NCBI GenBank assembly: GCA_027306885.1
Contig: DAHUYV010000012.1
Coordinates: 10,565 to 74,564, forward strand
Direction: 5' to 3'
DNA: 64,000 nucleotides
Source of the DNA: Candidatus Dormiibacterota bacterium
Lineage (GTDB): Bacteria; Chloroflexota; Dormibacteria; Aeolococcales; Bog-877
The number at the start of each line of letters is the position of its first letter. Positions within the stretch are counted from its first letter, which is position 1. This document shows positions 1-64,000 of this stretch, piece after piece. The notes under the pieces were generated by a model. It was not told where the DNA came from, searched no databases, and saw nothing but the letters and a program-made list of their open reading frames with translations. A program made the translations under genes and the position numbers.

Positions 1-1
1 C

Positions 2-481
2 TACCGCTACGTGGCCTCGCGCGTTTCCAGCCAGGAGCTCGCCGAGGACATCACCAGCGAGGTCTTCTTCAAGGCGCTGCGGGCGATCGGGCGCTACCGG
101 AGCTCGGGGCACCCGTTCTCCTCTTGGCTCTATCAGATCGCCGTCAACGCCATCACCGACCACTACCGTTCCCGGCGCCGGTCCGAGGAGAGCCTTGACG
201 ATGTCCCCGACCCGGTCGACCCCGCGCCGGCCGTGGCCGAGGAGGTGGCCCATCGCCTCGGCGCCCAGGCCATCTGGTCCCACATCGAGTCGCTCCCGGA
301 GCAGCAGCGCATCGCCATGACCCTGAAGTACGGAGAGGACTTGAAGCTGGCTGAGATCGGCACCATCATGGGCAAGACCGAGGGTGCCGTGAAGCTGCTG
401 GTCTTCCGGGGCACCGCCACCCTGCGGCAGCGGCTCACGGAGGGGCGGCGGGGGACCGCAGAGGATGGCGGAGATGTTTAG
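2..481 (+). CDS. ECF (sigma-70 family) RNA polymerase sigma factor, 5'-truncated at window edge
   Basis: Region 2 (SWLYQIAVNAITDHYR) and region 4 HTH (LKLAEIGTIMGKTEGAVKLLVFRG) motifs; frame is open to position 2 so the gene continues upstream of the window; stop TAG at 479-481. Confidence 0.85.
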   Translation, partial: YRYVASRVSSQELAEDITSEVFFKALRAIGRYRSSGHPFSSWLYQIAVNAITDHYRSRRRSEESLDDVPDPVDPAPAVAEEVAHRLGAQAIWSHIESLPEQQRIAMTLKYGEDLKLAEIGTIMGKTEGAVKLLVFRGTATLRQRLTEGRRGTAEDGGDV

Positions 482-2759
482 GGGCTGGAGGTTTGGCCGG
501 CGGCGCCCAGATGAGCCGCGCGACGAGTTGGCCGAGATCTTCCCCGCCGATGCGGATCCCGAGGGGCTGCTGCTGCAGACCGCTCGCCGGGTGCGGGAGA
601 CCCTCCGATCCGCCGCGCCGCCCGAGCCCGATCCCACCTACGGGTACCACCTGCGCGCCAGCCTGATGGCCGAGGCCCAGGCCCGGCGAGGGCCGCGGGC
701 GAGCCGGCAGCGCCGGCTGGGCTCGCTGTTCGGGGTCGGGCTGGGGCTGGCGGGCCTGGCCATGATCGGAGTGGTCCTGCTCTCGGTCTTGGTGCTGCCC
801 CAGGGGGCCCGGAGGGTGGTGGTGCAAGCCTCAGTTCAGGGCAACCCCCGGGTGGCCGTGACCCAGGCGATCGACCTCAGCTTCAACCAGCCGATGATGG
901 AGTCGAGCGTGGTCGCCGGGCTCAAGATCGAGCCGGCCGTCGCCTACGAGGCGCGCTGGAAGGGAAGCCAGACGCTGTCGATCCTGCCGCGGCACAACCT
1001 GGTTCCCAATGTGGCCTACGAGGTGACCATCGCCAAGGCCGCAGCGCGAGCCCAGAACGGGGCCACCCCGCTGTCCAACATAGTCATCCCGTTCGGAACG
1101 GCCCCGCTCTCCTCCACCACAGGCGGATCCCCACCCTCCCTGGTCGCGGTTTCGCAGGTGGCCAACGTGCAGGGGGCGCAGGGGCTCCAGTACGCTCCCG
1201 ACGGGGAGCTGCTGGTGCTGGCGAGTGGAGCGGTCTCGGGGACGACCGGAGCCTCCGGGCCCGGGTCGCCAGCCTCCGGCGGAGGCGCGGTGTACGCGCT
1301 GACCAATCCCGAGACCACGCTGGCGGTGAACGCCAGCGGCCCGGTGGTGTCGCCTGACAGCCAGTCGCTCGCCTACTGGAGCCCCAGTGGCAACGGCGCC
1401 CTCACGCTGATGGTGACGCAGATCGGGGGCAACGGCCAGCCCCAGGTGGTGGCCTCGTCGACGGTCCCCGAACCGCAGGCCGCCTGGGTCACCGACAGCA
1501 CCCTGCTGTACCCGGAACCGAACGGGCTCTTCAAGGCCAACCTGGATGGCCAGGTGACCCCGGCGTACCCGTTTGTGAAGCTGGGCAGCGCGGGCTTCTT
1601 CGAGGTGGCGCCGGGAGGCGCCGCGCTGTTCGCCGAGCCGGGTGGGGTCCCGACCATCTACAACCTCCAAACCGGAGCCTCCAGCACCGTGGCGGGGATG
1701 CAGGGGCTGCCGGTCTTCTCCCCCAACGGCTCCCAGGTGGCCTACGTGCAGTCGCAGGGAGGCCGGGAGAGCATCGTGGTCGCGAACGGCCTCGGGGGCC
1801 AGCCCCGGGCGCTGGTGGTGGCCGCTCCCGGATTGCAGATCTCCCAGCTGGCCTTCAGCCCGGGGGGCCAGTACATCGCCTACATCGCCGACACCCCCGG
1901 GGTGGGGGCGCAGCTCGGGGCACTGGCGATCGCCACCGGGACCAGCGACCTGATCAGCAGCCTCACGGGGATGAGCATGCCCGCCTGGTCGCCGGAGGGC
2001 ACCGCGATCTCGGTCCTGCAGACCGCCGCCGCCGGCACCTACGAGGTACTCACCCTGCAGCTGTCCTCCCCTCCTCAGCTGGCCAGTGCCACGGCCGACG
2101 CTTCGGGTCAGGCGCTGGTCACGGCCAGCAATGTGGCCCAGCTCCAGGTGAGCGGCGGCTCTGCGGCCCTCACGGCGATCCAGGGGCTGCTGGCGCCCGG
2201 CGTGAGCATCCCCGCGGCCACCCTCCTCCCCGGCCGTTTTGACCGCTTCTACGCCATCTCCAGCACCCCCTCGGCCGCCGGGTCCAGCTCGTTCCAGGTC
2301 GCCCTCGAGCTGCTCCGTGATCCGATCGCCAGCACCCCCGCCGAGTACCTTCAGGAGACCGCGACGGTCAGCGTGTCGGGCAGCTCCGGGGTGCTGACTG
2401 CACTGACCCTGGGCTCGCCGACCACCCTGCCCCAGGGACCGATGGTGATCTCCGCCTCCAGCACCAGCTCCGGCGCGGGCAGCACCACCTTCGTCCTTCA
2501 GTTCGACGCCGACCTCGACCCGTCGACGGTGGGCGCCCAGGCGGTGGAGCTCACCTCAGGGGGCCAGTCGGTCTCCGGCCTCCAGGTCAGCTATCAGGCG
2601 GCGTCGCGCCAGATGGTGATCTCCGCCACCGGGCTCGGGACCGGGCCGCTTGTGCTCACGATCGGGCCCCCGCTGGCCGACGTCGACCACACCCTGATCT
2701 CCGTCCCGTACCAGCTCTCGCTCCCGGCGCCGCCCGAACCCCCACCGGCCTCCGGCTGA
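465..2759 (+). CDS. Sigma-factor-associated (anti-sigma-like) single-pass membrane protein with Ig-like and TolB/PD40-like beta-propeller ectodomain
   Basis: ATG at 465 overlaps the sigma gene by 17 nt; short Arg-rich cytoplasmic N-terminus, one TM helix (LGSLFGVGLGLAGLAMIGVVLLSVLVL), then ~650 aa extracytoplasmic region with repeated SPDGQ/SPNGSQVAY/SPGGQYIAY/SPEGTAISV (PD40-like) blades and Ig-like segments. Confidence 0.6.
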   Translation: MAEMFRGWRFGRRRPDEPRDELAEIFPADADPEGLLLQTARRVRETLRSAAPPEPDPTYGYHLRASLMAEAQARRGPRASRQRRLGSLFGVGLGLAGLAMIGVVLLSVLVLPQGARRVVVQASVQGNPRVAVTQAIDLSFNQPMMESSVVAGLKIEPAVAYEARWKGSQTLSILPRHNLVPNVAYEVTIAKAAARAQNGATPLSNIVIPFGTAPLSSTTGGSPPSLVAVSQVANVQGAQGLQYAPDGELLVLASGAVSGTTGASGPGSPASGGGAVYALTNPETTLAVNASGPVVSPDSQSLAYWSPSGNGALTLMVTQIGGNGQPQVVASSTVPEPQAAWVTDSTLLYPEPNGLFKANLDGQVTPAYPFVKLGSAGFFEVAPGGAALFAEPGGVPTIYNLQTGASSTVAGMQGLPVFSPNGSQVAYVQSQGGRESIVVANGLGGQPRALVVAAPGLQISQLAFSPGGQYIAYIADTPGVGAQLGALAIATGTSDLISSLTGMSMPAWSPEGTAISVLQTAAAGTYEVLTLQLSSPPQLASATADASGQALVTASNVAQLQVSGGSAALTAIQGLLAPGVSIPAATLLPGRFDRFYAISSTPSAAGSSSFQVALELLRDPIASTPAEYLQETATVSVSGSSGVLTALTLGSPTTLPQGPMVISASSTSSGAGSTTFVLQFDADLDPSTVGAQAVELTSGGQSVSGLQVSYQAASRQMVISATGLGTGPLVLTIGPPLADVDHTLISVPYQLSLPAPPEPPPASG

Positions 2760-2784
2760 AGCGCCCCGCGCTCCGAAGGGGCCC

Positions 2785-4233
2785 TCAGCCGCCCGCGGCG
2801 GCCACCGCCGCCGCCATCGCCGCCAGCCGCCGGCGGTCCGCGCCGAATCCACGCATCGCCTCCGCCTGGGCTGCCTGCCAGTCCCTGGCCCGGGCCAGGA
2901 GGTCGGGGTGGGTGGGGATGAACTCGGTGGTGAGCCGCCCCGCCAGGAAGTCGGGATCCTCCAGCAGAACCGCGTGGTACGGAATGTTGGTCGTGATGCC
3001 CCCGATCCAGTACTCGTGGAGCGCCCGGCGGGCCCTCGCCGCGGCCTGGTCGCGGGTGGCGCCGTGGACCACCAGCTTGGCCACCATCGGGTCGTAGAAG
3101 GGGCTCACGACGCCGGGGCCGGCGAGTGAGCTGTCCACCCTCACCCCCGGACCGGACGGCTCGTGGTAGGTGGTGACCCGGCCCGGGGTGGGGAGGAAGT
3201 CCTGCCACGGGTCCTCGGCGTTGACCCGGCACTCGATGGACCAGCCCTCCCAGGTGACCTCCTCCTGCCGCAGCGGCAGCCGCTCGCCCAGAGCGATCCG
3301 CAGCTGGGCCTCCACCAGGTCCAGGCCGGTGGTCAGCTCGGTGACCGGGTGCTCCACCTGGAGCCGGGTGTTCATCTCCAGGAAGTAGAAGGAGCCCCGG
3401 GACTCGATGAACTCCACGGTTCCGGCGTTCTGGTACCCGACCGCCTTGGCCGCCCGCACCGCCGCCGCGCCCATGCGCTCCCTCATCTCTGCGGTGACCG
3501 CGGTGGAGGGGCACTCCTCGAGCAGCTTCTGGTGCCGCCGCTGGATCGAGCACTCGCGCTCGCCCAGATGGATCGTCTCCCCATGCCCGTCGGCCAGCAC
3601 CTGGACCTCTATGTGCCGCGGCTCCTCGACCAGGTGCTCCAGGAATACCCGGGGATCGCCGAACGAGCGCGCCGCGGCGTCGCTGCAGGCGGTGATCGCG
3701 TAGCGCAGCTCCTCCTCGTCGCGCGCCGCCCGCATCCCGATCCCGCCGCCGCCGGCGGAGGCCTTCACCAGGATCGGGTAGCCGATCTCCCGAGCCGCGG
3801 CCATCGCCTCGCCAGGGTCGGAGATCGCGTCGGTGCCGGGGACGACCGGCACCCCCGCCCGCTGCATCAGCCCACGAGCCGTCACCTTGTCCCCCATCGC
3901 CGCCATGGCGTCGGCGGGGGGGCCGATCAGGGTGATCCCGTTCTCGGCGCACGCCCTGGCCAGGCGGGGGCTCTCGGAGAGGAAACCGTACCCGGGGTGG
4001 AGGGCCTGGGCGCCGCTCTCCCGGGCGGCGTCCACCAGCCTCTCCAGGTTGAGGTAGGACTGGGAGGCCGGGCTCGCCCCGATCTCCACCGAGCGGTCGG
4101 CGAGGCGGGTGTGGAAGGCGCCCCGGTCGGCCTCCGAATAGACGGCCACCGAGCGCAGTCCCAGGTCGCGGCAGGCGCGGATCACGCGCACCGCGATCTC
4201 GCCGCGGTTGGCCACCAGGACGGTGTCGAACAC
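2785..4233 (-). CDS. accC: Biotin carboxylase (ATP-grasp), acetyl-CoA/pyruvate carboxylase subunit A type
   Basis: MFDTVLVANRGEIAVRVIRACRDLG N-terminus, ATP-grasp and BC C-terminal motifs; could equally be pycA given the adjacent carboxyltransferase subunit. Confidence 0.85.
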   Translation of the reverse strand: MFDTVLVANRGEIAVRVIRACRDLGLRSVAVYSEADRGAFHTRLADRSVEIGASPASQSYLNLERLVDAARESGAQALHPGYGFLSESPRLARACAENGITLIGPPADAMAAMGDKVTARGLMQRAGVPVVPGTDAISDPGEAMAAAREIGYPILVKASAGGGGIGMRAARDEEELRYAITACSDAAARSFGDPRVFLEHLVEEPRHIEVQVLADGHGETIHLGERECSIQRRHQKLLEECPSTAVTAEMRERMGAAAVRAAKAVGYQNAGTVEFIESRGSFYFLEMNTRLQVEHPVTELTTGLDLVEAQLRIALGERLPLRQEEVTWEGWSIECRVNAEDPWQDFLPTPGRVTTYHEPSGPGVRVDSSLAGPGVVSPFYDPMVAKLVVHGATRDQAAARARRALHEYWIGGITTNIPYHAVLLEDPDFLAGRLTTEFIPTHPDLLARARDWQAAQAEAMRGFGADRRRLAAMAAAVAAAGG

Positions 4234-4240
4234 CTCTCGC

Positions 4241-6043
4241 CTAGGCCACCGTGACCAGCGGGTCGCCCCGGCTGACCACCTGGCCGGCGCTGACGTTCAC
4301 CGCCTGGACGGTCCCGGACACGTCGGAGGGGATGTCGTTCTGCATCTTCATCGCCTCCAGCACGGCCACGGTCTGGCCCACCTCCACCTTGTCCCCCACC
4401 TGGACCGTCACCTTGGCCACCAGCCCCTGCATCGGAGCCCGGACGGCCCCGCCCGCAGGCACCCCGGAAGCGGCGACCGCGGCCGCGAAGCCGTCCCTGG
4501 CGGTCACCCTCACCTCGAACACCTCGCCGTCGACCTCGACGGTGAACTCACGTCCGGGCGGCGCCTCCACGACCGGGGTCGGGGGCTCCGGAGGCGGGCC
4601 CAGCGGCACGGCGGCGGCGTCTCCCACCGGCTCACTGAGATCACCGCCGTCAACGATCGCGCTGGGCTCCTCCGGCGGCGGCGGCTCGTCGTCGAGGCGC
4701 TCCGGCCGGGCCTCGCCCCGGGCCAGCGCGATCGCCGCCTCGGGAAACAGGATGAACTCCAGAAGCAGCTCGTCGCTGACCGACTCCAGGCCGTGGCGGG
4801 CCAGCCGGTGCCGGGCGTCCTCCAGCATCGGCTCCAGGACGTCCCCGGGCCGCACCGTGATCGGCTCCTCCGACCCGATCACCTGGTGCTGGACCTCCGG
4901 GTCGGTGGGGCCGGGGGGGCTGCCGAAGAGGCCAAGGAAGTAGTCCTTGACATCCTGGGCAACGATCAGGTACCGCTCCCCCGAGGCCACGTTGGCCACC
5001 GCCTGGGTGACCACCACCTCGGCCACCGGGCTGATCAGCGGGGGATATCCCATCTCCGCCCTCACCCGGGAGATCTCGGCCATGACCTCGGGCATGCGCT
5101 CGGCCACCCCCTGCACCTGGCACTCCCAGATCAGGTGCTGCTGCACCGACGGGGCCAGCTGGGTGCGCAGGGTCCCGGAGTCCAGCTGCCAGCCGCTGGG
5201 ATCGGCCACCAGACGGTACAGGGGCAGGATGGAGTCCAGCTGGTCGGCGGCGGCGAGCACCGCCGCGGGGTCGACCTCGGGCTGGCGCTCGGTCCCCGAC
5301 AGCGCCGCCAGCACCCCCTCGGTGTTGGGGAGGGCGGCACCGCCGGCGAGAGGCGAGAGGCAGACGTCGAGAGCGCTGGCTCCCGCCTCCGTCGCCGCCA
5401 GGTAGGCGAAGGAGGCCTGCCCGGTGATGGTGGCGCAGTGCAGGGCCACGGGCAGGCCCGTGGCCTCCACCAGCCCCTTCACGATCCGCCGCGCGCTGCC
5501 CGCTCCCAGCAGCCCCGCGGGGTCGAAGAGGCACAGGCTCCCGAATCCCAGCCGGGCCAGCTCCACCCCCACCTGGACGAAGCCCGCGTCAGAGTGCACC
5601 GGGCTCTCGGTGTAGACGATCACCCCCTCGGCGGAGCTGGCCGAGCGGTTCACCGCCACCGCCATCCGGGCCAGGTTGCGGGTGTCGTTGAGCGGGTCGA
5701 AGCACCTGATGACATCGAGACCGGCGGCAGCGACCACCGACACGAAGAGGTCGACCACGTCGTCAGCCACCGGCCGGAGCCCGACCAGGGCCTGTCCGCG
5801 CAGCAGCCCCGAGAGCCGAAGGGAGGTGGCCTTGCGCAGTTGGCGCAGGCGGTCGAAGGGGTCCTCACCCAGGTGCTCCAGCGCCACTCCGAAGGTGGCG
5901 CCGCCGAACACGTCAAGCCCGGCCAGCCCGCTGCCGTCCAGGGTCTGCGCCAGCTCCACCAGGTGGCGGGTGCGGAGCCTGCTTGACAGGAGGGTCTGCT
6001 GGCCCTGGCGGAGGGCGCTCTCGATCAGTCCGACCGCTGGCAT
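4241..6043 (-). CDS. Carboxyltransferase (HMGL-like, 5S-type) subunit with C-terminal biotinyl domain; pyruvate carboxylase subunit B / oxaloacetate decarboxylase alpha-like
   Basis: N-terminal RQGQQTLLSSRLRT matches the DTTLRDGHQSL TIM-barrel motif; C-terminal EAMKMQNDI biotinylation motif (AMKM); immediately upstream of the biotin carboxylase gene. Confidence 0.8.
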   Translation of the reverse strand: MPAVGLIESALRQGQQTLLSSRLRTRHLVELAQTLDGSGLAGLDVFGGATFGVALEHLGEDPFDRLRQLRKATSLRLSGLLRGQALVGLRPVADDVVDLFVSVVAAAGLDVIRCFDPLNDTRNLARMAVAVNRSASSAEGVIVYTESPVHSDAGFVQVGVELARLGFGSLCLFDPAGLLGAGSARRIVKGLVEATGLPVALHCATITGQASFAYLAATEAGASALDVCLSPLAGGAALPNTEGVLAALSGTERQPEVDPAAVLAAADQLDSILPLYRLVADPSGWQLDSGTLRTQLAPSVQQHLIWECQVQGVAERMPEVMAEISRVRAEMGYPPLISPVAEVVVTQAVANVASGERYLIVAQDVKDYFLGLFGSPPGPTDPEVQHQVIGSEEPITVRPGDVLEPMLEDARHRLARHGLESVSDELLLEFILFPEAAIALARGEARPERLDDEPPPPEEPSAIVDGGDLSEPVGDAAAVPLGPPPEPPTPVVEAPPGREFTVEVDGEVFEVRVTARDGFAAAVAASGVPAGGAVRAPMQGLVAKVTVQVGDKVEVGQTVAVLEAMKMQNDIPSDVSGTVQAVNVSAGQVVSRGDPLVTVA

Positions 6044-6086
6044 CGCCTGCCAAGGTTAGCGGCCCGAGTGCCGGGCCTGCCCGGTC

Positions 6087-6446
6087 TCACCCTCGGCGGG
6101 GGCCGCCTGCGGCGCAGTCCACACAGCGGATCGCCCAGGGGAGTGCCTCCAGCCGAGCCTCGGGGATCGCCCGGCCACAGATCTCGCAGCGTCCGTACCC
6201 GCCGCCCTGAAGGCGCTCCAGGGCCGCTACGACCTGCTCCCGCACCCGCCGCAGCTCCGCGGCGGTCCGTTCGCGGGTGAGCCGGTCGGTGCTCTCGGCG
6301 ATGTGGTCGCCGGCCCGCTTCCCGTACTGCACCGGCGCCCTCTGCTCGGTCCGCGGCGGGTTGAGCTGCTCCAGCTCGCTGTCGAGCTCGGCGAGCTTGG
6401 CCGCCAGCGTCGGTCCGGGCGCCGGGGCGCTGGGGGGATCAGCCAT
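6087..6446 (-). CDS. DksA/TraR family C4-type zinc-finger protein
   Basis: Coiled-coil region followed by CEICGRAIPEARLEALPWAIRCVDC (CxxC-N17-CxxC) typical of DksA/TraR. Confidence 0.7.
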   Translation of the reverse strand: MADPPSAPAPGPTLAAKLAELDSELEQLNPPRTEQRAPVQYGKRAGDHIAESTDRLTRERTAAELRRVREQVVAALERLQGGGYGRCEICGRAIPEARLEALPWAIRCVDCAAGGPRRG

Positions 6447-6467
6447 CTGCGGGTCTCCCAGGCGAGC

Positions 6468-7742
6468 TCAGGCGGCGATGTCGGAACGGTACCGCATCCC
6501 CGGGAAGCTGATCCGCTCCAGCCCCTGATAGGCGAGGGCCCGCGCCCCGTGCAGGTCGGGGGCGGTGCCGACGCAGATCAGCACCCGACCACCCGCCCCC
6601 TCCAGGCCCCCGCCCGGGGCCCGCCGGGTCCCCATCTGGAAGGCCGTGCAGCCCTCCGGCAGCCGCTCCAGGCCCTCGAGGGCACCCCCCGGTGTAACCG
6701 GGGCCGGGTAGGGGGCCCGCACCGCGACCACCCCCACCGAGGCCCCCTGCACCGCCGACAGCTGCCCGCCCTCGAGCCGGCCGGCCGCCGCCGCCCGGAG
6801 ATGGGGCACCAGGTCGGGCAGCAACGGGAGGAGCACCTCGGCCTCGGGGTCGCCGAAGCGCGCGTTGAACTCCAGCACGTGGATCGTCCCAGCCACCATC
6901 ATCGCCCCGACGTAGAGGCACCCGGTGAAGGGGGAGCCCAGCCGCGCCATCTCCGCCAGCACCGGCTGCACCACGTCGGCCAGGACCGTCTGGTTGAGCC
7001 GCTCCCAATCGGAGGTGCGGGGCGGGCTGTACGCCCCCATGCCCCCGGTGTTGCCCCCGCGGTCGCCGTCGAGGGCGGACTTGAAGTCGCGGGCCGGTGG
7101 CAGCATCAGAGCTCGGCGCCCGTCGCAGAGGGCGAAGAAGGACAGCTCCTCCCCCTCCAGCCGGTCCTCGACCACCAGCAGTCGGCCCGCCTCACCCAGC
7201 TCCCCCGCCACGAGAAGGCGGTGGGCCACCTCCAGCGCCTCCTCGGGGCCGCCGCACACGAAGGCCCCCTTACCCAGGGCCGGCCCGTCCGCCTTGACCA
7301 CCACCGGACCGCTCCGGGCTTCCAGCTCCGCCCTCGCCTCCTCCCAGCTGGCGCACAACCGGTACGGCGCGGTGGGTATCCCCAGCCGGCTCAGGACCTC
7401 CTTGGCGAACGCCTTGCTGCTCTCCAGCCGTCCCGCCGCGGCGGTGGGGCCGAAGCAGGCAACGCCCCGCCCTGCGAGGGCGTCAGCCACCCCGGCGGCC
7501 ACCGCCGCATCGGGGCCCAGGATCGCCAGCCCGACCCCGAGCCGCTCGGCCTCCGCGGCGATTCCCTCGGCGTCGATTGCGGTCAGAGGGATGTTCTCCC
7601 CCAGCTCGGCGGTGCCGGGGTTGCCGGGAGCGCAGTACACCTGAGCCACCTGGGGGCTCCGGGCGCAGGCCCAGGCCAGAGCGTGCTCGCGTCCCCCGCC
7701 CCCGACCACCAGGACCCGCTCCGCAGGGCCCGGTTGGGTCAC
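6468..7742 (-). CDS. purD: Phosphoribosylamine--glycine ligase
   Basis: [18 protein letters not shown]-terminus and ATP-grasp motifs; start reassigned to the GTG at 7742 ([13 protein letters not shown]), which overlaps the guaA stop by 4 nt (GTGA); the ORF-track extension to 7985 is read-through inside guaA. Confidence 0.85.
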
Positions 7743-9334
7743 TCCCACTCGATGGTGGACGGCGGCTTGCTGCTGATGTCGTACACCACCCGGTTGACCC
7801 CGGGGACCTCGTTGACGATCCGCCGGCTGATGTCCGACAGGACGTCGTAGGGGACCCGGGCCCAGTCCGCGGTCATGCCGTCCTCGGAGGTTACGATCCG
7901 AACCGCCACCACGTTGGCGTAGGTGCGGTAGTCGCCCATGACCCCGACGCTGCTGATCGGGGTCAGGATGGCGAAGCTCTGCCACACTCGGGGATAGAGG
8001 CCGCTGCGCTTGATCTCGTCGATCACCACCCAGTCGGCGCTCCGAACCGTCTCCAGCCGCTCCCTGGTCACCTCACCGATCACCCGGATGGCGAGCCCCG
8101 GCCCGGGGAAGGGCTGGCGGCCGACCAGATCGTCGGGGAGACCAAGGCTGCGGCCGACCTTCCGCACCTCATCCTTGAAGAGGTAGCGCAGCGGCTCCAC
8201 CAGCTGGAAGCGCATCCCGGTCGGGAGTCCCCCGACGTTGTGATGGGTCTTGATCTTGCGCGCCGCGAAGGTGTCCGAGGCGGTGCTCTCGATCACGTCG
8301 GGATAGAGCGTCCCCTGGGCCAGGAAGGCGGCGCCACCGAGCAGTGCGGTCTCCTCCTCGAAGGCGGCGATGAACTCCCGGCCCACCACTCGGCGCTTCT
8401 CCTCCGGATCCACGACTCCCTCGAGCGCCCGCAGGAAGCGCTCCTCAGCCTCGACACGAACGATCCGCATCCGCATGCTGCGGGTGAGAACGTCGATGAC
8501 CCGGTCGGCCTCGCCGCGGCGGAGCAGCCCGTTGTCGACGAAGACACAGGTCAGCTGGTCGCCCACCGCCCGGTGCACCAGGGTGGCGGCCACCGCGGAG
8601 TCCACGCCGCCGGAGAGTGCGCAGATGACCCGCTCCGAGCCCACGCGCTCGCGGATCTCCGCCACCGCCTGCTGCACGAAGCCCTCCGGGGCCCAGTCAC
8701 CCTGGCAGCCGCAGGTGTGGTAGAGGAAGTTGCGCAGCATCGCCGAGCCCTGGGGGGTGTGCGCCACCTCGGGATGGAACTGAATCCCCACCCGGCCGTT
8801 CGGCCCCGCCATCGCCGCCACCGGGCTGTTCACCGTGTGCGCCACCACCTGGTACCCCGGCGGCAGCTCCTCGATGACATCGCCGTGACTCATCCAGACC
8901 GGCATCTCCGCGGGCAGCCCGGTGAAGATGCCGTCCTCGCTGTCCACCACGACCGAGGCCAGCCCGTACTCCCGGCGCCCGGCGGGGCTCACCCGACCCC
9001 CGAGATCGTGGGCCAGCAGCTGCATGCCGTAGCAGATGCCAAGGATGGGCAGGCCGAGATCGTATATGCCCCGCTCGGGATGCAGGGCATCAGCGTCGTA
9101 GACGCTGGCCGGCCCGCCGCTCAGGATCAAGCCGCGGGCCCGCTTCGCCACCACCTTGTCGGCGGTGATGGTGCCGGGCACCAGCTCGCAGTAGACGTTG
9201 AGCTCGCGGATCCGCCGAGCGATCAGCTGGCTGTACTGGGAGCCGAAGTCGAGCACCAGGATGGTGTCGGTGGCTCGAGCGGCGGGGCGGTCGGCGGTGG
9301 TCCCGCCGGAGGCTGGGGCGGTGGCGGTGCTCAC
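7739..9334 (-). CDS. guaA: GMP synthase (glutamine-hydrolysing)
   Basis: Class I glutamine amidotransferase motifs (GICYGMQ) followed by ATP-pyrophosphatase and GMP synthase C-terminal domain (PPSTIEWE end). Confidence 0.9.
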
Positions 9335-9356
9335 AGTGGTCGCCCTCCGCCCCAGC

Positions 9357-10517
9357 TCACCGCGCCATCCCGACCTGTTGGGCCTGCTGGAACAGCTTGC
9401 CCTCGGTCAGGATTGCGGGCGCAATCACCAGCTCGGTCTGCTGAAACTCCTCGATGGTGCGGGCCCCGCACACCCCCATCGCCGACTTGATGGCCCCCAC
9501 CAGATTCTGGCTGCCGTCGTCGACCCGGGCCGGCCCCAGGAGCAGCTCGCGGAGGGTGGCCCTGGTCCCCACCTTGATCCGGGTTCCCCGGGGCAGGTTG
9601 GGGTCGGGGGTCGCCATGCCCCAGTGGTGGCCGCGGCCGGGCGCCTCCTCGGCGGAGGCGAACACCGACCCGATCATCACCCCGTCGGCCCCGGACGCCA
9701 GGGCCTTGGTGACATCGCCGCCGACCCGCATCCCGCCGTCGGTGATCACGGTCACCGGCTTGCCCCCAGTGCGGCGGTGGTCGTTGCGCGCCGCCGCCAC
9801 GTCAGCTGTGGCGGTCACCTGGGGAACGCCGATCCCCAGCACGCCGCGGGTGGTGCAGGCGGCCCCCGGGCCGACCCCCACCAGGATCCCGTCCACGCCG
9901 GTGGCCATCAGCTCCAGGGCGGTGTAGTACTCGACGCAGTTGCCCACCACCACCGGCAGCCGGGAGTCCCGCACCAGCTGAGCGAAGTCGAGCTGGCGGT
10001 AGGAGCGGGAGATGTGGCGAGCGGTGAGCACAGTGCCCTGCACCACGTAGACATCGGCCCCCGCCTCGGTCACCAGCGGCAGTCGGTGCTCGGCGTCGTT
10101 GGGCGAGGAGGAGACCGCGCAGAGCACCCCAGCGGCCTTGATCTCCGCGGTCCGCCGCTGGATCAGGTCGTCGCGGACGGGAGCGCGGTAGCGCTCCTGG
10201 AGCAGGGCGTTGACCCGCTCCCGGGGCGCATCGGCGATCTCCTCGTAAACCGCGGCGGGATCGTCGTAGCGGCAGTTGATCCCGTCCAGGTTGAGCACCG
10301 CCAGGCCCCCCAGCCGGCCCATCTCGATGGCGAAGTGGGGATCCACCACCCCGTCCATCGCCGCCGCCAGCACCGGGAGCGGGATCTCCACCTCGCGGAT
10401 GCGCAGGGAGATGTCGATCTCCTCGGGGTTGATGGTCACCTTCCCCGGGACCAGGGCGACCTCGTCGAAGCCGTACGCCCGCCTGGCCCGCTTCCCCCGC
10501 CCCAGCTCAATGTCCAA
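9357..10517 (-). CDS. IMP dehydrogenase family protein lacking CBS pair (GuaB3-like)
   Basis: IMPDH/GMPR TIM-barrel motifs ([39 protein letters not shown]) with no CBS insertion; sits directly downstream of guaA as in actinobacterial guaB3. Confidence 0.8.
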
Positions 10518-10665
10518 GCCAGCCCACCTCCGTCACCGGGTGCGCGGGTACAGCCCCAGAGCTCGCCAACCCGGGTCCCAGCATACCAGAACGGCGCACC
10601 CGGTTCTCGCTGGCGGATGCCCTATCTAGTGGTGCTCCGGGCTCCACACCCCTTCATCTAGTGGA

Positions 10666-11319
10666 TCAGCTCGACGCCATCTGCGCCCGGATCACGATCC
10701 GCTGAGTGTCGATCCAGAGCGGCGTGCAGGTGACCAGGGTCAGGTAGCGGCCCCCGCTCAGCTGGCCCAGCTGGGTCACCTTGCTGGGGTTCTCGACCCA
10801 CACCTGGGTGACGGTGTAGGTGAATTTCGTGCAGCTCCGGTCGGTGACGATGATGGGATCGCCGACCTTGAGGCTGCCCAGCGGCTCGAAGTTGGGCTCC
10901 CGATGAAGCGCCACCAGCATGTTGCCGACGGCCCCGGGTGCCGGCGAGGCGGAGTAGTGGACCACCGAGCGCTGATTGAGGAGCGCCCAGGTGCCGTTGC
11001 CCGCGACCCCCTCAATGCCCGGGAGAGTGGGAAACGCGATCAGCATGTACTCGCTGCTGGGCGATCCCGACCCGCAGTCCGGGGCCGCGCTCGGGGACGC
11101 GGCCCCGGCCGGTGTCACACCCTGCGAGGGCAGCACCTTGGTTATCGCCCCCTGGTTCCCCAGCCACTTCTGGAGCAGCTGATGGTCCTGGTTGCCGCGC
11201 TGCCATACCCCGAGCAGGGACGGGACCAGCACGCCGATCCCGGCCAGCACCAGGATCACGCCACCGGCCATCAGCAGGCCAGACAGCCGACCGCGGCCCC
11301 CCCTGCCTGCAATCCTCAC
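10666..11319 (-). CDS. Class E sortase (transpeptidase)
   Basis: N-terminal TM anchor, catalytic His region (LVALHREP) and the TLVTCTP (TLxTC) active-site cysteine motif. Confidence 0.75.
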   Translation of the reverse strand: MRIAGRGGRGRLSGLLMAGGVILVLAGIGVLVPSLLGVWQRGNQDHQLLQKWLGNQGAITKVLPSQGVTPAGAASPSAAPDCGSGSPSSEYMLIAFPTLPGIEGVAGNGTWALLNQRSVVHYSASPAPGAVGNMLVALHREPNFEPLGSLKVGDPIIVTDRSCTKFTYTVTQVWVENPSKVTQLGQLSGGRYLTLVTCTPLWIDTQRIVIRAQMASS

Positions 11320-11461
11320 CTTTCACTCCTCTACCGACCCCGGGACATCGTACCCGAGTCCATTGAGTCCGCCCCGCCGTCACAGCGGTGGCGCAGCTTG
11401 TTACCCACCCGTTGTCGTTCGAGGACGGGCCGTTCAGCGACCCCCGGGACACAATCGCCGG

Positions 11462-12271
11462 GTGATCGAGGCATTGGCAGCCGCCCCCACCGGCGACTGG
11501 AGCGCGCCGTCCCCAGCGCCGGGGCTGAGCTCGCCCACCGCCAGGCTCCTGGTGATCGACGACGACCCGGCGATGCTCCAGCTCGTCCAGGTGATCGCTG
11601 CCGAGAACGGCTATGAGGTGGCCACCGCCGTCAGCGGGACCGCCGGCCTGCGCCTGGCGGGCGAGGCTGAGCCTGACCTCATCCTGCTCGATCTGGTCCT
11701 CCCCGACATCAACGGCGTGGAGGTCTGTCGACGACTCCGGTCCGCCGGGGTGCGCTCCACGGTGATGATGATCTCCTGCCTGCACGAGTCCGAGGACGTC
11801 GTCGTGGGACTGGAGGTGGGTGCGGACGACTACCTGCGCAAGCCGTTCGAGGTCCGCGAGTTGGTCGCCCGGATCAACGCCCGACTGCGCCGAGCCCGCT
11901 TGCTACGGGCCGCGACGGCGCCGGAGCGCCTGCAGTTTCCCGGCCTATCCATCGACCTGGGACGTCACGAGGTGCGCCGCGACGAGCGTCAGGTCTCGCT
12001 CACCCCGACCGAGTTCGGGATTCTCACCACCCTCGCCCAGAACGCCGGACGCGTCGTGTCGCGTCCGCAGCTCATCTCCGAGGTGTGGCGGCGACGCGAC
12101 CCCTATCAGGTGCGCTCCCTGGATGCCCACCTGTACCGTCTGCGCCGCAAGATCCAACCGCGCGAGGACGGTCCTCGCTACATCCACGTAGTGATCGGCG
12201 CCGGCTACCGATTCGAGTATCAGCCCGAGCGGCAGGCCCCGCGTCTGCCCCAGCGCCGCCTCGCCGGCTGA
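11462..12271 (+). CDS. OmpR-family response regulator (receiver + winged helix)
   Basis: LLVIDDDPAMLQLV...DLILLDLVLPDINGVEV receiver domain and C-terminal trans_reg_C (RQVSLTPTEFGILTTLA...GYRFE); start placed at the GTG at 11462 because the upstream part of the track ORF overlaps the divergent sortase gene. Confidence 0.75.
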   Translation: MIEALAAAPTGDWSAPSPAPGLSSPTARLLVIDDDPAMLQLVQVIAAENGYEVATAVSGTAGLRLAGEAEPDLILLDLVLPDINGVEVCRRLRSAGVRSTVMMISCLHESEDVVVGLEVGADDYLRKPFEVRELVARINARLRRARLLRAATAPERLQFPGLSIDLGRHEVRRDERQVSLTPTEFGILTTLAQNAGRVVSRPQLISEVWRRRDPYQVRSLDAHLYRLRRKIQPREDGPRYIHVVIGAGYRFEYQPERQAPRLPQRRLAG

Positions 12272-12299
12272 ACGCGGCCCCGCACCGCCACCGCTCAGC

Positions 12300-13616
12300 T
12301 CAGGGGTAAATGCCCCGGGCGCTCGAGGCGCGCGCCACTCGACTGATGGCGAGGGCGTAGGCCGCGGCCCGCAGGGAGATGTGGTGGTGCGCTGAGTAGG
12401 CCCAGACCCGATCGCTGGCGCGCAGCATGGCCCGCTCCAACTGCGCGGAAATCTCCGCCTCGTCCCAGAAGAACGCCTGCAGGTCCTGCACCCACTCGAA
12501 ATACGAGACGGTGACCCCACCGCCGTTGGCCAGGATGTCGGGCACCACCACGATGCCATCCTCGGCCAGCACCGCCTCCGCGGCCGGGGTGACCGGCCCG
12601 TTGGCGCCCTCGGCCACGATTCGCGCCTGCACGTGAGCCGCGTTGTCGGCGTTGATCACGCTCTCGACGGAGGCCGGCACCAGGACTGTCACCGGCAGCG
12701 CCAGCAACTCGTCGCGGGTCACCGGCTCACCGGGGACGCCGCCGGAGCCGATGTGTCCGCCCGCCGCTTTGACCCGCTCCAAGGCATCGATGTCCAGCCC
12801 GTCGCCGTTGTACCAACCGCCGGTGTGATCAGAGACGGCGATCACCCGGCAGCCCGCCTGCGCCAAAAGCCGTGCGCAGGTCGCTCCGACCGAACCGAAT
12901 CCCTCGACCGCGACGCTGGCTCCCTCCAGGGCCAGACCGGTGTTGCGCATGGTGTGCATCAGCACCGTGGCCAGGCCGCGACCCGGGGCCTCCACCCGCC
13001 CCACGGACCCTCCCGCCTCCACCGGCTTTCCCGTAACCGACGCCGTCACCGAGAAGCCGGCGTGCATGGAGAGGGTGTCCATCATCCAGGCCATGACCTG
13101 GGGCGTCGTGCCGATGTCGGGCGCCGGGATGTCCCGCTCCGGACCCAGCAGCAACGCGATCTCGGTGGTGAAGCGCCGGGTAAGGCGCTCCAGCTCACGG
13201 GAGCTGAGCTGCTCGGGGGCCACCCGCACGGCTCCCGCCGCACCGCCGAAGGGCAAAGACATCACCGCCGTCTTCCAGCTCATCAGCATGGCTTGGGCCT
13301 TGGTCGCCTCCAAGCTGGCGTGCGGCTCGTAGCGGATGCCGCCCTTGGCCGGCCCGCGGGCCAGATTGTGATGCACTCGAAAGCCGGTGTAAAGCTCGAC
13401 GCTGAGATCGTCGCGCACCACCGGGAAGTGCACCTGGAAGACCCGCTTCACCTCGCGCAGGACGGCGTGCAGATCTTCGTCGAGGTTGAGAAAGCGAGCT
13501 GCCTCGTCGACCCGGTGCTGCCCGGTCGCATACAGGTCCTCGGCCGGACGCTGCGCGGCGTTGACGCTCACCAGGGGAGTATAGACAGCGCGACGGCCCC
13601 TGGGAGAAGCGTGCAC
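12300..13616 (-). CDS. gdh: Glu/Leu/Phe/Val dehydrogenase (glutamate dehydrogenase)
   Basis: GPAKGGIRYEP substrate-binding motif and Rossmann GFGSVGA NAD(P) motif. Confidence 0.85.
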   Translation of the reverse strand: MHASPRGRRAVYTPLVSVNAAQRPAEDLYATGQHRVDEAARFLNLDEDLHAVLREVKRVFQVHFPVVRDDLSVELYTGFRVHHNLARGPAKGGIRYEPHASLEATKAQAMLMSWKTAVMSLPFGGAAGAVRVAPEQLSSRELERLTRRFTTEIALLLGPERDIPAPDIGTTPQVMAWMMDTLSMHAGFSVTASVTGKPVEAGGSVGRVEAPGRGLATVLMHTMRNTGLALEGASVAVEGFGSVGATCARLLAQAGCRVIAVSDHTGGWYNGDGLDIDALERVKAAGGHIGSGGVPGEPVTRDELLALPVTVLVPASVESVINADNAAHVQARIVAEGANGPVTPAAEAVLAEDGIVVVPDILANGGGVTVSYFEWVQDLQAFFWDEAEISAQLERAMLRASDRVWAYSAHHHISLRAAAYALAISRVARASSARGIYP

Positions 13617-13855
13617 GGTGCTCCGGAGAGGATCGGCTCTGCTGCCGGCTCAGCCCACGCATTGGACCACGCGCAGAACGGTCCGCGCACACGGATCTGC
13701 GTGAGTGTGCAACAATCGGCCTGCGACCTGCACCCCAGCGCCCCACCACAACCACCTCCGTCATCAACACGGCGGTTGGAAAACCACTGCATCACTGCAG
13801 AGATCTGCAGCGCGGCGATCCAAGTCGTCGTGATTAATCCAGAGGGAGGCAAGTA

Positions 13856-14581
13856 ATGCCCCGGACCCCCAAGAAGCCCGCGAGTCGGCGCGCCGCAACG
13901 CGCACCGGAACTCGCACCACTTCGCGCACCCCGCGAAGGACCAGTGCGCACGCCACCACGCCGCGCCGAGCTGGCGCGGTGCGCCGCACCACCCGGACCC
14001 CAGTCGCGAGCATGACCCCCGCCGCGCTCAACCGCGCGCTCACCACCCAGCTCAAGGTGTTGGAGCGGCGGCTGGCGGACATCGAGCGCAAGCTTGACGC
14101 CGCCATCACTCGCGAGCGCGCCACCACCCGCCCGGTGAGCGCCGCACGCGGCACCCGGACGCGGGCCGTCGGGGCGCGCGCCACCACCCGCCGCACCACC
14201 ACCGGGCGCGCTGCCGCCCCGCGGACCACGCGGCGGAGTACCACCACCAGAGGTGCGGGCCGGAGCGCCGCTCCCACCGCCACCCGCCGCGTCGCCGCGG
14301 GCCGGACTCCCCGCGCGGCCGCCGGAACCGGCCGCAGCGCAGCGGCGAGCCCGCGACGCACCACCGCGCGCACCGCTGCCCCGCGCACCACAACCCCGCG
14401 TGCGTCGCGCACCACAACCCCACGTACGCCGCGCACCACAGCCCGCACCCCGAGGGTGGCGGCCAGCCCCCGAACCGCGCCGCGCCGCGCCGCGAGCGCT
14501 GCGGCTCCGCCCGTCAAGAAGCCGGCCCGGCGGAAGGGACGCATCACCCTCGCCGGCGGATCCGCCCCCTCGGCCTCCTAG
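13856..14581 (+). CDS. Extremely basic Arg/Thr/Pro-repeat low-complexity protein with central coiled coil (histone/Hlp-like candidate)
   Basis: Strong SD (GGGAGG) 7 nt upstream of the ATG; 239-nt upstream intergenic region; repeated RTTTPR/TPRTT motifs; coiled-coil LKVLERRLADIERKLDAAI; followed by a perfect hairpin terminator; antisense ORF 13834..14547 is a mirror artifact. Confidence 0.5.
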   Translation: MPRTPKKPASRRAATRTGTRTTSRTPRRTSAHATTPRRAGAVRRTTRTPVASMTPAALNRALTTQLKVLERRLADIERKLDAAITRERATTRPVSAARGTRTRAVGARATTRRTTTGRAAAPRTTRRSTTTRGAGRSAAPTATRRVAAGRTPRAAAGTGRSAAASPRRTTARTAAPRTTTPRASRTTTPRTPRTTARTPRVAASPRTAPRRAASAAAPPVKKPARRKGRITLAGGSAPSAS

Positions 14582-14600
14582 GCCGGAGCTCTGATCCGCT

Positions 14601-14635
14601 GAGTGGGGGGCCGGGTAGGGCCCGGCCCCCCACTC
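14601..14635. terminator. Bidirectional intrinsic-terminator-like hairpin between convergent genes
   Basis: GAGTGGGGGGCCGGG / CCCGGCCCCCCACTC perfect 15-bp inverted repeat with a 5-nt loop, between the basic-protein gene (+) and ltaE (-). Confidence 0.5.
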
Positions 14636-14651
14636 GCTGTGAGCTGACCGG

Positions 14652-15677
14652 TCAGGCCGCCGCGGCTCGCTGGATCAGCCCCGCCGCCCGACCCACGTCG
14701 GCCTGGGTGACGTCAAGGTGGGTCACGCAGCGCACCGTGTGGGGGCCGAAGGCCGTCAGCAGGACCCCCAGCTCCTCGGCGCGGTCGATCACCTCCTGGG
14801 CCGGTCGCGCGGTCTGGAGCAGGACGATGTTGGTCTGCACCGTCTCGCGATCCACCTTGATTCCGTCCACCCCAGCCAGCTCCTTCGCCAGCCAGGCCGC
14901 CTTGGCGTGGTCCTCGGCGAGTCGGGGAAGCTGGTGGTCCAGCGCCCAGAGGCCGGCCGCCGCCAGGATCCCCACCTGGCGCATGCCGCCGCCGAGGCGC
15001 TTGCGCCAGATGTGGGCCCTGGTCCGCGCGTCGCGGCTCCCCACCCACAGCGAGCCGGCCGGGCAGCCCAGTCCCTTCGACAGGGAGAAGTTGACGCTGT
15101 CGACCCCCGCCGTCAGGGCGCAGAGGGGGACTCCCAGGTGGGCCGCAGCGTTGCCCAGGCGAGCACCGTCCAGGTGGACGGAGAGCCCCATTTCATGAGC
15201 GGCCTGCGACGCCTCCTGGAGGCGCGCCAGAGGGGCGACGGTTCCACCGCGGCGGTTGTGGGTCTGTTCCAGGCAGAGCAGGGCGGTGCGGGGCTCATGG
15301 CCGGGGTCAGCCAGTCGGCGAAGCGACTCCAGCTGCGCCGCCGTGGGGCAGCCGGCCAGGGGCGCGTCGAAGTTGCGCATCTGCACCCCGCCCACCACCG
15401 CGGCTCCGCCGAGCTCGTAGTGGAGGACGTGAGCCTCCGCGTCCACCAGCACCTCCTCCCCCGGAGAGGTGGCGGTCAGGATCGCCACCAGGTTGGACAT
15501 GGTGCCACTGGGGCAGAAGAGCGCTGACTCCTTGCCCAGGAGCTCAGCCACCCGCTCCTCCAGCCGGTTGACCGTGGGATCCTCGGCGAAGACATCGTCG
15601 CCCACCTCGGCCGCGCCCATCGCGGCGCGCATCTCCGGGGTGGGCCGGGTCACCGTGTCGCTGCGCAAATCGATCAT
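14652..15677 (-). CDS. ltaE: Low-specificity L-threonine aldolase (PLP-dependent)
   Basis: [14 protein letters not shown]-terminus and PLP-lysine region ([13 protein letters not shown]). Confidence 0.85.
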
Positions 15678-15707
15678 GCGCCCATGCTACCGGGCGGACC
15701 GGAAGGG

Positions 15708-17828
15708 TCAGCTGCGGGCGGAGGGCTCCGGCGCGCCGACATCGAGGAACTCGACCCGGTCGCGGCCGCCGCGCTTGGCGGCATAGAGCGCCCGGTCCGC
15801 CAGGTCGAGCAGGTTGCGGGCGCCGCGGGAGCCCTCGGGAAAGGTCACACCGCCGACGCTGACGGTCACCTGGAGGTGGTCGCCGTCCGGCAGCTGGACG
15901 ATGTGCTGGGCGGCGGCGGCGCGGATCTTCTCGGCCACCAGCTGCGCGTCGTCGCGCCCGGTGTTGGCCATCACCACCACGAATTCCTCGCCGCCGTACC
16001 GGGCCGCGAGGTCGGACTTGCGGATGGTCTCGATCAGCAGCGAGGCGAAGGCGCGCAGCACCTGGTCCCCCGCCTGGTGACCGTGGGTGTCGTTCACCCG
16101 CTTGAAATGGTCGAGGTCCAGCATCAGGACCGAGAGCGAGGAGCCCGCCCGATCCGCCACATTCACCTGCTGGTCCAGGTAGCCGATGAGGAATCGGTAG
16201 TTGTAGAGCCCGGTCATCGCGTCCGTCGTGGCCTCCCGCTGGGTGGCCGCCAGCCGCGCGCTCTTCTCCACCGCCACCACCACCTGGCTGGCCACCCCCT
16301 CGCACAGCGCGCTGTCCTCCTCCAGGTAGGGGCGGTGCTTGTTGGCGAGGATCAGGATTCCGAGGTCGCGCCCCTCCGAGCGCAGGGGCTCGGCGAGGCA
16401 GTCTCTGATTTCGAGCCGGCGCTCCAGGGCACCGCGCTCCGAGGGCGCCAAGAGGGAGCGGGCCACGAACCGCGGCTCGCGGAGCAACCGCGAGACCAGC
16501 CCGTCGCCGGCCTCCAGCTCCGACCACTCCAGTGGGGGTCCGGGAATCTCGGTGGTGATGAGGTACCCGGGGCCGGTCGCCGCCTGCGGCCGCACCAGGA
16601 TCATCGCCATCTGCACCTCCAGGAGGTCGCGAAGGCTGTTCAGCACCTGCCCCAGGGCCTGCTCCAGCGGAACCTTGCTGCCGATGGTGGCGGAGATCAC
16701 GCTGCGCCCGGTCGCCATCAGCAGCTGCCGGTGCAGCTGTCGCCGCATCAGCTCGAAGTTCGCCGACAGGCGCGTCACCTCCTCGGCCCCGGTGATGTCG
16801 ATCGGGGTGGAGTAGCCGTCCTGTCCCAGGCTCTGGACCGCCTGATTCAGCCGTCTCAGCGGGCGGTTGAGATAGTGCTCGGCGAGCAGGAACACCAGCA
16901 GCATCCCCACCAGCAGGATGGCGGCGACGGCCAGGGCCAGGGGAGCCGCCAGCTCGCCTGCGGTCGGCCCGATGGGCGCCGTGGGCTGGACCGCCACCAG
17001 CTCGGCCACCGTCTCCCCGCTGGCCGAGACGAGGGGAACGCCAGCGGCGGCGTACCGGTCGCCCCTGAGGGTGAGCAGCCCACGCTGCCCGGACCCGGCG
17101 AGCACGGCGGCAAGGGCCTCCGGCAGGCGGGACCCAATCGGTTGCCGGCGCCCCGCCACCAGCGCCGGCAGGAGCACCACCCCGTGCGACTCCAGGATCA
17201 GCTGGGCAGAGGGCTCAGCCGCTCCCACCAGCCGGCGGGCGAACTCCAGGGACGAGGTGGTCACCGGGCTCAGCACCACGATCGTCCCCAGCCTCCGGGA
17301 GCCGCTGGAGACGGGAGCCGCGCCGATGCCGAGGACCTCCGACCCCGCCGGCCGCCAGAAGGCTCCGGGGACGCTCGCGGACCCGCACCTGGCCTCTGGG
17401 ACCGCCGCCGGCAGGGAGGCCAGCTGGGCGGCGCTCAGCGCCGTTGGCGCCTGGGCCAGCACCGCCCCCGAGACGGACAGGATCAGCACCCGGTCGCCGG
17501 GCGCAGCGGTGGCGTAGGTGCGCACGAGGGTGGCAAGGTCTGACGTGGGAGCCGCCAGCGCCTGCTCGCTGGAGGTGAGACGGGCGAGCTGGCAGGCGTA
17601 CCCGGCGCTGGAGCCGAAGGTGTCGAGCTCCAGCAGGCGGGTGGCCAGGTGGGCGGTCCCCGCCCCGTCCGCGACCAGCTGGCGTGAGCTGGCGCTGCCG
17701 GTCTCATACCACGCCACCGCCCCGGCCGCCAGCGCCGTCGCCAGGCCCACCCCGAGGAGGATCAGGGCGAAGCGGGCGGTGAACGAGGCGCTCCGCGGGC
17801 GGCGCTTGCCCCTGGAATGGTTGGCCAA
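15708..17828 (-). CDS. Membrane sensor diguanylate cyclase (TM - periplasmic sensor - TM - HAMP - GAF - GGDEF)
   Basis: C-terminal GGDEF domain with active GGEEF and an RKSD I-site 5 residues upstream; GAF-like region; two TM helices flanking a ~300-aa extracytoplasmic region; start uncertain (TTG at 17828 chosen; the track ORF extends to 18203). Confidence 0.75.
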   Translation of the reverse strand: MANHSRGKRRPRSASFTARFALILLGVGLATALAAGAVAWYETGSASSRQLVADGAGTAHLATRLLELDTFGSSAGYACQLARLTSSEQALAAPTSDLATLVRTYATAAPGDRVLILSVSGAVLAQAPTALSAAQLASLPAAVPEARCGSASVPGAFWRPAGSEVLGIGAAPVSSGSRRLGTIVVLSPVTTSSLEFARRLVGAAEPSAQLILESHGVVLLPALVAGRRQPIGSRLPEALAAVLAGSGQRGLLTLRGDRYAAAGVPLVSASGETVAELVAVQPTAPIGPTAGELAAPLALAVAAILLVGMLLVFLLAEHYLNRPLRRLNQAVQSLGQDGYSTPIDITGAEEVTRLSANFELMRRQLHRQLLMATGRSVISATIGSKVPLEQALGQVLNSLRDLLEVQMAMILVRPQAATGPGYLITTEIPGPPLEWSELEAGDGLVSRLLREPRFVARSLLAPSERGALERRLEIRDCLAEPLRSEGRDLGILILANKHRPYLEEDSALCEGVASQVVVAVEKSARLAATQREATTDAMTGLYNYRFLIGYLDQQVNVADRAGSSLSVLMLDLDHFKRVNDTHGHQAGDQVLRAFASLLIETIRKSDLAARYGGEEFVVVMANTGRDDAQLVAEKIRAAAAQHIVQLPDGDHLQVTVSVGGVTFPEGSRGARNLLDLADRALYAAKRGGRDRVEFLDVGAPEPSARS

Positions 17829-18036
17829 CTTTGCTTTCCAAGATCCCCTGGCGGGCCGGCGACGGAGTCGCGGCCCCCGGTCGCGGCGGGAGGGCCGACT
17901 CCGACTGCCCGCCCCCCTATGATTTCCCACCGTAGCCAGCCATGGATCGGAGCGGGCGCGCTTGGGGTAGCGATGGGGTGACACCGGCCACACTTTCCGA
18001 TGACACGGCCGGAACGGCGTACCCGGGGAGAGCGAC

Positions 18037-18609
18037 GTGCCCGATGTGATCCTGGCGTTTCTGGACGGCGAGCTCATGTATGGCTCGATACCGGCGCTCC
18101 AGATGGACGATCCCTTCTTGGAGGTGGAGCTGCACGGGCTGGACGGCAACAACCGCCAGGCGCTGGTCCCGGCCGTCTCCCTGCGCCAGATCGACCAGGC
18201 CACCGTGCCCCCGGTGCCCGTCGACGTCGACCTGGAGACGTTGCCGCGGGTGGCCCTCCACTTTCAGGATGGCCAGGTCTTCCGGGCCCACGTGATCACC
18301 CCGGCGTCGCTGCAGCGCTACGGCGCCGTCTGGGACGTCATCGAGGCGGGGACCCGCGAGCACCGGACCTTCGCCATCCCCTACACCGCACTCAAGGCCG
18401 CGTTCTACGTGCGGCACTGGGACACCCGCCGCCCCGCGGATCGAATCGCGGGGGACTCGAGGGACCGGGAGCGAACCCGTCTGGCGGAGATCCTGGCCCG
18501 GCGCAGCCGGTCGCCAGTCACCGAGCAGGTCGACCGCCGCTCCGGGCTCCTCGCCCGGCTCGAGGCCGAGGGCGAGTCGCCGCCGGCCGCCGAGAGCCCG
18601 AGGGGGTGA
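18037..18609 (+). CDS. Hypothetical protein with internal tandem duplication (two ~70-aa hxLxFxDGxxhxG modules) and Arg-rich C-terminus
   Basis: GTG start with a GGGGAGAG SD 5 nt upstream; modules VILAFLDGELMYGSI... and VALHFQDGQVFRAHVI...; divergent from the diguanylate cyclase gene. Confidence 0.5.
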   Translation: MPDVILAFLDGELMYGSIPALQMDDPFLEVELHGLDGNNRQALVPAVSLRQIDQATVPPVPVDVDLETLPRVALHFQDGQVFRAHVITPASLQRYGAVWDVIEAGTREHRTFAIPYTALKAAFYVRHWDTRRPADRIAGDSRDRERTRLAEILARRSRSPVTEQVDRRSGLLARLEAEGESPPAAESPRG

Positions 18610-18630
18610 GCCGGCCCGGGGCCGGGCGGG

Positions 18631-18927
18631 CTACTTGAACCGGAAGGTGATCCGCCCTCTCGTCAGGTCGTAGGGGCTCAGCTCCACCTTGACCTTGTCG
18701 CCGATCAGGGTGCGGATGTAGTGCTTGCGCATCTTGCCGGAGATGTAGGCGAGGACCGTCTGGCCGGTCTGGAGCTGCACCTTGAAGACGGCGTTGGGCA
18801 GCGGCTCGACCACCGTGCCCTCGAGCTCGATGGTCTCCTCCTTGCGCTCCTCAACCGGCGTGACCCGAGAGACCCGGGGCCGGCCGGGGCCGCGGCGGGG
18901 GCGAGATCCCATCGAACGTCGTGCCAA
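18631..18927 (-). CDS. infA: Translation initiation factor IF-1 with ~25-aa Arg-rich N-terminal extension
   Basis: S1-like core [21 protein letters not shown]...[37 protein letters not shown]; TTG start with a GGAGGTG SD. Confidence 0.85.
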
Positions 18928-18952
18928 CTGCCACCTCCATCGTTTCCGGCAG

Positions 18953-18971
18953 AGAAGCTGACCGGGTCAGC
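18953..18971. promoter_or_regulatory. Perfect 19-nt palindrome (hairpin/operator) between the fahA stop and the infA start
   Basis: CAGCTGACCGGGTCAGCTG; lies 13-31 nt downstream of the FAH-family gene stop and in the infA 5' leader. Confidence 0.4.
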
Positions 18972-18983
18972 TGATTGTACTTG

Positions 18984-20027
18984 CTAGTGTGAAGGATTCC
19001 CGATCGGGGCCGGAACCAACCTCCCGCCGCCCCCGCCCTTGGGCCCCACCGTGTGGGTGAGCGTTCCGAACCCCTCCAGCTCGCAGTCGATCCTGTCCCC
19101 CTCCTGGAGCAGGCGGCCTCGCTCCTGGCCGCTCCCCCCTCCCACCGTCCCGCTGGCCACCACCTCGCCGGCCGCCAGCGGCTCCGCCCCCGAGGCGTAG
19201 GAGACCATCTCGGCGAACGACCACCGCGACTCGGCCATGGTCCCGGCGGCGACCTCCTCCCCGTTGACGAACGCCCGGGCCACCAAGCGGGAGGCGTCCG
19301 GGACCTCGTCGGCGGTCACCAGCCAGGGACCGAGCCCGCTGGCGAAGTCCTTCGACTTCGCCGGCCCCAGGCGCACCTGCATCTCCTCGCGCTGGATGTC
19401 TCGAGCCGAGAAGTCGCAGAAGACGGCGTAACCGGCGATGGCGTCCTGGGCCTCCTTGGGGTCGAGGTCGCGGCCACCCTCCAGCAGCACGCAGGCGAAC
19501 TCCAGCTCATAGTCGATGGCGCTGGTGTAGGCGGGCCAGGGAACCTCCGCTCCGGGCGCGAGCAGGGTGGAGGGGTTGCCCTTGTAGTAGGCGGGGCGGC
19601 GGTACCACGCCTCGGGGATCGGCTCACCCCGGCGCCGGGCGCCGGCCTCGACGTGGGCCTCGAAGGAATAGAAGTCGCGCAGCAGGGGGGGCCGGAGGAG
19701 CGGGAGCCGCTCGAACTGCCCGTCCGTCCAGGTGAGGGGCGCTCCGGAAGGGGTTGTCCCGGGACCCTCCTCCAGCACCCCCGCCACCGCTTCCCGCGCC
19801 ATCTCCAGGCCCCGGCGTCCACCCCCCAGAAGGGCGGTCAGGTCGGGTGGGAAGGTGGCCAGAGCCCAACTGAGGGCCGCGCCCGAGCCCTGCCGGGCCC
19901 ACCAGAGCTCCCCCGCGGAGGTGACATCGATCAGAAGGGGCGTGCCGGCGGTCGGGTCGGCCTCCACCGCCACCACCCGGGGGACCATGCCCAAGGGGCC
20001 GACGACCCCGATCGTCGCAAGGCGCAT
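18984..20027 (-). CDS. Fumarylacetoacetate hydrolase (FAH) family protein
   Basis: FAH-fold motifs (YYKGNPSTLLAPGAEVPWP, ELEFACVL, GTVGGGSG). Confidence 0.8.
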   Translation of the reverse strand: MRLATIGVVGPLGMVPRVVAVEADPTAGTPLLIDVTSAGELWWARQGSGAALSWALATFPPDLTALLGGGRRGLEMAREAVAGVLEEGPGTTPSGAPLTWTDGQFERLPLLRPPLLRDFYSFEAHVEAGARRRGEPIPEAWYRRPAYYKGNPSTLLAPGAEVPWPAYTSAIDYELEFACVLLEGGRDLDPKEAQDAIAGYAVFCDFSARDIQREEMQVRLGPAKSKDFASGLGPWLVTADEVPDASRLVARAFVNGEEVAAGTMAESRWSFAEMVSYASGAEPLAAGEVVASGTVGGGSGQERGRLLQEGDRIDCELEGFGTLTHTVGPKGGGGGRLVPAPIGNPSH

Positions 20028-20037
20028 CGCTCTCCCC

Positions 20038-21174
20038 TCAATCGTCGATGTGCGGCATCCACGACTCCGCGTATTCCACGATCTCGCAGGTCGTGGCCGC
20101 CTCCAGCGGGCGGAGCGGTCGCAGCGCGTCGATCATGACGGCCACCTCGTCGTGGTGAGTCTTGGTGCCCTGCCGGTCGCGCTCGATCGCCTTGGGCTGG
20201 GGGCCGTGGTGGATGCCCTGGGCATGCCAGGTCATCATCCCGGCATCGATGCCGGCCCGGCTCATGAACGTGCCGGCGTGGTAGAAGAGCACCTCGTCGT
20301 AGTCGATGTTGCGGTGATAGAAGGGCAGACGCACCGCTCCCGGGTCATCGATACCCTCCACCGCCCGGGGGGCGAAGGTGCAGAGGACGAATCCCGAGGT
20401 CTTGAGGGTCGTGTGCACCGAGGGGGGGAGATGGAAGCGCCCTGAGGTCACCGGCCGGATGTCGCGCACGTTCAGGGCGAAGGCCGAAAGGTCCCCCTTC
20501 CACCCCACCGTGTCCAGCGGGTCGAAGGGGTAGAAGACCCTGGTCCACTGCCCCTCCCGCTCGATCACCATCTCCCACTCGGAATCGGCATTGGCGGGGG
20601 TGCCGGGCAGGGGCAGCTCGGGAAGGCGCAGAACCGCCCGGTCGAATGGTGAGTGCTGGCCCATCCGGTCGGCGGAGGGAAGGGTCGGCATCTCGGCCGA
20701 GGCGATCACCAGCAGGAAGCTCTCCTCCCCCTCGGGGAAGAGGCGGTGGGTGGTGCCCCGGGGCAGGACCAGGTAGTCGCCCTGCTCGTAGGCGAGGACA
20801 CCGAAGTCGGTGAGGATCGTGCCCCGGCCCCGATGCACGAAGTAGATGAGGTCGGAGTCGGCGTTGCGGTAGCAGTAGGGCATCGCCGACCGCCGCCGGG
20901 AGACGCTGATGCGCACGTCCTGATTTCCCAGCACCGGAGTCACCGCCGCCGCCGGGTCGTCGGCGTCGGGGGCCTCGGCCCGCCGCAGGTCGTAGGCGCG
21001 CGGCCGGAGCGGGCCCTCGATCCGAGTCCACTCGGTCGGGGCGTGAGCGTGATAGAGGTGCGAGGCGGGGCCGAAGAAGCCCTGGCGCGCGAACTCCTCC
21101 TCGATCGTGCCCTCGGGCAGATCGCAGTGGGCCTGCCGGCTGAAACGCCCTCGGGATTGAGGGAACATCACCAA
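20038..21174 (-). CDS. hmgA: Homogentisate 1,2-dioxygenase
   Basis: Cupin-type HGD motifs (YCYRNADSDLIYFVHRGRG, LPFYHRNIDYDEVLFYH); 10 nt upstream of the FAH gene. Confidence 0.85.
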   Translation of the reverse strand: MVMFPQSRGRFSRQAHCDLPEGTIEEEFARQGFFGPASHLYHAHAPTEWTRIEGPLRPRAYDLRRAEAPDADDPAAAVTPVLGNQDVRISVSRRRSAMPYCYRNADSDLIYFVHRGRGTILTDFGVLAYEQGDYLVLPRGTTHRLFPEGEESFLLVIASAEMPTLPSADRMGQHSPFDRAVLRLPELPLPGTPANADSEWEMVIEREGQWTRVFYPFDPLDTVGWKGDLSAFALNVRDIRPVTSGRFHLPPSVHTTLKTSGFVLCTFAPRAVEGIDDPGAVRLPFYHRNIDYDEVLFYHAGTFMSRAGIDAGMMTWHAQGIHHGPQPKAIERDRQGTKTHHDEVAVMIDALRPLRPLEAATTCEIVEYAESWMPHIDD

Positions 21175-21327
21175 CCTCCTCCAGTCAAGACCGGCCGGGC
21201 GGGGCCGCGGCGGACGCTCGCGCAGTGTGCCAGAGACACCGGGACGGGCGCTGCCGGCTCACCCGGGCCCCGGGGTGGCGCGATCGGGCCCTGGTAAGGG
21301 AGGGGGACCGGACCTGGAGGGCGCAGT

Positions 21328-22437
21328 TCAGCTGCTGAAGGTCACCACCGTCTTGATGTCGTCGGGCTGCCGCTGGAAGGCGTCGGCGAAGCTCGCCGCC
21401 GGCTCGCGCCGGGTGACCACCTGCTCCAGCACTCCGGGCCACCTCCGCACCGCGGCCCCCAGCATCCGAGCCGCGGCCTCGAAGTGTTTGCGATTGGCGT
21501 TGACCGTCCCGAATACCAGCTTGTTGCCCAGCACCATGTCCAGGTTGAGGGCGTCGGCGTCGACCGTCACCGTCCGGGCTCCGGCCGTCACCGAGCTGAG
21601 GCAGCACACCCCATCGTGACCGGTGGCGGTGATCGCCGCCATCGCCACCGCCGAGACCCCGGTGGCCTCGAAGGCCAGGTCGATGTTCCCCAGCTCCGCG
21701 CCGAGTCCGGCCACCGGGTGCTCGTCCGCGTCCAGGAGCTCGGCCCCGATCTCCCTCGCGACCTGGGCTGAGCGCGAGTCCGGGGCGGCCTTGGCCACCA
21801 CCACCACCTCGAGGTCGCGCAGGCGCAGGAAGACGGCGGCGAGCAGCCCGATCGCCCCGGCACCGCAGACCAGAGCCCGCCGCGGCTGCCAGGGCATTCG
21901 GCCCCTCTGGATGGAGAACGCCTGGATCAGCCCCTTCTCCACGATCGAGCTGGGCTCCATCAGCACCCCCACCCGGGAGAGGGTCGACGGAAGAGGAACG
22001 AGGTAGTCGGGGTGCTCCAGGTACTGCTGCGCCATGTAGCCGTCGCGGCCCTTGATCCCCCGCTCGGTGTAATGACCGGTGAGGCAGTTGTCGCTCTGCC
22101 CAGCGGCGCAGGGGAGGCAGCGCTCCGGACAGGGGCGGCGGACCGTCGCCACCACCAACTCGCCCTCCTTGAGCCCCGAGGCTGGGGGGGCGTTCACCAC
22201 CCGGCCGAGGTTCTCATGTCCCATCACCAGCTGCTGCCGTCCCTCCGGAGCGGCGCCGTAACCCTCGTTGGCGATCTCCAGGTCGGTGCCGCAGACACCG
22301 ACCTCGACCACCTGGACCAGCGCCCCCTCGGCCGCCTCGCCCTTGGCGTCCTGAATCTCGCCGTGGCCGGACGGCTCGCCGATCTCGCCGAGGTGGACGC
22401 TGCCCTTCTGCCCCGGGGTGGTGACGATGGCTTGCAT
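21328..22437 (-). CDS. Zinc-dependent medium-chain alcohol/polyol dehydrogenase (MDR family)
   Basis: GVCGTDLEI catalytic-Zn motif, structural-Zn cysteines (CPERCLPCAAGQSDNC), Rossmann LVCGAGAIGLLA; start reassigned to the ATG at 22437 preceded by GGAGGAG. Confidence 0.8.
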   Translation of the reverse strand: MQAIVTTPGQKGSVHLGEIGEPSGHGEIQDAKGEAAEGALVQVVEVGVCGTDLEIANEGYGAAPEGRQQLVMGHENLGRVVNAPPASGLKEGELVVATVRRPCPERCLPCAAGQSDNCLTGHYTERGIKGRDGYMAQQYLEHPDYLVPLPSTLSRVGVLMEPSSIVEKGLIQAFSIQRGRMPWQPRRALVCGAGAIGLLAAVFLRLRDLEVVVVAKAAPDSRSAQVAREIGAELLDADEHPVAGLGAELGNIDLAFEATGVSAVAMAAITATGHDGVCCLSSVTAGARTVTVDADALNLDMVLGNKLVFGTVNANRKHFEAAARMLGAAVRRWPGVLEQVVTRREPAASFADAFQRQPDDIKTVVTFSS

Positions 22438-22474
22438 GGGCTCCTCCTTCTTGCGGGCGCCGAGCCCGTCGCGC

Positions 22475-23536
22475 TCAGTCCGGGGCGAGCGAGATCTCAC
22501 CGAGGTCAAGTGGCCGCCGGATTATGAAGTAGACGATCGCCCCCACAACCGTCACCAGCCCCCTGTCGAAGGCCCGGTTGAGGATCGCCACCGCGGCCGC
22601 CGCGGCCCCCGCCACCCCGAAGGCGATGAGCAGGAACGTCATCGTCCCCTCGTAGGCGCCGATGCCGCCGGGCAGCAGGCTCACCCCGCCGGCGAGGTGG
22701 GCCACGGCGTAGACGAAGGCCGCCTGGTAGACCCCGAGGTCGACCCCCACGCTGCGCACCGTGAAGTAGAAGACGGCGATCGCGATGACCGCCGCCACCG
22801 GGCCCAGGAGCGCCGGCGCCAGGGTGGCGGGACGGCGGGCGATGAACGCCACGTCCCGCTGCAGGGCCCGAATGTCGGGGGCGTAGCGACGGACCAGCGG
22901 GAGCCGCTCCGCCATCCCCAAGACCCGCCGGAAGGCCGCCGGCCACAGCAGAACCACCGAGATGGCGATGATCCCCACCAGCGCGCTGACCACGGCCTCC
23001 TGGGCGCCCGGCACCTGGGAGGCGCCGGGGATCGCCGCGGCCACCAGCCCGACCGGGTAGAGCACCTCCTGGACCACCACCGTGGCCGAGGCCTGGCCGA
23101 GGTTCACCTTGGTGTGCCGGCGGAGGATGAAGGCCCGGCTGAGCTCGCCCAGCGGCAGGATCGAGGTGGGCTGCCCGGCGAGGTAGATGAGCACCGTCTC
23201 GAAGGCGCCGTGGTCGAGGTGCAACGGCTTGAGGAACAGGTGCCACTGCCATCCCTTCAGGACGTAGTAGGACATGGCCAGAACCAGGATGAGCGGCAGG
23301 TAGGCGAGATGGAACCGGGAGAGCGCGGACCCCAGATCCTGGGGCCGGACGTAGGCGACGACCAAGAGGAGAATTGCGACGCTGATCAGAGCTGGCAGCA
23401 GGCGGCGGGCGATCCGATAGGCCCGCCCCGGCCGGACTCGCTTCAGGGACACGGCTTCAGAATACCGGTCCGGGGTCGGAATTGCGGCCGGGGTCACCTC
23501 ACCCCGCAGCCACTTGGGTCGGTATACTCCGGGCAA
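22475..23536 (-). CDS. Polytopic membrane protein, lysylphosphatidylglycerol-synthase-TM/UPF0104 (flippase-like) family
   Basis: 8+ predicted TM helices with conserved Gly-rich segments (LLPGGIGAYEGTMTFLL). Confidence 0.55.
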   Translation of the reverse strand: MPGVYRPKWLRGEVTPAAIPTPDRYSEAVSLKRVRPGRAYRIARRLLPALISVAILLLVVAYVRPQDLGSALSRFHLAYLPLILVLAMSYYVLKGWQWHLFLKPLHLDHGAFETVLIYLAGQPTSILPLGELSRAFILRRHTKVNLGQASATVVVQEVLYPVGLVAAAIPGASQVPGAQEAVVSALVGIIAISVVLLWPAAFRRVLGMAERLPLVRRYAPDIRALQRDVAFIARRPATLAPALLGPVAAVIAIAVFYFTVRSVGVDLGVYQAAFVYAVAHLAGGVSLLPGGIGAYEGTMTFLLIAFGVAGAAAAAVAILNRAFDRGLVTVVGAIVYFIIRRPLDLGEISLAPD

Positions 23537-23577
23537 TTCGGTGGGCGTCCACCTCCAACCTTCTCAGGTGCTAAGAC

Positions 23578-24582
23578 TTGTCGGCACTGCTCGAGATCCA
23601 GGACCTAAAGACCTACATCCGCCAGCGCAAGGGCGAGGTGCGAGCGGTCGATGGGGTCAGCCTGTACATCGAGGAGGGGGAGACGCTGGGCCTGGTCGGT
23701 GAGTCCGGTTGCGGCAAGACGATGACCGGAATGTCGATCATGCGACTCCTGCCCCCCGGGGGCTACATCGCCGGCGGGAGCATCATCCTGGACGGCCAGC
23801 AGCTGGTGGGGATGCCGGAAAGGGAGATCCGCAAGGTCCGGGGAAATGACGTGGCGGTGATCTTCCAGGACCCCATGACCTCTCTGAACCCGACCATGAC
23901 GATCGGCAACCAGATCGCCGAGATGGTCAAGATCCACCGCCAGGTCAAGCAGCGGGAGGCGCTGGACCGCGCCGCTGAGGTCCTCGGCCTGGTGGGGATG
24001 CCAAACCCCCGGGAACGGCTGAAGGACTACCCGCACCAGCTCTCCGGAGGGCTGCGTCAGCGCGTGATGATCGCCATGGCCCTCTCCTGCGATCCCAAGC
24101 TGCTGATCGCGGATGAGCCGACCACCGCCCTGGACGTCACGATTCAACTGCAGATCCTGGAGCTCCTCTACAGCCTGAAGCAGCGGCTCCGGATGGCGGT
24201 GCTGCTGATCACCCACGACATGGGGGTGATCGCCGGCCGGGCCGACCGGGTGAACGTGATGTACGCCGGCAAGATCGTCGAGGCCGCGCCCACCGTCGAC
24301 CTCTTCGAGTCGATGCGCCACCCGTACACCGAGGCCCTGCTGGCCTCGATCCCGCGCCTCGACCAGCGCACCGACACCGCCCTGTACAGCATCCCCGGGC
24401 TGCCGCCCGACCTGTCTCACCCGCCGACCTGGTGCCGCTTCCAGCCTCGTTGCCGGTACGCGACCGCACACTGCCGGGAGGAGGAGCCGGAGCTCGCTGG
24501 CGACACCCCCGAGCACCTGTACGCGTGCTTCAACCCGGTGGGTCGGGCCGGGGCGCGCCCCCAGCCAGCGGCGGCGGGGTGA
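23578..24582 (+). CDS. Peptide ABC transporter ATP-binding protein (OppD/DppD type)
   Basis: Walker A GESGCGKT, signature LSGGLRQR, C-terminal oligopeptide-ABC extension with Cys cluster ([14 protein letters not shown]). Confidence 0.85.
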
Positions 24583-24624
24583 TCTGGCGGCGGCCCACCG
24601 ATCAGTTGTTGAGGATTTGACCGC

Positions 24625-25665
24625 ATGACCGCCACCAGCACCAGCCCCTCCTCGGATCAGACGACTTCCCGCCCGGCGTTCCTCGACCTCCGACACCTGG
24701 TGAAGGAGTTTCCGGTCACCGCCGGGGCTGTGCTCCAGCGCCGGATCGGCAGCGTCAAGGCGGTGACCGACGTCTCCTTCTCCATCGACCAGGGAGAGAC
24801 CTTCGGCCTGGTGGGCGAGTCCGGCTGTGGCAAGACCACCATCGGACGGCTGATCGTCGGCCTGGAGCGCCTCACCTCCGGTGAGATCTGGTTCGAGGAC
24901 CAGGAAGTCTCGCGGCTCAAGGGGGCGGCGTTCCGGCGGATGCGCCGGGACATGCAGCTCATGTTCCAGGACCCATACGCGTCCCTAGACCCCCGGATGC
25001 GGGTGGGAGGCATCATTCGCGAGCCGCTGACCATCCAGCGCATCGGGGACCGCGGGGAGCAGGACGCCCGGGTCCGTCAGCTTCTGCAGGAGGTGGGGCT
25101 CAGCCCCAAGTCCGTGGAACTGTACCCGCATGAGTTCTCCGGCGGGCAGCGGCAGCGCATCGGTCTGGCCCGGGCCCTTGCGCTCAACCCCAAGCTGATC
25201 GTCGCGGACGAGCCGGTGTCCGCCCTCGACGTCTCGATCCGCTCCCAGATCCTGAACCTCATGAACGGCCTCCAGGCGACCCACGGACTCACCTACCTGG
25301 TGATCTCCCACGACCTGTCGGTGGTGAAGTACCTGTCCGACCGCATCGGGGTGATGTACCTCGGCAAGCTGGTCGAGATCTCCCCCAGCGAGGAGATCTA
25401 CGAACGCCCGGTCCACCCCTACACCCTCGGACTGATCAACGCCATCCCCGAGCCTGACCCCCGGCGCGAGCGCTCCAAGCAGATCCAGCCCGTGGTGGGT
25501 GAGCTGCCGTCGGCGCTCCACCCGCCCTCGGGCTGCCGGTTCCGCACCCGGTGTCCACGGGCCCAGGAGATCTGCGCGGAGCAGGAGCCGCCACTGCGGG
25601 CGTTTGGCGACCGTCACATGGCCGCCTGTCACTTCCCCCTCCAGGCGCCCACCGCGGCCGCCTGA
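24625..25665 (+). CDS. Peptide ABC transporter ATP-binding protein (OppF/DppF type)
   Basis: Walker [10 protein letters not shown], signature FSGGQRQR, C-terminal CRFRTRCPRAQEIC motif. Confidence 0.85.
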   Translation: MTATSTSPSSDQTTSRPAFLDLRHLVKEFPVTAGAVLQRRIGSVKAVTDVSFSIDQGETFGLVGESGCGKTTIGRLIVGLERLTSGEIWFEDQEVSRLKGAAFRRMRRDMQLMFQDPYASLDPRMRVGGIIREPLTIQRIGDRGEQDARVRQLLQEVGLSPKSVELYPHEFSGGQRQRIGLARALALNPKLIVADEPVSALDVSIRSQILNLMNGLQATHGLTYLVISHDLSVVKYLSDRIGVMYLGKLVEISPSEEIYERPVHPYTLGLINAIPEPDPRRERSKQIQPVVGELPSALHPPSGCRFRTRCPRAQEICAEQEPPLRAFGDRHMAACHFPLQAPTAAA

Positions 25666-25839
25666 GGCCGGAGTTCAGCGCTCCGCAGCCTCCCCTCCGC
25701 TGCTCCCTTCCCTCGCTTCCAGGGCAGCCTCCAAGGGCTGCCCACCGCCGTCTACCCGGCCCCGCGGACGCACCCGCCCAACCACCTGGGCCAGCCGCCA
25801 TTCGTTGCCCGCTGCTGCCGGCCCGGGGCGACCCCGGGG

Positions 25840-26763
25840 TCAGCGCTTCTGGAGCCGCACCTCAAGGGCATCTCGAAGGGCATCGCCAACAAAGTTGAAG
25901 GCGACGACGGTCAGCACGATGGCCACCCCCGCCGGGTAGATGAGCCACCAGTAGCCGGCGTACACGTAGCTGAGCCCGTTGCTCAGCTCCCCGCCCCAGT
26001 TGGTCGCCGGCGGGGGCACTCCGATGCCCAGGTAGCTCAGGGTGGCCACGGCGATGATCGCGTCGGCCACCTGGAAGGTGGCATTGACCACGATCACCCC
26101 GACGGTGTTGGGAATGATGTGGCGGAAGAGGACCCGGCGGGTGCTCCCGCCCATGACCCGGACCGCCTGGACATACTCGCGCACCCGCAGGCTGAGGGTC
26201 TCGCCGCGGACCAACCGGGCTGGGACCAGCCAGGCGACCAGGCCGATGACGATGATCAGCTCCAGGGTCGAGGTTGTGAAGATCGCCCCGAGCAGGATGA
26301 GGGCGACGAGGAAGGGGATCGCCAGAAGGGCGTCGACGATCCTCATCATGACGGTGTCGACGATGCCGCCGGCCAGCCCGGAGACGGCGCCCCAGATCAC
26401 CCCGACGAAGACCGCGATGATCGCGGCGGCGAAGCCCACCTCAAGCGAGCTCTGCCCCCCCAGCATGAGGCGGCCCAGGTTGTCGTAGCCGACCTGATCG
26501 GTGCCCAGGGGATGGGCCAGGCTGGGCCCCAGATGGGCGATGCCGGGGTTGTTGAAGACCTGCTGGGTGCGGTAGATGAAGGGACCGATGAAGCTGAAGA
26601 GGAGCATGAAGACGATGATCCCGAGGCCCACGATCGCCAGCCGGTTCTCGATGAAGACGGCCAGGATCAGCCGCCACATCGACCCCGACCGGTAGCCCTC
26701 CCCTCCTTCGGGAATCGCATCGGACCCCAGCGGCAGGCCGGCGACGGGTTGCGCAGTGCTCAT
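25840..26763 (-). CDS. Peptide ABC transporter permease (OppC/DppC type)
   Basis: 6 TM helices, BPD_transp_1 EAA-like loop. Confidence 0.85.
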   Translation of the reverse strand: MSTAQPVAGLPLGSDAIPEGGEGYRSGSMWRLILAVFIENRLAIVGLGIIVFMLLFSFIGPFIYRTQQVFNNPGIAHLGPSLAHPLGTDQVGYDNLGRLMLGGQSSLEVGFAAAIIAVFVGVIWGAVSGLAGGIVDTVMMRIVDALLAIPFLVALILLGAIFTTSTLELIIVIGLVAWLVPARLVRGETLSLRVREYVQAVRVMGGSTRRVLFRHIIPNTVGVIVVNATFQVADAIIAVATLSYLGIGVPPPATNWGGELSNGLSYVYAGYWWLIYPAGVAIVLTVVAFNFVGDALRDALEVRLQKR

Positions 26764-26811
26764 CCTTCTCCCTCGCGCAGGTGGATTCGAGCTCCTCCCT
26801 GCCCACTTCGC

Positions 26812-27753
26812 CTACACATACCTGATCCTCGGGTCGGCAACCGCGTAGAGGATGTCAGCGAGCAGGTTGCCCAGCACGGTCGCGAGGGCCACGACCACGA
26901 CGAAACCCAGAAGCGTCGGGAAGTCGTCGGTTACTGCCGCGTTGTAGTACAGGAGGCCCATGCCCGGGTAGTTGAAGACGCTCTCGGTGACCACCGCCCC
27001 GCCGACGATGCCACCGATTGAGAGCCCGATGAGCGTGATCACCGGGATGAGCGCGTTGCGCAGCACGTGGACCAGCAGCACCGCCTGATTGGAGACGCCC
27101 TTGGCGCGAGCGGTGCGGACGTAGTCCTGGATGGACTGCTCCAGCATCGAGGAGCGCATGTAGCGGCTGAACAGGGCGACGGTGACCGCGGTGAGGGTCA
27201 CCACCGGCAGCACCATCCCGTTGAGGTCGGTCCAGGGATAGGTCTGGTTCTGCGGCGCCTCGAAGGGCAGCCAGTTCAAGGTCTGGTTGAAGACGATGAT
27301 CAGCAGGATGCCCAGAAGGAAGGTGGGCATGGAGTAGAAGATGAAGCTCATCCCGGTGAGGACGTAGTCGTCCGGGCGGTTGCGGCGCACCGCCTGCCAG
27401 ATGCCCAGCGGCACCGCCAGGATCACCGCCAGCACGAGAGACGAGCCGACCAGGAACAGGGTCTTGGGCAGTCGCTGCCCGATCAGCGCCATCACCGGCT
27501 GGTTGAGCTTGTAGGAGAACCCGAGATTCAGGTGTACAAGGTTCCACACCCAGATGCCGTACTGGACGTAGAGCGGCTTGTTGAAGCCCAGCTCCTCGTT
27601 CAGCTGCTTGATGGCGGCGGCGCTGGCCCGGGGGCCGAGAATGGCCCGCACCGGGCTGCCTGGCAGGAGATGGAGCAGGATGAAGGTGATGATCGTCACG
27701 CCGATCAGGACGACGATGGCCTGACCGACTCGCCGGATCAAGTATCCGATCAC
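26812..27753 (-). CDS. Peptide ABC transporter permease (OppB/DppB type)
   Basis: MIGYLIRRVGQAIVVLIGVTIITF N-terminus typical of OppB/DppB. Confidence 0.85.
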   Translation of the reverse strand: MIGYLIRRVGQAIVVLIGVTIITFILLHLLPGSPVRAILGPRASAAAIKQLNEELGFNKPLYVQYGIWVWNLVHLNLGFSYKLNQPVMALIGQRLPKTLFLVGSSLVLAVILAVPLGIWQAVRRNRPDDYVLTGMSFIFYSMPTFLLGILLIIVFNQTLNWLPFEAPQNQTYPWTDLNGMVLPVVTLTAVTVALFSRYMRSSMLEQSIQDYVRTARAKGVSNQAVLLVHVLRNALIPVITLIGLSIGGIVGGAVVTESVFNYPGMGLLYYNAAVTDDFPTLLGFVVVVALATVLGNLLADILYAVADPRIRYV

Positions 27754-27796
27754 ATTCGTCTAGCTCCCTACCCCGTCGTTGATGGCCGGTCGAGCG

Positions 27797-27828
27797 GCCC
27801 CATGGGGCCCGGCCTTGCGGCCGGGCCC
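27797..27828 (-). promoter_or_regulatory. Tandem stem-loops in the SBP-permease intergenic region (candidate intra-operon attenuator)
   Basis: GGCCCCATGGGGCC (perfect 14-nt palindrome) overlapping GGCCCGGCC-TTGC-GGCCGGGCC (9-bp stem) inside the 129-nt gap between the SBP and the first permease gene. Confidence 0.4.
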
Positions 27829-27882
27829 CACCGCCGACCCCGGTTGGGGCCCGCGGCTGGTGCCGTCGATCCTTAACTCAGA

Positions 27883-29826
27883 TCAGGAGAACGCGTAGTA
27901 CTGCGGGTACAGCTCGTCGAAGATTCCCTGGTGCTCAAGCCCCGTGAGGTTGCTCTTGTACATGGTGAGCTGGTAGGGGGTGGTGGGCATGTAGACCACC
28001 GGCAGCTGCTTGGCGAGGTAGTCCTCGTAGGTGAACAGCGCCTTGAGCTCGGCCGTGTCGTTGGCCGCCGTGTGGGTGGCCTTGATGTTGGCGTCGTTGG
28101 TGGTATCGCTGTAGTCGCCGGCGTTGCTCGATGCGCCGGTGCCCAGGATCTCGCCTCCGGTCGGGAAGTAGTCAGGTGAGTACACCCAGCCACCGCCCCA
28201 GTTGGCCATGTCCCACCCGTTGCAGGGCGACGAGAAGGTGCAGCCGTTGAAGGCGGTGCCGATCACCTGCTGGAACGGCGCGGTCGAGAGGGTGATCTTG
28301 ATGCCGGCCACCTGCTGGGCGGTCGACTGGAGAGCTGTCATCTCGTTGGTCAGGGCGACCGATCCCTGCGCGTACAGGAGTCGGAAGTTGAGCTGCGCTC
28401 CGTTGGCGATCCCCTGGCCACACTCGTCCGACGCGGTGCCGGGCTTGGTGCAGGTGCTCACGCCGCCGGCGTTTACGGTCCAGCCGTGGGCCTTGAGAAG
28501 GCCCACTGCCTTGCTGGCGCTGTACGGGTAGACCTGGCCGCCGCCCTCAAGCGGGCTGACGTCGGGGTTGTGCAGGGGGTAGGTCGGGACGGGCCCGTTG
28601 GTGGCCACCCCATAGCCGGCCAGGAAGTCGGATATGTACTGCGGCTGGTTGACCAGCGACTGGAAGGCCTGCCGGAAGTACAGCTGCTTCATGATCGGGC
28701 CGGTCGTCGGCTCGGTGAAGTTGTACGGGAAGTAGGTGAAGCCGAAGCTGTACCACGGGTTGAAGGTGTAGCCGCTCTTCTCGAGAAGCGCCTTCTGGCT
28801 GATGTCCTGGGTCGGGATGTACCCGATGGTCAGGGAACCCGCCTTGAGGGCGTTGAACTCCGCGGTGTCGGAGGTGAACGGCTCCTCGATGAAGGCCGAG
28901 ATGGTGGGCTTGGGGCTACCGGAGTAGCTCTTGTTGGGGACCATCTTGGCGTAGCCGGCCGTGGTGTAGGCGTTCAGAACGAAGGGACCGCTGACCACCT
29001 GCCAGAGCGGGTTGGTGGCGTAGGTGCCCAGGGTCTGGGACTGGCTGTTGATGAACTGGGCCACACCCAGCGCCCCGCTGGTCCCGTTGCCCGGGTTGGT
29101 CGGCACGTACTCGGCGGGCGAGGTGTTGGGAAGGGTAGTCCTGGCCTCCGCCCCGGCGTCGTAGTTGCCGATCGGTCCACTGGCGGACAGCTCATCCCAC
29201 GCCTGCTGCGGCAGGGGGGTGATCTGGCTCAGCTCGTTGTAGAGGAACCAGCGCGGGTTGTAGGAGCTGTTCAGCGTCATGTGGAGCGAGTAGGTCCCGG
29301 TCGCCTGGTAGCTGACCACGTTCTGCGGGAACGCGCCAGGCACCGCCGCACCCCATCCGGGGCCGGGGGCGCTGCTGCTGCCGACCGCGGGCGCGTTGGG
29401 GTCAGTCGCCGCGGAGAGCAGGTTGAGCCAGAAGACCACGTCCCGGGCGGTGATCGGCTTGCCGTTCGACCACACCCAGTGCTTCAGGGTGATGCTGACC
29501 TCGGTGTTGTTGTTGGAGAAGACCGGCTGGTTGCCGATGCTCAACTGCGCATTGAACACGGGGTCCGAGGTGTTGTTCCCGAACCAGAAGAGGGGGACGT
29601 ACATCAGCTGGGAGAAGTCCGAGAGGTTGGTGACGCTGAAATAGGTCCCGCTTGCCATCGGGAAGATGTAGCTGGGCGGCGCGCTCGGCCCCTCGGCGAA
29701 GGTCACCGTGCCGCCGGTGGTGGTCTTCGGGGTGGTGGTGGTTCCCCCGCAGGCGGCCACGAAGAGGGCCGTCACCGCGGCCACCCCCGCAAGTCGCCAG
29801 AACGAGAGTTTTGGAATGTGTCTCAC
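27883..29826 (-). CDS. ABC transporter substrate-binding lipoprotein, family 5 (oligopeptide/dipeptide/nickel)
   Basis: Signal peptide with lipobox (VAACGG); ~620-aa SBP_bac_5 domain; upstream of the two permease genes. Confidence 0.85.
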   Translation of the reverse strand: MRHIPKLSFWRLAGVAAVTALFVAACGGTTTTPKTTTGGTVTFAEGPSAPPSYIFPMASGTYFSVTNLSDFSQLMYVPLFWFGNNTSDPVFNAQLSIGNQPVFSNNNTEVSITLKHWVWSNGKPITARDVVFWLNLLSAATDPNAPAVGSSSAPGPGWGAAVPGAFPQNVVSYQATGTYSLHMTLNSSYNPRWFLYNELSQITPLPQQAWDELSASGPIGNYDAGAEARTTLPNTSPAEYVPTNPGNGTSGALGVAQFINSQSQTLGTYATNPLWQVVSGPFVLNAYTTAGYAKMVPNKSYSGSPKPTISAFIEEPFTSDTAEFNALKAGSLTIGYIPTQDISQKALLEKSGYTFNPWYSFGFTYFPYNFTEPTTGPIMKQLYFRQAFQSLVNQPQYISDFLAGYGVATNGPVPTYPLHNPDVSPLEGGGQVYPYSASKAVGLLKAHGWTVNAGGVSTCTKPGTASDECGQGIANGAQLNFRLLYAQGSVALTNEMTALQSTAQQVAGIKITLSTAPFQQVIGTAFNGCTFSSPCNGWDMANWGGGWVYSPDYFPTGGEILGTGASSNAGDYSDTTNDANIKATHTAANDTAELKALFTYEDYLAKQLPVVYMPTTPYQLTMYKSNLTGLEHQGIFDELYPQYYAFS

Positions 29827-29939
29827 TGCCGTCTGTATCCTCCTGTGCCCTGATCCTTCCGCGCCGCCGTGGGGCGACGAAGCACGCGGGCCCCTAACCC
29901 ACGTGGTGGAGAGATCTTAGGCACCCGCTCCTCCCCCCG

Positions 29940-30581
29940 TCATCCCCCATCAGTCTGATTTGCCGGCGGCTCCAGCTCCAAATCGCGGGGCAGGAGCCCC
30001 CGGCGCCAGGCCCTCAGGACCGCGCCGGCACGGTCGCTGGCGCCCAGCTTGGAGAGGATGTGGCTGACGTGGGTCTTGACGGTGTGCTCGCTGAGGAACA
30101 GCCGCTGGGCGATCTCCCGATTGGTCATCTCCCGCGCCATGCACGAGAGAACCTCAAGCTCCCGCTGGCTCACCGTCGCCGCCTCGGTGCCCGCCTCCGG
30201 ACGGTCCAGGAGCGACTCGCCGGCCGCCACCCGGCGGATCACCTGGGTCAGCTCAGCGCGGGAGACGTCCTTCAGCAGGTAGCCAGCGGCCCCGGCCCGA
30301 AAGCTGGGGACGACGTAGTTCTCGTGCCCGAAGGTGGTGAGCATCACGACCCGGGAGCCGGGGCAGCGGTTCATGATCTCCCGGAGGGCGTCGATCCCGT
30401 CCTGGACCGGCATCTGCACGTCCATGAGGACGACGTCGGGACGCAGCTCCAGCGTCGCGGCCACCGCGGCCGCCCCGTCGGCCACATCAGCCACCACCTC
30501 CAGGTCCGCCTCCGCCTCGAGCATCGCGCACAGCCCCTGGCGGACAACCGGGTGGTCGTCGGCCACCAGCACCCGGATCAC
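29940..30581 (-). CDS. NarL/LuxR-family response regulator
   Basis: Receiver (VLVADDHPVVRQGL...DVVLMDVQMP) plus LuxR-type HTH (LTNREIAQRLFLSEHTVKTHVSHILSKLG); GTG start at 30581 overlaps the kinase stop (GTGA). Confidence 0.8.
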   Translation of the reverse strand: MIRVLVADDHPVVRQGLCAMLEAEADLEVVADVADGAAAVAATLELRPDVVLMDVQMPVQDGIDALREIMNRCPGSRVVMLTTFGHENYVVPSFRAGAAGYLLKDVSRAELTQVIRRVAAGESLLDRPEAGTEAATVSQRELEVLSCMAREMTNREIAQRLFLSEHTVKTHVSHILSKLGASDRAGAVLRAWRRGLLPRDLELEPPANQTDGG

Positions 30582-33118
30582 CGCGCCACCTCGGCCTCGG
30601 GGAAGGGCAAGGAGATGGTCACGCGGGTGCCCTTGCCGGGGTGGCTCTTGAGATCCATCTGCCCGCCCGAGGCGGCGGCCCGCTCCCGCATCGAGGTGAT
30701 CCCAAAGCTCCCCTCCCGCGGCGGAGCGGCGGGGTCGAAACCCTGGCCATCGTCGGTGACCGCCACCTGCAGGTGCCGGTCGCGCCGGGTCAGCTCGACG
30801 GTCACCTCCTGGGGGTGGCCGTGACGCACCGCGTTGCCCACCGCCTCGCGGACGATCCGGAACACCGCCACCTCGATCTGGGCGGGTAGGGCGAGCCCCT
30901 TGAGGCCCCGGACTCGCAGGCTGGTCTGCACCCCGGTCCGCTCCCGGACCCGGGTCAGCTCGTCGCGCACCGCCCCGGCCAGCCCGGCGCGCTGCAGCAT
31001 CTCCGGGCGCAGGTCCCAAACCGAGCGCCGCGCCTCCTGGAGGCTGGAGCGGGCGAGGTCGGTCGCCTGCTCCAGGGCGTCCTGGACCCTCAACGGCTCT
31101 TTGCCCAGCCAGGCATCGGCGGCCTGGAGCTGGACGATGATCCCGGCCAGCCCCTGGGCCAGGGTGTCGTGGATCTCCCGGGCGATCCGGTTGCGCTCGT
31201 TGATGGTGGCGAGTTCCTGGGTGTCGACGAAGAGCTGGGCGTTGCGCAGGGCCAGCCCGAGCTGGCCGCCCACCACCTCCAGGAGCTCGATCTGGCGCCG
31301 CTCGAAGGGACGGGGCCCCCTGAGCACCAGCAGCCCCACATCCACCCCGCCGGCGGTCAGCGGGTGCACCAGGATGTCGGCGGTGGCCATCGGCGCCGGC
31401 GGGGCCTCGGAGGGCGCCGGCGGGGCCTCCGACTCGGGACCGGCCCGCCCCACCAGCCGCAGGCCCGAGGGGTCCAGCCCGTCAGCGACATAGATCCAGA
31501 CTCCAGGCAGGCTCCACACTCGCTGGAGTTGGGCAGCGGCCGCGGTCGCCAGTTCGGCGACCACCAGGGATTGTCCCAACTCCGAGGTGAGGCTGTTGAG
31601 GGTGCTCAGCTCCTGGTTGCGCTGGGTGAGCTCAGCGGTGCGCTCGCGGACGCGCCGCTCCAGCTCCTCTCTGGCGGTCTCGATCTGGCTCCGCTGAACC
31701 GACAACCTCCGGCGCAGCCCGTCCAGGCTCAGCTCCAGCCCCCCCACCTCGTCCACCGGCCCATCGCTCACCGCCACGGCGGTCTCCAGGTCGCCCTGGG
31801 CCAGCCGCTCCGACGCCGCCTGGAGCCGGGTGAGCGGAGCCAGCAGCCTACGGCTGATGAGGTTGGTGAAGAACAGCACCAAACCGGTGAGCAGGAGGAG
31901 GACCGGGATCAGCAGCGCCATGGCGCCCTCCAGCCCCCGGGAGATGTCCTGGGAGAGGCCCACCACGCTGGCGTCCAGGCCAGAGACCGGCACTGCCACC
32001 CCGTAGCTCCAGCGGCTCGTCGGCAGCGGGCTGTAGAAGACCTCCACCGGGTCCCCGGCCAGGGTGATCCGGCCCGAGCCCTGCAGTCCGAGGCTCATCT
32101 CGGTCGCCACCGGAAGCCAGGGGTTCCCCCGCTGGGTGAGGCTGACCGACTGGGTGCGGTGGCTGCTGTTCTTCAGACCCAGCGCCGCGGTTCCCCCCTG
32201 GCCGACAGAGATCACATCGCCCTGGGGGCTGAGGAGGAAGCCGTAGCTGCCCTCGGCGCTTCCCGGGGGACCGGCCAGAAACGCGGACACCAGGCTGCTC
32301 ACCGTTATGTTGGCGCCCACCTGGAACTCCACCCCACCCGGGGTGGTGCCCTGGGTCGCCACGGTCACCGTCGGACCTCCGGCCAGCGGGTTCTCATACA
32401 CCGGGGTCCACACCGCGGTCTGGGGGGATTGGGCGATCAGCTGGCGCCAGGCGGCCGACTGGAGCTGGTCGGCGGCCGCCTCCTCGGCGATCCCCGCCTG
32501 GTAGACGGAGGCCGAAGGCAGCAGCTGCTCGAAGGCTGAGCCGCTGGCCCCTCCCAGCGCCCGCCCCGGCGACACCGCCAGCAGCCCGCTCTGGGGCAGG
32601 TTGAGCCACGCCTGGGCGACCTCGTGATGCAGGGTGGAGATGAGCGTCATCTGCGCCGCGAGGTCGCGAAGCCCGAGCACCAGGGTGCCTGGATGGGCGG
32701 CTCCGGCGCCGGGGCCAAGGATGGTCACCTGCGCTGTCTGGTCCGGCTGGAGCTGGCCCGAACCGGGGGACGCCAGCTCCGCGGCCGCGGCCTTGCCCAC
32801 CAGGGCCACCTGCTCTTCGATCGACGCCAGCTCGTCGTTGACCAGCGCCGCCTTGCTCTGGACCAGCGCCTCCAGATGGGCCCCCTGCTGGGCGACCAGC
32901 TGCTGGTTGGCGGTGCCCAGGGCACCCGAGTTAAGCCCCTCGAGGGCCCCCAGGCCGGCGGCGCTCACCGCGGCCAGGGGGATCACCGACACCGCCAGCA
33001 TGGCGGTGAGGATCCGCCCGCGGATGGGCAGCCTCTGCCAACGCGCCGCCGGCAAACGCGCCAGGCGCCTCCATCTCCCACCGCTCTGGCTCGGAGCGCT
33101 CACCCCGCGGTCTCCCAT
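30578..33118 (-). CDS. Sensor histidine kinase, NarL-partner type (TM - ~340-aa Cache-like periplasmic domain - TM - HAMP - GAF - HisKA_3 - HATPase)
   Basis: H-box REIHDTLAQ (HisKA_3), HATPase N/G boxes (REAVGNAVRHG, DDGQGF, GFGITSMRER); start reassigned to the ATG at 33118 (MGDRGVS, GGTGGAGG SD) because the upstream track extension overlaps the divergent glycerate kinase. Confidence 0.8.
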   Translation of the reverse strand: MGDRGVSAPSQSGGRWRRLARLPAARWQRLPIRGRILTAMLAVSVIPLAAVSAAGLGALEGLNSGALGTANQQLVAQQGAHLEALVQSKAALVNDELASIEEQVALVGKAAAAELASPGSGQLQPDQTAQVTILGPGAGAAHPGTLVLGLRDLAAQMTLISTLHHEVAQAWLNLPQSGLLAVSPGRALGGASGSAFEQLLPSASVYQAGIAEEAAADQLQSAAWRQLIAQSPQTAVWTPVYENPLAGGPTVTVATQGTTPGGVEFQVGANITVSSLVSAFLAGPPGSAEGSYGFLLSPQGDVISVGQGGTAALGLKNSSHRTQSVSLTQRGNPWLPVATEMSLGLQGSGRITLAGDPVEVFYSPLPTSRWSYGVAVPVSGLDASVVGLSQDISRGLEGAMALLIPVLLLLTGLVLFFTNLISRRLLAPLTRLQAASERLAQGDLETAVAVSDGPVDEVGGLELSLDGLRRRLSVQRSQIETAREELERRVRERTAELTQRNQELSTLNSLTSELGQSLVVAELATAAAAQLQRVWSLPGVWIYVADGLDPSGLRLVGRAGPESEAPPAPSEAPPAPMATADILVHPLTAGGVDVGLLVLRGPRPFERRQIELLEVVGGQLGLALRNAQLFVDTQELATINERNRIAREIHDTLAQGLAGIIVQLQAADAWLGKEPLRVQDALEQATDLARSSLQEARRSVWDLRPEMLQRAGLAGAVRDELTRVRERTGVQTSLRVRGLKGLALPAQIEVAVFRIVREAVGNAVRHGHPQEVTVELTRRDRHLQVAVTDDGQGFDPAAPPREGSFGITSMRERAAASGGQMDLKSHPGKGTRVTISLPFPEAEVAR

Positions 33119-33185
33119 GCCTCCACCGGAGTGGTCATGGTACGACTGAACCACAGGACACGTCCCCTGCGCCACCATTCTCCAC

Positions 33186-34394
33186 ATGCTCGGGACCGGC
33201 TTTGGACCAGTTCTGGTCGCGCCCACCGCGTTCAAGGGGACCCTCAGCGCGGAGGCGGCGGCGCGGGCGATCGCGGCCGGGGTGGGGGCGGCGTGGCCGG
33301 CGGTCGAGGTCAACGTTCTGCCTCTCTCGGATGGCGGGGACGGCTTCCTCTCCGCGCTGCTGGCCTCGGGTCGGGGCCGGCGCCGCTGGCACTCGGTCCG
33401 CGACGCCCTGGGACGGCCCCACCGAGCCCCGCTCGGGTGGCTCGGGGCCCAGCGGACCGCCGTCTTGGAGCTGGCCCTGGCGGTGGGCATCGGTGACGTC
33501 TGGCCCCCCTCCCCGCGCAGCGCCGCGGTAAGTGGCACCTTCGGGCTCGGCGAGCTGCTGAGGGCGGCGCTCGATCGGGCACCGGCGCGGATCCTGGTGG
33601 GGCTCGGGGGGAGCGCATCCACCGATGGCGGTGCCGGCCTGGCGGAGGCTCTCGGGTACCGGCTTCTCGACGCCGGGGGGAGGGAGCTGCCGGCGGGGGG
33701 AGCGGCGCTCCGGCGGCTGGAGCGGATCGAGGGCCGGGGCCGCGACCCGCGCCTGGCCCAGGTGGAGATCGTCGCGGCCTGCGATGTGTCCGCTCCACTC
33801 CTCGGACCGGGCGGCGCCGCCCCGACCTTCGGTCCGCAGAAGGGCGCCGACCCCGCCACCGTGGCCCGGCTGGCGCAGGGGCTGAGCCGGCTGGCACAGG
33901 TGGCGGAGCGGGACCTCGGTGGGGCCGGCCTGGCGGGGCTCCCGGGTGCCGGCGCCGCTGGCGGGGCCGGTTTCGGGCTGGCCGCCTTCGCCGGTGCCAA
34001 GCTGGTCAAAGGGGCCCCCCTGGTGGCGGAGGTGGCCGGCCTTGACCGTCACCTGGAGGTAGCCGGTCTGGTGATCACCGGGGAGGGCCGGTTCGACCTC
34101 CAGAGCCTCCGGGGCAAGGCGGTGGGAGAGGTGTGCCGCCGGGCCAGGGCGGCGGGGGTCGCCTGCCTGGTGGTGGCGGGCGCCGCCGAAAAGCGGGCGG
34201 CGGCGGAGCTGGGGTCGTTGGGGGCCGGGCTGGCGCTCAGCGGCGAGGGCGGTGCCCGTTCGGCGGCCGCGGCCCGGCGCCTGCTCAGTGAGGCGGTGCG
34301 CGACGCGTGCTTGGAGCCGAAGTCGGAGTGGCGGTGGCCGGAGTTCAGTACACCGGCAGGCACCACTCCCGGTACTTCTCCACCTCCCCCATGA
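33186..34394 (+). CDS. Glycerate kinase (GarK/GlxK family)
   Basis: LVAPTAFKGTLSA, GLGGSASTDGG, LVITGEGRFD motifs. Confidence 0.8.
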   Translation: MLGTGFGPVLVAPTAFKGTLSAEAAARAIAAGVGAAWPAVEVNVLPLSDGGDGFLSALLASGRGRRRWHSVRDALGRPHRAPLGWLGAQRTAVLELALAVGIGDVWPPSPRSAAVSGTFGLGELLRAALDRAPARILVGLGGSASTDGGAGLAEALGYRLLDAGGRELPAGGAALRRLERIEGRGRDPRLAQVEIVAACDVSAPLLGPGGAAPTFGPQKGADPATVARLAQGLSRLAQVAERDLGGAGLAGLPGAGAAGGAGFGLAAFAGAKLVKGAPLVAEVAGLDRHLEVAGLVITGEGRFDLQSLRGKAVGEVCRRARAAGVACLVVAGAAEKRAAAELGSLGAGLALSGEGGARSAAAARRLLSEAVRDACLEPKSEWRWPEFSTPAGTTPGTSPPPP

Positions 34395-35334
34395 TCACCT
34401 TGGAGTAGAGCCGGCCCAGGGCCTCGCTGTAGGGCCCGATCCGCCCGCTGCCCACCGTCCTCCGGTCGACCTCCACCACCGGGGTGAACTGGGCCCCGGT
34501 GCCGCAGAGGAAGACCTCGTCGGCGATGTACAGCTCGGTGCGATCGATGGAGCGCTCGACCACCGGGAGGCCGAGGTCCTCGCTCCAGAGCTGCATCAGG
34601 GTGGAGCGGGTGATCCCCTCCAGGATGTTGTCGGAGACCGACGGGGTGATCAGGGTGCCCTTGCGGACGATGAACAGGTTCTCGGCGGAGCCCTCGCTGA
34701 CGTGCCCGTCCTGGCCCAGCACGATCGCCTCGTCGTAGCCGTTCTCCACCGCCTCGCTCTTGGCCAGGGCGGCGTTGATGTAGGTGCCGGTGATCTTGGC
34801 CCGCGCTGGCGCGGCGTTGTCATCCACCCGGCGCCAGGAGGAGACCATGCAGCGCACCCCGGCGGCGGCCTCGATGTAGTGCCCGAAGGGCTGGGCGTAG
34901 ACCAGCAGGTCGTGCTCCAGGCCGTGGAGGCGGACCCCGATCTCCTCTGAGGACTTGTAGACGAGGGGCCGGATGTACACGTCGGCGTGGAAGCGGTTGG
35001 CCTGCAGCAGCTCCCGGGTCAGCGCGCAGAGCTGCTCGGTGCTCAGCGGCAGTTTCATCTGGAGGATGTGCGCGGACTGGGCCAGACGGTCGTAGTGCTC
35101 GGCGGCGCGGAAGATGTAGAGCTGGGCGCGGGCCGGGTTCCAATGGGCCCGGATCCCCTCGAAGCAGGCGGTCCCGTAGTGGAGCGCGTGGGTCATGGGA
35201 CCCAGCCCGCACTCGCGATAGGGGCGCAGCTGGCCCCGGAAGTAGACCAGGGCCGAGTCGCGCTCGAAGGGCGCCTCCGGCGCCGCCTGCTCCAGCACCC
35301 CGGTGCCGCCGCCGGTCGTCTCCGCAGCCTCCAT
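34345..35334 (-). CDS. ilvE: Branched-chain amino acid aminotransferase
   Basis: Class IV aminotransferase motifs (YGTACFEGIRA, ENLFIV, EVFLCGTGAQFTPV); start reassigned to the ATG at 35334 (GGAGGA SD). Confidence 0.85.
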   Translation of the reverse strand: MEAAETTGGGTGVLEQAAPEAPFERDSALVYFRGQLRPYRECGLGPMTHALHYGTACFEGIRAHWNPARAQLYIFRAAEHYDRLAQSAHILQMKLPLSTEQLCALTRELLQANRFHADVYIRPLVYKSSEEIGVRLHGLEHDLLVYAQPFGHYIEAAAGVRCMVSSWRRVDDNAAPARAKITGTYINAALAKSEAVENGYDEAIVLGQDGHVSEGSAENLFIVRKGTLITPSVSDNILEGITRSTLMQLWSEDLGLPVVERSIDRTELYIADEVFLCGTGAQFTPVVEVDRRTVGSGRIGPYSEALGRLYSKVIMGEVEKYREWCLPVY

Positions 35335-35437
35335 GGCGTCCTCCCGCAACTGGACCACCTTATGCCGCGGCCAATATAGCTCCCGAGGAAGGCCGGTCCG
35401 GCGGCTGAGTGGGCCGGTGGTACGATCCCGCCACATC

Positions 35438-36724
35438 ATGCGAACGCCACGTCTCAATCTGGGCGTGACGCGCTGGCTGACTCCCGGCCTTCACGTCAAG
35501 CGCTGGCTGGCGGTGACGGTCGTCGCGGTGGTGGCGATCAGCCTTGGCATCAGCTACGCGCTGCGTGACTTCTACCTCCACGCCCGGCTGCCCGCCTTCA
35601 CCTACGGCCTCACCCTTCAGTTCTGGCCCCGGTGGGTGCGCGCCATCCTCTTCGCGGCGGTGGGGCTGGCGCTGCTGGGGATCGGCCTGTACAAGCTCAC
35701 ATCCTCACTGCTCAGCCCCTTCCCGGGGGGCGACAAGACGCTGGTGGAGCGGCTGTACGACTTCCGGCGGCTGAGCAAGGGGCCCCGCATCGTCGCCATC
35801 GGCGGGGGCACCGGCCTCTCCACCCTGCTGCGGGGGATCAAGCGGCACAGCGGCAACGTCACCGCCCTCGTGACCGTGGCCGACGACGGTGGCAGCTCCG
35901 GCCGGCTCCGGGAGGAGTACCGAGTGCTGCCCCCCGGCGACTTCCGTCAGTGCCTCACCGCCCTGGCCGACGTGGAGCCGCTCATGGCCGAGCTGTTCCA
36001 GTACCGCTTCGAGGAGGGCTCCCTCAGCGGCCACTCCTTCGGCAACCTCTTCATCATGGCGATGACGGCGATCACCGGCGACTTCGAGCACGCCATCCGG
36101 GAGTCCGGTCGGGTCCTGGCGGTCCGGGGCCAGATCATCCCCTCCACCCTGGAGAGCGTCACGCTGTGCGCGGTCTCCGGGGAGGACGTGCTGGTGGGCG
36201 AGTCGAACGTGCCCACCGCCAAGGGGCCGATCAGCCAGGTCTTCCTGGTCCCGGAGCACCCCCAGCTGAACCCCGAGGCGGAGTTGGCGCTGCTCAACGC
36301 CGAGATGGTGGTGGTGGGGCCGGGCAGCCTCTACACCAGCCTGCTCCCCAACCTCCTGGTGGATGGGATGGTGGAGACCCTCCGCCGCTCCCCGGCCATC
36401 AAGGTGTACGTCTGCAACGTGGCGACCCAGGCCGGCGAGACCACCAACTTCAGCGTCCACGACCACCTGGAGGTGCTCGACCAATACGTCGGCCCCGGGC
36501 TCTTCGACTTCGTGGTCGCCAACAGCAACCTGGGGCTACCGCTCTCGCCGGCGGCGGTCGAGGCCGGGATCCGCCGCGTTGCCTTCGACCGGCGCCGGCT
36601 GGAGAAGTACGACGGCCGACCGCGCTTCGTCCTGGCCGACCTGGCCAACCCCCGGCTGACCACCCACCACGACCCGGACAAGCTGGCAAAGGTGCTGATG
36701 AAGCGGGTGTGGGGGCGGGCCTGA
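35438..36724 (+). CDS. YvcK/CofD-like (UPF0052, gluconeogenesis-factor family) protein with N-terminal two-TM extension
   Basis: RIVAIGGGTGLSTLLRGIK and downstream CofD-family motifs; ~115-aa hydrophobic N-terminal extension with coding-like GC3. Confidence 0.7.
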   Translation: MRTPRLNLGVTRWLTPGLHVKRWLAVTVVAVVAISLGISYALRDFYLHARLPAFTYGLTLQFWPRWVRAILFAAVGLALLGIGLYKLTSSLLSPFPGGDKTLVERLYDFRRLSKGPRIVAIGGGTGLSTLLRGIKRHSGNVTALVTVADDGGSSGRLREEYRVLPPGDFRQCLTALADVEPLMAELFQYRFEEGSLSGHSFGNLFIMAMTAITGDFEHAIRESGRVLAVRGQIIPSTLESVTLCAVSGEDVLVGESNVPTAKGPISQVFLVPEHPQLNPEAELALLNAEMVVVGPGSLYTSLLPNLLVDGMVETLRRSPAIKVYVCNVATQAGETTNFSVHDHLEVLDQYVGPGLFDFVVANSNLGLPLSPAAVEAGIRRVAFDRRRLEKYDGRPRFVLADLANPRLTTHHDPDKLAKVLMKRVWGRA

Positions 36725-36727
36725 CCG

Positions 36728-37861
36728 CTACTTGCCGAGGAGCTGTCCCCCGGCGAGCAGGTTGCCGGGCAGCGCCGGGTCCAGCCCGACGCCGCGCTCC
36801 AGCGCCTCCCCCACCAGGTCGGTGAGCAGCTCGGCGAACCCCAGCCCACTCGCCTCCCAAAGGTAGAAGGCAAGTGACCCGGGGACGGTGTTGACCTCGT
36901 TGACGTACAGCTCTCCCCCGTCCGAGAGCAGGAAGTCCACCCGAGCGGTGCCGCCGCAGTCCAGGGCGTCGAAGGCGCGCACCGCCAGCTCCTGGATCCG
37001 GGCCCGCAGGGGGGAGGGGATCTGGGCCGGCAGCTCCCTCCGGGGGTCGCCTTTGCCCTTCCCACCCCCCTTGGGGAGCAGCTCTCCGGAGGGCGCGTAC
37101 TTGTCCCGGTACGAGAGGAATCCGGCCTCCTTGCGCGGCCGCTCCACCTCGGAGGCGCGCTCCGGGCGCCTCTTGACCGCGCAGTTGAGGTCCTCGGCCC
37201 CGGGCACCGCGGGCTCCAGGATCGCCTCCCGGTCGAAGCGCAGCGCCAGCTCGACCGCGGCGTTGAGATCTCCCGGCCCGGGGACCAAGGTGACGCCGAT
37301 GCTCGATCCGCTCCGGTTGGGCTTGACCACCAGGGGGTATCCCACCTCCAGGGCGGCGGCCTCCTCCAAGGAGGCCACCCGCTGGCCCCCGACCACCGGC
37401 AGGCCGGCCGCGCCCAGCAGGAGCTTGGAGCGGTGCTTGTCCATCGCCAGCGCCCCGCCGAGAAGGCCGGAGCCCACCTGGGGAAGGCGCAGCACGTCGG
37501 CGAGCCCGGCGAGGGTCCCGTCCTCCCCGTGGCTGCCGTGCACCAGGGGGAAGAGAAGGTCCACCGGGAGCTCCCGCGACCGGCCCAGGAGCCCGCCGCC
37601 GAGGAGCCGAAGTCGGCCGCTGCCGAGGTCGGCGACGACCTCGGCCCCCGCTTCCTCGGGCAGGGCGCCGCGGAAGCTCGCCAGCTGGGCGAAGGCCGGG
37701 TCGGTCCGCCACCGCCCCGACTTGGTCACGTAGAGCGGGACCACCTCGGCGCCGAGCTCGGTCAGCACCGGCATCACCTGACAGGCGGTGATCACGCTGA
37801 TCTCGTGCTCCGGGGAGCGCGACCCGAAGATCACCCCGATGCGCAGCCCGGCCAGGGTCAC
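36728..37861 (-). CDS. ddl: D-alanine--D-alanine ligase
   Basis: N-terminal GVIFGSRSPEHEISV and the ATP-grasp C-terminal domain; overlaps the upstream murF-like stop by 4 nt. Confidence 0.85.
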   Translation of the reverse strand: MTLAGLRIGVIFGSRSPEHEISVITACQVMPVLTELGAEVVPLYVTKSGRWRTDPAFAQLASFRGALPEEAGAEVVADLGSGRLRLLGGGLLGRSRELPVDLLFPLVHGSHGEDGTLAGLADVLRLPQVGSGLLGGALAMDKHRSKLLLGAAGLPVVGGQRVASLEEAAALEVGYPLVVKPNRSGSSIGVTLVPGPGDLNAAVELALRFDREAILEPAVPGAEDLNCAVKRRPERASEVERPRKEAGFLSYRDKYAPSGELLPKGGGKGKGDPRRELPAQIPSPLRARIQELAVRAFDALDCGGTARVDFLLSDGGELYVNEVNTVPGSLAFYLWEASGLGFAELLTDLVGEALERGVGLDPALPGNLLAGGQLLGK

Positions 37862-39438
37862 GGGCGCTCCAGGTACTGGTCGGGCAGGTCGTTCTCGAAA
37901 AGCACGACGCTGCCCGCCCCGGCCACCCGGGGGAGAACCTGCTGGGCCTCACCGAGATCGGCGACCACGCTCACCTGGGCGGCCGGGTAGCCGGCCTCCG
38001 CCAGCCCCCTCGCCACCGGTTCGGTGTGGCGGGGACCGACCAGGATCACGTGGGTGCAGACCGCCGCCGCCCGCCGGCCGAGGTCCAGCATGCTGCTCTC
38101 CTCCTCCGCCCCCAGCTCGATGTATCCCGGGGTGACCATCACCCGCCGCCGCCCGGGCAGCTCGCCCAGCAGCCGCAGGGCCTCCAGGGCGCCCTCGGGG
38201 TTGGAATTGTAGGCATCGTCGATGATGGTCACCCCGCCCTGGCGGGTCACCTCCAGCCGATGGGGGGCGCCGCGCAGGCCGGCCGCGCGCTCCACCAGCT
38301 TCTCGGGCGCCACCCCCAGCTCCACGGCGACCGCCAGGGCGCAGAGCAGATCGGAGAGGAGGTGACGGCCGAAGAGCGGGACCTCCAGCTCCAGCGCCTC
38401 GCCGCCGCTGCCCCGCAGGCGGCAGCGGGTGGTCGAGTCCAGGGTCTCCTGCCCCTCCAGCCACCAGCGGTCTCCGGGACTGCCGACCTCGACCAGGCGG
38501 GCCCGCAGGGGGGCCAGGAGGGTCTCCCGCTCCCGGATCTCCGAGGGAACCACGGCGAAGCCGTCCCCGGGGAGCGCCGCCAGCAGCTCGGACTTGGCCA
38601 CCGCGACCCGCCCCTGGCTCCCGAAGCGCTCCAGGTGCATCGGCCCCACCGCCGTCACCACCCCCACCCGGGGATGGGTGAACGAGCAGATCTCGGCGAT
38701 CTCGCCGGGTCGGTAGGCACCCATCTCCAGCACCGCAAACCGGTGCCGATCCCCCAGCCCCTCGTTGATCGCGCGGCACACCCCCAGCGTGGTGTTGAAG
38801 CTGGCCGGGGTGGCGAAGCAGCTGCCCTCAGGCTCGTCCAGGAGCTGCGCCAAGAGGACCTTGGTGGTGGTCTTGCCGTAGCTGCCGGTTATCCCGACCA
38901 CCAGGGGAGCGACGAAGGCGAGGCGCGCCTCGGCCGCCGCCATGAAGGAGCGGCGGCGGCGCAGCTCGTCAGGAGCGGCGAGCGCCGAGGCGCCGCTGAG
39001 GGCCAGGACGCAGACCAGGTCGGCCAGCCCCGGGCCCAGGACCCCCACCGGCCCCGCCCAGAAGAGGAGGAGGAGCAGGCCGAGGAGGAGGGCGCCAGCC
39101 AGCCCGGCGAGCCGTCGGGCCCGCCCCGTCCAGCGCAGCTGGGCGCGGTTGGCGAAGGGCTGGCCGAGGGCCAGGGGCGCCAGCGCGGCCCCCAGCAGCG
39201 GCAGCGGGCGCCACCCCGCCGGCACCAGGGCAAAGGCCACGCCGAGGACCAGGGCGCAGCCCAGAAGGGCAGCGGGCAGGAGGGGACGGGAGGAGAGTCG
39301 CCGGCGCAGGGTGGGCCAGAGCCGGGAGGGCAGGTACTCGTCCAGCTGGAAGAGGTAGGTCCAGCCCCGGACGCGCGGTGCGAGGGCCGCCAGCCCGACC
39401 ACCGCGAGCGCCAGCGCCTGCCAGAGTGGGATCAGCAC
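37858..39438 (-). CDS. murF: MurF-like Mur ligase (UDP-MurNAc-tripeptide--D-Ala-D-Ala ligase family) with ~185-aa polytopic membrane N-terminal domain
   Basis: GITGSYGKTTTK P-loop, DDAYNSNP motif, HRLE; the N-terminal segment is hydrophobic (LLGLLLLLFWAG...) and in-frame with ~100% GC3. Confidence 0.65.
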   Translation of the reverse strand: MLIPLWQALALAVVGLAALAPRVRGWTYLFQLDEYLPSRLWPTLRRRLSSRPLLPAALLGCALVLGVAFALVPAGWRPLPLLGAALAPLALGQPFANRAQLRWTGRARRLAGLAGALLLGLLLLLFWAGPVGVLGPGLADLVCVLALSGASALAAPDELRRRRSFMAAAEARLAFVAPLVVGITGSYGKTTTKVLLAQLLDEPEGSCFATPASFNTTLGVCRAINEGLGDRHRFAVLEMGAYRPGEIAEICSFTHPRVGVVTAVGPMHLERFGSQGRVAVAKSELLAALPGDGFAVVPSEIRERETLLAPLRARLVEVGSPGDRWWLEGQETLDSTTRCRLRGSGGEALELEVPLFGRHLLSDLLCALAVAVELGVAPEKLVERAAGLRGAPHRLEVTRQGGVTIIDDAYNSNPEGALEALRLLGELPGRRRVMVTPGYIELGAEEESSMLDLGRRAAAVCTHVILVGPRHTEPVARGLAEAGYPAAQVSVVADLGEAQQVLPRVAGAGSVVLFENDLPDQYLERP

Positions 39439-39442
39439 CGGC

Positions 39443-40240
39443 TCAGACCTTCGCGTCCATCAGGGCGTCAAACACGGCGGCGAAGCGGGCCGCCTGGTCG
39501 AGGAAGGGGAAGTGGCCGCTGCCCTCGAAGACCACCAGCTCAGCCCCGGGCACCAGCTCCTGCAGCCGCTTGGCGTTGGGCTCCAGGGGCAGCTCGGGGT
39601 CGACCGCTCCCCAGACGATCAGGGTCGGGACGGCCAGCCGGCGGGCGAGCGGGGTGAGGTCCTCGTTCACCGCCGCCACCAGGGTGGCCCGTAGCTCAGG
39701 GGAGGCGGCCCGGTAGTCAGCCGACCCGAATCGGGAGGTGAGCCACGCCTCCCAGTTGCTCGCCGCGCGCCCCGGAAGACCGCGGCCCGCGGCCCTCAGC
39801 GCCTTGAAGAGGCGGACCCTCGGTCCCGGCCGTCGCTCCGCCTCCGGCCGGATCCCCGAAGGGGCGCAGAGGAGCAACCGGTCGGGGGGGCTGCTGCCGG
39901 CGGTCAGGCGCATGGCGACCGCGCCTCCGTACGAGTGCCCCAGCAGGCTGTACCGGGGGCCGGCCACCTGGCCCAGCCAGCCGTCCAGGAGTTCGGCGTA
40001 CTTCGAGGTGGTCCAGCCCCCACCCCCGATCGGGGACTCCCCAAACCCGGGGAGGTCGGGCGCCAGCAGCCGGCGGCCGCTGCCGCTGGCCCGGAGCAGG
40101 GCGGAGTACGTGGAGGCACTGGCTCCCCAGCCGTGCAGGAGCACCACCGGAGGGTCGCCTCCCGGGCGCTCCAAATAGGAGACGGTCTGGTCCCCAACGC
40201 TCCCCTGGGCTCGTTGCGGGGCGGGCCGGACGGGCGGCAT
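39443..40240 (-). CDS. Alpha/beta hydrolase fold protein
   Basis: VVLLHGWGAS oxyanion region and GHSYGG nucleophile elbow. Confidence 0.7.
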   Translation of the reverse strand: MPPVRPAPQRAQGSVGDQTVSYLERPGGDPPVVLLHGWGASASTYSALLRASGSGRRLLAPDLPGFGESPIGGGGWTTSKYAELLDGWLGQVAGPRYSLLGHSYGGAVAMRLTAGSSPPDRLLLCAPSGIRPEAERRPGPRVRLFKALRAAGRGLPGRAASNWEAWLTSRFGSADYRAASPELRATLVAAVNEDLTPLARRLAVPTLIVWGAVDPELPLEPNAKRLQELVPGAELVVFEGSGHFPFLDQAARFAAVFDALMDAKV

Positions 40241-40328
40241 CTGAACTGGAGTCTAAGGGATGTCTCAGCCGGGCCGGTTCCGGACCTGCTCTGATGTCGA
40301 GGTGGGCCCCTCTATAATCCCGCCTGCC

Positions 40329-41030
40329 ATGGCAACTCCGGAGCGGCTGCCCGGGGCCGGTCCCCCCCGGATCCTGGTGGTCGACGATGAGGCCGCCATC
40401 CGCGACTTCATCGAGCTGGGGCTGAGCCGGGAGGGCTTCGAGGTACGCACGGCGCCGGACGGCAGGGCCGCCCTCACCGCGGTGGACCAGTTCGAGCCGG
40501 ACGTGGTGATCGTGGACGTGATGATGCCCCGGATGGATGGGCTCGAGCTCACCCGCGCGCTCGCCGGGCACCCGCGCCGGGGGGTGATCATCCTCAGCGC
40601 CCGCGACGAGACCAGAGACCGCGTGGTGGGACTGGAGCTGGGCGCTGACGACTACCTGGTCAAGCCCTTCGAGTTCGCCGAGCTGGTGGCCCGGGTGCGG
40701 TCGGTCCTGCGCCGGCGGCAGCCGGAGCAGGCAACGATCCTGCGTGCGGGTCCGCTGGTGCTGGATCGGGCCCGGCGCACCGCCGAGCTGGACGGGCGGG
40801 AGGTGGAGCTCTCCCCCCGAGAGTTCGACCTCCTGTACTTCCTCGCCCAGCACCCCGGCCAGGTGCTGGAGCGCGATCACCTCCTCAACGCCGTCTGGGG
40901 CGTCTCCTTCTACGGCGATGACAACAACCTCGAGGTGTACGTGCGGTACCTCCGGCGCAAGCTGGGCGACGACGACCGCCGGCTGATCCAGACGGTGCGC
41001 GGGGTCGGCTACCGCCTTGCCGTCCGCTGA
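40329..41030 (+). CDS. OmpR-family response regulator
   Basis: Receiver (RILVVDDEAAIRDF...VVIVDVMMPRMDG) plus winged helix (LSPREFDLLYFLAQHPGQV...GVGYRL). Confidence 0.85.
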   Translation: MATPERLPGAGPPRILVVDDEAAIRDFIELGLSREGFEVRTAPDGRAALTAVDQFEPDVVIVDVMMPRMDGLELTRALAGHPRRGVIILSARDETRDRVVGLELGADDYLVKPFEFAELVARVRSVLRRRQPEQATILRAGPLVLDRARRTAELDGREVELSPREFDLLYFLAQHPGQVLERDHLLNAVWGVSFYGDDNNLEVYVRYLRRKLGDDDRRLIQTVRGVGYRLAVR

Positions 41031-42540
41031 GCCGGGGACCACCCCCCGGGTCGTCTGGTACCGAAGCCTCCGCTGGCGGCTGACCCTCAGCTTCGTCGCC
41101 CTCCTCGCGGTGCTGCTGACGGTGGCCGGCACCGTGGAGTACTCCCTTCTCCGGGAGGCCGTGATCTCCGCCCGGGCCCAGTCGATGCGCACCACCTTCT
41201 ACGACGCGCGCTCCCTGGTCCTGCGCCAGCAGCGGCTCCGCCTGGCCAAGGGCCGGGTCCCGCTCTCGGGGCCGGCGGTGGCCCGGGAGCTGGTGAACCA
41301 GATCGCCGTGGATCAGATGTCGGCGGAGGCGTGGGGCCCGGGCCTCGCCGTCCTCGCCACCGCGGCTCCGGGCAGCCCCTCCCACCCGGCGGTGCGGACC
41401 GGGGTCTCCCTGCCCCGGCTGCCCAACTCCTCCCTTCTGGCGGCGGCCCAGTTCGACACCACCGGGCAACCCACCCTCCTCGGGTCGGGCAGCTCCGAGA
41501 CCGTGGCGATGGTCTTCCCCCTCGCCGACGCCTCGGGCACCAGCCTCGGTGCCGTGGAGGTGGTGCAATCCGCGACCTCCGTGGAGAAGGAGCTGGGCCG
41601 CGCCCGCCTGGTGCTGGGGCTGGGCGCCCTGGCGGTCCTGCTGGTCGCCCTGGGGATCGGCCTGTGGGTCACCTCCCGCACCCTGCGGAGGCTGGAGCGG
41701 CTCACCGGTGCCGCCGAGCGGCTGGGTCGGGGCGAGCTCGCCACCCGCTCGGGGTTGTCTCCCGGCGGCGACGAGGTGGGGGTGCTGGCGGGGGTGTTCG
41801 ACCAGATGGCTGAGGGGGTGGAGCACACCGTGGCGGTGCGCGAGGAGGCCACCCGGCAGATGCGTCGGTTCATCGCCGACGCCTCGCACGAGCTGCGCAC
41901 GCCGCTGACCGCGATCAAGGGCTACCTGGAGGTGCTCCAGCGGGGCGCGGCGCAGGACCCCCAGGCGGTGCAGCGGGCGCTTCCGATCATGGCCGCCGAG
42001 GCCGAGCGGATGCGTCGGCTGGTGACCGACCTCCTGGCGCTGGCCCGCGCCGACTCCTCAAGGGTGATCGAGCTGCGGGCGGTGGACCTCGGACAGCTCC
42101 TCCGGGAGTTCCTCGAGGCACGGGGCGAGGAGGCCGGGCCGGGGGTTGGCCAGGGCGTGGTGGCCGAGGCCGACCCCGATGCCCTGCTCACCGTCTGCAC
42201 CAACCTCCAGACGAACGCGGAGCGTCACGGGGAGGGCAAGGCGATCACCTGGTCCACCTTCCAGGAGGGGTCGCAGGTGGGGTTCACCTGCTCGGACCAG
42301 GGCCCGGGGATCTCCCCCGAAGACCTCCCCCACCTGTTCGAGCGCTTCTATCGCGCCGGCGAGTCCCGGTCCCGGGACGAGGGGGGCAGCGGCCTCGGCC
42401 TGGCCATCGCAAGGTCACTGGTTGAGGCCCAGGGCGGCACGGTGGAGGTGAGCTCGGAAAAGGGCCTGGGGGCCACCTTCACCGTCCGGCTCCGGGCCGC
42501 CAGGACGTCCGGCTGGGTCGCTCCGGCCCCCGCCGACTGA
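41017..42540 (+). CDS. Sensor histidine kinase (2 TM, HAMP, HisKA, HATPase_c)
   Basis: H-box ASHELRTPLTAIKGY, N/G boxes (NAERHG, DQGPGI, GSGLGLAI); overlaps the RR gene by 14 nt. Confidence 0.85.
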   Translation: MPSAEPGTTPRVVWYRSLRWRLTLSFVALLAVLLTVAGTVEYSLLREAVISARAQSMRTTFYDARSLVLRQQRLRLAKGRVPLSGPAVARELVNQIAVDQMSAEAWGPGLAVLATAAPGSPSHPAVRTGVSLPRLPNSSLLAAAQFDTTGQPTLLGSGSSETVAMVFPLADASGTSLGAVEVVQSATSVEKELGRARLVLGLGALAVLLVALGIGLWVTSRTLRRLERLTGAAERLGRGELATRSGLSPGGDEVGVLAGVFDQMAEGVEHTVAVREEATRQMRRFIADASHELRTPLTAIKGYLEVLQRGAAQDPQAVQRALPIMAAEAERMRRLVTDLLALARADSSRVIELRAVDLGQLLREFLEARGEEAGPGVGQGVVAEADPDALLTVCTNLQTNAERHGEGKAITWSTFQEGSQVGFTCSDQGPGISPEDLPHLFERFYRAGESRSRDEGGSGLGLAIARSLVEAQGGTVEVSSEKGLGATFTVRLRAARTSGWVAPAPAD

Positions 42541-42568
42541 CCGGGGGCGCTGCCTGGCGCCGCCTCGT

Positions 42569-42811
42569 TCAGCGGGCGCGAACCACCAGCAGGCGCACCA
42601 CGCCGGGCTCGATCCATGCCCCCCGCTCTCGGACCTCCTGCCCCTCCTCGGAGAGCGACCGGGGGACGGATTCGGCAGCCTCCCCCTCGTCCAGCAGCAC
42701 CTCGAGCTCGGCTCCCACGGCCAGCCGGCCCAGCGCCACCTTGGTCCGAACGAACGTGAGCGGACAGGTGACCCCGCGGAGGTCGAGGGTGTCGGGTGGT
42801 GGTTCGGGCAT
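42569..42811 (-). CDS. TusA/SirA-like small sulfur-carrier-fold protein
   Basis: LDLRGVTCPLTFV (CPxx near-N-terminal motif of the TusA family), 80 aa. Confidence 0.55.
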   Translation of the reverse strand: MPEPPPDTLDLRGVTCPLTFVRTKVALGRLAVGAELEVLLDEGEAAESVPRSLSEEGQEVRERGAWIEPGVVRLLVVRAR

Positions 42812-42860
42812 GATCTCCAGCGCCCCGGGGCTGGGCGAGTGTACCGGACCAACCGGCGGA

Positions 42861-44033
42861 TCAGCCGGAGGGCCGCTCCCACCCGGGACCCTCGAGTCCT
42901 CCCCGGGCGCCGCCCACCTGCCCCTCCAGCCAGCTCCGCACCCCGGCGGGCTGGTCCTGGACCAGCCGGGGCCAGCTCCGACGCCAGCGCCGGGGCGGGA
43001 CCACCCACAGCCAGCTGGGGTCCAGGCGGGCCCCGCGCATGACCTTGGCGTGCCAGCTGGCCAGCCCCAGGTGCAGGCTTCGGGCCCCGGTGCGGATGCC
43101 GTGCTCCAGGGGCAGGTAGAAGGCGAGGTTGAAGTAGGCGGCGGCGTCGGCGACCTCCGGGTAGTCGAAGCCGGCGGCGCGCCCGTACAGGGTGTCGCCC
43201 CAGCGGTAGAAGAGGGTGAAGCCGACCGGCCGATCGCGGCGCCGGCAGATCAGCACCCAGCTGCAGGAGTCGAGCTGCTCGGCCTGGCGGCGGAACTCGC
43301 CCTCGAGCTCCGAAACCGAGGAGCGGTGACCGTACTTCGCCTGGAGCGGGGCCGCCAGGCGGGCCAGCTCCTCCCAGCACTCCGAGAGCCTCGCCTCGGC
43401 GACCGAGAGGGAGCTGGAGGAGAAGCGGGCCCGCTCCCGGCGCACGAAGTGCCGCCGGGAGGGGCTGAGGGAGGCCAGGTAGCCATCGAAGTCACTGAAG
43501 TCGATGTCCAGGGAGGCGCTTCCAGAGCCGAGCATGACCTGATCGCGCACCCCGAGGGCGTCGGCCAGCTGCGCCGCCGCCCTTGAAGTCAGCCACATCG
43601 CGGCCGAGCTGGCACAACCGCCCTTGCGCCCCAGCCGAAGCGCCGCCCGCAGCATCGGGCGAAGGACCCTTGCCGGGTGGTCCCGGGCGCGGGGATGGAT
43701 CAGCCACTCGTTCACGTACCCCGAGCGCGTCCCGACAAACATGGTCGGCCGCCACTCCGAAGGGGCGCTCCGGTCGCCGACGACCCAACCCCCGCCGATC
43801 GCCACCGGGTCGTAGTTGTCGAGAGCGGGGGCGGGGCGGCCATCCCAGATGTAGCAGGGCAGTGCCCCGACCAGCTTGGAGTCCCCCTCATACGCCAGGA
43901 GATATCGCGCCTCGATGGCCGGGTCGGGCTCGACCGCGAGCAGGTAGGGGCGGCTGACCATGAGGCCGGCCCCGCTGGTCAGCTCCTCGAAGGCAAGCTG
44001 GTCCACCGTCCCCAGACGGTCGACCACCTCCAC
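42861..44033 (-). CDS. FemAB-like GNAT (peptidoglycan-bridge-formation-like acyltransferase fold, DUF482/Acetyltransf_6-like)
   Basis: Two-lobed GNAT-like sequence (YLLAYEGDSKLVGALPCYIW..., FTLFYRWGDTLYGRAAGFDY); start set at the GTG at 44033, just downstream of the ABC-2 permease stop. Confidence 0.55.
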   Translation of the reverse strand: MEVVDRLGTVDQLAFEELTSGAGLMVSRPYLLAVEPDPAIEARYLLAYEGDSKLVGALPCYIWDGRPAPALDNYDPVAIGGGWVVGDRSAPSEWRPTMFVGTRSGYVNEWLIHPRARDHPARVLRPMLRAALRLGRKGGCASSAAMWLTSRAAAQLADALGVRDQVMLGSGSASLDIDFSDFDGYLASLSPSRRHFVRRERARFSSSSLSVAEARLSECWEELARLAAPLQAKYGHRSSVSELEGEFRRQAEQLDSCSWVLICRRRDRPVGFTLFYRWGDTLYGRAAGFDYPEVADAAAYFNLAFYLPLEHGIRTGARSLHLGLASWHAKVMRGARLDPSWLWVVPPRRWRRSWPRLVQDQPAGVRSWLEGQVGGARGGLEGPGWERPSG

Positions 44034-44061
44034 GCGGACCCGGGGCGGCCGAGTCCCCGCC

Positions 44062-44883
44062 TCAGAGCCGGTCGAAGGCACCGGTGCGCCGGCCCGAGCG
44101 CTCGAAGTGGCGGAAGAGCAGGTAGGCGAAGGCCGCCCAGCAGCAGCCCACCAGCAGCTCCAAGAGGATGTCGGAGACCGCGGCGCCACCGCCCCGGCCC
44201 GCCGCCAGCAACCGGCCGGCGGCGATCCCGTGGGTGAGCGGGAGGAATTGGGCGAGCCCCCGGACCGCGCCGGGGAGCTGGCTCAGAGGCACCTCCACCC
44301 CGCAGACCAGCAGGACCGCGAAGTAGGCGATGTTGGAGATGAGGAAGACGTCGCGCACCCGGAGCCCCACCGACCCCAGCGCCATGCCAAAGCCGGTGCA
44401 GGAGCCGGCGGTGACCAGCACCGTCAGCAACAGCATCGGCAGCTCCGCCGGCGCCGGCCGGAAGCCGAGGATGAGCGCCGACACCAGGAACCCGAAGCAG
44501 GTCGTCTGGAAGCCGGTGATCAGGACCGGCAGCCCGCGCCCGAGGAAGACCGCCAGGCGGTTGCTGGGGGTGGCCAGGATCGGGCTGAGGGTCTGGAACT
44601 GGCGCTCGTTGGAGATCGCCATCGTCATGCCGTAGATGCCCGACATGCTGCAGATCTGAATCGAGTTCCCGACCACGAAGAAGGCCGTCGACCCGACCCC
44701 CGCGGCCCTTCCCAGGTAGACGAAGAAGAGGATCTGGAAGAGCGGTGCGGCCAGCATGGTGGGCACGTACTGCCAGGGGTTGATCCAGTAGAAGAGGGCT
44801 CGGTAGGAGATCAACCCGCCGATGAGGAAGACCCGCCAGAAGTGGCCCCGCGAGCCCGCTTCGGTGGCGGCCAGGGCGCTCAC
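44062..44883 (-). CDS. ABC-2 type transporter permease
   Basis: 6 TM helices, ABC2_membrane features. Confidence 0.75.
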   Translation of the reverse strand: MSALAATEAGSRGHFWRVFLIGGLISYRALFYWINPWQYVPTMLAAPLFQILFFVYLGRAAGVGSTAFFVVGNSIQICSMSGIYGMTMAISNERQFQTLSPILATPSNRLAVFLGRGLPVLITGFQTTCFGFLVSALILGFRPAPAELPMLLLTVLVTAGSCTGFGMALGSVGLRVRDVFLISNIAYFAVLLVCGVEVPLSQLPGAVRGLAQFLPLTHGIAAGRLLAAGRGGGAAVSDILLELLVGCCWAAFAYLLFRHFERSGRRTGAFDRL

Positions 44884-45685
44884 TGGAAGTTGAGGGTGGC
44901 GGTCCGGCGGGCCCGGTGCTCCACCTTTCCCACCAGCCAGACGCCGAGCCCGAGATAGGCGACCGAGGCGACTAGGCAGAAGCCGATGTCCGGCAGTGGC
45001 TGCCCCCCGAGGGCGGTGGCGCGCAACGCCTGCACCCCCCAGGTGGGGGCCAGGGCGTAGGCGATCGGACGGGTCCAGCCGGGGAGCAGTGACAGCGGCA
45101 CCAGAAGTCCGGTCACCAGCCAGACCGGGTACTCCAGCATGTTGGAGATGGCGTTGGAGTTGCGGTAGAGGACGAAGCTGGAGCCCATCACCAGCCCCAG
45201 GAGCCCGAGGCTGACCACCGTGAGCACGGCGCTCACCGAGAACAGCAGGGGGTCGGCCATCTGGACATGGGCCCGGAACACCACCTCCGCCCAGACCAGG
45301 GTGGCCGCCATCGAGTAGAGCCCCACCGTGGCGGTGCCGAGGGTGATCCCCATCAGCACCAGGACGAAGGGCACCGGGGCCATCACCAGCGGCTCCAGCA
45401 TCCCCTGGTGGCGCTGCCAGGAGATCACCCCGCCGCAGCCGAAGACCACCGTCGACCAGATGCCCATGATCCCCGCGCCGAGGGCGTAGTACAGGATGGG
45501 CAGGCTGCGGGTCCCCGCCTGCTGGTCGGCCATGGCGATGGTGGCGAAGATGAGCGGCTGGACCAGCGCGGTCATGATCATGAAGCCCGACTGCGCCTGC
45601 ATCTTCAGCTGGTAGAACCAGCCGATGGCGAGCACCCGCGGCCAGCGCAGGGGCTCCGCCATCCGCGCCGCCAGCGACCTGCGGC

Positions 45686-45689
<4 letters not shown>
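44880..45689 (-). CDS. ABC-2 type transporter permease (second TMD subunit)
   Basis: 6 TM helices; 4-nt overlap with both neighbours. Confidence 0.75.
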
Positions 45690-46645
<956 letters not shown>

Positions 46646-46690
46646 CGCCAGGTCGCCAGGGGGTCGGTGTGCCCCAGACAAGAGTGGTGG

Positions 46691-46696
46691 ATTATA
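46691..46696 (-). promoter_or_regulatory. Candidate -10 promoter element (perfect TATAAT) for the ABC-2 operon
   Basis: Minus-strand TCGGTATAATCC a few nt upstream of the candidate TTG start; a perfect TATAAT is rare in 72% GC DNA. Confidence 0.3.
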
Positions 46697-46940
46697 CCGA
46701 ATGGATGTGCGAGGGGCGTCGGGTGCCCGCGAGGGCTGGTGGGCCAGCTCCAGACGATCCCCGCGGCGAGCGCCGGCGGGATCCCGGCGGCAGCGGAGCG
46801 GACGGCTCAGGTCCCGCGCCCAAGAGGATTCAGCCGGTCCCCCGAGCGGTCCGCCCGACCTGCCCAGGTGGCGCTCCACCGTCGGCGAGCCGGCGCCGAC
46901 TCGACGTCCCATCCGCGGCACCGGGCGGGGCGCTGCCCCC

Positions 46941-47228
46941 TCAGACTGGCCGCCGCAGGAGCCGGAGCAGCCGCGCTGCCACCGCCCCCAGGCTCACCAC
47001 TGTGAACGCGGCGAGCCCACGCCGGGCGCTGTCGGGGACCCGGCGCCCGGGGGGCGGATACAGGGCTCTGGCGATCGTCGCCGAGGTCCACCCGCTCACC
47101 CATCCGATGAAACCCAAGCGGATCTCGTGCCGGGTCCTCTCGTCGGCCCGAGTCCCGACCGCGATCCAGATGACCGCCCAGACGATCGCACAGCCGATGC
47201 TGTAGCCGGTGTAGGTCCGTGCGTTCAC
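46941..47228 (-). CDS. Small hypothetical membrane protein (2 TM)
   Basis: ATG start; two hydrophobic helices (IGCAIVWAVIWIAVG, LAAFTVVSLGAVAARLL); weakly supported. Confidence 0.35.
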   Translation of the reverse strand: MNARTYTGYSIGCAIVWAVIWIAVGTRADERTRHEIRLGFIGWVSGWTSATIARALYPPPGRRVPDSARRGLAAFTVVSLGAVAARLLRLLRRPV

Positions 47229-47438
47229 CAGCGCAGTCTAGGCGCTGCCGAGAAGATCCACCACCGTCAACGAGACCCGCCCGGGGGACAGCGCGGGAAG
47301 CGCCCCAGGTGTGCCCCAGCCTCTTGAAGGGGGACGCCTACCCCTGGGGGCGGCGCGACGGCGCAGCCGGGAGCCGGCCGGAGCCAACGTGGCGGGCCCT
47401 GATTCCCAGGACTCTTGGATGGGGAACCGGCGCCACCC

Positions 47439-47905
47439 TCAGATCCGGGCGGTGAGCTGCAGCTCCAGGCAGGCTTCCAGGGGGAGCTCGGCTACCCCCA
47501 CCGCGACCCGGGAGTGGGTGCCGGCCGGCCCCAGCACGTCGACCAGCAGCTTGGAGGCGCCGTCGGCCACCTCGGGCTGCCTCGAGAAGTCGGGGGCGCA
47601 GCGCACGAAGACCGAGAGCAGGAGCAGCTGGCGAACTCGCTCCAGCCCTCCGGCCCCGGCCTCCAGCGTCGCCAGGAGGGACAGGGTGGCAAGCTGGGCC
47701 GCCTCCACCCCCTGGGCGACGGTCAGCGACTCCCCGAGCCTGCCGACGACGATCCTGCCGTCGCGCCGGGGGAGCACCCCGGAGGTGACCAGCAGCCCGT
47801 CGGAGACCACCAGGGGCTGGTAGCTGGCCAGCGGGGCGGGCAGCTCGGGCAGCTCGAGCTGGAGGGCGGCCAAGCGTTCCCGTGGAGTGGTGGGCGCAGC
47901 TGGCA

Positions 47906-47906
<1 letters not shown>
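47439..47906 (-). CDS. RidA/YjgF/L-PSP family protein
   Basis: 155-aa chorismate-mutase-like fold sequence; ATG at 47906 overlaps the upstream stop (ATGA). Confidence 0.7.
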
Positions 47907-51844
<3,938 letters not shown>

Positions 51845-51848
<4 letters not shown>

Positions 51849-52288
51849 GCCGCGACGACCCGGACTCTGACTCGGGCCTCGACCTCGGGATGGATCTTCA
51901 CCACCGCCTCGTACTCACCTAGCTCATGAGCGGGCTCGAACTCGATCCGCCGGCGGTCGACAGCCAGCCCCAGCTGCGCCTCCAGGGTCTCGGCCACGTC
52001 GATGTTGACCACCGCCCCGTAGAGCTTGCCGGTCTCGCCGGCCCGAGCCGGGATCTCGACCATGACTGACTCCAGCTTGGCGGCCAGCTCCCGCGCCGCC
52101 ACCATCTCGGCCTCGCCCTTGCGGCGCTGCCGGTCGCGCTGAGCCCGGATCTGGGCCTCGGCCTTGGCCCGCGCGGGCTGGGCGAGGTGCCGAGGCAGCA
52201 GGAAGTTGCGCGCAAACCCGTCGGAGACCTCGCGGACCTCCCCGGCCCGCCCCGTGCCCACCACGTCCTGGTTAAGAATGACCTTCAA
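51845..52288 (-). CDS. rplI: 50S ribosomal protein L9
   Basis: MKVILNQDVVGTGRAGEVREVSDGFARNFLLP. Confidence 0.9.
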
Positions 52289-52782
52289 TTGCTTGTCTCC
52301 TCAGGTGCTGGGCCAGGGGGCAGCGCAGCCTGCCCCGCCTCCTGCCCCGCGGGGGAACGGTACCAGGATGCGGGCGGGGGTGGCGCTTCGGGTGCCGACC
52401 CGCTCCGGCGGAGCCTGCCCAAAGCGGTCACGGCCCGGGCCAGGCGCTGGGCCGCCCCCACACCCTGGGCCAGGTCGCGGTCGAAGACGCTCTCCCGGCG
52501 GCGGATCTCGCCCTCCACCTCGGCACGCAGCTCGGCCGGCACCTGGGAGTTGAAGGTCCGCACCGCCAGGAGGGCCAGGCCCAGGGTGTCCATCTGGCCC
52601 AGCACCGGGATCCAGATGGGGATGTCCACCAGCGGGTTGAGGATCACCGCCAGGGCCGCGCCCAGGGCGGTCTTGGGGGCGGCCGGGGTCCTCGGGTCCC
52701 GCGCCAGGCAGTAGGCCAGGCGCAGCTGTTGGGGCAACTCCACAAACAGCGAGCGGAGTCGCTTGAGGCGGGATGCGGCCAT
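52285..52782 (-). CDS. DUF1232/YkvA-family membrane protein
   Basis: LARDPRTP...LNPLVDIPIWIPVLGQMDTLGLALL typical of YkvA; start set at the ATG at 52782 (the track ORF start overlaps the cca C-terminus). Confidence 0.6.
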   Translation of the reverse strand: MAASRLKRLRSLFVELPQQLRLAYCLARDPRTPAAPKTALGAALAVILNPLVDIPIWIPVLGQMDTLGLALLAVRTFNSQVPAELRAEVEGEIRRRESVFDRDLAQGVGAAQRLARAVTALGRLRRSGSAPEAPPPPASWYRSPAGQEAGQAALPPGPAPEETSN

Positions 52783-52820
52783 CGGGTTCGGGTGCTCCTT
52801 GGATCTCCGGAGCGTCCAGT

Positions 52821-54197
52821 CTAAGCCGTGCCGCCAGACCAACCCCGCTCGCCCTCCCTCGGCTCCCAGGCGGAGCGGTGGCCAGAGAGGTAGAGGAACG
52901 CCGCCTCCGGGGAGGTGGCGCCGTCCGCTCCCAGGTCCCCGGCCACGGTGGCGTCCACCAGGAGCTTCAGCGCCCGGCCGATCCAGGGGCCCTCCGGCAG
53001 CTGCCGCCAGGCCCGCAGCTGGGTGCCGTTGACCGGCGCCCGCAACCCCTGCGGGTGGGCCCGCGCCACCTCGGCGAGGCGGACCTCCAGCTCGTCCAGA
53101 CCGGCGGTTCCGGGGAACGTCGAGGCCCGGGTGTCGGCCCTCGCCAGCTCCAGAAGCTCCGGCAGCAGCTCACCCGCGTCGTGCCACATCCGGCGCACCG
53201 CGCTGTCCGCCCACTCGGGGCGATACTGGATCGGGCGCATGTGGAGCTCGACCAGCCGGGCCACCTGGTCCACCTCGGCCCCGGGCAGGCGCAGCCGCCG
53301 CAGCAGATCGCGGGCGATCTCGGCGCCGACCTGCTGGTGACGATAGAAGGTGGGGCCGGAGTCCGAGCTGCCGACCGTCAGCGGCTTGCCCACGTCGTGG
53401 AGGAGGGCGGCCAGCCTCAGCACCCGGCGCGGGGGCACCAGCTCCGCCGTGAGGGCGGAGTGGTTGAAGACGTCGCCCAGGTGGTAGCCGCCCTGAGCGA
53501 CCCCGGCCATGGCGGCCAGCTCCGGCGCCGTCTCGGCCAGAAGCCCGCTGCCGAGCAGCAGCCGAAGGCCGACGGCGGGGTGGGGGGCGAGGAGCAGCTT
53601 GATCAGCTCGTCGCGCACCCGCTCCACGGAGACGATCCGGATGCGCGGGGAGGAGAGCCGCATCGCCTCCTCCAGCCCGTCCGCCAGCCGGAAGCCCATC
53701 TGGGCCGCGAACCGCGCTGCGCGGAACATTCGCAGCGGGTCCTCGGAGAAGGTGGCCTCCGGCTCCAGCGGGGTGCGCAGGACACCCAGCCGGAGGTCTC
53801 TCAGCCCCATTCCGGTGGGGTCCTGGATCCGGCCCCGCGAGCCCAGCAGCAGGGTGTTGACGGTGAAGTCTCGGCGGCGGACGTCCTCGGCCACGGTCGC
53901 CGACCGCACCCGCGGCTTGCGGCTCTCCGGCGAGTAGGCCTCGCTCCGGGCCCTCACCAGCTCGATGGTGAACCGCCCCCCCTCCCCGAGGGCGAAGGAG
54001 ACCTGGGCCGTGCCGTACCGCTCGAACGCGACCACCGGCTCGGTGCGCCCCCAGTGGCGCCGCAGCCAGTTGGCCGCCGGCGCGGCGTCCGCCCGCTCCA
54101 GGACCAGGTCGACGTCGGCCGCCTCCGGCCGGCCCAGGAGCAGGTCGCGAACGTATCCGCCGACGATCCACACCGGCGACCCCAGCGCCTCCTCCAT
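52821..54197 (-). CDS. cca: CCA tRNA nucleotidyltransferase / poly(A) polymerase family with HD domain
   Basis: Pol-beta-like nucleotidyltransferase head (VWIVGGYVRDLLLG...DVDLV) and HD motif (LHDVGKP); the exact start is uncertain. Confidence 0.75.
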   Translation of the reverse strand: MEEALGSPVWIVGGYVRDLLLGRPEAADVDLVLERADAAPAANWLRRHWGRTEPVVAFERYGTAQVSFALGEGGRFTIELVRARSEAYSPESRKPRVRSATVAEDVRRRDFTVNTLLLGSRGRIQDPTGMGLRDLRLGVLRTPLEPEATFSEDPLRMFRAARFAAQMGFRLADGLEEAMRLSSPRIRIVSVERVRDELIKLLLAPHPAVGLRLLLGSGLLAETAPELAAMAGVAQGGYHLGDVFNHSALTAELVPPRRVLRLAALLHDVGKPLTVGSSDSGPTFYRHQQVGAEIARDLLRRLRLPGAEVDQVARLVELHMRPIQYRPEWADSAVRRMWHDAGELLPELLELARADTRASTFPGTAGLDELEVRLAEVARAHPQGLRAPVNGTQLRAWRQLPEGPWIGRALKLLVDATVAGDLGADGATSPEAAFLYLSGHRSAWEPREGERGWSGGTA

Positions 54198-54249
54198 GAG
54201 GGGGAGCGCCCGCCGCAGCTCCCCTGCCGAGGGCCGGGGCGGGCGCTGC

Positions 54250-54741
54250 TCAAGCGTAGACGCCAAGGTCCTCCTCCAACTCCCCGGGGTCCACCTCGCG
54301 CCGGCAATGAGGACACGACCAGGCAGTCCGGAGCGGGGTCCCGCACTCCGGATGCAGCGGCCAGCCGACGTGCCCTCCCGGAGCCCCCCAGCTGGCGAGA
54401 ACGGCCACCGCGGCTCGAAGCTGGACGCCTCTTCCCGTGAGCCGATACCGGACCCGAAGGGGACGGGTGGAGTAGGGATCCGAGGTGATGGCTCCGGCGG
54501 CCTCCAGCCGCCGCAGGCGCTCGCTGAGGACGTTGGCCGCGATGCCCGGAAGCGAACGGCGCAGTTCGCCAAAGGTGAGTGAGCCGAACAGGAGGGAGGC
54601 CACCACCATCAGGGTCCACCGATCTCCGAGGACCGCGAGGGAGGCCGCCAGGGCCTCCAGCGGCTGCTCCTCCTCCACCTCCCGCACGCCCACGGCGCCA
54701 TCTTCCGCCTCCTTGCCCGGGCGCTGCGCGAGAGGGCTCAT
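54250..54741 (-). CDS. HxlR-family winged-helix transcriptional regulator with C-terminal Cys-rich extension
   Basis: LGDRWTLMVVASLLFGSLTFGELRRSL...LSERLRRLEAAGAI; C-terminal HPECGTP...SCPHCRRE. Confidence 0.7.
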   Translation of the reverse strand: MSPLAQRPGKEAEDGAVGVREVEEEQPLEALAASLAVLGDRWTLMVVASLLFGSLTFGELRRSLPGIAANVLSERLRRLEAAGAITSDPYSTRPLRVRYRLTGRGVQLRAAVAVLASWGAPGGHVGWPLHPECGTPLRTAWSCPHCRREVDPGELEEDLGVYA

Positions 54742-54800
54742 GGTGGAGTGAGTAGTAAACTACTATTAGCTGAACCAACCGACGCACCGGAGGTGCCCGA

Positions 54801-55742
54801 ATGGCTTTTGCAGACGAGGTCCAGGCGGCGGCCGAGCTGGCGGCTCGAGAGGTGGCGCCGGCGGTGGTGGGGATCGGGACCCGTGGGCCCCTCGGCAGCG
54901 GGGTGGTGTTCGCCGATGGCCTGGTGCTGACCTGCGCCCACAACGTGCGCTTCCCCGGACGGTCCCTGCACTTCGCCGACGGGCGCGGCGCCAAGGCCGA
55001 GGAGGTGCACTTCGACCCCGCGCTTGACCTGGCCCTGGTGGCGACCGACACCGCGGGCCTTCGCGCCCCCCGGTGGGCCGCCCTCCCTGCGGGGCTCGGG
55101 ACCCCGGTCCTGGCCGTGGTCAACCCCGGAGGCGATGGTGTCCGGATCACCCTCGGCACCCTTGCCACGCCGGCCGGGGCCCTGGATGGTGGAGATGGGC
55201 TCCCGGGGACCACGGGGTTCGAGCACTCGGCCCCCTGCCCGCCCGGATCCTCGGGGGCGCCTCTGGTCACCCTGCAGGGCCAGGTGGTCGGCTTCAACGT
55301 CCGGCGCCAGGGCGCCCTGTACTGGGCGCTGGCTGCGACCGTCGACCTTCGGGGCCGACTGGAAGCGCTGGGGCGCGGCGAGGAGCTCGCCGGGCGAGGG
55401 TGGCTGGGACTGGTCCTGTACCCCGCCCCGATGGCGAGGCGGCTGCGTCAGGCGGTGGGACTGGAGGAGGCGCCGGGAGCGTTGGTGCGGGACGTGCTGG
55501 AGGACGGGCCGGCGGCCCGGGCCGGGGTGCGCCGCGGCGACCTGCTGGTGGCCGCCGCCGGCCAGGAGGTGTCCAGCCCCGCTGAGCTGCACCAGATCCT
55601 GGTGCAGACCCCTCCCGGCACCGCGGTCCAACTCCGGGTCAACCGGGCGGACGGCCAGGTGGAACTCACCGCCACCGTGGAGCAGCGGCCCTCCCCCACC
55701 GCCTTCGGCCACCACTTCCGGCGCGGGCGCCGCCGTGGCTGA
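54801..55742 (+). CDS. Trypsin-like serine protease with C-terminal PDZ domain (HtrA/S1C-like)
   Basis: Catalytic triad context (LTCAHNV, DLALV, GSSGAPLV) and a PDZ region; GGAGGTG SD. Confidence 0.8.
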   Translation: MAFADEVQAAAELAAREVAPAVVGIGTRGPLGSGVVFADGLVLTCAHNVRFPGRSLHFADGRGAKAEEVHFDPALDLALVATDTAGLRAPRWAALPAGLGTPVLAVVNPGGDGVRITLGTLATPAGALDGGDGLPGTTGFEHSAPCPPGSSGAPLVTLQGQVVGFNVRRQGALYWALAATVDLRGRLEALGRGEELAGRGWLGLVLYPAPMARRLRQAVGLEEAPGALVRDVLEDGPAARAGVRRGDLLVAAAGQEVSSPAELHQILVQTPPGTAVQLRVNRADGQVELTATVEQRPSPTAFGHHFRRGRRRG

Positions 55743-55785
55743 GATGCGTTCAGCACAACGGAACGCCCTGGTATGATGCGTCGAT

Positions 55786-56589
55786 GTGCCGGTCCCGGGG
55801 GGCTTGGAGAGCGCGTTGCCCGAGATCCTGAACCGCGAGCGAAACCCGCTGGGGCGCACCGTCCGGCTGTTGAGCTGGATGGCCGACCACGATGCCACGG
55901 ACTTCGGCGTCCGTGAGCTGGCGGCGGCCGTCGGCATGGCCCCCAGCACCACCCATCGATCTCTCGGGGCGCTCGAGGAAGAGGGGCTGGTCGCCTCGGA
56001 CCCGGACACCGGGCGGTACCGTCTGAGCCTGGGCTTCTACCGCCTGGCGCTGCGGGGAGCCCGGCGCGCCCCGCTCCTGGAGCTGGCGGCCCCGCTCCTG
56101 GAGGAGGCGGCCCGGGCCGGGGAGGAGACCAGCCAGCTCGCGGTGTACGGCGGGATGGAGCAGGAGATGCTGTTCCTCGCCGAGGTCCTGCCCGCCCGCC
56201 GTCTCCAGGCCCGCACCCGTCTGTACCGCTGGCTGCCGCTCACCGCCACCGCGGCCGGGCAGGCGGTCCTCTCGCTCCTCGACCCCCCAGCGCTGGTCGC
56301 CGCCTTCTCGGAGATGGCCAACCCCCCCTCGGGGGCGGAGCTGGCGGGACTGCTGGCGACCGTCCGGGAGCGCGGATTCGCCACCTGCGGGGGGTCGGCC
56401 GACGAGGGCTGCACTGAGCTTGCCGCTCCCTTCAACGGTCCCGACGGCCGTCCCGGAGGCGCGCTGGGCTTCGCCCTGCCCAGCGCCCGGTTCAATCCCA
56501 AGCTGGAACAGGCGCTGGGGCGGCTGCTCACCGTCCAGGCGGGGAAGTTGGAGCGGCTGCTGCAGTGCGCCGCGGGGCCGGCGGCCTAG
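55786..56589 (+). CDS. IclR-family transcriptional regulator
   Basis: N-terminal HTH (FGVRELAAAVGMAPSTTHRSLGALEEEGLV) plus C-terminal IclR effector domain; GTG start 9 nt after an extended -10 (TGGTATGAT), so possibly leaderless. Confidence 0.8.
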   Translation: MPVPGGLESALPEILNRERNPLGRTVRLLSWMADHDATDFGVRELAAAVGMAPSTTHRSLGALEEEGLVASDPDTGRYRLSLGFYRLALRGARRAPLLELAAPLLEEAARAGEETSQLAVYGGMEQEMLFLAEVLPARRLQARTRLYRWLPLTATAAGQAVLSLLDPPALVAAFSEMANPPSGAELAGLLATVRERGFATCGGSADEGCTELAAPFNGPDGRPGGALGFALPSARFNPKLEQALGRLLTVQAGKLERLLQCAAGPAA

Positions 56590-57503
56590 TCCGAGGGCCG
56601 CTCCCACTCCTCCTGGGCCAGCTCAAAGGCGCCGAGGAGCCCGGCGTCGCCGCGCAGCTCGGCGGGGGCCAGGAGGGCGTGACGCCGCGGGCCCGGAAAG
56701 CTCCCCTCCGCCACCGCCTCGACCATCGACTCCCAGAAGCGCGGGCCGGCGTTGAACACCCCACCCCCGAGGGCCACGGCGTCCAGGTTGAGCAGGTTCA
56801 GGAGGCCACCTATGGCCCGCCCCAGGTGACCGGCGGCGCGGTCCAGGACCGCCTGCGCCTCGGGGTCCCCGGCCGCCGCCGCCGCCGAGACCTCCGCCCC
56901 GCTTGACCGGCCCGCCATCTCGGCGATCGCGGTGCCGGAGGCGACCGCCTCGAGGCATCCCCGGTTGCCACAGCGGCAGCGGGGTCCGTCGGGCTCGACC
57001 ACCATGTGTCCAAACTCCCCGGCGGTGCCCTGGGAGCCCCGGTAGAGCCGCCGGTCGAGGATCAGCCCGGCCCCGATCCCGGTGCTGACCGTGACGTAGG
57101 CGAAGTTGGTCGACCCCCGCCCCGCCCCGCGCCGGTGCTCGCCGAGGGCAGCCAGCCCCGCGTCGTGCTCCACCCGGCACTCCCATCCCAGCCTCCGCTC
57201 GATCAGCTGGCGCAGCGGAACCTCCCGCCAGCCGGGGAGGTTGGGCGCCCCGTGGACGACCCCCTGATGGGGGTCGACCGGGCCCGGCACTCCGATCACC
57301 AACCGGGGCCGCGCCCCGCCGGCCGCCTGCCGGGCCAGCTCGCAGACCGCGTCGACGACCGCCTCCGGGCCGGCGGCCGACGGGGTCGGCACCCGAAGCG
57401 GTTGCCCCATCTGCCCATCGGCGGAGAAGGCGGCGACCCGCAGCCAGGTCCCGCCGAGGTCGACGCCCAGCACCGAGGCCACCGTGGCCCCCCCCGGGCT
57501 CAC
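56586..57503 (-). CDS. ROK family sugar kinase/regulator-like protein (glucokinase-like)
   Basis: GVDLGGTWLRVA N-terminal ATPase motif, ROK zinc motif (CRCGNRGCLE); start set at the GTG at 57503, overlapping the nfo stop (GTGA). Confidence 0.75.
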   Translation of the reverse strand: MSPGGATVASVLGVDLGGTWLRVAAFSADGQMGQPLRVPTPSAAGPEAVVDAVCELARQAAGGARPRLVIGVPGPVDPHQGVVHGAPNLPGWREVPLRQLIERRLGWECRVEHDAGLAALGEHRRGAGRGSTNFAYVTVSTGIGAGLILDRRLYRGSQGTAGEFGHMVVEPDGPRCRCGNRGCLEAVASGTAIAEMAGRSSGAEVSAAAAAGDPEAQAVLDRAAGHLGRAIGGLLNLLNLDAVALGGGVFNAGPRFWESMVEAVAEGSFPGPRRHALLAPAELRGDAGLLGAFELAQEEWERPSD

Positions 57504-58360
57504 GGCGGCCCCAGCGCCGGCAGCCCGCCGAGCTGGCGCAGCCGCTCGACGTTGGCGCGGTCCGGTCCCTGCCTCGCCTCCCCCGGCACCTCCAGGATCC
57601 AGGGTGCCCGCCGCAGCTGTGGATGGGCCAGCATGCGCCGGAAGGCCTCGGATCCGATCTCTCCCTCCCCGATGTTCTCGTGGCGGTCCCGGTTGGAGCC
57701 GAAGGCGGCCTTGGAGTCGTTGGCGTGGACCGCCCACAGCCGGTCCCAGCCGATCTCCGACTCCAGCTCGGCGAGGGCGGCGGAGAGGCCCTCCTCGGTG
57801 GTCAGCTGCCATCCCGAGGTGAAGGCGTGAGCCGTGTCGAGGCAGAGCCCGACCCGGGGCGAGTCAACCGCCTCCATCATCCGGCGGATCTGGGGCAGAG
57901 TGCTGCCGATGTTGGCCCCCGCCCCGGCGCTGTTCTCGATCAGCAGAAGGCTCTCCCCGGGTGCGCCCTCCAGGGCGCGCCGAAGGGCCTGGCCGATCTG
58001 CCCGAGGACGGCGTCGAACCCCTGCCCAAGGTGGGAGCCTGGGTGGAACACCACCCCGCGCACCCCGAGCTGGTTGGCCAGCTCCAGGTAGTGGCGCAGG
58101 GAGCCCTCGGAGTTGACCAGGAGCTCCGGACGGGGGGTCCCCAGGTTGATGAGGTACACGGCGTGGAAGAAGAAGGCGTTAAGCCCGGTGGCCGACATCC
58201 GCTCCCGGAACTGGATCACCAGCTCGGGCTCGAGATGCAGGTGGCGCCAGGTCTGGGGTGGGGTGGGGTTGACCTGGACCGCTTCGGCCCCCAGTTCCCG
58301 GGCCCGGTCGAAGGCGGTCAGGAGCCCACCCTTGACCGAGACATGGGCGCCGATCAGCAC
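57500..58360 (-). CDS. nfo: Deoxyribonuclease IV (endonuclease IV, AP endonuclease family 2)
   Basis: LIGAHVS...GG N-terminus and TIM-barrel metal-binding motifs (HANDSK). Confidence 0.85.
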   Translation of the reverse strand: MLIGAHVSVKGGLLTAFDRARELGAEAVQVNPTPPQTWRHLHLEPELVIQFRERMSATGLNAFFFHAVYLINLGTPRPELLVNSEGSLRHYLELANQLGVRGVVFHPGSHLGQGFDAVLGQIGQALRRALEGAPGESLLLIENSAGAGANIGSTLPQIRRMMEAVDSPRVGLCLDTAHAFTSGWQLTTEEGLSAALAELESEIGWDRLWAVHANDSKAAFGSNRDRHENIGEGEIGSEAFRRMLAHPQLRRAPWILEVPGEARQGPDRANVERLRQLGGLPALGPP

Positions 58361-58364
58361 CGGT

Positions 58365-59084
58365 TCACGCCCCCGGCGCCGGCGTGGGGGGCACGTACAC
58401 CTGACCCGAGGGGGGCGGGGCGACCGGCGCGACTCGATTGAAGTCGTTGTAGCGCAGCTGGATGCCGTCGGGGCCGGTGATCGTCAGCATCAGCAGCCGG
58501 TCGCTGCCCTGCTGCAGGTACAGGCTGAGAGACGGCCCCCGCCTGGGACGTTCCTCCAGCAACCACACCGGGGACCCGGAGAGGGTGGCGGCCCGCACCG
58601 TCGGCTGTCCCCGCAGGACCAGCTTCAGGGTGCCGGTGAGTCCCGCCCCGACGAAGGGGCTGACGCTCTGCCGGTACCGGCTGCCGTCGGTGCTGGGTTG
58701 GAGCACCCAGGTTGTGGCCGGGTTGAGGTTGCCGGGCAGCGAGGTGATCCCCAGCTGGGAGAGGGCGCCTGGCGCCAGCACGTACACCCGGTCGCCCACG
58801 GCCACCACCCGGGTGGAGAGAACCGGGGAGGGCGGGACGGCGAAGTCGACCTGCCCGGAGAAATCGCCGTTGGCCCGCTCCTGGACCGAGAAGCTGACCT
58901 TGGCGTCGCCCGCGCGGTCGCTTCCCTGCAGGTGGTAGGAGAGCGGCGCCATCGCACGCGCGGCCCCGGTCAGGAGCGAGCGCGCCGAGGGATCCGACGG
59001 TCCGCAGGAGCTGAGCAGGACGGCGCCGGCCACCGCCGCGGCCACACCCCACCCCAGGGCCAACCCGCGAGCCGCGAACACCAT
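58365..59084 (-). CDS. Hypothetical lipoprotein
   Basis: Signal peptide with lipobox LLSSCG; no recognisable catalytic motifs. Confidence 0.5.
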   Translation of the reverse strand: MVFAARGLALGWGVAAAVAGAVLLSSCGPSDPSARSLLTGAARAMAPLSYHLQGSDRAGDAKVSFSVQERANGDFSGQVDFAVPPSPVLSTRVVAVGDRVYVLAPGALSQLGITSLPGNLNPATTWVLQPSTDGSRYRQSVSPFVGAGLTGTLKLVLRGQPTVRAATLSGSPVWLLEERPRRGPSLSLYLQQGSDRLLMLTITGPDGIQLRYNDFNRVAPVAPPPSGQVYVPPTPAPGA

Positions 59085-59153
59085 GCAACCTCCGGGCCAG
59101 AACCACTGCCACCTCCTCCCCCCATTCTCCGCCAGAGGGACGACCGGAGTCTT

Positions 59154-60128
59154 TCAGGGGCGCCCGAGGATCACGGCAACCACGTATACGGCATACAGTC
59201 CCAGGCCCGCCGGGGCCAGGAGCACCGCACTCACGCCGCGCCGGGAGGTGGCCGCCAGCGCGATCAGGGCCCCGGTGACCGTGACCGCGGCGGCGAGGAA
59301 GCCCACTCCCTGGGGGTTCCAGGTGGTGAAGCAAAGCCCCACCACCGCCGGCACGGTGGCCTGGAAGACCATCGCCCCGGTGACGTTGCCGAGGGCCAGG
59401 GCATCCCGGCCCCGGCTCACCCAAAGGCCCCCCGCGGTCAGCTCCGGCAGCTCGGTGGCGATCGGGACCAGGAGCAGGGCCAGCACCATGGCGGAGACGT
59501 GGAGGGCCGGGGCGATCCCGCCCAAGCCGAGGACGAACAGCTCGCTGGCCACCGCCAGGCCCGCCACCCCGAGGATCGCCTGGCCCGCGCCGAGCACCGA
59601 GGCCCGGCCGCTCCAGGCTCTTGAGACAAGCAGGGCGGGAGCCGACTCTGCCGCCCCGGAGGAGCGGCGGACGCTGCGGTACACGTACGCCCCGTACAGC
59701 GCCACCAGGAGGAAGGCGTCCGCCACCCGGAGCGGCCGTGGGACGAAGGCGCCGACCATCAGCAGGGTGTAGCTGACAAGGAAGGCGTAGAGAGGAGCCC
59801 GCGCCTCCGCCGCGGGCACCGCCAGCCGCCGCCGGCGCGCCGCCAGGCAGAAGACGGAGGTGACGCCGAAGCCGAGGGTCGCCAGCATGAAGGGCGCCCC
59901 GAGGATCGCCCCGACAGCGGTCGAGGAGGCGGTCGGCCCGCCGTGCAGCAGCGCCACCACCGGGACAACGCTCTCCGGGAGCGCGGTGCCGATGGCGGAT
60001 AGGATCCCCCCGGTGGCGGCATGGCCCAGGCCCAGTCGGCTCCCCAGCCACTCCATGGAGTTGGTGAACAGGACCGCCGTCGCCAGCATGAGCACCAGTC
60101 CCAGGCCGAGCTCGGCCCAGTCGCCCAC
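59154..60128 (-). CDS. Ca2+/cation antiporter (CaCA family) membrane protein
   Basis: Two alpha-repeat signatures (GTALPE and ATELPE) in a ~10-TM protein. Confidence 0.7.
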   Translation of the reverse strand: MGDWAELGLGLVLMLATAVLFTNSMEWLGSRLGLGHAATGGILSAIGTALPESVVPVVALLHGGPTASSTAVGAILGAPFMLATLGFGVTSVFCLAARRRRLAVPAAEARAPLYAFLVSYTLLMVGAFVPRPLRVADAFLLVALYGAYVYRSVRRSSGAAESAPALLVSRAWSGRASVLGAGQAILGVAGLAVASELFVLGLGGIAPALHVSAMVLALLLVPIATELPELTAGGLWVSRGRDALALGNVTGAMVFQATVPAVVGLCFTTWNPQGVGFLAAAVTVTGALIALAATSRRGVSAVLLAPAGLGLYAVYVVAVILGRP

Positions 60129-60131
60129 CGC

Positions 60132-60620
60132 TCAGTCCCCGCCTCGGCCCCTGCCGGCCCGACCCAGCTCCCCGCCCAGCGCCAGCCCGTGGCGAGCCAC
60201 GTCGGCGAGGGTTACCTCCTGCCAGCGCTCCACCTCGGCTCCGGGGGAGGAGGCGAGAGCGTCGGCGATTCGCCGCCGGAACCAGGGGAAGGTGGCAGCC
60301 GGGAGACGGTCGGGCAACGCCCAGGCCACTCGAAGGGCCTCCCGGCTGCGCTTGAGCCGGCCCCCCACCGGGTGGGCGAGGAACACCGCGTCGGTGCCCA
60401 CCCGGATGCCCCGGAAGTGGTACAGGCCAACCCGGCGCACGATCTCCACCCTGACCCCGCACTCCTCCTCGGTCTCCCGCACCACGGTCTGTGCCGGGTC
60501 CTCCCCGGGAGCCACGTGGCCCCCCGGCGGCTCCCATCCCGGTGGCCAGCTGCGGAACTGGAGCAGCACCCGGCCCGAGGGATCGGCGATCACCGCCTGG
60601 GCACCCACGATCCGGCTCAT
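60132..60620 (-). CDS. NUDIX hydrolase
   Basis: Nudix box GGHVAPGEDPAQTVVRETEEECGV; ATG at 60620 overlaps the M50 protease stop (ATGA). Confidence 0.7.
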   Translation of the reverse strand: MSRIVGAQAVIADPSGRVLLQFRSWPPGWEPPGGHVAPGEDPAQTVVRETEEECGVRVEIVRRVGLYHFRGIRVGTDAVFLAHPVGGRLKRSREALRVAWALPDRLPAATFPWFRRRIADALASSPGAEVERWQEVTLADVARHGLALGGELGRAGRGRGGD

Positions 60621-61405
60621 CAGGTCACCAGGCAGGGGTGGAGAAGGTAGGTGGCCAGGCCCGAGCCTCCCTGCACGAACAGATAGGCCAGGTTGGGGAA
60701 GTAGATCGGCGGCGCGGCCCCGGTGGAGACGTGGGTCCAGATCCAGTTGAAGGCCAGCCCGGCGGGCACCGAGAGCGGGCTGAACCCACCCAGCAGTTGG
60801 GGCAGGACCAGCACCAAGAGGAGCAGGGCGACGTAGATGCCGGTCCGGTGCAGTTCGACCCACTGGAAGGGGAGCGGGTGGCGCCCGCGGAAGAGGCCCT
60901 CCGCCACCCCGAACCCATCGAGGGGAGGTATGGGGAGCAGGTTGAAGATGAAGAGCACCAGGTTGACGTACACCGCCTCCACCAGGAACCAGTAGATGAA
61001 CCCCATGAGGGGCAGGTCGAAGCTGGGATTGGAGCAGGTCTGGACCCAGGGGTTGGTGATGATCACCAACTTGGCAACGAACCCCAGGGCCGCCGCCAGG
61101 ACCAGGTTGCTGAGCGGCCCCGAGGCGGCCAGCCAGGCGCGCTGGCGACCGCGGCGGACGTAGATCGCGTTGTACATCACCGGGCGGGCGAACCCGAACC
61201 CGACGGTGATCAGGAGCAGCAGCCCGAAGGGATCGATCTGGGCGGCCGGGTTGAGCGACAGCCGCCCCTGCCGGCGCGGCAGCGGGTCCCCATAGCTCGT
61301 CGCCACCGCGGCGTGGCAGTACTCGTGGACGGTGAACCCCAGGGCGATCCCCGGGATGGCGAAGATGATGAGGACGAGGTAGAACTCGACCCCGCTCCCC
61401 AGCAC
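60620..61405 (-). CDS. Peptidase M50 (site-2 protease-like) integral membrane metalloprotease
   Basis: HEYCH zinc-binding HExxH in TM1, and a second conserved motif (NLLPIPPLDG). Confidence 0.7.
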   Translation of the reverse strand: MLGSGVEFYLVLIIFAIPGIALGFTVHEYCHAAVATSYGDPLPRRQGRLSLNPAAQIDPFGLLLLITVGFGFARPVMYNAIYVRRGRQRAWLAASGPLSNLVLAAALGFVAKLVIITNPWVQTCSNPSFDLPLMGFIYWFLVEAVYVNLVLFIFNLLPIPPLDGFGVAEGLFRGRHPLPFQWVELHRTGIYVALLLLVLVLPQLLGGFSPLSVPAGLAFNWIWTHVSTGAAPPIYFPNLAYLFVQGGSGLATYLLHPCLVT

Positions 61406-61411
61406 CGACCG

Positions 61412-61645
61412 TCAGTCCAGTGGGATCTTGTGGACCCTCGGGCCCCTCTTGGCGTGGCTCTGGGGCTGCTCCCGCTGCTCCAGGGTGGCGACCGCGGCGA
61501 GCAGCAGCTCCCGCTGCGCCCGGATCAGGTGCAGGCGGGCTTCGGCGGGGACCAGGGCCCCCAGCTGGCGACCGGCCAGCTGCGCCGCCCCCGCCAGTAG
61601 GTGTACGGCCAGCTCCCCCGCGTCCCGCAGCTCCGAGCGGGACAT
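61412..61645 (-). CDS. Small hypothetical helical protein (77 aa)
   Basis: ATGA overlap with the upstream ArsA-like gene; no motifs. Confidence 0.35.
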   Translation of the reverse strand: MSRSELRDAGELAVHLLAGAAQLAGRQLGALVPAEARLHLIRAQRELLLAAVATLEQREQPQSHAKRGPRVHKIPLD

Positions 61646-62814
61646 CAGCTCGCCTTCCCGAAGCGGATCGCCAGTTCGCCGCCCTCCAGACGGGCGGACC
61701 GGGTGACCTTGCCCCTCAGCACCCGTGGCAATGCGATCTCACGCTTGTATGGTCCGACGCTCACGTACAGCTCCTCCTGGTTCTGGGCCAGCTCGACCTG
61801 GTCCCGGCTCACGAAGGGCAGTTGCAGTGAGAGCACGTACTCGTCCCCCTCCTTGCGCAGGGACTGGGGCTTGGTGTGGTACATGATCGCCTCCGGCACC
61901 GCGTCCTGGTACAGGGAGCGGGCCAGCTCGGAGAGCTGGGCGACTCCCACGATCTCGTGATCGAAGAGGCGGGACTCCAGGATCGGCAGCGGGGAGAAGG
62001 TCTCCTGGACCTGGGCCCCATAGCGGACCTGGGCCTTGCGCCAGTCCGAGAAGTACTGGCCCCCGGCGTCGCCGGGGAGCACCCGGTTGACCAGCACCGC
62101 ATCCACCAGGTAGTCGTAGAGATTCAGGTAGGTGAAGGCCCGCTGCGCCTCCTTGATCACCATCTTCTCCAGGTTCAGGACGATCCGGACGGTGGTGGTC
62201 TTGGGGTCGGTGAGGATCTCCTTCATGGAGTCCAGATCGAGGAGCAGGCTGTGGATCGACCCGTAGATCTCATCCGCCGGCAGGGGGATGCCGATGAAGG
62301 GTTGGACCACCGGCCGGGTCATCTTCATCACCCTGCGCTGGATCGGGAAGATCCGGTTCAGGTACCACCGGGCCACGTCGGGGAAGGCCAGCAGCTGGAG
62401 GGTCTCGCCGGTGGGCGCGCAGTCGACGATCAAGACGTCGAAGCTCTTGGCGGCGACGTGTCGTCGGATCCACATGAGGCTGGCCACCTCCTCCATGCCC
62501 GGAGGCGTCGCCAGCTCCTCGGCGATGATGTCGTTAACCCCCTGGGAGTTGAAAAGGGCGGCCAGGTACTGGTGGATCCGCTCCCAATTGCCCTCCATCT
62601 CGTGCAGGGCGTTGATCTCCTGGGCGAATAGGTTCTCCTCCACCTGAACCGGCTCGGGTCCGAGCTCGCGGTCCAGGGAGTCGCCCAGACTGTGGGCGGC
62701 GTCGGTGGACATGACCAGGGTCCGTAGACCTCGCTCGGCGCAGAGCACGGCGGTGGCCGCCGCGATCGTGGTCTTGCCCACGCCGCCCTTGCCGGTGTAG
62801 AGGATCACCCGCAT
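61645..62814 (-). CDS. ArsA/GET3-family P-loop ATPase (single ATPase domain)
   Basis: Deviant Walker A YTGKGGVGKTT, and the Switch/A-loop context of ArsA/Get3/TRC40. Confidence 0.8.
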   Translation of the reverse strand: MRVILYTGKGGVGKTTIAAATAVLCAERGLRTLVMSTDAAHSLGDSLDRELGPEPVQVEENLFAQEINALHEMEGNWERIHQYLAALFNSQGVNDIIAEELATPPGMEEVASLMWIRRHVAAKSFDVLIVDCAPTGETLQLLAFPDVARWYLNRIFPIQRRVMKMTRPVVQPFIGIPLPADEIYGSIHSLLLDLDSMKEILTDPKTTTVRIVLNLEKMVIKEAQRAFTYLNLYDYLVDAVLVNRVLPGDAGGQYFSDWRKAQVRYGAQVQETFSPLPILESRLFDHEIVGVAQLSELARSLYQDAVPEAIMYHTKPQSLRKEGDEYVLSLQLPFVSRDQVELAQNQEELYVSVGPYKREIALPRVLRGKVTRSARLEGGELAIRFGKAS

Positions 62815-62848
62815 GTCGCGAGTATACGGGCGGGCCTTGGAGCACCCC

Positions 62849-63349
62849 TCAGTGCAGGAAGACCCACCCGAAGATCACCAGCACCAGAAGGAACGCCGAA
62901 ACCAGGACCACTCGCCTCAGGTCCAGGAGCAGGTAGGGCGTGCGGTCGATGGGCACCGCGGGGCTCTCGTCCATCGGTTCCAGGGCGGCCTCCTGCTGGC
63001 GCCGACGCTCAGCCCGGCCCGCCACCCGGTTGCGCCGGGGAAGCAGCGTCCCAGCGGCGGCCCCGCCACCGACCGGCGCCTCTTCGGCCCGGGGCTCAGC
63101 GGTGTCCGGGGCCTGACGTTGCGGGAGGAACGACCTGGAGCGGGCGGGAGGCGGGCTCTCCGGTGCCGCGGGAGGCGCCTCGTGGGCCTCGACCGTCGGG
63201 ATCTCCTCTCCGGGCAGCACCTCCGACACCTCTTCCGGAGGCGGGCTGGGCGGCGCCGGCGCCGGCGGCGTGCGTCGCTGAGTGGAGGCTGGGCCCCCCG
63301 AGGGCCTGCGGCCCGGGCCGGGGGCGCGGCGCTTGGTGCGTCTCGGCAA
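62849..63349 (-). CDS. Pro-rich, largely disordered protein with a single C-terminal TM helix (tail-anchored topology)
   Basis: TTG start with a GGAG SD; GC3 ~88%; the final 25 residues are VVLVSAFLLVLVIFGWVFLH; 34 nt upstream of the ArsA/GET3-like gene. Confidence 0.45.
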   Translation of the reverse strand: MPRRTKRRAPGPGRRPSGGPASTQRRTPPAPAPPSPPPEEVSEVLPGEEIPTVEAHEAPPAAPESPPPARSRSFLPQRQAPDTAEPRAEEAPVGGGAAAGTLLPRRNRVAGRAERRRQQEAALEPMDESPAVPIDRTPYLLLDLRRVVLVSAFLLVLVIFGWVFLH

Positions 63350-63525
63350 GGTTGGAGCTCCGATTGGTTGGTGCCGCCGGGGCTGGTTGGGGCGGCGCCA
63401 GTTTAACCAAAGGAGCGTACCGGGACCGGTGGTGCAGGCAGCGAGCGCCGGCTGGAGGGGGTCAGTTTGGCGAAGGAGGGGAACGAAGCGGTGCCAGCGC
63501 CCACTGCCTGCGTGGGCGATGCGTG

Positions 63526-63857
63526 TGGGGCCACATCTTGTGCCCGTCGCAGATTAAACCACACCATCTTGTGGAATGCAAGGGGGGTCCGGGCAGCCGG
63601 GTCCGACCCTCTCACGAAGGTCGCTCAAAGCGCCGCAGGGCCCATCGGGGGAAGAGCGGGATCGAGCCGAAACTGAGATGAACTGGCCCACCACCCGCAG
63701 ACGATGTCTCTCGGTGGCTCTGGGCTGGCACCGGCGGGGGCGCACCCGTCGTGGATCGCCCGGGCCTCCAGGTCCGGACCGTTGAGTGGGCTGACCCGGC
63801 AGCCCGAAGAATAGGTGCGGTGGCGCCCTCGACCCGCGCCATCAGCGCGTGGTCCCA
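63526..63857 (+). ncRNA. Structured ncRNA candidate with an RNase P RNA-like P4 pseudoknot signature (possible rnpB)
   Basis: GGGGGGUCCGGGCAGCC near the 5' end and CUGACCCGGCAGCC near the 3' end can form G(U)CCGGG:CCCGGC with a bulged U (P4-like); GGGGCCAC (63527-63534) pairs with GUGGUCCC (63849-63856) as a P1-like closing stem; no coding-like frame on either strand; the conserved ACAGAA and GGUAAG motifs are poorly matched. Confidence 0.3.
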
Positions 63858-64000
63858 GTCTGGGCCCAGGGGTGGTGGCGAGCCCCACCGGGGAGGCGGT
63901 TCCGCTTCAGGTGGGAGAGGATGTTGCCGACCGGATCTCGGAGGGAGCGCTTCTCGAGGCTCTGCGCACCCTCCGCCTCCCCCCGGTGGAGCAGGAGCGG

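Follow-up and report, generated by a model that had tools for sequence, protein, structure and literature searches.

Between a glutamate dehydrogenase (GDH) gene and an aldolase gene of a Candidatus Dormiibacterota bacterium lies an open reading frame (ORF) with an exceedingly basic predicted product, and the locus raises the questions of whether this ORF is a gene and what its product might bind. The window, by which is meant the whole 64,000-nt stretch of DNA analysed, had been given a preliminary description in which the ORF was taken to be a plus-strand gene for a histone/Hlp-like protein.

The plus-strand ORF and its antisense frames

The ORF occupies positions 13856..14581 of the plus strand, starts with ATG and encodes 241 amino acids (22% R, 22% A, 21% T, 9.5% P and 2.9% K); the arginine content had earlier been put somewhat too high, at about 25%. 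With a net charge of +55, a pI of 12 and no aromatic residue, the product is as extremely basic as had been described. Relative to the local proteome, threonine was the most enriched residue (4-fold), and arginine was enriched 2.8-fold. The predicted product contains the peptides TPVASMTPAALNR, ALTTQLK, LDAAITR and ITLAGGSAPSAS, and gene calls for an identical protein are present on 8 public contigs. The neighbouring genes are both on the minus strand. The divergent GDH gene (12300..13571, start set by orthologue alignment) matched Pfam ELFV_dehydrog with E = 4e-67, and the convergent gene (14652..15677) belongs to the GntG/low-specificity threonine aldolase family (Pfam Beta_elim_lyase, E = 6e-96), one aldolase cluster member being titled 'GntG family PLP-dependent aldolase [Candidatus Dormiibacterota bacterium]'.

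The presence of a homologous ORF in related genomes had been set as a test in the preliminary description, and such ORFs were found at four syntenic orthologous loci (L086, L087, L088 and L089), each with the ORF on the plus strand between minus-strand GDH and threonine aldolase genes. The ATG, the Shine-Dalgarno (SD) sequence, an N-terminal MPRT, a leucine-zipper-like helix, a C-terminal motif and a downstream hairpin were kept in the orthologues. In a 40-codon core block that includes the helix, 17 synonymous and 7 non-synonymous substitutions were counted in the plus frame versus 9 and 14, respectively, in the minus frame, and the 10-codon block RRKGRITLAG (14528-14557) displayed 6 synonymous and 1 non-synonymous substitution in the plus frame. 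The synonymous-codon score of the plus frame (0.37) was inside the range of real genes (0.36-0.60), and that of the minus frame (0.23) was below every real gene. Because the ATG, SD, motifs and synteny are conserved, and because substitutions and codon usage favour the plus frame, comparison of the sequences identifies 13856-14581 as a genuine conserved plus-strand gene, in agreement with its first reading as the real gene in preference to the antisense ORF.

The opposing view is that the plus strand holds no functional gene, so that the ORF would be a chance product of GC-rich DNA, a minus-strand ORF would be the real one, or the region would serve as a long untranslated leader of the GDH operon. 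An antisense ORF of similar length had been reported and is indeed present at 13834..14547 (237 aa), but it is not a single one; two antisense frames are open here and in all orthologues as well. With two antisense frames open in DNA of such composition, ORF length alone is no evidence of coding and conservation supplies that evidence; that the antisense frames are open is a by-product of composition. GC3 frame analysis could not separate the strands, the wobble position being common to both ORFs. The minus-strand orientation of both flanking genes, the window hairpin without a T-tract and the frameshifted copy in L088 also fit the opposing view. Against it stand not only the substitutions, the codon usage and the conservation of ATG, SD and motifs, which all point to the plus frame, but also a heptad helix that exists in that frame only, T-tracts that follow the hairpin on the plus strand in two lineages, and an antisense product that amounts to a mirror image in Val/Arg/Ala and has no conserved motif, and the view is highly improbable.

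Flanking signals of the gene

The spacer upstream of the gene (13617-13855) is 239 nt long and has a GC content of 62.3% compared to 71.7% for the window, which puts it among the 0.7% of 239-nt segments with the lowest GC content. The AT-enriched intergenic region of this length that had been pointed out is thereby borne out, although the GDH start is probably at about 13571 by alignment of orthologues, which would extend the spacer to about 284 nt. At 13706..13716 on the plus strand, some 140 nt ahead of the ATG, the extended −10-like motif TGTGCAACAAT (TG-n-AACAAT) was found. The sequence TGTGnnACAAT was invariant in four lineages, and this site was its sole match in the window, where 0.05 matches are expected. 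In L086 an extra gene is inserted upstream, and the −10-like motif stays with the ORF. A scan with the sigma-70 consensus found no promoter for the plus-strand ORF. The motif is a putative promoter at which transcription probably starts, and its position would give the transcript a 5′ UTR about 130 nt long.

A conserved block in the 5′ UTR (13795..13832, plus strand) consists of the palindrome CTGCAG-AGAT-CTGCAG (13795-13810), the sequence AGCGCGGCG (13809-13817), which is invariant in the window, L086 and L087, and a small hairpin formed by CGCGGCGAU and GUCGUCGUG (13811-13832), with an equivalent hairpin in L089. The folding of the whole 5′ UTR was not significant relative to shuffled sequences (z from −0.1 to −1.9). 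The GGGAGG previously recognised as the SD occupies 13844-13849 of the plus strand, with a spacing of 6 nt to the ATG, and all four lineages have the same GGAGG core.

Downstream, 20 nt after the stop codon and between the convergent ORF and aldolase genes, a GC-rich hairpin is found at 14601..14635 that may be regarded as a candidate terminator. Its arms (14601-14615 and 14621-14635) form a perfect 15-bp stem with a 5-nt loop; upon folding, a 16-bp stem with a 3-nt loop was obtained (z = −5.5 versus shuffles), and the sequence is unique within the window. The earlier designation as a terminator hairpin holds for the perfect stem but not for a U/T tract, which was found on neither strand in the window. 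Of the features of an intrinsic terminator, the window thus has the GC-rich stem-loop (15-16 bp) and lacks the 3′ U-tract, and the hairpin, devoid of a T-tract, was not called in a terminator consensus scan. The Rfam searches, one of the whole window at gathering thresholds and a permissive one of 13500-14700, returned only chance miRNA-like matches, located on the hairpin. Hairpins of different sequence occur at the same position in L087 and in L088/L089, where they are followed, on the plus strand only, by TTTTTT and by a T-rich tract, respectively.

Architecture and relatives of the product

The AlphaFold model displayed one confident helix, the remainder being disordered. The N-terminal basic arm (residues 1-54, 13856..14017, plus strand; pLDDT about 50) opens with MPRT(P/T)(K/R)(K/R), of which MPRT is invariant in four lineages. 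The amphipathic helix that follows (residues 55-91, 14018..14128, plus strand; AlphaFold pLDDT 80-95) holds all acidic residues that the protein has and includes a stretch, LERRLADIERKLD, that is identical in three lineages. Its heptads place N59, L66, L73 and L80 in position a and L62, L69, I76 and A83 in position d, and with at least 4 heptads, hydrophobic a/d positions and a confident helix, the predicted helix is of the leucine-zipper type. The coiled coil described earlier as central accordingly has its counterpart in this helix, but its location is in the N-proximal third. The disordered tail (residues 92-227, 14129..14536, plus strand; pLDDT < 50) is rich in Arg, Thr, Ala and Pro and leads into the C-terminal motif GRITLAG (14537..14557, plus strand), 7 residues before the end. 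The pattern [RK]RGR[IV]TL[ATS]G describes this motif in the window, L087, L088 and L089.

Iterated RTTTPR/TPRTT units had been described for the protein. One such array is present at 14381..14444 on the plus strand (24-nt period, 2.7 copies encoding PRTTTPRx; TRF score 100, 87% matches), but elsewhere the units are compositional low complexity. They are also not conserved among the orthologues, where composition, charge and length together with three short motifs are. Counted from the end of the helix to the C-terminus, and so including the motif at 14537-14557, the tail has 150 aa in the window and 149 aa in L087, with nearly identical composition and 52% identity compared to 41 ± 4% for shuffled tails. 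The net charge of the whole protein is +55 in both full-length orthologues (window and L087). The L088 copy has its tail in a different frame from the helix, and if this frameshift is real, the tail would be dispensable in the L088 lineage. As judged from these alignments, selection holds the helix together with three short motifs, the length and composition of the arms and the net charge of the whole protein, and not the sequence of the arms. The SPKK-like motif S/T-P-R-R, considered as a functional unit, was rejected; it occurs 4 times in the window protein and is missing from the L087 orthologue (n = 0).

When 1.84 billion proteins were scanned exhaustively with HMMER, the syntenic orthologue family supplied the only relatives; one further candidate from this search, P0002, was judged to be a spurious repeat protein and discarded. 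Of the helix core and the full-length protein as queries, only the former retrieved a relative; the latter retrieved none among the 8000 candidates listed, which were filled by low-complexity proteins. Nothing new came from a profile built on three core sequences, and a tblastn search of plasmids gave nothing. Scanning genome contigs with the aldolase as query led only to distant phyla (≤ 53% identity) and to no Dormibacterota loci, and hmmsearch with the family profile against all ORFs of 80 aldolase-query loci and of the window detected no homologue or paralogue. No family match was obtained in Pfam at gathering thresholds or in NCBIfam, PHROGs and PADLOC, and in the PDB, searched by sequence, nothing beyond a weak coiled-coil match to SEC20 came up. 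By these searches the protein belongs to a small orphan family, so far found only in Candidatus Dormibacterota-type genomes.

The histone/Hlp-like classification is not supported, as no homologue among histone-like families or the tails of Hlp/HupB came to light in Pfam or NCBIfam. The lack of an HU core, in contrast, had been recognised correctly: the HU/IHF fold (Bac_DNA_binding, PF00216) gave no Pfam match at E ≤ 0.1 or E ≤ 10, and the AlphaFold model has one helix. With HupB/Hlp/MDP1 the protein shares a highly basic Ala/Pro-containing low-complexity tail and the occurrence in high-GC organisms, but it differs in the lack of the HU/IHF fold, in Arg for Lys, in a Thr content of 21%, in an array of PRTTTPRx and not PAKKA/KAAK, and in a predicted coiled coil in the place of the HU dimer of HupB. 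The basic tail of HupB is thought to clasp DNA (PMC10665949, citing Kumar 2010). The closest architectural analogue is HbhA of Mycobacterium tuberculosis, in which a coiled coil is likewise joined to a basic tail. The Lys-rich disordered tails of HbhA and HupB bind DNA, and the HbhA tail, in a protein reported as nucleoid-associated, is both necessary and sufficient for sequence-independent DNA binding (PMC10665949). HbhA has an N-proximal hydrophobic segment, a coiled coil of 81 residues and a Lys/Pro/Ala-rich tail of about 40 aa with AKKA repeats, whereas the window protein has no such segment, a helix of 37 residues and an Arg/Thr-rich tail of about 150 aa. Both arms of the window protein are basic, unlike those of HbhA, and no sequence similarity between the two was found.

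AlgP and PhaF of Pseudomonas resemble the protein in having a helical N-terminal part and a long polycationic disordered tail, but they carry KPAA repeats and a phasin-like N-domain. The window protein has neither: KPAA repeats are absent from its sequence, Pfam returned neither a phasin nor any other family, and no homology was detected. Its helix, unlike theirs, has a basic arm at either end. Chlamydial Hc1/Hc2 and eukaryotic protamines and H1 tails are low-complexity proteins of extreme pI that condense DNA by charge neutralisation. They differ from the window protein in that they are without a coiled coil and that protamines are much shorter and contain Cys. The HC2 profile (PF07382, threshold 40 bits) did not match the window protein, and the N-terminal part of the L088 orthologue reached only 16.5 bits. 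The protein is thus no HU/Hlp relative but an analogue of the H1-like basic proteins HbhA, AlgP, PhaF and Hc2.

A remote relationship to Pfam DUF5320 (PF17253), of which the protein would be a tail-extended member sharing the function of that family, is compatible with the best explanation given below but unlikely. DUF5320 was among the sub-threshold Pfam matches of all four orthologues and the top match in three, with scores (12.2, 14.6, 17.2 and 16.1 bits; E 0.012-0.43) that are well under the gathering threshold of 27 bits. The match extended from the N-terminus to the end of the helix and covered profile positions 15-97 of 99. A sequence composed in the manner of the family scored 114.7 bits, which confirms that the model has the MPR/linker/helix architecture, and residues 1-91 of the window protein repeat its order of an MPR start, a disordered basic/Gly-rich stretch and a coiled-coil helix. 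However, the four matches are not independent, the proteins being mutually homologous, and may reflect just a coiled coil and basic low complexity; no DUF5320-like proteins were returned by the exhaustive HMMER scan. DUF5320 proteins have about 100 aa, Gly/aromatic-rich linkers and no long tail, whereas the window protein has an extra tail of 150 aa. The literature on DUF5320 function, and on nucleoid proteins of Dormibacterota, was empty or uninformative.

Mode of action and possible targets

The reading that we prefer, with a confidence about halfway to certainty, is that this small orphan-family gene on the plus strand encodes a coiled-coil-dimerised polycation that binds or bridges polyanions, DNA being favoured, in the manner of protamines and H1. 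Transcription would begin some 140 nt ahead of the gene, at the extended −10-like motif, and would end at the hairpin that follows the stop codon. The helix would dimerise, or form a higher oligomer, as a coiled coil, and the dimer would be a particle with four flexible polycationic arms and a charge of about +110. Such a particle would bind polyanions non-specifically and bridge or condense them, and with chromosomal DNA as the target it would act as a protamine/H1-like nucleoid protein with Arg in place of Lys, in a genome of 72% GC whose proteins are nearly devoid of Lys. DNA is here a plurality guess by analogy, since the target is not readable from composition when similar tails bind DNA, RNA or polyP granules, and no DNA-binding family emerged from the searches as homologous. 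The Arg-for-Lys exchange under GC pressure that had been proposed is plausible, given 7.9% Arg and 1.5% Lys in the local proteome (confident window genes), although the kinship with Hlp/HupB proposed with it is not upheld.

A point against this reading is the enrichment of threonine (4-fold, the strongest of all residues), which is not accounted for by charge-based binding.

RNA is a possible target too, though not a likely one. The Arg-rich arms could act on mRNA or rRNA, making the protein ribosome-associated, an RNA chaperone, a translation modulator or a scaffold of condensates. Arg-rich disordered regions are classical RNA binders, and the strong SD together with the long conserved 5′ UTR and its small hairpin could allow autoregulation. 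A precedent is PhaF, which binds RNA via a disordered region with KPAA motifs and activates translation (PMC12818456). Nothing in the results sets RNA apart from DNA as the target, and the protein has no RNA-binding domain and its neighbours are GDH and aldolase genes, with no ribosomal or RNA-metabolism genes.

A more far-reaching version of the chromatin reading, which is rather unlikely, would make the protein the representative of an undescribed class, a coiled-coil-dimerised Arg/Thr 'bacterial protamine' specific to Dormibacterota. Its task in dormancy would be to condense the nucleoid or to form nucleic-acid/polyP coacervates, with its approximately 50 threonines as a charge switch operated by Ser/Thr kinases. 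The phospho-switch is drawn by analogy with RS domains and with the phosphorylation of H1 and protamines.

Still less probable is a granule scaffold of the AlgP/PhaF-phasin kind, which would dock to polyP or polyester storage granules by its helix or bind them by its arms, tether them to the nucleoid and have a role in dormancy or starvation. The order of helix and basic tail resembles that of PhaF and AlgP, and a net charge of +55 suits polyP. AlgP, which is histone H1-like, facilitates the even spacing of polyP granules (PMC9239181). Against this, Pfam gave neither a phasin nor any other match, the ORF has no ppk or pha gene next to it, and the arms are Arg/Thr-rich and not of the KPAA type.

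The impact is limited by a function deduced from composition only and by a tiny family. The disordered arms illustrate how selection can hold composition, charge and length while the sequence drifts near randomness. Word-indexed or composition-filtered searches miss such genes, and synteny together with a short conserved helix can validate them. Extreme GC content may also re-code the 'histone H1-like' solution, from Lys/Ala/Pro to Arg/Thr/Ala/Pro. In Candidatus Dormibacterota, an uncultured soil phylum of worldwide distribution that is named for dormancy, the gene is a clean candidate for an architectural protein specific to the lineage.

The gene, its neighbours and its coding strand

The region 13617-14651 is the entire gap separating two minus-strand genes, a glutamate dehydrogenase gene (GDH; listed at 12300..13616; Pfam ELFV_dehydrog, E = 4e-67) and the gene of a GntG/threonine-aldolase-type PLP enzyme (14652..15677; Pfam Beta_elim_lyase, E = 6e-96). 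It holds a plus-strand ORF of 241 aa with an ATG start (13856..14581) and a GGGAGG Shine-Dalgarno sequence (SD; 13844-13849) 6 nt 5′ of the ATG. At 62.3% GC, compared to 71.7% for the window, the 239-nt spacer falls in the bottom 0.7% of windows of its size. The stop codon is followed, 20 nt on, by a hairpin whose 15-bp arms pair perfectly (14601-14615 / 14621-14635; z = −5.5 versus shuffles) and which occurs only once in the window; neither strand carries a T-tract 3′ of it. The product (R 22%, A 22%, T 21%, P 9.5%, K 2.9%, D+E 2.1%) has a net charge of +55, a pI of 12 and no aromatic residues. The preliminary description of these elements was correct apart from small numerical points: the protein is strongly basic, at 22% rather than about 25% Arg, and the reported iteration of RTTTPR-type units is limited to the only true tandem array in the ORF detected by TRF (14381-14444; 24-nt period, 2.7 copies, encoding PRTTTPRx). 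Elsewhere in the window, a called gene of 190 aa (~18037-18609, plus strand; L001 10182-10754) lies between the gene of a GAF/GGDEF protein and infA, and matched no Pfam family.

Two antisense frames are stop-free across the ORF in the window genome and its relatives, so the length of the ORF is not evidence of coding. The antisense ORF described earlier does exist (237 aa); its wobble position coincides with that of the plus ORF, so GC3 cannot separate the strands. Its product is no more than a Val/Arg/Ala/Gly mirror of the Thr/Arg/Ala/Pro protein. The synonymous-codon score, from a codon table of 29 confident window genes, was 0.368 for the plus frame, within the 0.36-0.60 of real genes, and 0.228 for the minus frame, under every real gene. 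Over the best-aligned 40-codon core, the codon changes that separate the window from L087, a contig of a related lineage, split 17:7 into synonymous and non-synonymous when read in the plus frame and 9:14 when read in the minus; for the C-terminal motif block the figures are 6:1 and 4:3, respectively. The start codon ATG, the SD core GGAGG and the peptide motifs show conservation only when taken as plus-strand features. The hairpin 3′ of the stop is kept in position and not in sequence among orthologues, and is followed, on the plus strand only, by TTTTTT in L087 and by the T-tract TTTCCTCTTTCC in L088 and L089, two contigs of a fourth lineage. Codon usage, substitutions, translation signals with motifs, and termination all separate the strands and argue for coding on the plus strand, as originally proposed.

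Past the stop codon in L087 (4578-4640) there are two successive perfect hairpins with a combined z of −7.5, GATCATCGCTGA...TCAGCGATGATC and GGAGGGAGGCGGGCC...GGCCCGTCTCCC, the second running into the TTTTTT, whereas the window has a single hairpin.

Relatives, synteny and upstream elements

Gene calls on 8 public contigs, among them the MAGs GCA_027313475.1 and GCA_027313445.1, give exactly this product. A homology search with the whole protein gave no match, the prefilter being filled by low-complexity candidates. The helix core as query retrieved P0001, a partial 'Candidatus Dormibacteria' protein with 74% identity, on a contig (L086) with the upstream order of the window (guaA, guaB, sortase, response regulator, GDH). 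The true start of the ORF there is an ATG encoding MPRTPRKPA, preceded by AAGGAGG. In JGI metagenomes, a pattern scan turned up L087 with its full-length orthologue of 245 aa, in the same GDH(−) / ORF(+) / aldolase(−) slot. When 1.84 billion cluster representatives were scanned exhaustively with HMMER, only P0001 and two fragments, P0003 and P0004, were recovered; the fragments led to L089 and L088, respectively, again with the ORF in this slot, and a fourth match was rejected as a spurious repeat protein. The cluster that includes the window aldolase carries the name Candidatus Dormiibacterota. Neither elsewhere in the window nor among 80 aldolase loci of other phyla was a homologue or paralogue of the ORF product found. 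Synteny, the HMMER scan and the lack of paralogues argue that the family is real, single-copy and syntenic, and so far confined to the Dormibacterota lineage.

In L086 GDH and the ORF are separated by an inserted class-I SAM methyltransferase gene (6788-7549), with the promoter-like block and UTR kept downstream of it. The exact 241-aa sequence (13856-14578) was reported absent from a collection of 15 billion proteins, yet is indexed on the 8 contigs; this absence explains why none of the protein searches gave a self-hit. Collections of this kind may be systematically poor in proteins of extremely low complexity. In L088 (696-1300), a short-read contig, one frame holds the N-terminal arm and helix and the −1 frame holds the Arg/Thr/Lys tail, which ends in RRGRVTLTGAGAA and a stop; the switch comes immediately past the helix. 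Exactly at this switch the related contig L089 (4290-4950), from nanopore reads, differs by 2 nt, and the tail in this lineage keeps the conserved end RRGRVTL(T/S)G. The switch may stem from misassembly or strain heterogeneity, be a true frameshift, or mark a pseudogene.

The motif TGTGnnACAAT (13706-13716), ~140 nt 5′ of the ATG, does not vary among four lineages (window, L086, L087, L089) and has a single match in the 64-kb window versus 0.05 expected. It belongs to the ORF, since it accompanies the ORF in L086 too, where the gene upstream is a different one. It looks like a candidate extended −10 element (TG-n-AACAAT), in which case the 5′ UTR would be ~130 nt, unusually long and conserved in length. 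Invariant in three lineages is AGCGCGGCG, ~40 nt before the ATG. In the window it follows a CTGCAG-AGAT-CTGCAG palindrome (region 13795-13832) and pairs as the 5′ arm in a small 9-bp hairpin just 5′ of the SD; L089 has a different hairpin in the same place. This region may be a regulatory element. The whole 5′ UTR folds no better than shuffles, and no Rfam match was found for the UTR region.

A conserved helix between drifting arms

Identity between the window and its relatives is 84-87% for GDH, 70% for the aldolase and 52-67% for the ORF product. Conserved in the latter are the N-terminus MPRT, the segment P-A-A-(L/I)-N-(R/K)-A-L-x-x-Q-L-K-x-L-E-R-R-L-A-D-I-E-R-K-L-D and the C-terminal motif [RK]RGR[IV]TL[ATS]G. 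In the AlphaFold model residues 55-91 form the sole confident helix (pLDDT 80-95), whose heptad register (a = N59, L66, L73, L80; d = L62, L69, I76, A83) is that of a predicted classical short leucine zipper and which contains all five acidic residues of the protein. The coiled coil in a basic protein without an HU core, as first described, is borne out.

The tails of the window protein and its L087 orthologue are 52% identical, compared to 41 ± 4% for shuffled tails, although their length (150 and 149 aa), Arg (22 and 23%), Thr (21 and 20%) and Ala (22 and 22%) contents and the net charge of the proteins (+55 in both) are kept. The S/T-P-R-R motifs are not conserved: the window protein has 4, its L087 orthologue none. 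Retention of length, composition and charge at near-shuffled identity shows selection on the bulk physicochemical properties of the arms, which is typical of functional disordered regions.

No family in Pfam, NCBIfam, PHROGs or PADLOC was matched at threshold, and a PDB sequence search gave nothing beyond a weak coiled-coil match to SEC20. Membership of HU/Hlp was rejected because the product has neither an HU fold nor PAKKA repeats; the Hlp-like reading is reasonable as an Arg-for-Lys analogy, and homology to Hlp was not found. The only recurrent family trace was DUF5320, sub-threshold in all four orthologues (12-17 bits versus a threshold of 27). Its model, as a control sequence shows, begins with MPR..., continues with a Gly/Arg-rich disordered stretch and ends in a coiled coil; residues 1-91 (13856-14128) have their parts in this order. 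The trace is a hint of remote homology or convergence and does not establish membership. Among characterised proteins, HbhA, with a coiled coil and a basic DNA-binding tail, comes closest in architecture. The product is a lineage-specific orphan among the polycationic low-complexity H1-like bacterial proteins.

Possible mode of action and targets

This conserved plus-strand gene encodes an arm / helix / arm protein of extreme and conserved positive charge. The helix would assemble as a coiled-coil dimer or higher oligomer, and the resulting multi-armed polycation would bind polyanions, bridging or condensing them. With 7.9% Arg versus 1.5% Lys in confident window genes, this genome would be expected to build Lys/Ala/Pro 'H1-like' tails in an Arg-based form. 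Experimentally, the basic tails of HbhA and HupB bind DNA (PMC10665949), the PhaF tail binds RNA and activates translation (PMC12818456) and the AlgP tail associates with polyphosphate granules (PMC9239181). The putative targets rank as DNA/nucleoid first, RNA second and polyphosphate/granules third. Charge alone does not explain the four-fold enrichment of Thr, which invites the speculation of phospho-regulation. If true, a dormancy-linked, phospho-regulated nucleoid condenser would make the ORF product of greater interest.

Follow-up and report, generated by a model that had tools for sequence, protein, structure and literature searches.

A divergent DUF6982 protein with two predicted small beta-barrels beside a sensor diguanylate cyclase gene in Dormibacterota

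We asked what is encoded opposite a sensor diguanylate cyclase gene in a Dormibacterota genome, and whether the divergent arrangement of the two genes reflects a shared role in c-di-GMP signaling. The locus lies in a stretch of 64,000 nucleotides, which we refer to as the window, from a Dormibacterota-like genome (72% GC). The original prediction, made from the sequence, had described a membrane-bound cyclase and a divergently transcribed 190-residue protein built from two repeated modules, here called X, and had proposed X as a candidate effector or partner of the cyclase.

The cyclase gene occupies 15708..17822 on the minus strand. Its open reading frame can be extended to 18203 (15708..18203, minus strand, 831 aa), but this extension is only formal; the likely start is a TTG at 17822 that is preceded by GGAAAG and kept at the same position among homologs, giving a predicted product of 704 aa. 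Pfam and NCBIfam matches together with hydropathy bear out the predicted order of transmembrane segment, sensor region, transmembrane segment, HAMP, GAF and GGEEF. Two strong transmembrane segments (residues 12-39 and 286-319) flank an extracytoplasmic region of about 245 aa that has no Pfam match, and they are followed by HAMP (E 2.4e-7), GAF (E 1.4e-11) and GGDEF domains in the layout of an ordinary membrane sensor. The GGDEF domain is recognized by Pfam (PF00990; E 1.5e-44, 152 bits against a cut-off of 23.8) and by NCBIfam (TIGR00254; E 1.2e-52, 178 bits against a cut-off of 37.4). The active-site GGEEF falls at residues 610-614, and an RKSD I-site sits exactly five residues ahead of it (the stretch reads ETIRKSDLAARYGGEEFVVV), leaving both sites intact, as had been claimed. 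By curated profiles above cut-off and by these motifs the protein is a GGDEF cyclase, and it is predicted to synthesize c-di-GMP. A tblastn search found no second GGDEF gene, T2SSE ATPase or X paralog elsewhere in the window; a basic protein is encoded at 13856-14581. The cyclase is routine; the family of X has so far come with no functional information.

X is encoded at 18037..18609 on the plus strand (190 residues plus the stop codon), divergently from the cyclase. The gene starts at a GTG with a Shine-Dalgarno-like GGGGAGAG (18025..18032, plus strand, read directly in the sequence) 4-5 nt ahead of it, and because homologs begin at an aligned M-P-E/D-V, this predicted start is well supported. 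X has at least 52 close homologs, every one of them from a Dormibacterota MAG, and a search of 1.84 billion proteins with the X family profile returned 85 representatives. Conservation across 52 or more proteins and a confident predicted fold rule out a spurious open reading frame. Hydropathy revealed no hydrophobic or transmembrane segment in X, Pfam and NCBIfam gave no match to an enzyme family, and PADLOC and PHROGs searches found nothing.

The repeat that had been noted in X from the sequence is real at the level of profiles and of predicted structure. Aligned by hhalign as profiles, module 1 (residues 1-58) and module 2 (69-131) match over 54 columns at 97.7% (E 1.8e-12); at the single-sequence level only 13 residues of the two halves align, with 27 of 2000 shuffles reaching the observed score. 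An AlphaFold (AF2) model, one of the checks that had been proposed for this protein, gives two confident small beta-barrels, followed by a charged helix and then by a tail predicted to be disordered. Module 1 (residues 1-55; 18037..18201, plus strand) is predicted as a five-stranded barrel at pLDDT 86-95, with strands at 3-8, 13-17, 27-33, 39-45 and 49-54 and conserved motifs F-x-D-G-E and N-N-R-x-A-x-V-P...[RK]. Module 2 (residues 69-131; 18241..18429, plus strand; pLDDT 83-97) is likewise predicted as five-stranded, with strands at 71-76, 81-92, 96-103, 109-115 and 119-125, and it closes with the motif that marks the family, IPY-x-x-LK-x-x-FY-x-[RK]-x-WD[ST]R, which is seen in the invariant columns. 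Profile alignment and model together show that the modules are homologous, a duplicated pair of mini barrels.

The remainder of X (residues 132-190 plus stop; 18430..18609, plus strand) is predicted to form a helix at 141-158 with a conserved LAE...RR, followed by a tail in which pLDDT drops below 50 beyond residue 160. The tail had been described as Arg-rich: the arginines are there, but the region is of mixed charge, with 13 Arg and 11 Asp/Glu (counted by hand) and a computed net charge of +2. The family mean for the tail is basic, at +5.5. The barrels are acidic, with a net charge of -7 in the window protein and a family mean of -5.6.

Contrary to the initial impression that the duplication is not a named domain, X is a divergent member of DUF6982 (PF22478), a Pfam family of no known function, as judged by profile comparison. 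X itself scores 17 bits against the DUF6982 model (E 0.0063), short of the gathering threshold of 24.5 bits, and the match, confined to residues 71-133, covers module 2 alone. However, all 52 close homologs match it weakly as well (best E 5.8e-6), and the X family profile retrieves at E 1.7e-7 to 2.2e-5 four proteins that all pass the DUF6982 cut-off (P0109, P0117, P0121 and P0124; 32.3 bits for P0117, 31.7 for P0124 and 30.9 for P0121). Precomputed PF22478 annotations are found on the relatives P0093, P0122, P0138 and P0102. Word-indexed protein searches with a more diverse family alignment and with the N-terminal domain of P0135 added almost nothing to the relatives described here. The DUF6982 model spans 134 positions, and its two halves are matched by different proteins in shifted register; X likewise has a tandem two-module arrangement over about 130 residues and shares the motifs F-x-DGE and IP..LK..F.V..WDSR. 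What sets the Dormibacterota branch apart is its own C-terminal helix, its charged tail and a gene neighborhood of its own with the cyclase upstream. We found no paper mentioning DUF6982 in the literature searched, and the X family is so far confined to Dormibacterota and Chloroflexota, both poorly studied.

Whether the cyclase belongs with X can be read from the neighborhoods of its relatives. We assessed 36 genome loci of the Dormibacterota type together with L001-L004, L010/L011 and L137-139. Wherever enough upstream sequence is available, the cyclase lies upstream of X in every one of them, and the adjacency persists where X is only 37-48% identical (L010, L137). Pairing across genomes, which had been put forward as a test, thus holds within this group, but it fails beyond it. 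L140-142 and L012, which are the nearest relatives beyond the syntenic block, have no cyclase and retain X with its other neighbors; there, an AKR-rich basic coiled-coil protein precedes X. In the SHOCT clade of Chloroflexota, a divergent ECF sigma factor lies upstream in 61 of 61 loci, and 0 of 80 loci have a GGDEF gene in the flanking sequence that the contigs provide, up to 6 kb. Because the upstream neighbor changes with lineage, adjacency to a cyclase is lineage-specific and does not define the family. A block of about 10 genes around the pair is equally syntenic in the Dormibacterota-type loci, and the pair therefore carries no extra weight. Its persistence at 37-48% identity could, however, mean that selection has kept the two genes together, beyond mere inertia.

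To what known folds does X compare? In the AF2 model its barrels are small beta-barrels of the Sm/Hfq, Tudor, SH3 or WYL type, and Sm/Hfq proteins match them best in structure; RimP and ribosomal protein L19 also appear. X could be an Sm/Hfq-like or RimP-like factor that touches RNA or a ribosomal protein through its barrels and gains affinity from its basic tail. The family-average tail charge would suit this, as would two features of the neighborhoods: infA (IF-1) lies convergently downstream of X in the L140 lineage, which lacks the cyclase, and in every evaluated Dormibacterota-type locus long enough to show it, and in one Chloroflexota lineage the DUF6982-family gene is divergent from the gene for ribosomal protein L25. 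In the AF2 model X has no N-terminal helix of the kind that precedes the five bent strands of the Sm fold, and its barrels are acidic. LSM/Hfq membership found no backing at the sequence level in Pfam or PDB, a search of every PDB sequence with the X family profile gave no match at E up to 10, and no sequence-level relationship to Sm/Hfq, Tudor, SH3-like or WYL proteins emerged. The two barrels are also covalently linked in an arrangement unlike that of any solved tandem, with TM-scores of about 0.2 against tandem Tudor. We regard a role on RNA or the ribosome as distinctly improbable.

The best joint explanation, to which we give about even credence, is an ordinary cyclase beside a divergent, non-enzymatic DUF6982 twin-barrel protein that serves for binding or as an adaptor, their adjacency being lineage-specific. 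X would then be a small acidic cytoplasmic protein acting as a binding or adaptor module and not as an enzyme; we use the word adaptor on the strength of predicted fold class and domain architecture. Its likeliest interaction site would be a putative conserved patch where barrel 2 ends, formed by IPY..LK..FY.[RK].WD[ST]R. This binding role and patch, like the co-regulation discussed below, are inferred. The gene would be inherited vertically while its upstream neighbor varies by lineage, from the cyclase in Dormibacterota to the ECF sigma factor in the Chloroflexota clade and the basic coiled-coil protein in the nearest cyclase-less lineages.

The variable C-terminal extension would probably link the module to differing partners. 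Here it consists of the charged helix and tail; one clade has SHOCT in its place, and in rare fusions a type II/IV-secretion ATPase stands there. SHOCT (PF09851) is found at the C-terminus of the relatives P0063, P0093 and P0138, and Pfam detected it neither in X nor in any of the 52 close homologs. That SHOCT is an oligomerization domain was the proposal of the paper that described it, where it was not supported by that paper's own test (PMC3581485). The ATPase fusion, in which a DUF6982-type module stands N-terminal to a T2SSE ATPase (P0135), occurs in 4 of the 85 representatives, three of them fragments.

This fusion also bears on the proposal that X is a new kind of receptor or effector for c-di-GMP, or else partners directly with the cyclase encoded next to it. 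The c-di-GMP-binding MshEN domain holds the N-terminal position in other T2SSE-type ATPases, the same place that the X-type module takes in its rare fusions. If the proposal held, c-di-GMP might bind the tandem barrels, for example at a Tyr/Lys/Trp/Arg patch, and alter the action of X through the tail. The constant presence of the cyclase in Dormibacterota-type loci, deep branches included, and the conserved intergenic element between the two genes (below) point the same way. A small cytoplasmic protein of two beta-barrels beside a diguanylate cyclase also resembles PilZ-type receptors of the two-barrel, YcgR/PlzA-like kind, and by this analogy an output role is conceivable. MbpR offers a precedent: its WYL domain, which is an Sm-like SH3 barrel, binds c-di-GMP with a KD of 0.22 uM, so PilZ motifs are not required for a small barrel to bind this messenger (PMC11880434). 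WYL proteins are among the fold matches of X, and the general fold class is common to both; MbpR, however, is an HTH-WYL transcription factor, whereas X has neither an HTH nor a Pfam WYL match, and the likeness is one of fold class only.

Several observations stand against this proposal. Pfam finds no PilZ or WYL match in X at E up to 1, and a reading of the sequence shows RxxxR and [DN]xSxxG to be absent from the inter-barrel linker and barrel 2. The hallmark residues are equally conserved in relatives without a nearby cyclase, and are therefore not specific to cyclase pairing. Nor do the lineages that keep X among other neighbors, or the equal conservation of the surrounding block, favor a dedicated partnership. 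A function of X as effector or partner is possible, with adjacency as the one observation that suggests it, and we consider it unlikely. Still less probable is the broader proposal that DUF6982 tandem barrels are a new class of receptor for c-di-GMP or another nucleotide messenger, serving as a dedicated cyclase output in Dormibacterota and wired to ECF sigma factors or fused to ATPases elsewhere. If X does bind c-di-GMP, the known receptors would gain a class, and phyla without cultured model organisms a signaling output; if it does not, the locus would be a textbook case of conserved adjacency that stems from phylum-wide synteny and not from function. In either case, the family gains a confident predicted fold, a hallmark motif, a lineage map of its neighborhoods and a conserved intergenic element.

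That element lies in the divergent control region of about 215 bp between the cyclase and X. When the window was aligned with 27 homologous intergenic regions, two conserved blocks emerged, neither assigned to a strand: block A, CCTATGATTTCCCACCGTAGCC, at 17916..17937 and block B, GGTAGCGATGGGGTGACACCGGCCACACTTTCCGATGAC, at 17966..18004. Block A contains TATGAT on the plus strand and ACCGTA, which is TACGGT on the minus strand, both resembling -10 boxes; its CACCGTA is invariant across 23 sequences, and it becomes degenerate in the deep branches and is absent where there is no cyclase. Block B lies upstream of the X start codon, at a distance of 32 nt in the window and about 32-70 nt in homologs. 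Over the whole element of about 90 nt, mean column identity is 77% and 29 of 90 columns are invariant; it is conserved about as strongly as coding sequence. A consensus scan of 17700-18700 for sigma-70 promoters and terminators returned nothing.

We considered what else the element might encode. A structured RNA found no support: RNAalifold gave only a weak consensus of 7 pairs at -4.2 kcal/mol, one of them covarying, and folds of individual sequences have no architecture in common. Rfam had no match anywhere in the window at gathering thresholds, nor between the two genes at E up to 10; no riboswitch was found, and in particular none for c-di-GMP. A small open reading frame or an N-terminal extension of X was likewise not supported, since frames mismatch and the spacing varies by non-multiples of three.

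A divergent regulator and target form a classic arrangement, and X might be a small autoregulatory protein that binds DNA or the 5'-UTR, with 17916-18004 as an operator controlling both the cyclase and its own gene. The strong conservation of the element, its single occurrence in the window and the recurrence of the family divergent from a signaling gene across 255-330 bp in two separate clades are consistent with this. However, X has no recognizable DNA-binding motif and its core is acidic, no inverted repeat typical of operators was seen, and the element is missing upstream of X in cyclase-less lineages; given that absence, it may belong to the cyclase promoter and be unrelated to X. Autoregulation by X is in our view very improbable. 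In our preferred reading of X as a binding or adaptor module, the two genes in Dormibacterota have this strongly conserved element in common and are therefore probably co-regulated.

We examined the plus-strand gene at 18037-18609, whose GTG start is preceded by GGGGAGAG and whose 190-aa product, here called X, contains no hydrophobic segment. A word-indexed protein search returned 52 proteins matching X at E < 1e-51, and the named ones are all 'hypothetical protein' entries from Dormibacterota MAGs. Aligning X with these close homologs gave a mean column identity of 57%, 35 invariant columns and N-termini that line up with the proposed GTG. X is a real, conserved gene. Its superfamily is small: when 1.84 billion cluster representatives were searched exhaustively with the family profile, just 85 proteins matched at E ≤ 0.001; those distant members that bear names are Chloroflexota MAG proteins.

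The original prediction described X as two repeated modules that it did not recognise as a named domain. The repeat is borne out at family level: hhalign matches the first module to the second over 54 columns of the family alignment (probability 97.7%, E 1.8e-12), and both modules carry the pattern V-x-[VL]-x-F-x-D-G-E ... [IV]-P ... [VL]-[KR]-x-[VI]. Between the halves of the single sequence only 13 residues align, with the observed score reached in 27 of 2000 shuffles. A named family does exist for it. X scores 17 bits against Pfam DUF6982 (PF22478), below that family's cut-off of 24.5 bits, and 52 of 52 close homologs also match it weakly, while distant relatives found with the profile of the alignment either pass the cut-off or have a precomputed PF22478 annotation. 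The membership of these relatives makes X a divergent branch of DUF6982, a named but uncharacterised family of which we found no mention in the literature searched. The superfamily hallmark, IPY..LK..FY.[RK].WD[ST]R, lies at the end of the second module, and the C-terminus differs clade by clade: X ends in a charged helix and tail, a large soil clade has a SHOCT domain there, another group carries long acidic linkers, and the related protein P0135 and three fragments have a T2SSE-type ATPase.

AlphaFold2, supplied with the alignment, modelled X at a mean pLDDT of 81, exceeding 90 across most of residues 1-125. The model predicts two five-stranded barrels (strands 3-8, 13-17, 27-33, 39-45 and 49-54; strands 71-76, 81-92, 96-103, 109-115 and 119-125), a helix at residues 141-158 and a disordered C-terminal end. 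Foldseek gave E 0.008 or worse for its matches to the model, which were tandem Tudor proteins, CapW and Hfq; the two-barrel matches have TM-scores of about 0.2. Each module thus has a generic small-barrel fold of the Sm/Tudor/SH3 class. Among solved structures searched with Foldseek, none, tandem Tudor included, has the two-barrel arrangement of X, and no PDB sequence matched the family profile at E up to 10. The barrels of X carry a net charge of -7 and are acidic throughout the family (mean -5.6); the tail carries +2 (family mean +5.5). Alongside these matches and charges we considered X as an RNA- or ribosome-associated factor, a role that we hold to be improbable.

Divergent from X, at 15708-17822 on the minus strand, lies a gene whose closest homologs, as for X, are in Candidatus Dormibacterota MAGs. 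Its open reading frame formally reaches 18203 (831 aa), and it runs into the start of X simply because the sequence upstream of the real TTG lacks a stop codon. The TTG at 17822, yielding 704 aa, is the credible start, given the GGAAAG before it and its conserved position among homologs. The window has a G+C content of about 72%, which produces many long spurious overlapping ORFs on all strands between 12300 and 22000. The product has predicted TM helices at residues 12-39 and 286-319, an intervening extracytoplasmic region of about 245 aa with no Pfam match, and HAMP (E 2.4e-7), GAF (E 1.4e-11) and GGDEF (E 1.5e-44) matches. The motif RKSD-LAARY-GGEEF agrees with the predicted intact active site and I-site, and by these features the protein is a standard sensor diguanylate cyclase.

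Within Dormibacterota-type genomes the cyclase-X pairing is always present: the cyclase is directly upstream of and divergent from X in 36/36 species-representative loci, and also in loci from exact protein look-up, including L010 and L137-139, where X identity is only 37-48%. The surrounding block (response regulator, glutamate dehydrogenase, basic protein, threonine-aldolase-like lyase and cyclase, then X, IF-1, FAA hydrolase, HgmA-like protein and alcohol dehydrogenase) is equally conserved, so the pair weighs no more than its other adjacencies. MAGs titled Nanopelagicaceae, Acidiferrales and 'Micrarchaeaceae archaeon' (loci L025, L035 and L039) have complete synteny with this block and X at 54-61% identity; these taxonomic assignments are probably mistaken. 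In 22 of 39 Dormibacterota-type loci the gene right after X encodes an NAD-dependent epimerase/dehydratase, and it overlaps the X stop codon wherever gene calls existed (L001 6612-7562, L010 3368-4366 and L137 7555-8490). We detected no such gene in all 64 kb of the window; the window's own clade has lost it from the position between X and infA.

The cyclase-X intergenic region contains two conserved blocks, A (17916-17937, CCTATGAT..CCCACCGTAGCC) and B (17966-18004, GGTAGCGAtGGgGTGACaCCGgCC..AC.tTCC.ATGAC), with a joint mean column identity of 77% and 29 of 90 columns invariant. This approximates coding-level conservation across Dormibacterota, and the flanking DNA is unalignable among homologs. 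In deep branches the blocks are degenerate, and loci that lack the cyclase lack them too. They include -10-like hexamers on both strands (TATGAT, plus; TACGGT, minus), gave weak evidence of RNA structure and had no Rfam match. We regard them as candidate shared promoter, operator or 5'-UTR elements, and their conservation hints that cyclase and X are co-regulated. That X itself is an autoregulator acting on this conserved element seems very improbable.

The conservation of the pairing, true of every Dormibacterota-type locus, fails beyond them, and the closest relatives outside this group count against a dedicated cyclase-X link. The cyclase is absent at the loci of the related proteins P0059 (L140-142) and P0056 (L012). 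At L140 a coiled-coil protein, basic and AKR-rich, precedes X together with a terminator; after X come LPG_synthase_TM, an NAD-dependent epimerase (8692-9618) orthologous to the Dormibacterota-type post-X epimerase at 56-64% identity, and convergent infA. The window's own basic protein (13856-14581, plus strand, 241 aa) has an extreme content of Arg, Thr, Ala and Pro; a short stretch at its centre resembles a coiled coil, and Pfam gave no hit. An AKR-repeat protein similar to it lies immediately upstream of X in L140 (6336-6902) and L012. The basic protein may be the more ancient neighbour of X, and could in principle be bound by the acidic barrels. On the simplest reading, the lyase-cyclase pair sits between genes that adjoin each other in the sister lineage.

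No GGDEF domain was found near SHOCT-clade genes in 80 metagenome loci (L052-L131), up to 6 kb where contigs reach. A divergent ECF sigma factor gene (~290 aa; for example L006 1828-2700, minus strand) is present in 61/61 SHOCT-clade loci with enough upstream sequence, and its product bears an HxxxCxxC (ZAS-like) motif as well, suggesting a sigma/anti-sigma fusion. Downstream of X, SBP_bac_5 occurs in 44 of 54 loci. In a Chloroflexota lineage, ribosomal protein L25 is divergent from a tandem pair of DUF6982 genes (L008 5480-8319; L132 6430-8077). The second gene of the pair encodes 358 aa including a long acidic linker in one form and, in the other, 772 aa in which it is fused to a T2SSE (CpaF/VirB11-like) ATPase. 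No further pilus genes lie near these tandem genes; at L014 a TadE gene is ~2 kb from a family member.

The observations behind the original prediction were confirmed; its interpretation is only partly supported. The idea that X is an effector or partner of the c-di-GMP synthase is kept alive by one precedent, MbpR, whose WYL domain, a barrel of the Sm-like SH3 type, binds c-di-GMP with a KD of 0.22 uM (PMC11880434). Against it, we found no intrinsic signs of c-di-GMP binding in X, no hit to PilZ, WYL or other receptor profiles, no PilZ motifs in its sequence, and no riboswitch (Rfam) in the whole window or the cyclase-X intergenic region; moreover, clades without a nearby cyclase conserve the hallmark residues just as well. 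We consider a c-di-GMP effector or cyclase partner unlikely. Our preferred reading, held with about even confidence, is that X would be a binding module of two tandem small barrels from the DUF6982 superfamily, inherited vertically and without enzymatic activity, and that its place next to an ordinary sensor cyclase would be an arrangement specific to Dormibacterota.

Elsewhere in the window, the minus-strand gene at 20038-21174, adjoining the FAA hydrolase, is annotated by similarity as homogentisate 1,2-dioxygenase. Its HgmA_N (E 3e-5) and HgmA_C (E 2.5e-4) matches are both barely over the cut-offs and a cupin match is under; the product may be a divergent ring-cleavage dioxygenase. The G+C content dips to ~0.655, against ~0.72 elsewhere, at about 26000-30000, a stretch covering oligopeptide ABC permease and substrate-binding genes (25840-29826).

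Follow-up and report, generated by a model that had tools for sequence, protein, structure and literature searches.

The locus described here raises the question of whether a MurF ligase can be genuinely built into the membrane and, if so, what such an enzyme would do there. Standard teaching treats MurC to MurF as soluble enzymes of the cytoplasm, and domain 1 of MurF is an alpha/beta fold that binds the UDP moiety of UDP-MurNAc-tripeptide. The DNA analysed is a 64,000-nucleotide stretch of a metagenome-assembled Candidatus Dormiibacterota genome, referred to here as the window. Positions 36728-39438 hold two minus-strand genes, a Mur ligase and a D-Ala-D-Ala ligase (Ddl), and together with the hydrolase gene ahead of them they form a three-gene cassette:

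39443..40240, minus strand: alpha/beta hydrolase, cassette gene 1 (Abhydrolase_6 98 bits, Abhydrolase_1 71 bits)
37858..39438, minus strand: membrane MurF-subfamily ligase, 526 aa, GTG start
36728..37861, minus strand: DdlA-type D-alanine--D-alanine ligase, cassette gene 3, 377 aa (Pfam Dala_Dala_lig_N and Dala_Dala_lig_C)

The ligase is a genuine single gene encoding a membrane-integral member of the MurF subfamily. The NCBI gene call gives the same 526 aa, homologues from Dormibacteria (55-75% identity) align with it from residue 1, and the frame is continuous, all of which bears out the view of an earlier note on this DNA that membrane part and ligase are one real coding sequence. That note gave GC3 as ~100%, which was right in substance and slightly overstated as a figure, since values ranged from 0.87 to 1.00 per 30-codon block with the N-terminus included. 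It also described a ddl-murF arrangement; the two genes are indeed adjacent, in the opposite order, with murF first and the ddl start GTG lying across the ligase stop TGA in a 4-nt overlap (GTGA). The long frame could instead be an artefact, with the ligase starting at M166 and the hydrophobic upstream part being a separate gene or non-coding read-through; the earlier note had allowed for such a start, at MAAAEARLAF, with a frameshift hidden in a separate membrane ORF. There is an in-frame ATG at residue 166, and long spurious ORFs do arise in high-GC genomes, but GC3 is uniform, M166 is not conserved among homologues, and the position of the P-loop is length-conserved across loci. The N-terminal 178 aa are moreover kept in frame, with invariant residues, in at least 80 loci, low-GC genomes included. 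That the ~180-aa domain occurs in frame with identical motifs in low-GC Clostridia and Bacteroidales places it far beyond chance or a high-GC artefact. A confidently modelled single helix (residues 139-176) runs across M166, which, together with the conserved N-domain, rules out a frameshift or internal start, and we give the artefact practically no chance of being the explanation.

The N-terminal part has the following features:

38905..39438, minus strand: membrane domain, aa 1-178, five transmembrane helices and a cytoplasmic stalk helix (139-176) leading into the ligase
39334..39348, minus strand: motif 1, QLDEY (family pattern Q[LQ]xxY), in the first cytoplasmic loop
39109..39129, minus strand: motif 2, TGRARRL (family pattern KKPLVxTxR[AV]KRL), in the second cytoplasmic loop
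38932..38973, minus strand: motif 3 (family pattern P[VLI]ExxIN...A), at the start of the stalk helix

Hydrophobic segments at about residues 1-21, 53-75, 78-91, 110-130 and 133-155 were all modelled as helices by AlphaFold2 (pLDDT 86-97), and pLDDT was 90.7 for the whole ligase and 92.8 for the membrane domain alone. The model is all-helical before residue 179, with no strand. Lysine and arginine alternate strictly between the loops in 25 members of the family, and the predicted topology has the N-terminus outside and the C-terminus, with the ligase, in the cytoplasm. All three motifs hold residues that are invariant across phyla in 25 sequences: Q31 and Y35 in motif 1, T104, R106 and R109 in motif 2, and P156 and A169 in motif 3. 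Across most of the 80 best loci, the pattern Q[LQ]xxY was found at about aa 25-40, and TxRxxR[LIM] was likewise present. Given these invariant polar residues, the membrane domain is probably more than an anchor, and the conserved cytoplasmic motifs may help to bind the diphosphate of the precursor. No known family accounts for this domain. Pfam found nothing N-terminal in the full ligase, PF01225 included, and no shared family among 25 N-domains at E ≤ 1, and neither Pfam nor NCBIfam yielded a model covering it. When the N-domain was sought in other protein architectures, a single-sequence exhaustive search returned only 4 matches and a profile search only 1, both searches being too insensitive for a hydrophobic domain.

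The remainder of the protein, residues 179-526, is a MurF-type Mur ligase:

38326..38892, minus strand: Mur ligase central (ATP-binding) domain, PF08245 Mur_ligase_M, 100.5 bits, aa 183-371
38866-38886, minus strand: P-loop GSYGKTT, aa 185-191, in the central domain
37897..38262, minus strand: Mur ligase C-terminal domain, PF02875 Mur_ligase_C, 52.6 bits, aa 393-514
38197-38220, minus strand: MurF-type motif DDAYNSNP, aa 407-414, in the C-terminal domain
37873..37899, minus strand: family-specific acidic C-terminal signature FENDLPDQY, F514 to D520 invariant in 77 homologues

Both Pfam scores exceed their cut-offs, which places the protein in the Mur ligase superfamily, and the P-loop and the DDAYNSNP motif that the earlier note had named as MurF hallmarks were both found. 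In the 77 homologues, G185, K189, T190, E238, H268 and K282 of the central domain are invariant, as are D407, D408, Y410, N411, N413 and P414 among homologues in the C-terminal domain. The ENDLPD signature was itself the search pattern by which the family was retrieved, and ENDLPDx[YF] forms the end of the protein in nearly all of the 80 loci. By sequence, fold and phylogeny, the ligase is nearer to MurF than to MurC, MurD, MurE, Mpl, MurT, FolC or CphA. The top NCBIfam models were all MurF (201 bits), with MurD (72), MurC (51) and MurE far behind; the best PDB sequence matches were the MurF entries 4cvk and 1gg4, whose DDSYNAN aligns with DDAYNSNP; and the best structural matches were canonical MurF. 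In a neighbour-joining tree, membrane forms and canonical MurF grouped together in 100/100 bootstraps, apart from MurC, MurD and MurE, and the membrane forms alone made up a clade, sister to canonical MurF, in 100/100 bootstraps. The earlier note had wondered about a distinct Mur-ligase paralogue, which is partly right: the protein falls in a separate monophyletic subfamily of MurF, with full bootstrap support and a score below the TIGR01143 cut-off. The membrane form in cultured Tissierellia is named MurF in RefSeq. A cyanophycin-like or poly-glutamate-like system was rejected, as those models score near zero.

Compared with canonical MurF (E. coli 1GG4, P. aeruginosa 4CVK, A. baumannii 4QDI; TIGR01143), the central and C-terminal domains match over ~300-340 aa at 29-36% identity, sharing the P-loop, the conserved central-domain residues and the motif DD[AS]YN[AS]N. 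The TIGR01143 score was 201.1 bits against a cut-off of 288.6, with profile positions 59-403 of 418 aligned. Alignments to the E. coli and P. aeruginosa enzymes begin at residue 169-176 of the ligase, equivalent to MurF residue 94-98, so MurF domain 1 (about residues 1-95 in E. coli) has no counterpart, and its place is taken by the 178-aa five-helix membrane domain. This agrees with the earlier note, which described a strongly hydrophobic, polytopic N-terminus in place of the usual N-domain. Unlike canonical MurF, the membrane form ends in ENDLPDxY and is paired with an alpha/beta hydrolase.

Other Mur-ligase-fold proteins offer partial parallels. CapB/PgsB, the poly-gamma-glutamate synthase, shares the Mur-ligase fold and acts at the membrane. 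MurT, which belongs to the lipid II amidotransferase MurT/GatD, is a soluble protein with a glutaminase as its partner; its similarity to the ligase is marginal (NCBIfam E 0.0016), and it does not group with MurF. The Bacillus-type ddl-murF operon (B. thuringiensis record) is likewise a stand-alone pair of Ddl and MurF outside the dcw cluster, but ddl precedes murF, the hydrolase gene is missing, and MurF is soluble, with domain 1 and a P-loop at aa 113. Natural Mur chimeras such as MurD-FtsW and MurE-MurF have been surveyed (PMC10214165), and the partner in MurD-FtsW is a polytopic membrane protein, a precedent for a membrane-tethered Mur ligase (PMC10214165). A membrane MurF is absent from that survey (PMC10214165). 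Ligases in those chimeras keep their full set of three domains beside a partner enzyme that is already known, whereas here one ligase domain has given way to a membrane part without a match in any known family. We found no published description of a membrane MurF or of a hydrolase-MurF-Ddl cassette in the searchable literature; the membrane domain and the three-gene cassette are not covered by Pfam, NCBIfam or the literature found.

Both partner genes keep conserved active-site residues. The hydrolase stop lies 4 nt ahead of the ligase start, and its own start is uncertain, with the ATG at 40240 giving 265 aa and the NCBI call giving 234 aa from a start near 40147. It matched no specific NCBIfam family, and its relatives by sequence are generic esterases, lipases and C-C hydrolases only. 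In 73 cassette homologues the catalytic triad is kept (S103 in 100%, D214 in 98%, H243 in 98%), as is the HGWG oxyanion motif. The Ddl scored 244.6 and 230.3 bits with the NCBIfam Ddl subfamily models, just below the cut-offs of 262 and 245.65, and its best PDB match was DdlA (3q1k, 178.8 bits). Its active-site residues for D-Ala-D-Ala are conserved: K254-Y255, which we take to correspond to K215-Y216 of DdlB, together with E18, R307, D309, E322, N324 and S329, are present in 97-100% of 73 cassette homologues. A tyrosine in the omega loop of Ddl indicates D-Ala-D-Ala rather than D-Ala-D-Lac. With that tyrosine conserved, K254-Y255 being kept at 98-100%, a vancomycin-type D-Ala-D-Lac or D-Ala-D-Ser ligase was ruled out.

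Genomes with relatives of the membrane MurF number at least 577, and among the best 80 loci are Clostridia/Tissierellia, Bacteroidales, Actinomycetota, Chloroflexota, Poribacteria, Acidobacteriota, Omnitrophota and Thiomargarita. The order hydrolase, membrane MurF, DdlA-type Ddl was kept in 64 of these 80; at 70 loci the hydrolase precedes the ligase on its strand, and at 71 ddl follows the ligase on that strand after a median of 32 nt. The three genes of the window abut or overlap by 4 nt. Beside the Dormibacteria cassette lies a divergently oriented two-component system that resembles MtrAB/WalRK.

The clearest link to peptidoglycan synthesis was observed in Poribacteria. In five loci the order is mraW, ftsI, murE, then hydrolase, membrane MurF and ddl, then mraY, and the membrane form is the only murF between murE and mraY; the cassette takes the murF slot of the dcw cluster, the same position between murE and mraY that murF holds in E. 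coli. In four of the five, murD, ftsW, murG and murC follow, while tblastn gave no matches for these in the other (L025). Another of the five (L015) has ftsQ directly after murC with no ddl between them, so the cassette there appears to supply the ddl of the cluster. One Chloroflexota chromosome has an MraY-type gene inside the cassette, and one Clostridiaceae locus has no murF after murE, while an Asp/Glu-family racemase gene (possibly glutamate racemase) comes after its cassette. In the window the ligase gene adjoins ddl, and no other Mur ligases, mraY or dcw genes were found elsewhere in its 64 kb. The surroundings of the cassette, out to 10 kb, showed no canonical murF at any of the 80 loci.

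Not all of the distribution fits a core cell-wall gene. Occurrence across phyla is patchy, and inside the membrane clade the neighbour-joining tree departs from the species tree, pairing Poribacteria with Tissierellia, Bacteroidales with Lachnospiraceae, and Thiomargarita with Pelotomaculum. This conflict points to lateral transfer, by which the cassette has spread through many phyla and which one would associate more with accessory modules. In Actinomycetota-like loci the cassette is followed by a second, short ddl, so at least Ddl is duplicated there, and a second ddl directly after the cassette was also observed in Solirubrobacterales loci. Together with the two-component system beside the Dormibacteria cassette, these observations could mean that the cassette serves as an additional route, accessory and gained by lateral transfer, that operates beside a canonical soluble MurF and Ddl, is not housekeeping here, and is used under envelope stress, under inhibitors of Ddl, MurF or MraY, or in a particular growth phase. 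Such a role is conceivable, yet we think it doubtful: the Poribacteria cassette replaces murF within the dcw cluster, with L015 also lacking a ddl between murC and ftsQ, canonical murF did not turn up within 10 kb of the 80 cassettes, and the family was found on none of 72,556 plasmids, where the matches were canonical murF genes only.

The reading that we favour, with moderate confidence, makes the membrane MurF a functional enzyme that adds D-Ala-D-Ala and is kept at the membrane beside MraY. This Dormibacteria genome probably uses it as its housekeeping MurF, a role for which, like that of only MurF, we argue from synteny in another phylum. The five-helix membrane domain replaces the soluble, UDP-holding domain 1, and the rigid stalk helix sets the domains that bind ATP and D-Ala-D-Ala against the cytoplasmic side of the membrane. 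Using ATP, the membrane MurF would attach D-Ala-D-Ala made by the adjacent Ddl to the precursor, MurNAc-tripeptide, on the membrane surface, and the pentapeptide product would be released beside MraY, which makes lipid I. The ATP-dependent addition, the identity of the acceptor, the hand-over to MraY and the status of only MurF here are what we infer. Against this reading stand the TIGR01143 score below cut-off, the conflict with the species tree, the duplicated Ddl in Actinomycetota-like loci, the loss of domain 1, which makes UDP recognition putative, and the constant presence of a hydrolase that looks active, for which a simple MurF role gives no account.

The complete replacement of domain 1, and the invariant Q, Y, T, R and R in cytoplasmic loops at the membrane surface, also suggest a different acceptor. 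The ligase might add D-Ala-D-Ala to a membrane-bound molecule held by the conserved arginine-rich site of the membrane domain, either MurNAc-tripeptide on undecaprenyl diphosphate or some other carboxylate that is lipid-linked or bound to the membrane. We regard this as distinctly unlikely. Membrane topology by itself would put arginines in cytoplasmic loops, canonical MurF and not MurT is the sister of the ligase, and the cassette precedes mraY where murF normally lies, in keeping with the usual order of reactions. A broader proposal, unlikely in our judgement, makes the membrane domain a new substrate-binding module and the cassette a membrane-bound machine that finishes the stem peptide on lipid-linked MurNAc-tripeptide or in a fixed complex with MraY, with the serine hydrolase as a required third activity that might, for instance, edit or release the product.

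Whichever function applies, a whole MurF subfamily has exchanged its UDP-binding domain for an integral membrane domain, and its carriers include abundant gut Clostridia and Bacteroidales. If the membrane MurF is a working MurF, UDP-domain contacts would be dispensable or replaceable in a Mur ligase, inhibitors designed on domain-1 contacts may not apply to carriers, and surveys that use the TIGR01143 cut-off would score carrier genomes as lacking MurF. Should the machine acting on lipid-linked substrate prove to be the true reading, a textbook cytosolic step would move onto the membrane in many bacterial lineages. Direct hand-over of intermediates from Mur ligases to MraY is a long-standing question, and a working membrane MurF would provide natural evidence for membrane-localised completion of the precursor and a ready-made system in which to study channelling to MraY.

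The interval at 36728-39438 was found to hold two minus-strand genes, not one, and together with the adjoining hydrolase gene these make up the cassette:

36728-37861, minus strand: D-Ala-D-Ala ligase (ddl), 377 aa
37858-39438, minus strand: Mur ligase (membrane MurF), 526 aa, GTG start
39443-40240, minus strand: alpha/beta hydrolase, with its stop 4 nt 5' of the membrane MurF start

At a GTGA junction, the ligase stop TGA is overlapped by the ddl start GTG. The earlier note had held that the fusion of a hydrophobic N-terminus to a MurF-type ligase is real coding sequence. This is borne out by a GC3 of 0.87-1.00 in each 30-codon block of the membrane MurF gene and by the same 526-aa product in the NCBI annotation of the source contig (DAHVDP010000004.1, GCA_027313465.1; 112,936 bp), for which Candidatus Dormibacteria are the closest relatives with a name.

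That this N-terminus replaces the usual MurF N-domain also proved correct. Hydropathy gives five hydrophobic segments in residues 1-155, and the structural model has helices at 5-32, 37-50, 53-71, 78-91, 105-127, 130-137, and 139-176, with zero strands before residue 179. Therefore, the alpha/beta domain 1, which binds UDP in canonical MurF, is absent rather than merely diverged. The N-domain modelled alone reached a pLDDT of 92.8. The alternative of a true start at M166 (MAAAEARLAF) with an undetected frameshift was excluded, as M166 is unconserved and lies within the confident helix 139-176. Across 25 membrane MurFs from diverse phyla, mean K+R counts were 0.0 at the N-terminus, 5.0 in loop 1, 0.2 in loop 2, 7.3 in loop 3, 0.2 in loop 4, and 4.8 in the stalk, a clean positive-inside pattern by which the N-terminus lies on the outer side and the ligase on the cytoplasmic side. 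Judged by its sequence, the N-domain is more than merely hydrophobic: Q31, Y35, T104, R106, R109, P156, and A169 show no variation across a range that runs from Dormibacteria to Clostridia and Bacteroidales. These residues make up three motifs, hHxhQ[LQ]xxY, KKPLVxTxR[AV]KRL, and P[VLI]ExxIN, which all fall on the cytoplasmic side. A further signature, ENDLPDx[YF] at the C-terminus, is confined to the family. A more radical reading, which we regard as improbable, is that the acceptor could be lipid-linked; it draws on the missing UDP domain, on the arginine-lined site that has been gained in the membrane, and on an analogy to MurT.

When one genome was scanned for each GTDB species, at least 577 relatives came up. 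The best 80 loci include Poribacteria, Clostridia and Tissierellia, Solirubrobacterales (Patulibacter among them), Chloroflexota, Bacteroidales, Bryobacteraceae, Omnitrophota, Rhodothermales, and Thiomargarita. Among the Clostridia and Tissierellia are the cultured carriers [Clostridium] ultunense, Sedimentibacter acidaminivorans, Peptoniphilus stercorisuis, and Sporosalibacterium faouarense. The membrane MurF family was absent from the 72,556 plasmids searched. On one Streptomyces sp. NBC_01243 plasmid (L086, 1008-5092), a canonical murF has a divergent ddl next to it, together with genes for a threonine/serine dehydratase and a peptidase, which looks like a separate precursor-remodelling cluster, possibly of glycopeptide-resistance type.

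When the cassette neighbours at the 80 best loci were scored by tblastn with the window's neighbouring proteins, the hydrolase was found upstream on the same strand in 70, Ddl downstream in 71 (median gap 32 nt), and both in 64; several of the loci lacking the full cassette are contig ends. No neighbours other than the three cassette genes were conserved across phyla. The hydrolase keeps its Ser-Asp-His triad (S103 100%, D214 98%, H243 98%) and the HGWG oxyanion motif, and has a family-specific S173-x-D175-Y176 motif; its only sequence resemblance is to esterases and C-C hydrolases of a generic kind. Its start in the window is ambiguous: the ATG at 40240 is only 19 nt from the response-regulator ORF as listed, and the 234-aa NCBI call, starting near 40147, would drop G27 and position 29, two N-terminal positions that the homologues conserve. 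The cassette Ddl is DdlA-type (best PDB match 3q1k) and has conserved the residues that an enzyme making D-Ala-D-Ala should have, among them the omega-loop Lys-Tyr. We also observed a second, short (~319 aa) Ddl-like gene directly after the long DdlA-type ligase at L083 (12923-13882), and such tandem pairs recur at other Actinomycetota-like and Solirubrobacterales loci (L004, L008, L009, L020, L032, L037, L040, and L049). On a Muribaculaceae contig of only 2.5 kb (L039, 38-2489), murE, not ddl, lies directly 3' of the membrane MurF.

In Dormibacteria, genes related to the envelope lie around the cassette; in the window they are as follows:

35438-36724 (ORF from 35303), plus strand: YvcK-family protein (TIGR01826, 322.7 bits, cut-off 196), convergent with ddl
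40260-41030, plus strand: OmpR-type response regulator resembling MtrAB/WalRK, under cut-offs
41017-42540, plus strand: HAMP histidine kinase resembling MtrAB/WalRK, under cut-offs
42861-44189, minus strand: FemAB_like protein (PF04339, 47.7 bits), of a peptidoglycan biosynthesis/recognition family

YvcK is a UDP-GlcNAc-binding cell-envelope factor. The window's copy is extended at the N-terminus by ~115 aa that include two hydrophobic segments, a feature not known from characterised YvcK proteins. With the membrane MurF alongside, this would make two neighbouring cell-wall proteins that are usually soluble but here have a membrane N-terminus. This neighbour is also present in the related Dormibacteria loci L001 (92% identical), L081, and L088. 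MtrAB and WalRK are cell-wall regulators; the two-component genes diverge from the cassette, a layout repeated in L081 and L088, and may control it. The FemAB_like gene, just past them, adds to the local cluster of envelope genes.

The membrane-clade tree cuts across the species tree: Poribacteria sequences group with those of Tissierellia, gut Bacteroidales sequences with those of Lachnospiraceae, and Thiomargarita with Pelotomaculum (loci L006, L022, L046, L012, L053, L050, L060, and L073). This indicates that the cassette has moved laterally and repeatedly, including into the Poribacteria dcw cluster. Such transfer, the tandem second ddl of the Actinomycetota-like loci, and the adjoining sensor system favour the main rival explanation, an accessory second route alongside a soluble MurF. 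We consider this rather unlikely, and the Poribacteria synteny argues against it. By Pfam and tblastn, five Poribacteria loci read mraW - ftsI - murE - [hydrolase - membrane MurF - ddl] - mraY, and four of them continue murD - ftsW - murG - murC; with murE before and mraY after, the cassette fills the exact place of E. coli murF. At locus L015, murC is followed directly by ftsQ, whereas in E. coli ddl stands at that place. On a Chloroflexota chromosome (L062, 11107-12087), a 326-aa MraY-type gene (TIGR00445, 186.5 bits versus a cut-off of 192) lies within the cassette between membrane MurF and ddl, and is either that genome's MraY or a dedicated paralogue. A Clostridiaceae locus has no murF after murE and carries an Asp/Glu-family racemase gene 3' of the cassette.

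In databases, these proteins already go under the names MurF or 'Mur ligase family protein', so the sequences themselves are not new; in cultured Tissierellia, the RefSeq name is MurF. The membrane domain and the subfamily are covered by no Pfam or NCBIfam model, and the membrane MurF is missing from a published survey of Mur fusions (PMC10214165). Full-text literature searches turned up no account of it or of the hydrolase-MurF-Ddl cassette. We think it fairly probable that the membrane MurF is a D-Ala-D-Ala-adding enzyme anchored on the membrane's inner face and serves as the housekeeping MurF of this genome. There it would receive D-Ala-D-Ala from the co-transcribed Ddl and deliver its product beside MraY.

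Follow-up and report, generated by a model that had tools for sequence, protein, structure and literature searches.

A minus-strand gene cluster of a Dormibacterota genome may encode an ATP-driven chaperone module for transmembrane (TM) segments whose partners dock in trans, a Dormibacterota operon built on a two-protein core that is found across phyla; we put the probability of this reading at roughly 0.45. The core comprises a Get3/TRC40-type ATPase with a C-terminal alpha-crystallin domain and a translationally coupled small protein of ~75–100 aa (AF_1253), made up of a hairpin, a disordered basic linker and a tail.

Results

Gene content and order of the cluster

The host is a soil bacterium of the phylum Dormibacterota. 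Eight co-directional genes occupy the minus strand between positions 57500 and 63349 of the window (the whole stretch of DNA analysed, 64,000 nt), with successive gaps of 34, 6, 3, 69 and 4 nt and two stop/start overlaps (Table 1). All six genes named in an earlier note on this DNA, from the tail-anchored (TA) protein to the CaCA antiporter, are present on that strand, the antiporter falling just beyond the interval 60132–63349, and the gaps among these six are at most 34 nt, as the note had it. The overlaps were found at 61645 and 60620, where they had been placed, but each is a 1-nt overlap of the TGATG type rather than the 4-nt ATGA type described; the 1-nt overlap with the M50 stop codon sets the NUDIX start at 60620.

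Synteny of the NUDIX gene was complete in shallower Dormibacteria clades (28/28 loci) but, of 18 deep-branching loci, only one showed it, and this gene is probably an operon passenger outside the mechanism. Synteny of the CaCA gene is likewise gone in deep lineages; the antiporter is context rather than core.

Table 1 Features of the cluster and of the region upstream of it, in window coordinates
Feature	Position	Strand	Remarks
AP_endonuc_2 gene (Nfo)	57500-58360	-	co-directional; end of the eight-gene run
Lipoprotein-like ORF, 239 aa	58365-59084	-	co-directional; downstream of CaCA
CaCA-family cation/Ca2+ antiporter, 324 aa	59154-60128	-	two Na_Ca_ex repeats, ~9 TM segments
NUDIX hydrolase, 162 aa	60132-60620	-	Nudix box GHVAPGEDPAQTVVRETEEECG; start overlaps M50 stop by 1 nt
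M50 metalloprotease, minimal site-2-protease type, 261 aa	60620-61405	-	5-6 TM segments
M50 motif NLLPIPPLDG, aa 155-164	60914-60943	-
M50 motif HEYCH, aa 27-31	61313-61327	-
77-aa partner protein (AF_1253 / PF27253)	61412-61645	-	1-nt overlap with ATPase stop codon
Tail KIPLD at C-terminus of 77-aa protein	61415-61429	-
Get3/TRC40-type ATPase, 389 aa	61645-62814	-	C-terminal alpha-crystallin domain
Alpha-crystallin (HSP20-like) domain of ATPase, aa ~317-386	61657-61866	-	Pfam ArsA_HSP20
P-loop GKGGVGKT of ATPase, aa 8-15	62770-62793	-
Tail-anchored membrane protein, 166 aa	62849-63349	-	TTG start
TM helix of TA protein, aa 147-165	62855-62911	-	one residue after helix
Juxtamembrane motif of TA protein	62912-62983	-	LEP.D..PA[IV]P.DR[TV]PY...DLRRV
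Conserved structured RNA	63432-63545	-	5' leader or small RNA
RNA stem, 19 bp	63511-63493 paired with 63452-63434	-	closes 40-nt C/U-rich loop
RNA hairpin	63545-63514	-
Promoter-like element	63553-63581	-	TTGCAT (63581-63576), TG(n), TTTAAT (63558-63553)

The ATPase is of the Get3/TRC40 type

The profile searches that had been proposed as a check on the Get3/ArsA-like ATPase were run, and Pfam, NCBIfam, the PDB sequence search and Foldseek all agreed with that assignment. Pfam returned ArsA_ATPase (E = 8.8e-91) and ArsA_HSP20 (E = 2.3e-20), and TIGR00345 scored 267.6 bits against a cutoff of 135. The nearest solved sequences were 3zq6 of M. thermautotrophicus (4.7e-53) and 3ug6 of M. jannaschii (1.2e-43); E. 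coli ArsA reached only 1.2e-24, its best stretch being confined to the N-terminal ~150 query residues. Switch I reads STDAAHS and switch II DCAPTGET, no CxxC was found in the ATPase sequence, and a motif comparison showed the ATPase motifs to be conserved across phyla. An AF2 model (pTM 0.76, with pLDDT of 47–68 over residues 71–110 and 131–190, corresponding to moderate confidence for the helical subdomain) matched 3zq6 in Foldseek, and NosGet3d (8egk) and AtGet3d (8elf) over its full length (~395 columns including the alpha-crystallin domain). The protein is a Get3/TRC40-type ATPase with an alpha-crystallin domain, and neither an arsenite-pump ArsA nor a ParA/MinD protein; a grouping with either, which had been named as a possible refutation, did not hold. 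Its earlier description as single-domain was right in that it has one ATPase domain, but overlooked the additional C-terminal ArsA_HSP20 domain.

The ATPase belongs to a described but uncharacterised class, that of the Get3d-like proteins: Get3 with an alpha-crystallin domain was defined as 'Group 6' by Farkas 2019 (PMC6593721), and the Get3d architecture has been reported (PMC10248533). Since this class is in the literature, the ATPase itself is not undescribed. Locus comparison showed the neighbourhood of TA gene, ATPase, small ORF and M50 gene to be kept in related genomes.

Source databases label the protein 'arsenite-transporting ATPase' or 'ArsA family ATPase', in line with its match to Pfam ArsA_ATPase, but that it is a genuine ArsA energising arsenite/antimonite efflux is extremely improbable. 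Whereas E. coli ArsA has tandem A1–A2 domains, a Cys triad and an ars operon, the protein here has a single ATPase domain and only two cysteines (C25 and C132), hence no metalloid-binding triad. TIGR04291, the ArsA equivalog, scored 83.6 bits against a cutoff of 650, and E. coli ArsA ranked outside the top 50 fold matches of the model. As the earlier note had observed, no arsenic genes lie beside it: none of arsB, ACR3, arsC, arsR and arsD occurs in the 17 kb of the window on the downstream side of the cluster, and in the orthologous loci L001 and L017 the upstream ORFs scanned with Pfam, two of which gave no match, included no arsenic-resistance gene either. E. coli ArsA and M. tuberculosis BagA/BagB do share with the ATPase the P-loop superfamily, a deviant Walker A and a DxAPTGxT switch II; the BagA and BagB models scored it at 47.7 and 48 bits, respectively, against cutoffs of 400 and 521.

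Comparison with known Get3 proteins

Get3d (AtGet3d; NosGet3d/All4481; 8elf, 8egk/3igf) and Group 6 share with the ATPase a Get3-type domain followed by a C-terminal seven-stranded alpha-crystallin domain, the absence of the CxxC zinc motif and a helical region of the TRC40-insert type. The ATPase is, however, only 18–23% identical to the solved Get3d proteins and falls below the cutoff of the NCBIfam NosAFP equivalog (148.5 vs 325). Its P-loop is complete and canonical and the switch I Asp is present, in contrast to the active site of Get3d, which is described as incomplete, and its host phylum is non-photosynthetic, unlike the Get3d hosts Arabidopsis and Nostoc; non-photosynthetic bacterial members of Group 6 have already been noted (PMC6593721). 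No gene partners are described for Get3d or Group 6 in the literature searched, whereas a conserved small partner is encoded here together with a TA protein and a protease. In vitro, NosGet3d as well as AtGet3d can capture a TA protein (PMC10248533). Against a role in TA targeting, according to Farkas et al., the number of TA proteins is uncorrelated with the presence of these ATPases, and TA insertion in E. coli involves SRP, DnaK and YidC (PMC6593721).

Archaeal Get3/TRC40 proteins (3zq6, 3ug6) were the best Foldseek matches and align almost without gaps to residues 5–308, including the helical client-binding region, but they are without an alpha-crystallin domain and have no known small-partner gene; the CEFC of Mth Get3 corresponds to GQYF here. 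With the eukaryotic GET/TRC pathway (Get3, Get1/2 or WRB/CAML, Get4/5) the locus would have a logic in common, namely shielding of C-terminal TM segments together with small helical or basic-arm partners. In contrast to that pathway, it has no homologues of Get1, Get2, Get4, Get5 or Sgt2 and no CxxC, and its partners are unrelated.

A cross-phylum small partner and its C-terminal tail

The 77-aa protein, which had been taken as a mere flank of the ATPase, is its cross-phylum partner, and the invariant one. A downstream ORF ending in [IV]x[IVL][DEQS] was found at 69 of 80 ATPase loci from at least five phyla (Dormibacterota, Bacillota, Methylomirabilota, Chloroflexota and Chitinispirillaceae loci), against a background of 0.8% of all ORF ends. 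The protein has helices at aa 3–29 and 34–59, a motif VP.EA..HL..AQRELLLA and a basic linker; AF2 modelled the two helices as a hairpin, followed by a tail predicted to be unstructured. The tail consensus is [KR][IV]x[IVL][DE] at the C-terminus, and a profile search and alignment showed 56 of 65 PF27253-type family members to end in [IV]x[IVL][DE]. Of four independent look-ups, three showed a 4-nt overlap of the small gene with an upstream ArsA_ATPase+ArsA_HSP20 gene; the upstream gene of the fourth was incomplete and without annotation.

In non-Dormibacterota loci, 12 MarR-like regulators were found to be encoded upstream of the ATPase, and all of them end in K[IV]x[IV][EQ]. In Bacillota, where the regulator shares the tail of the small protein, the unit is a self-contained MarR–ATPase–small gene cassette in otherwise variable surroundings, and the MarR protein, having the same tail, is probably titrated by the same alpha-crystallin site.

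Small heat-shock proteins (sHSPs) bind the beta4/beta8 groove of alpha-crystallin domains through IxI/V tails, IbpA using IEI and MjHSP16.5 a motif within its last residues (PMC10474464, PMC3638399). The sHSP tails of IbpA, MjHSP16.5 and wheat HSP16.9 follow the same pattern as those described here, a basic residue and I/V-x-I/V ending a disordered C-terminal extension. Unlike in sHSPs, the alpha-crystallin domain here has no beta6 loop, is fused to an ATPase and is encoded by the gene adjoining that of the tailed protein; with tail and domain on separate proteins, docking would take place in trans and across families.

Alternatively, the tail [IV]x[IVL][DE] could be a degradation tag or other recognition signal (read, e.g., by an AAA+ or C-terminal-processing protease), in which case only the helical hairpin of the small protein would contact the ATPase. 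Degrons are often found at the extreme C-terminus, which is where this motif lies, and the best-conserved block of the small protein is not the tail but VP.EA..HL..AQRELLLA (invariant P33, H39, A43 and E46). The alpha-crystallin domain of Get3d is also dispensable for TA capture and packs onto the Get3 dimer at the Get4 site (PMC10248533), so that the beta4/beta8 edge may not be free. We nevertheless consider a tag unlikely, as the tail is common to two unrelated families flanking the ATPase (small protein and MarR) and tailed proteins adjoined an alpha-crystallin-bearing ATPase at all loci examined, a sample made up of ATPases that carry the domain.

The tail-anchored protein and its leader

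The predicted topology of the TA protein held: residues 147–165 of 166 form its single hydrophobic segment, a TM helix at the C-terminal end with a Kyte-Doolittle mean of ~3.0, and the remainder is disordered and Pro-rich (30 Pro, 21 Ala and 20 Arg in the 140 residues before the segment). Its N-terminus is basic (MPRRTKRR), its disordered Pro/Ala/Arg-rich region contains S[FL]LP[RK]R motifs, and there is a basic helix, RVAGRAERRRQQEA; its orthologues have 1–6 residues beyond the TM segment. No Pfam or NCBIfam family matched, and a protein search found homologues. The gene has a GC3 of 0.86, like its neighbours, and a dN/dS of 0.2–0.57, mostly 0.2–0.4 (last 66 codons against ten orthologues). 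It is a real coding gene under purifying selection, and the concern that its low-complexity sequence could be non-coding was not borne out. In 45 Dormibacterota-type loci, among them deep lineages of 52–57% ATPase identity, an orthologue precedes the ATPase on the same strand; in a search that started from the TA protein, the ATPase was immediately downstream in 5 of 5 metagenome loci.

Rather than a client, the TA protein could be a membrane tether or receptor, akin to the long, flexible arm at the N-terminus of Get2/CAML, that recruits the ATPase, carrying other clients, or the small protein and is regulated by the M50 protease. Its long disordered basic cytoplasmic arm carries short conserved motifs (M[AT][KR]R.K[KR]R at the N-terminus and one or two S[FL]LP[RK]R), the basic helix GRAERRRQQEA presumably recalls the RERR Get3-binding motif of Get2, and the conserved cytoplasmic juxtamembrane motif and invariant TM Ser/Gly suggest specific contacts over a generic anchor. 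Homology to Get1, Get2, WRB or CAML was not detectable, however, ATPases of other phyla function with no gene for such a protein in their vicinity, and Get1/2/4-binding residues are absent from this ATPase group according to Farkas et al. (PMC6593721), which makes a tether doubtful.

The spacer of the promoter-like element is 17 nt long and contains an inverted repeat, CCACA-N6-TGTGG; the element is kept as CTTGC[GA]-17 nt-T[TCG][TCG]AAT in 19–25 orthologous loci. A simple sigma-70 scan missed it because its -10 hexamer has T at position 2. Gene order upstream of the element differs between L001 and L017, consistent with an operon start at this point, and we infer that it acts as a promoter.

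The loop of the conserved RNA contains CGUUCCCCUCCUUCG, which is anti-Shine-Dalgarno-like. The RNA is 80–95% identical in nucleotides where the ATPase is only 73–90% identical in amino acids, and covariance model R1 detected it in 25 loci, each time upstream of the TA gene. In its alignment 99.1% of cells were paired, compared with 28–50% in slid controls, two pairs showed compensatory changes, and the single-sequence fold had z = -4.15; an Rfam search gave no match.

The M50 protease and the distribution of both membrane proteins

The protease scored 43.6 bits against a Pfam Peptidase_M50 cutoff of 27.2, its catalytic motifs are intact on inspection, and no PDZ or CBS domains were found in it. 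Of 53 Dormibacterota-type loci, 49 have it downstream of the ATPase–small gene pair, compared with none of 19 loci from other phyla. HExxH and NxxPxxxLDG are likewise features of the M50 proteases of the RseP–RseA, RasP–RsiW/FtsL and Rip1/anti-sigma systems, which the locus would also resemble in its candidate substrate, the TA protein: single-pass N-in/C-out, with nearly no ectodomain and with a TM segment that contains helix-destabilising Ser and Gly. In contrast to these site-2 systems, no PDZ/CBS, sigma factor or anti-sigma domain is present here, and site-1 cleavage would be unneeded.

Only within Dormibacterota are the TA and M50 genes linked to the ATPase; both are absent next to it in all 19–21 loci from other phyla. 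No TA gene was present within 6 kb upstream in ~14 Dormibacterota-type loci that retain M50, and M50 is absent in L028, L033, L036 and L043, of which L028 and L043 keep the TA gene; as each is lost without the other, the two genes are not mutually obligatory. In deep lineages (52–58% ATPase identity) both are still near the ATPase while NUDIX, CaCA and Nfo are dispersed, and the TA gene is retained near it even with one or two intervening inserted genes. Elsewhere, other membrane or envelope proteases are encoded beside the core (M48 in L089, HtrA-like in L088), a hint of a recurring link to membrane protein turnover.

The confinement of TA and M50 to one phylum, within a block synteny that is inherited anyway and in which NUDIX and CaCA co-travel in shallower clades, is a counterpoint to the roles proposed for them. 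The core could instead be a stress holdase that serves hydrophobic or unfolded proteins in general, with TA and M50 as passengers by inherited order. This would accord with their separate loss, with the equal synteny in shallower clades of NUDIX, CaCA and Nfo, genes of no evident functional connection, with the self-contained Bacillota cassette and with the general chaperone role that Farkas et al. favour for this ATPase group (PMC6593721). The persistence of TA and M50 in deep lineages after the dispersal of the other three genes, the conserved promoter and leader common to the TA gene and the operon, and the M48 and HtrA-like neighbours of the core argue against it, and we regard it as somewhat unlikely.

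Discussion

In the chaperone module that we favour, very hydrophobic TM segments would be shielded in the cytoplasm by the helical subdomain of the ATPase dimer, which would go through an ATP-dependent cycle comparable to that of Get3/Get3d. The IxI-type tail of the small protein would dock, sHSP fashion, into the beta4/beta8 groove of the alpha-crystallin domain, and the docked protein would regulate or localise the ATPase. In Dormibacterota, the core would have recruited a dedicated TA protein, most likely its client, co-produced from a common leader and promoter; its TM segment is exceptionally hydrophobic, with just 1–6 residues outside the membrane. A minimal site-2 protease, able to cut N-in/C-out anchors without an ectodomain, would have been recruited as well, and its cleavage would free the basic cytoplasmic domain of the TA protein or clear the protein altogether. 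The locus provides candidates, open to test, for the partners that bacterial Get3 has so far lacked.

Gene cluster, host and homologous loci

The window has a G+C content of ~72%, and its nearest relatives are Candidatus Dormibacterota metagenome-assembled genomes, whose ATPase is as much as 90% identical. Genes run uninterrupted along the minus strand from 57500 to 63349 (intergenic gaps of 34, 6, 3, 69 and 4 nt), and the GC3 of all eight genes in the cluster falls between 0.86 and 0.94. Gene calls and Pfam matches bore out the row of six minus-strand genes named in the earlier note, from the candidate tail-anchored (TA) protein to the CaCA antiporter; the overlaps it reported at 61645 and 60620 were correctly placed but misread, being 1-nt TGATG overlaps and not ATGA. 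Further along the run, the lipoprotein-like ORF keeps synteny with the cluster in shallower Dormibacteria loci (those with a less divergent ATPase).

Among the homologous loci, several SMAG_U* MAG contigs (L017, L021, L024, L037, L041, L046, L049 and L078) carry a Dormibacterota- or Methylomirabilota-type locus and are labelled Micrarchaeia, Verrucomicrobiia, Nitrosotalea, Solibacter, Eisenbacteria or Patescibacteria. Wrong binning or labelling in the source records is the probable cause of this discordance.

Features of the cluster and its surroundings, in window coordinates, and of comparable loci (L numbers are handles for homologous ATPase loci in other genomes and metagenomes)
Feature	Position or loci	Strand	Remarks
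Conserved non-coding element	63413–63585	−	~170 nt, upstream of TA gene
TA protein	62849–63349	−	
ATPase	61645–62814	−	
77-aa ORF	61412–61645	−	
M50 protease	60620–61405	−	
NUDIX	60132–60620	−	
CaCA antiporter	59154–60128	−	
Lipoprotein-like 239-aa ORF	58365–59084	−	N-terminus …AVLLSSCGPSD; without Pfam family
AP_endonuc_2 gene	57500–58360	−	
HtrA-like protease (Trypsin_2 + PDZ)	54801–55742	+	single observation
M48 HtpX-like protease	L089:1902–2783		single case
HtrA/PDZ-like protease	L088:2–571		single case
MarR-preceded loci	L054, L058–L061, L067, L070, L071, L074, L076, L079, L080		gene ends 49–164 nt upstream of ATPase
DUF1003 in TA position	L045–L049, L051, L055; partial copy L044		just upstream of ATPase

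A Get3-type ATPase with an alpha-crystallin domain

Profile searches assigned residues 1–302 of the ATPase to ArsA_ATPase (PF02374, E = 8.8e-91, 304.7 bits against a cutoff of 24.3) and aa 323–385 to a C-terminal ArsA_HSP20 domain (PF17886, E = 2.3e-20), so that the protein is not single-domain as first described; the NCBIfam model for GET3/ArsA/TRC40 (TIGR00345) scored 267.6 bits (cutoff 135). The deviant Walker A motif GKGGVGKT (aa 8–15), switch I (STDAAHS) and switch II (DCAPTGET) are all kept across an alignment of 77 homologues from several phyla. The usual switch II of ArsA and Get3 is DTAPTGHT. The unusual form found here (aa 131–138, window 62398–62421), with its Cys and Glu present in 77/77 homologues aligned across phyla, may be a signature of this ATPase subfamily.

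The best sequence matches among solved structures were archaeal Get3/TRC40 proteins (3zq6, 4.7e-53; 3ug6, 1.2e-43), which aligned nearly without gaps over residues 5–308; for Mth TRC40 (3zq6) this includes residues 135–205. NosGet3d was matched at 3.6e-25 in the PDB sequence search and E. coli ArsA at 1.2e-24, the best-scoring part of the latter match covering just the first ~150 query residues. The AF2 model (pLDDT 75, pTM 0.76) has a Rossmann core, long helices at residues 77–122, 135–170 and 181–201, where confidence is only moderate, and a C-terminal sandwich of seven strands (317–386). Foldseek ranked 3zq6 first and aligned ~395 columns, sandwich included, with both NosGet3d (8egk) and AtGet3d (8elf); E. 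coli ArsA was absent from the best 50 matches of the model. The Mth TRC40 alignment and the AF2 helices together indicate the TRC40 insert and a helical client-binding subdomain, and residues 70–205 contain six Met. This subdomain is common to the window ATPase and to eukaryotic and archaeal Get3, whereas the CxxC zinc motif is missing here: the protein has no cysteines besides C25 and C132, and the Mth segment CEFC aligns with GQYF. No Get1, Get2 or Get4 homologues are encoded at the locus.

Arsenite-pump ArsA was ruled out as an identity of this protein, which has one ATPase domain in 389 aa as opposed to tandem A1–A2 halves (~580 aa), reaches 83.6 bits with the equivalog TIGR04291 (cutoff 650) and, with C25 and C132 only, is missing the metalloid-binding cysteine triad. 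Its distance from arsenic genes, pointed out in the earlier note, was upheld by a search for arsB/ACR3, arsC, arsR and arsD, none of which turned up in 17 kb of the window or in the flanking ORFs that were scanned at two orthologous loci (L001 and L017). ParA/MinD was likewise rejected on architecture, cutoffs and fold, the ATPase falling below the NCBIfam equivalog cutoffs of MinD/ParA as well as of BagA/BagB. The original assignment to the Get3/ArsA type, distinct from both alternatives, is therefore sustained by HMM cutoffs, architecture, cysteines, context and fold. With the NosAFP/Get3d equivalog (NF050088) the score was 148.5 bits against a cutoff of 325. Judged by these matches, the ATPase has a Get3d-type architecture, yet belongs to a subfamily other than NosAFP.

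This architecture is already known. The 'Group 6' bacterial Get3 homologues of Farkas et al., which occur in non-photosynthetic phyla and whose function was called unclear, possess the TRC40 insert and an alpha-crystallin domain without CxxC (PMC6593721). Barlow et al. solved Get3d structures, showed TA capture in vitro, and described the partners of Get3d as unknown, such that new ones would be needed (PMC10248533). Both groups share with the window ATPase a single Get3-type ATPase domain and a C-terminal alpha-crystallin domain. The link of Get3d to photosynthetic lineages claimed in PMC10248533 fails for the window ATPase, the host being a member of Dormibacterota; relatives at ~50% identity come from Clostridia, Methylomirabilota, Spirochaetales and Chitinispirillaceae, in agreement with PMC6593721. 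Neither paper names a partner, client or physiological role for alpha-crystallin-domain Get3, and a literature search on ArsA_HSP20 and on bacterial Get3 gene neighbourhoods returned nothing relevant beyond these two. The term 'undescribed', which the earlier note applied to the module, thus fails for the ATPase itself.

A small partner protein and its C-terminal tail

A same-strand ORF ending in [IV]x[IVL][DEQS] abuts or overlaps the ATPase stop in 69/80 loci (five of the 11 others have too little flank), while such an ending closes 0.8% of all ORFs. The loci concerned include Bacillota, Methylomirabilota, Chloroflexota and Chitinispirillaceae at ~50% ATPase identity. Searching 1.8 billion representative proteins with a profile yielded a family of 58 small proteins; the family aligns around VP.EA..HL..AQRELLLA with invariant P33, H39, A43 and E46, after which come a basic linker that varies in length and the C-terminal motif. 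The form [IV]x[IVL][DE] ends 56/65 family members, preceded by a basic residue in 53 of the 56, and the broader hydrophobic-x-hydrophobic-x ends 64/65. The 77-aa protein of the window itself ends KIPLD; its AF2 model consists of helices 3–29 and 34–59 with an unstructured tail.

In three of four independent look-ups the small gene overlapped an upstream ArsA_ATPase + ArsA_HSP20 gene by 4 nt, and the same three small genes carried a precomputed match to PF27253 ('AF_1253'); in the fourth, the 4-nt overlap was with an unannotated upstream gene cut by the contig end. Precomputed PF27253 matches were carried both by homologues at 48–55% identity and by the remoter profile matches. The 77-aa protein had no match in NCBIfam or in a Pfam set lacking the PF27253 model, a PDB profile search with the family gave no matches, and no paper on AF_1253 was found in the literature search. 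We conclude that the 77-aa protein is a real core partner of the ATPase, and we consider it probable that the two proteins associate physically.

Upstream of the ATPase in 12 non-Dormibacterota loci (Bacillota, Chitinispirillaceae and one Spirochaetales MAG) lies a regulator of the MarR family (Pfam E-values 4e-11 to 4e-14), and 12/12 of these regulators end in K[IV]x[IV][EQ]. Besides the MarR, ATPase and small genes, no further conserved component was seen in loci outside Dormibacterota. The tail shared by regulator and small protein suggests one common site on the ATPase, at which MarR would be bound or titrated in the same manner as the small downstream protein.

In small heat-shock proteins, a C-terminal IxI/V tail docks onto an adjacent alpha-crystallin domain at its beta4/beta8 groove; the IbpA tail is IEI, and in MjHSP16.5 the motif falls within the last five residues (PMC10474464, PMC3638399). 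The tails of the small proteins and MarR regulators resemble these in that a basic residue and I/V-x-I/V close a disordered tail, and at every locus examined the tailed proteins adjoin an ATPase with an orphan alpha-crystallin domain, for which reason docking in trans is proposed. Against such docking, the corresponding domain of Get3d packs on the ATPase dimer at the Get4 site (PMC10248533), and we regard it as slightly short of an even chance that the tail would fit into the alpha-crystallin domain of the ATPase.

A candidate tail-anchored protein upstream of the ATPase

The sole hydrophobic segment of the TA protein, judged by its hydrophobicity profile, spans aa 147–165 of 166 (KD mean 2.99), and Pro, Ala and Arg abound in the first 140 residues. 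The protein thus has the layout that defines tail-anchored proteins, with one TM segment no more than ~30 residues from the C-terminus and neither a signal nor another TM segment. Orthologues start with basic residues (M[AT][KR]R.K[KR]R), carry S[FL]LP[RK]R once or twice and have a basic helix (RVAGRAERRRQQEA); they also share a juxtamembrane stretch of strong conservation (LEP.D..P[AG][IV]P.DR[TV]PY...DLRRV) and invariant Ser and Gly in the TM segment, beyond which 1–6 residues follow. Short conserved motifs in the disordered arm include GRAERRRQQEA, which resembles the RERR Get3-binding motif of Get2. No Pfam or NCBIfam family was matched. An IxI-like motif (V-P-I-D of PAVPIDR) was discarded because its third position is not conserved and can be L, F, T, A, S or E in orthologues.

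The possibility that this ORF is non-coding low-complexity sequence was ruled out by GC3, the conserved motifs and dN/dS, which ranged from 0.2 to 0.57 (mostly 0.2–0.4) over the last 66 codons in ten comparisons; a conserved coding gene for a protein of tail-anchored layout, as first proposed, is therefore confirmed.

A loose motif search located the TA gene in 45 loci, always on the same strand and upstream of the ATPase, at a distance of usually 8–141 nt and of 0.5–1.9 kb in five deep lineages (those with a more divergent ATPase); narrower regular expressions undercounted divergent members, and M50 was counted by tblastn. Scanning metagenomes from the TA side returned the ATPase directly downstream in 5/5 confirmed loci, a reciprocal test that is small because just five loci were confirmed. 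About 14 Dormibacterota-type loci have no TA gene within the available flank. We lean slightly towards a functional link between the TA protein and the ATPase. A role as client of the ATPase is conceivable and rather unlikely, a role as tether improbable, and the TA protein may be a mere neighbour.

In one Dormibacterota clade the position of the TA gene is taken by a gene for a DUF1003 membrane protein with two TM segments (Pfam E 2.4e-25).

An M50 protease and other neighbours

The M50 protein contains HEYCH (starting at aa 27), NLLPIPPLDG (aa 155) and 5–6 TM segments, and matches PF02163 at 43.6 bits (cutoff 27.2); in HExxH, NxxPxxxLDG, polytopic core and Pfam cutoff it agrees with a peptidase M50 (site-2 protease), and Pfam found no PDZ or CBS domains in it. 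Its gene follows the ATPase–small gene pair in 49/53 Dormibacterota-type loci (25/25, 7/9 and 17/19 by identity bin) and in 0/19 loci from other phyla. Conservation of the ATPase–TA–M50 neighbourhood, which the earlier note had set out to be checked, thus extends across Dormibacterota-type loci but not to other phyla. NUDIX adjoins in 28/28 shallower loci compared with 1/18 deep loci; since it was lost in nearly all of the latter while M50 and TA were kept, these two outlast obvious passengers. Either of the two can occur without the other: M50 is lacking from L028, L033, L036 and L043, of which L028 and L043 retain the TA gene, and in L086 the TA gene is present with NUDIX directly after the small gene.

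Site-2 proteases require that the anchor of a substrate be N-in/C-out and its ectodomain very short, and the TA protein would satisfy this without site-1 cleavage. Action of M50 on the TA protein, suggested earlier as processing of the anchor, is nevertheless doubtful in our estimation.

Next to the ATPase–small protein core, an M48 HtpX-like protease was encountered in one locus and an HtrA/PDZ-like protease in another. These neighbours are suggestive of a link between the core and membrane protein quality control. The window also encodes an HtrA-like protease, 5 kb from the cluster and on the opposite strand.

A conserved structured RNA at the probable start of the operon

The non-coding element that precedes the TA gene recurs at the same position in L001–L024, L031, L062, L081 and L084, and surpasses the proteins in conservation: it is 80–95% identical at the nucleotide level in 19 loci whose ATPase is only 73–90% identical in amino acids. 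It comprises a promoter-like part (TTGCAT-17-TTTAAT, with the inverted repeat CCACA-N6-TGTGG in the spacer) and an RNA part of ~114 nt, in which a hairpin is accompanied by a 19-bp stem closing a C/U-rich loop; the loop contains CCCCUCCUUC and resembles an anti-Shine-Dalgarno sequence.

A covariance model detected the element in 25 loci, divergent ones included, always at the same position, and 99.1% of cells were paired as against 28–50% in slid controls. Compensatory changes at two pairs mean that the structure is backed by covariation, and the single-sequence fold had z = −4.15. No credible Rfam family was found for the RNA at gathering or permissive thresholds. A consensus scan for sigma-70 promoters and terminators gave nothing above chance, the promoter-like part being recognised because of its conservation alone. 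Loci differ in the order of the genes upstream of the element, and the operon therefore probably starts at the element. The RNA could act as a leader or a riboswitch, or be a small RNA of the 6C/RsaE kind.

Discussion

The observation made in the earlier note is confirmed and its interpretation partly supported. Of the new points, the best supported are the occurrence of the small partner across phyla, the resemblance of its tail to that of small heat-shock proteins, the recruitment of a TA protein and a site-2 protease specifically in Dormibacterota, and the conserved leader RNA.

Read jointly, these would describe a previously unrecognised bacterial GET-like system, to which we assign a probability of roughly one in four. 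The fused alpha-crystallin domain of a Get3-type ATPase would act as a socket in trans for IxI-tailed proteins, namely a universal AF_1253 adaptor, joined in some phyla by the MarR repressor of the operon itself, which would give control by chaperone titration; in Dormibacterota the system would have acquired a dedicated tail-anchored client, its anchor processed by a minimal site-2 protease, and a new structured, C-rich leader RNA would control the expression of this client.

Alpha-crystallin-domain homologues of Get3 occur widely in bacteria and chloroplasts, and the locus and its relatives offer testable candidates in the cross-phylum small partner, the TA client or tether and the linked intramembrane protease. 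As relatives are carried by cultured Clostridia, e.g. Anaerobacterium chartisolvens DSM 27016 (locus L070), genetics and biochemistry are feasible. The element upstream of the TA gene adds a very highly conserved structured RNA without an Rfam family in a poorly studied, uncultured phylum. The IxI-type C-terminal tail is a simple sequence rule, which could explain the purpose of the enigmatic alpha-crystallin domain.
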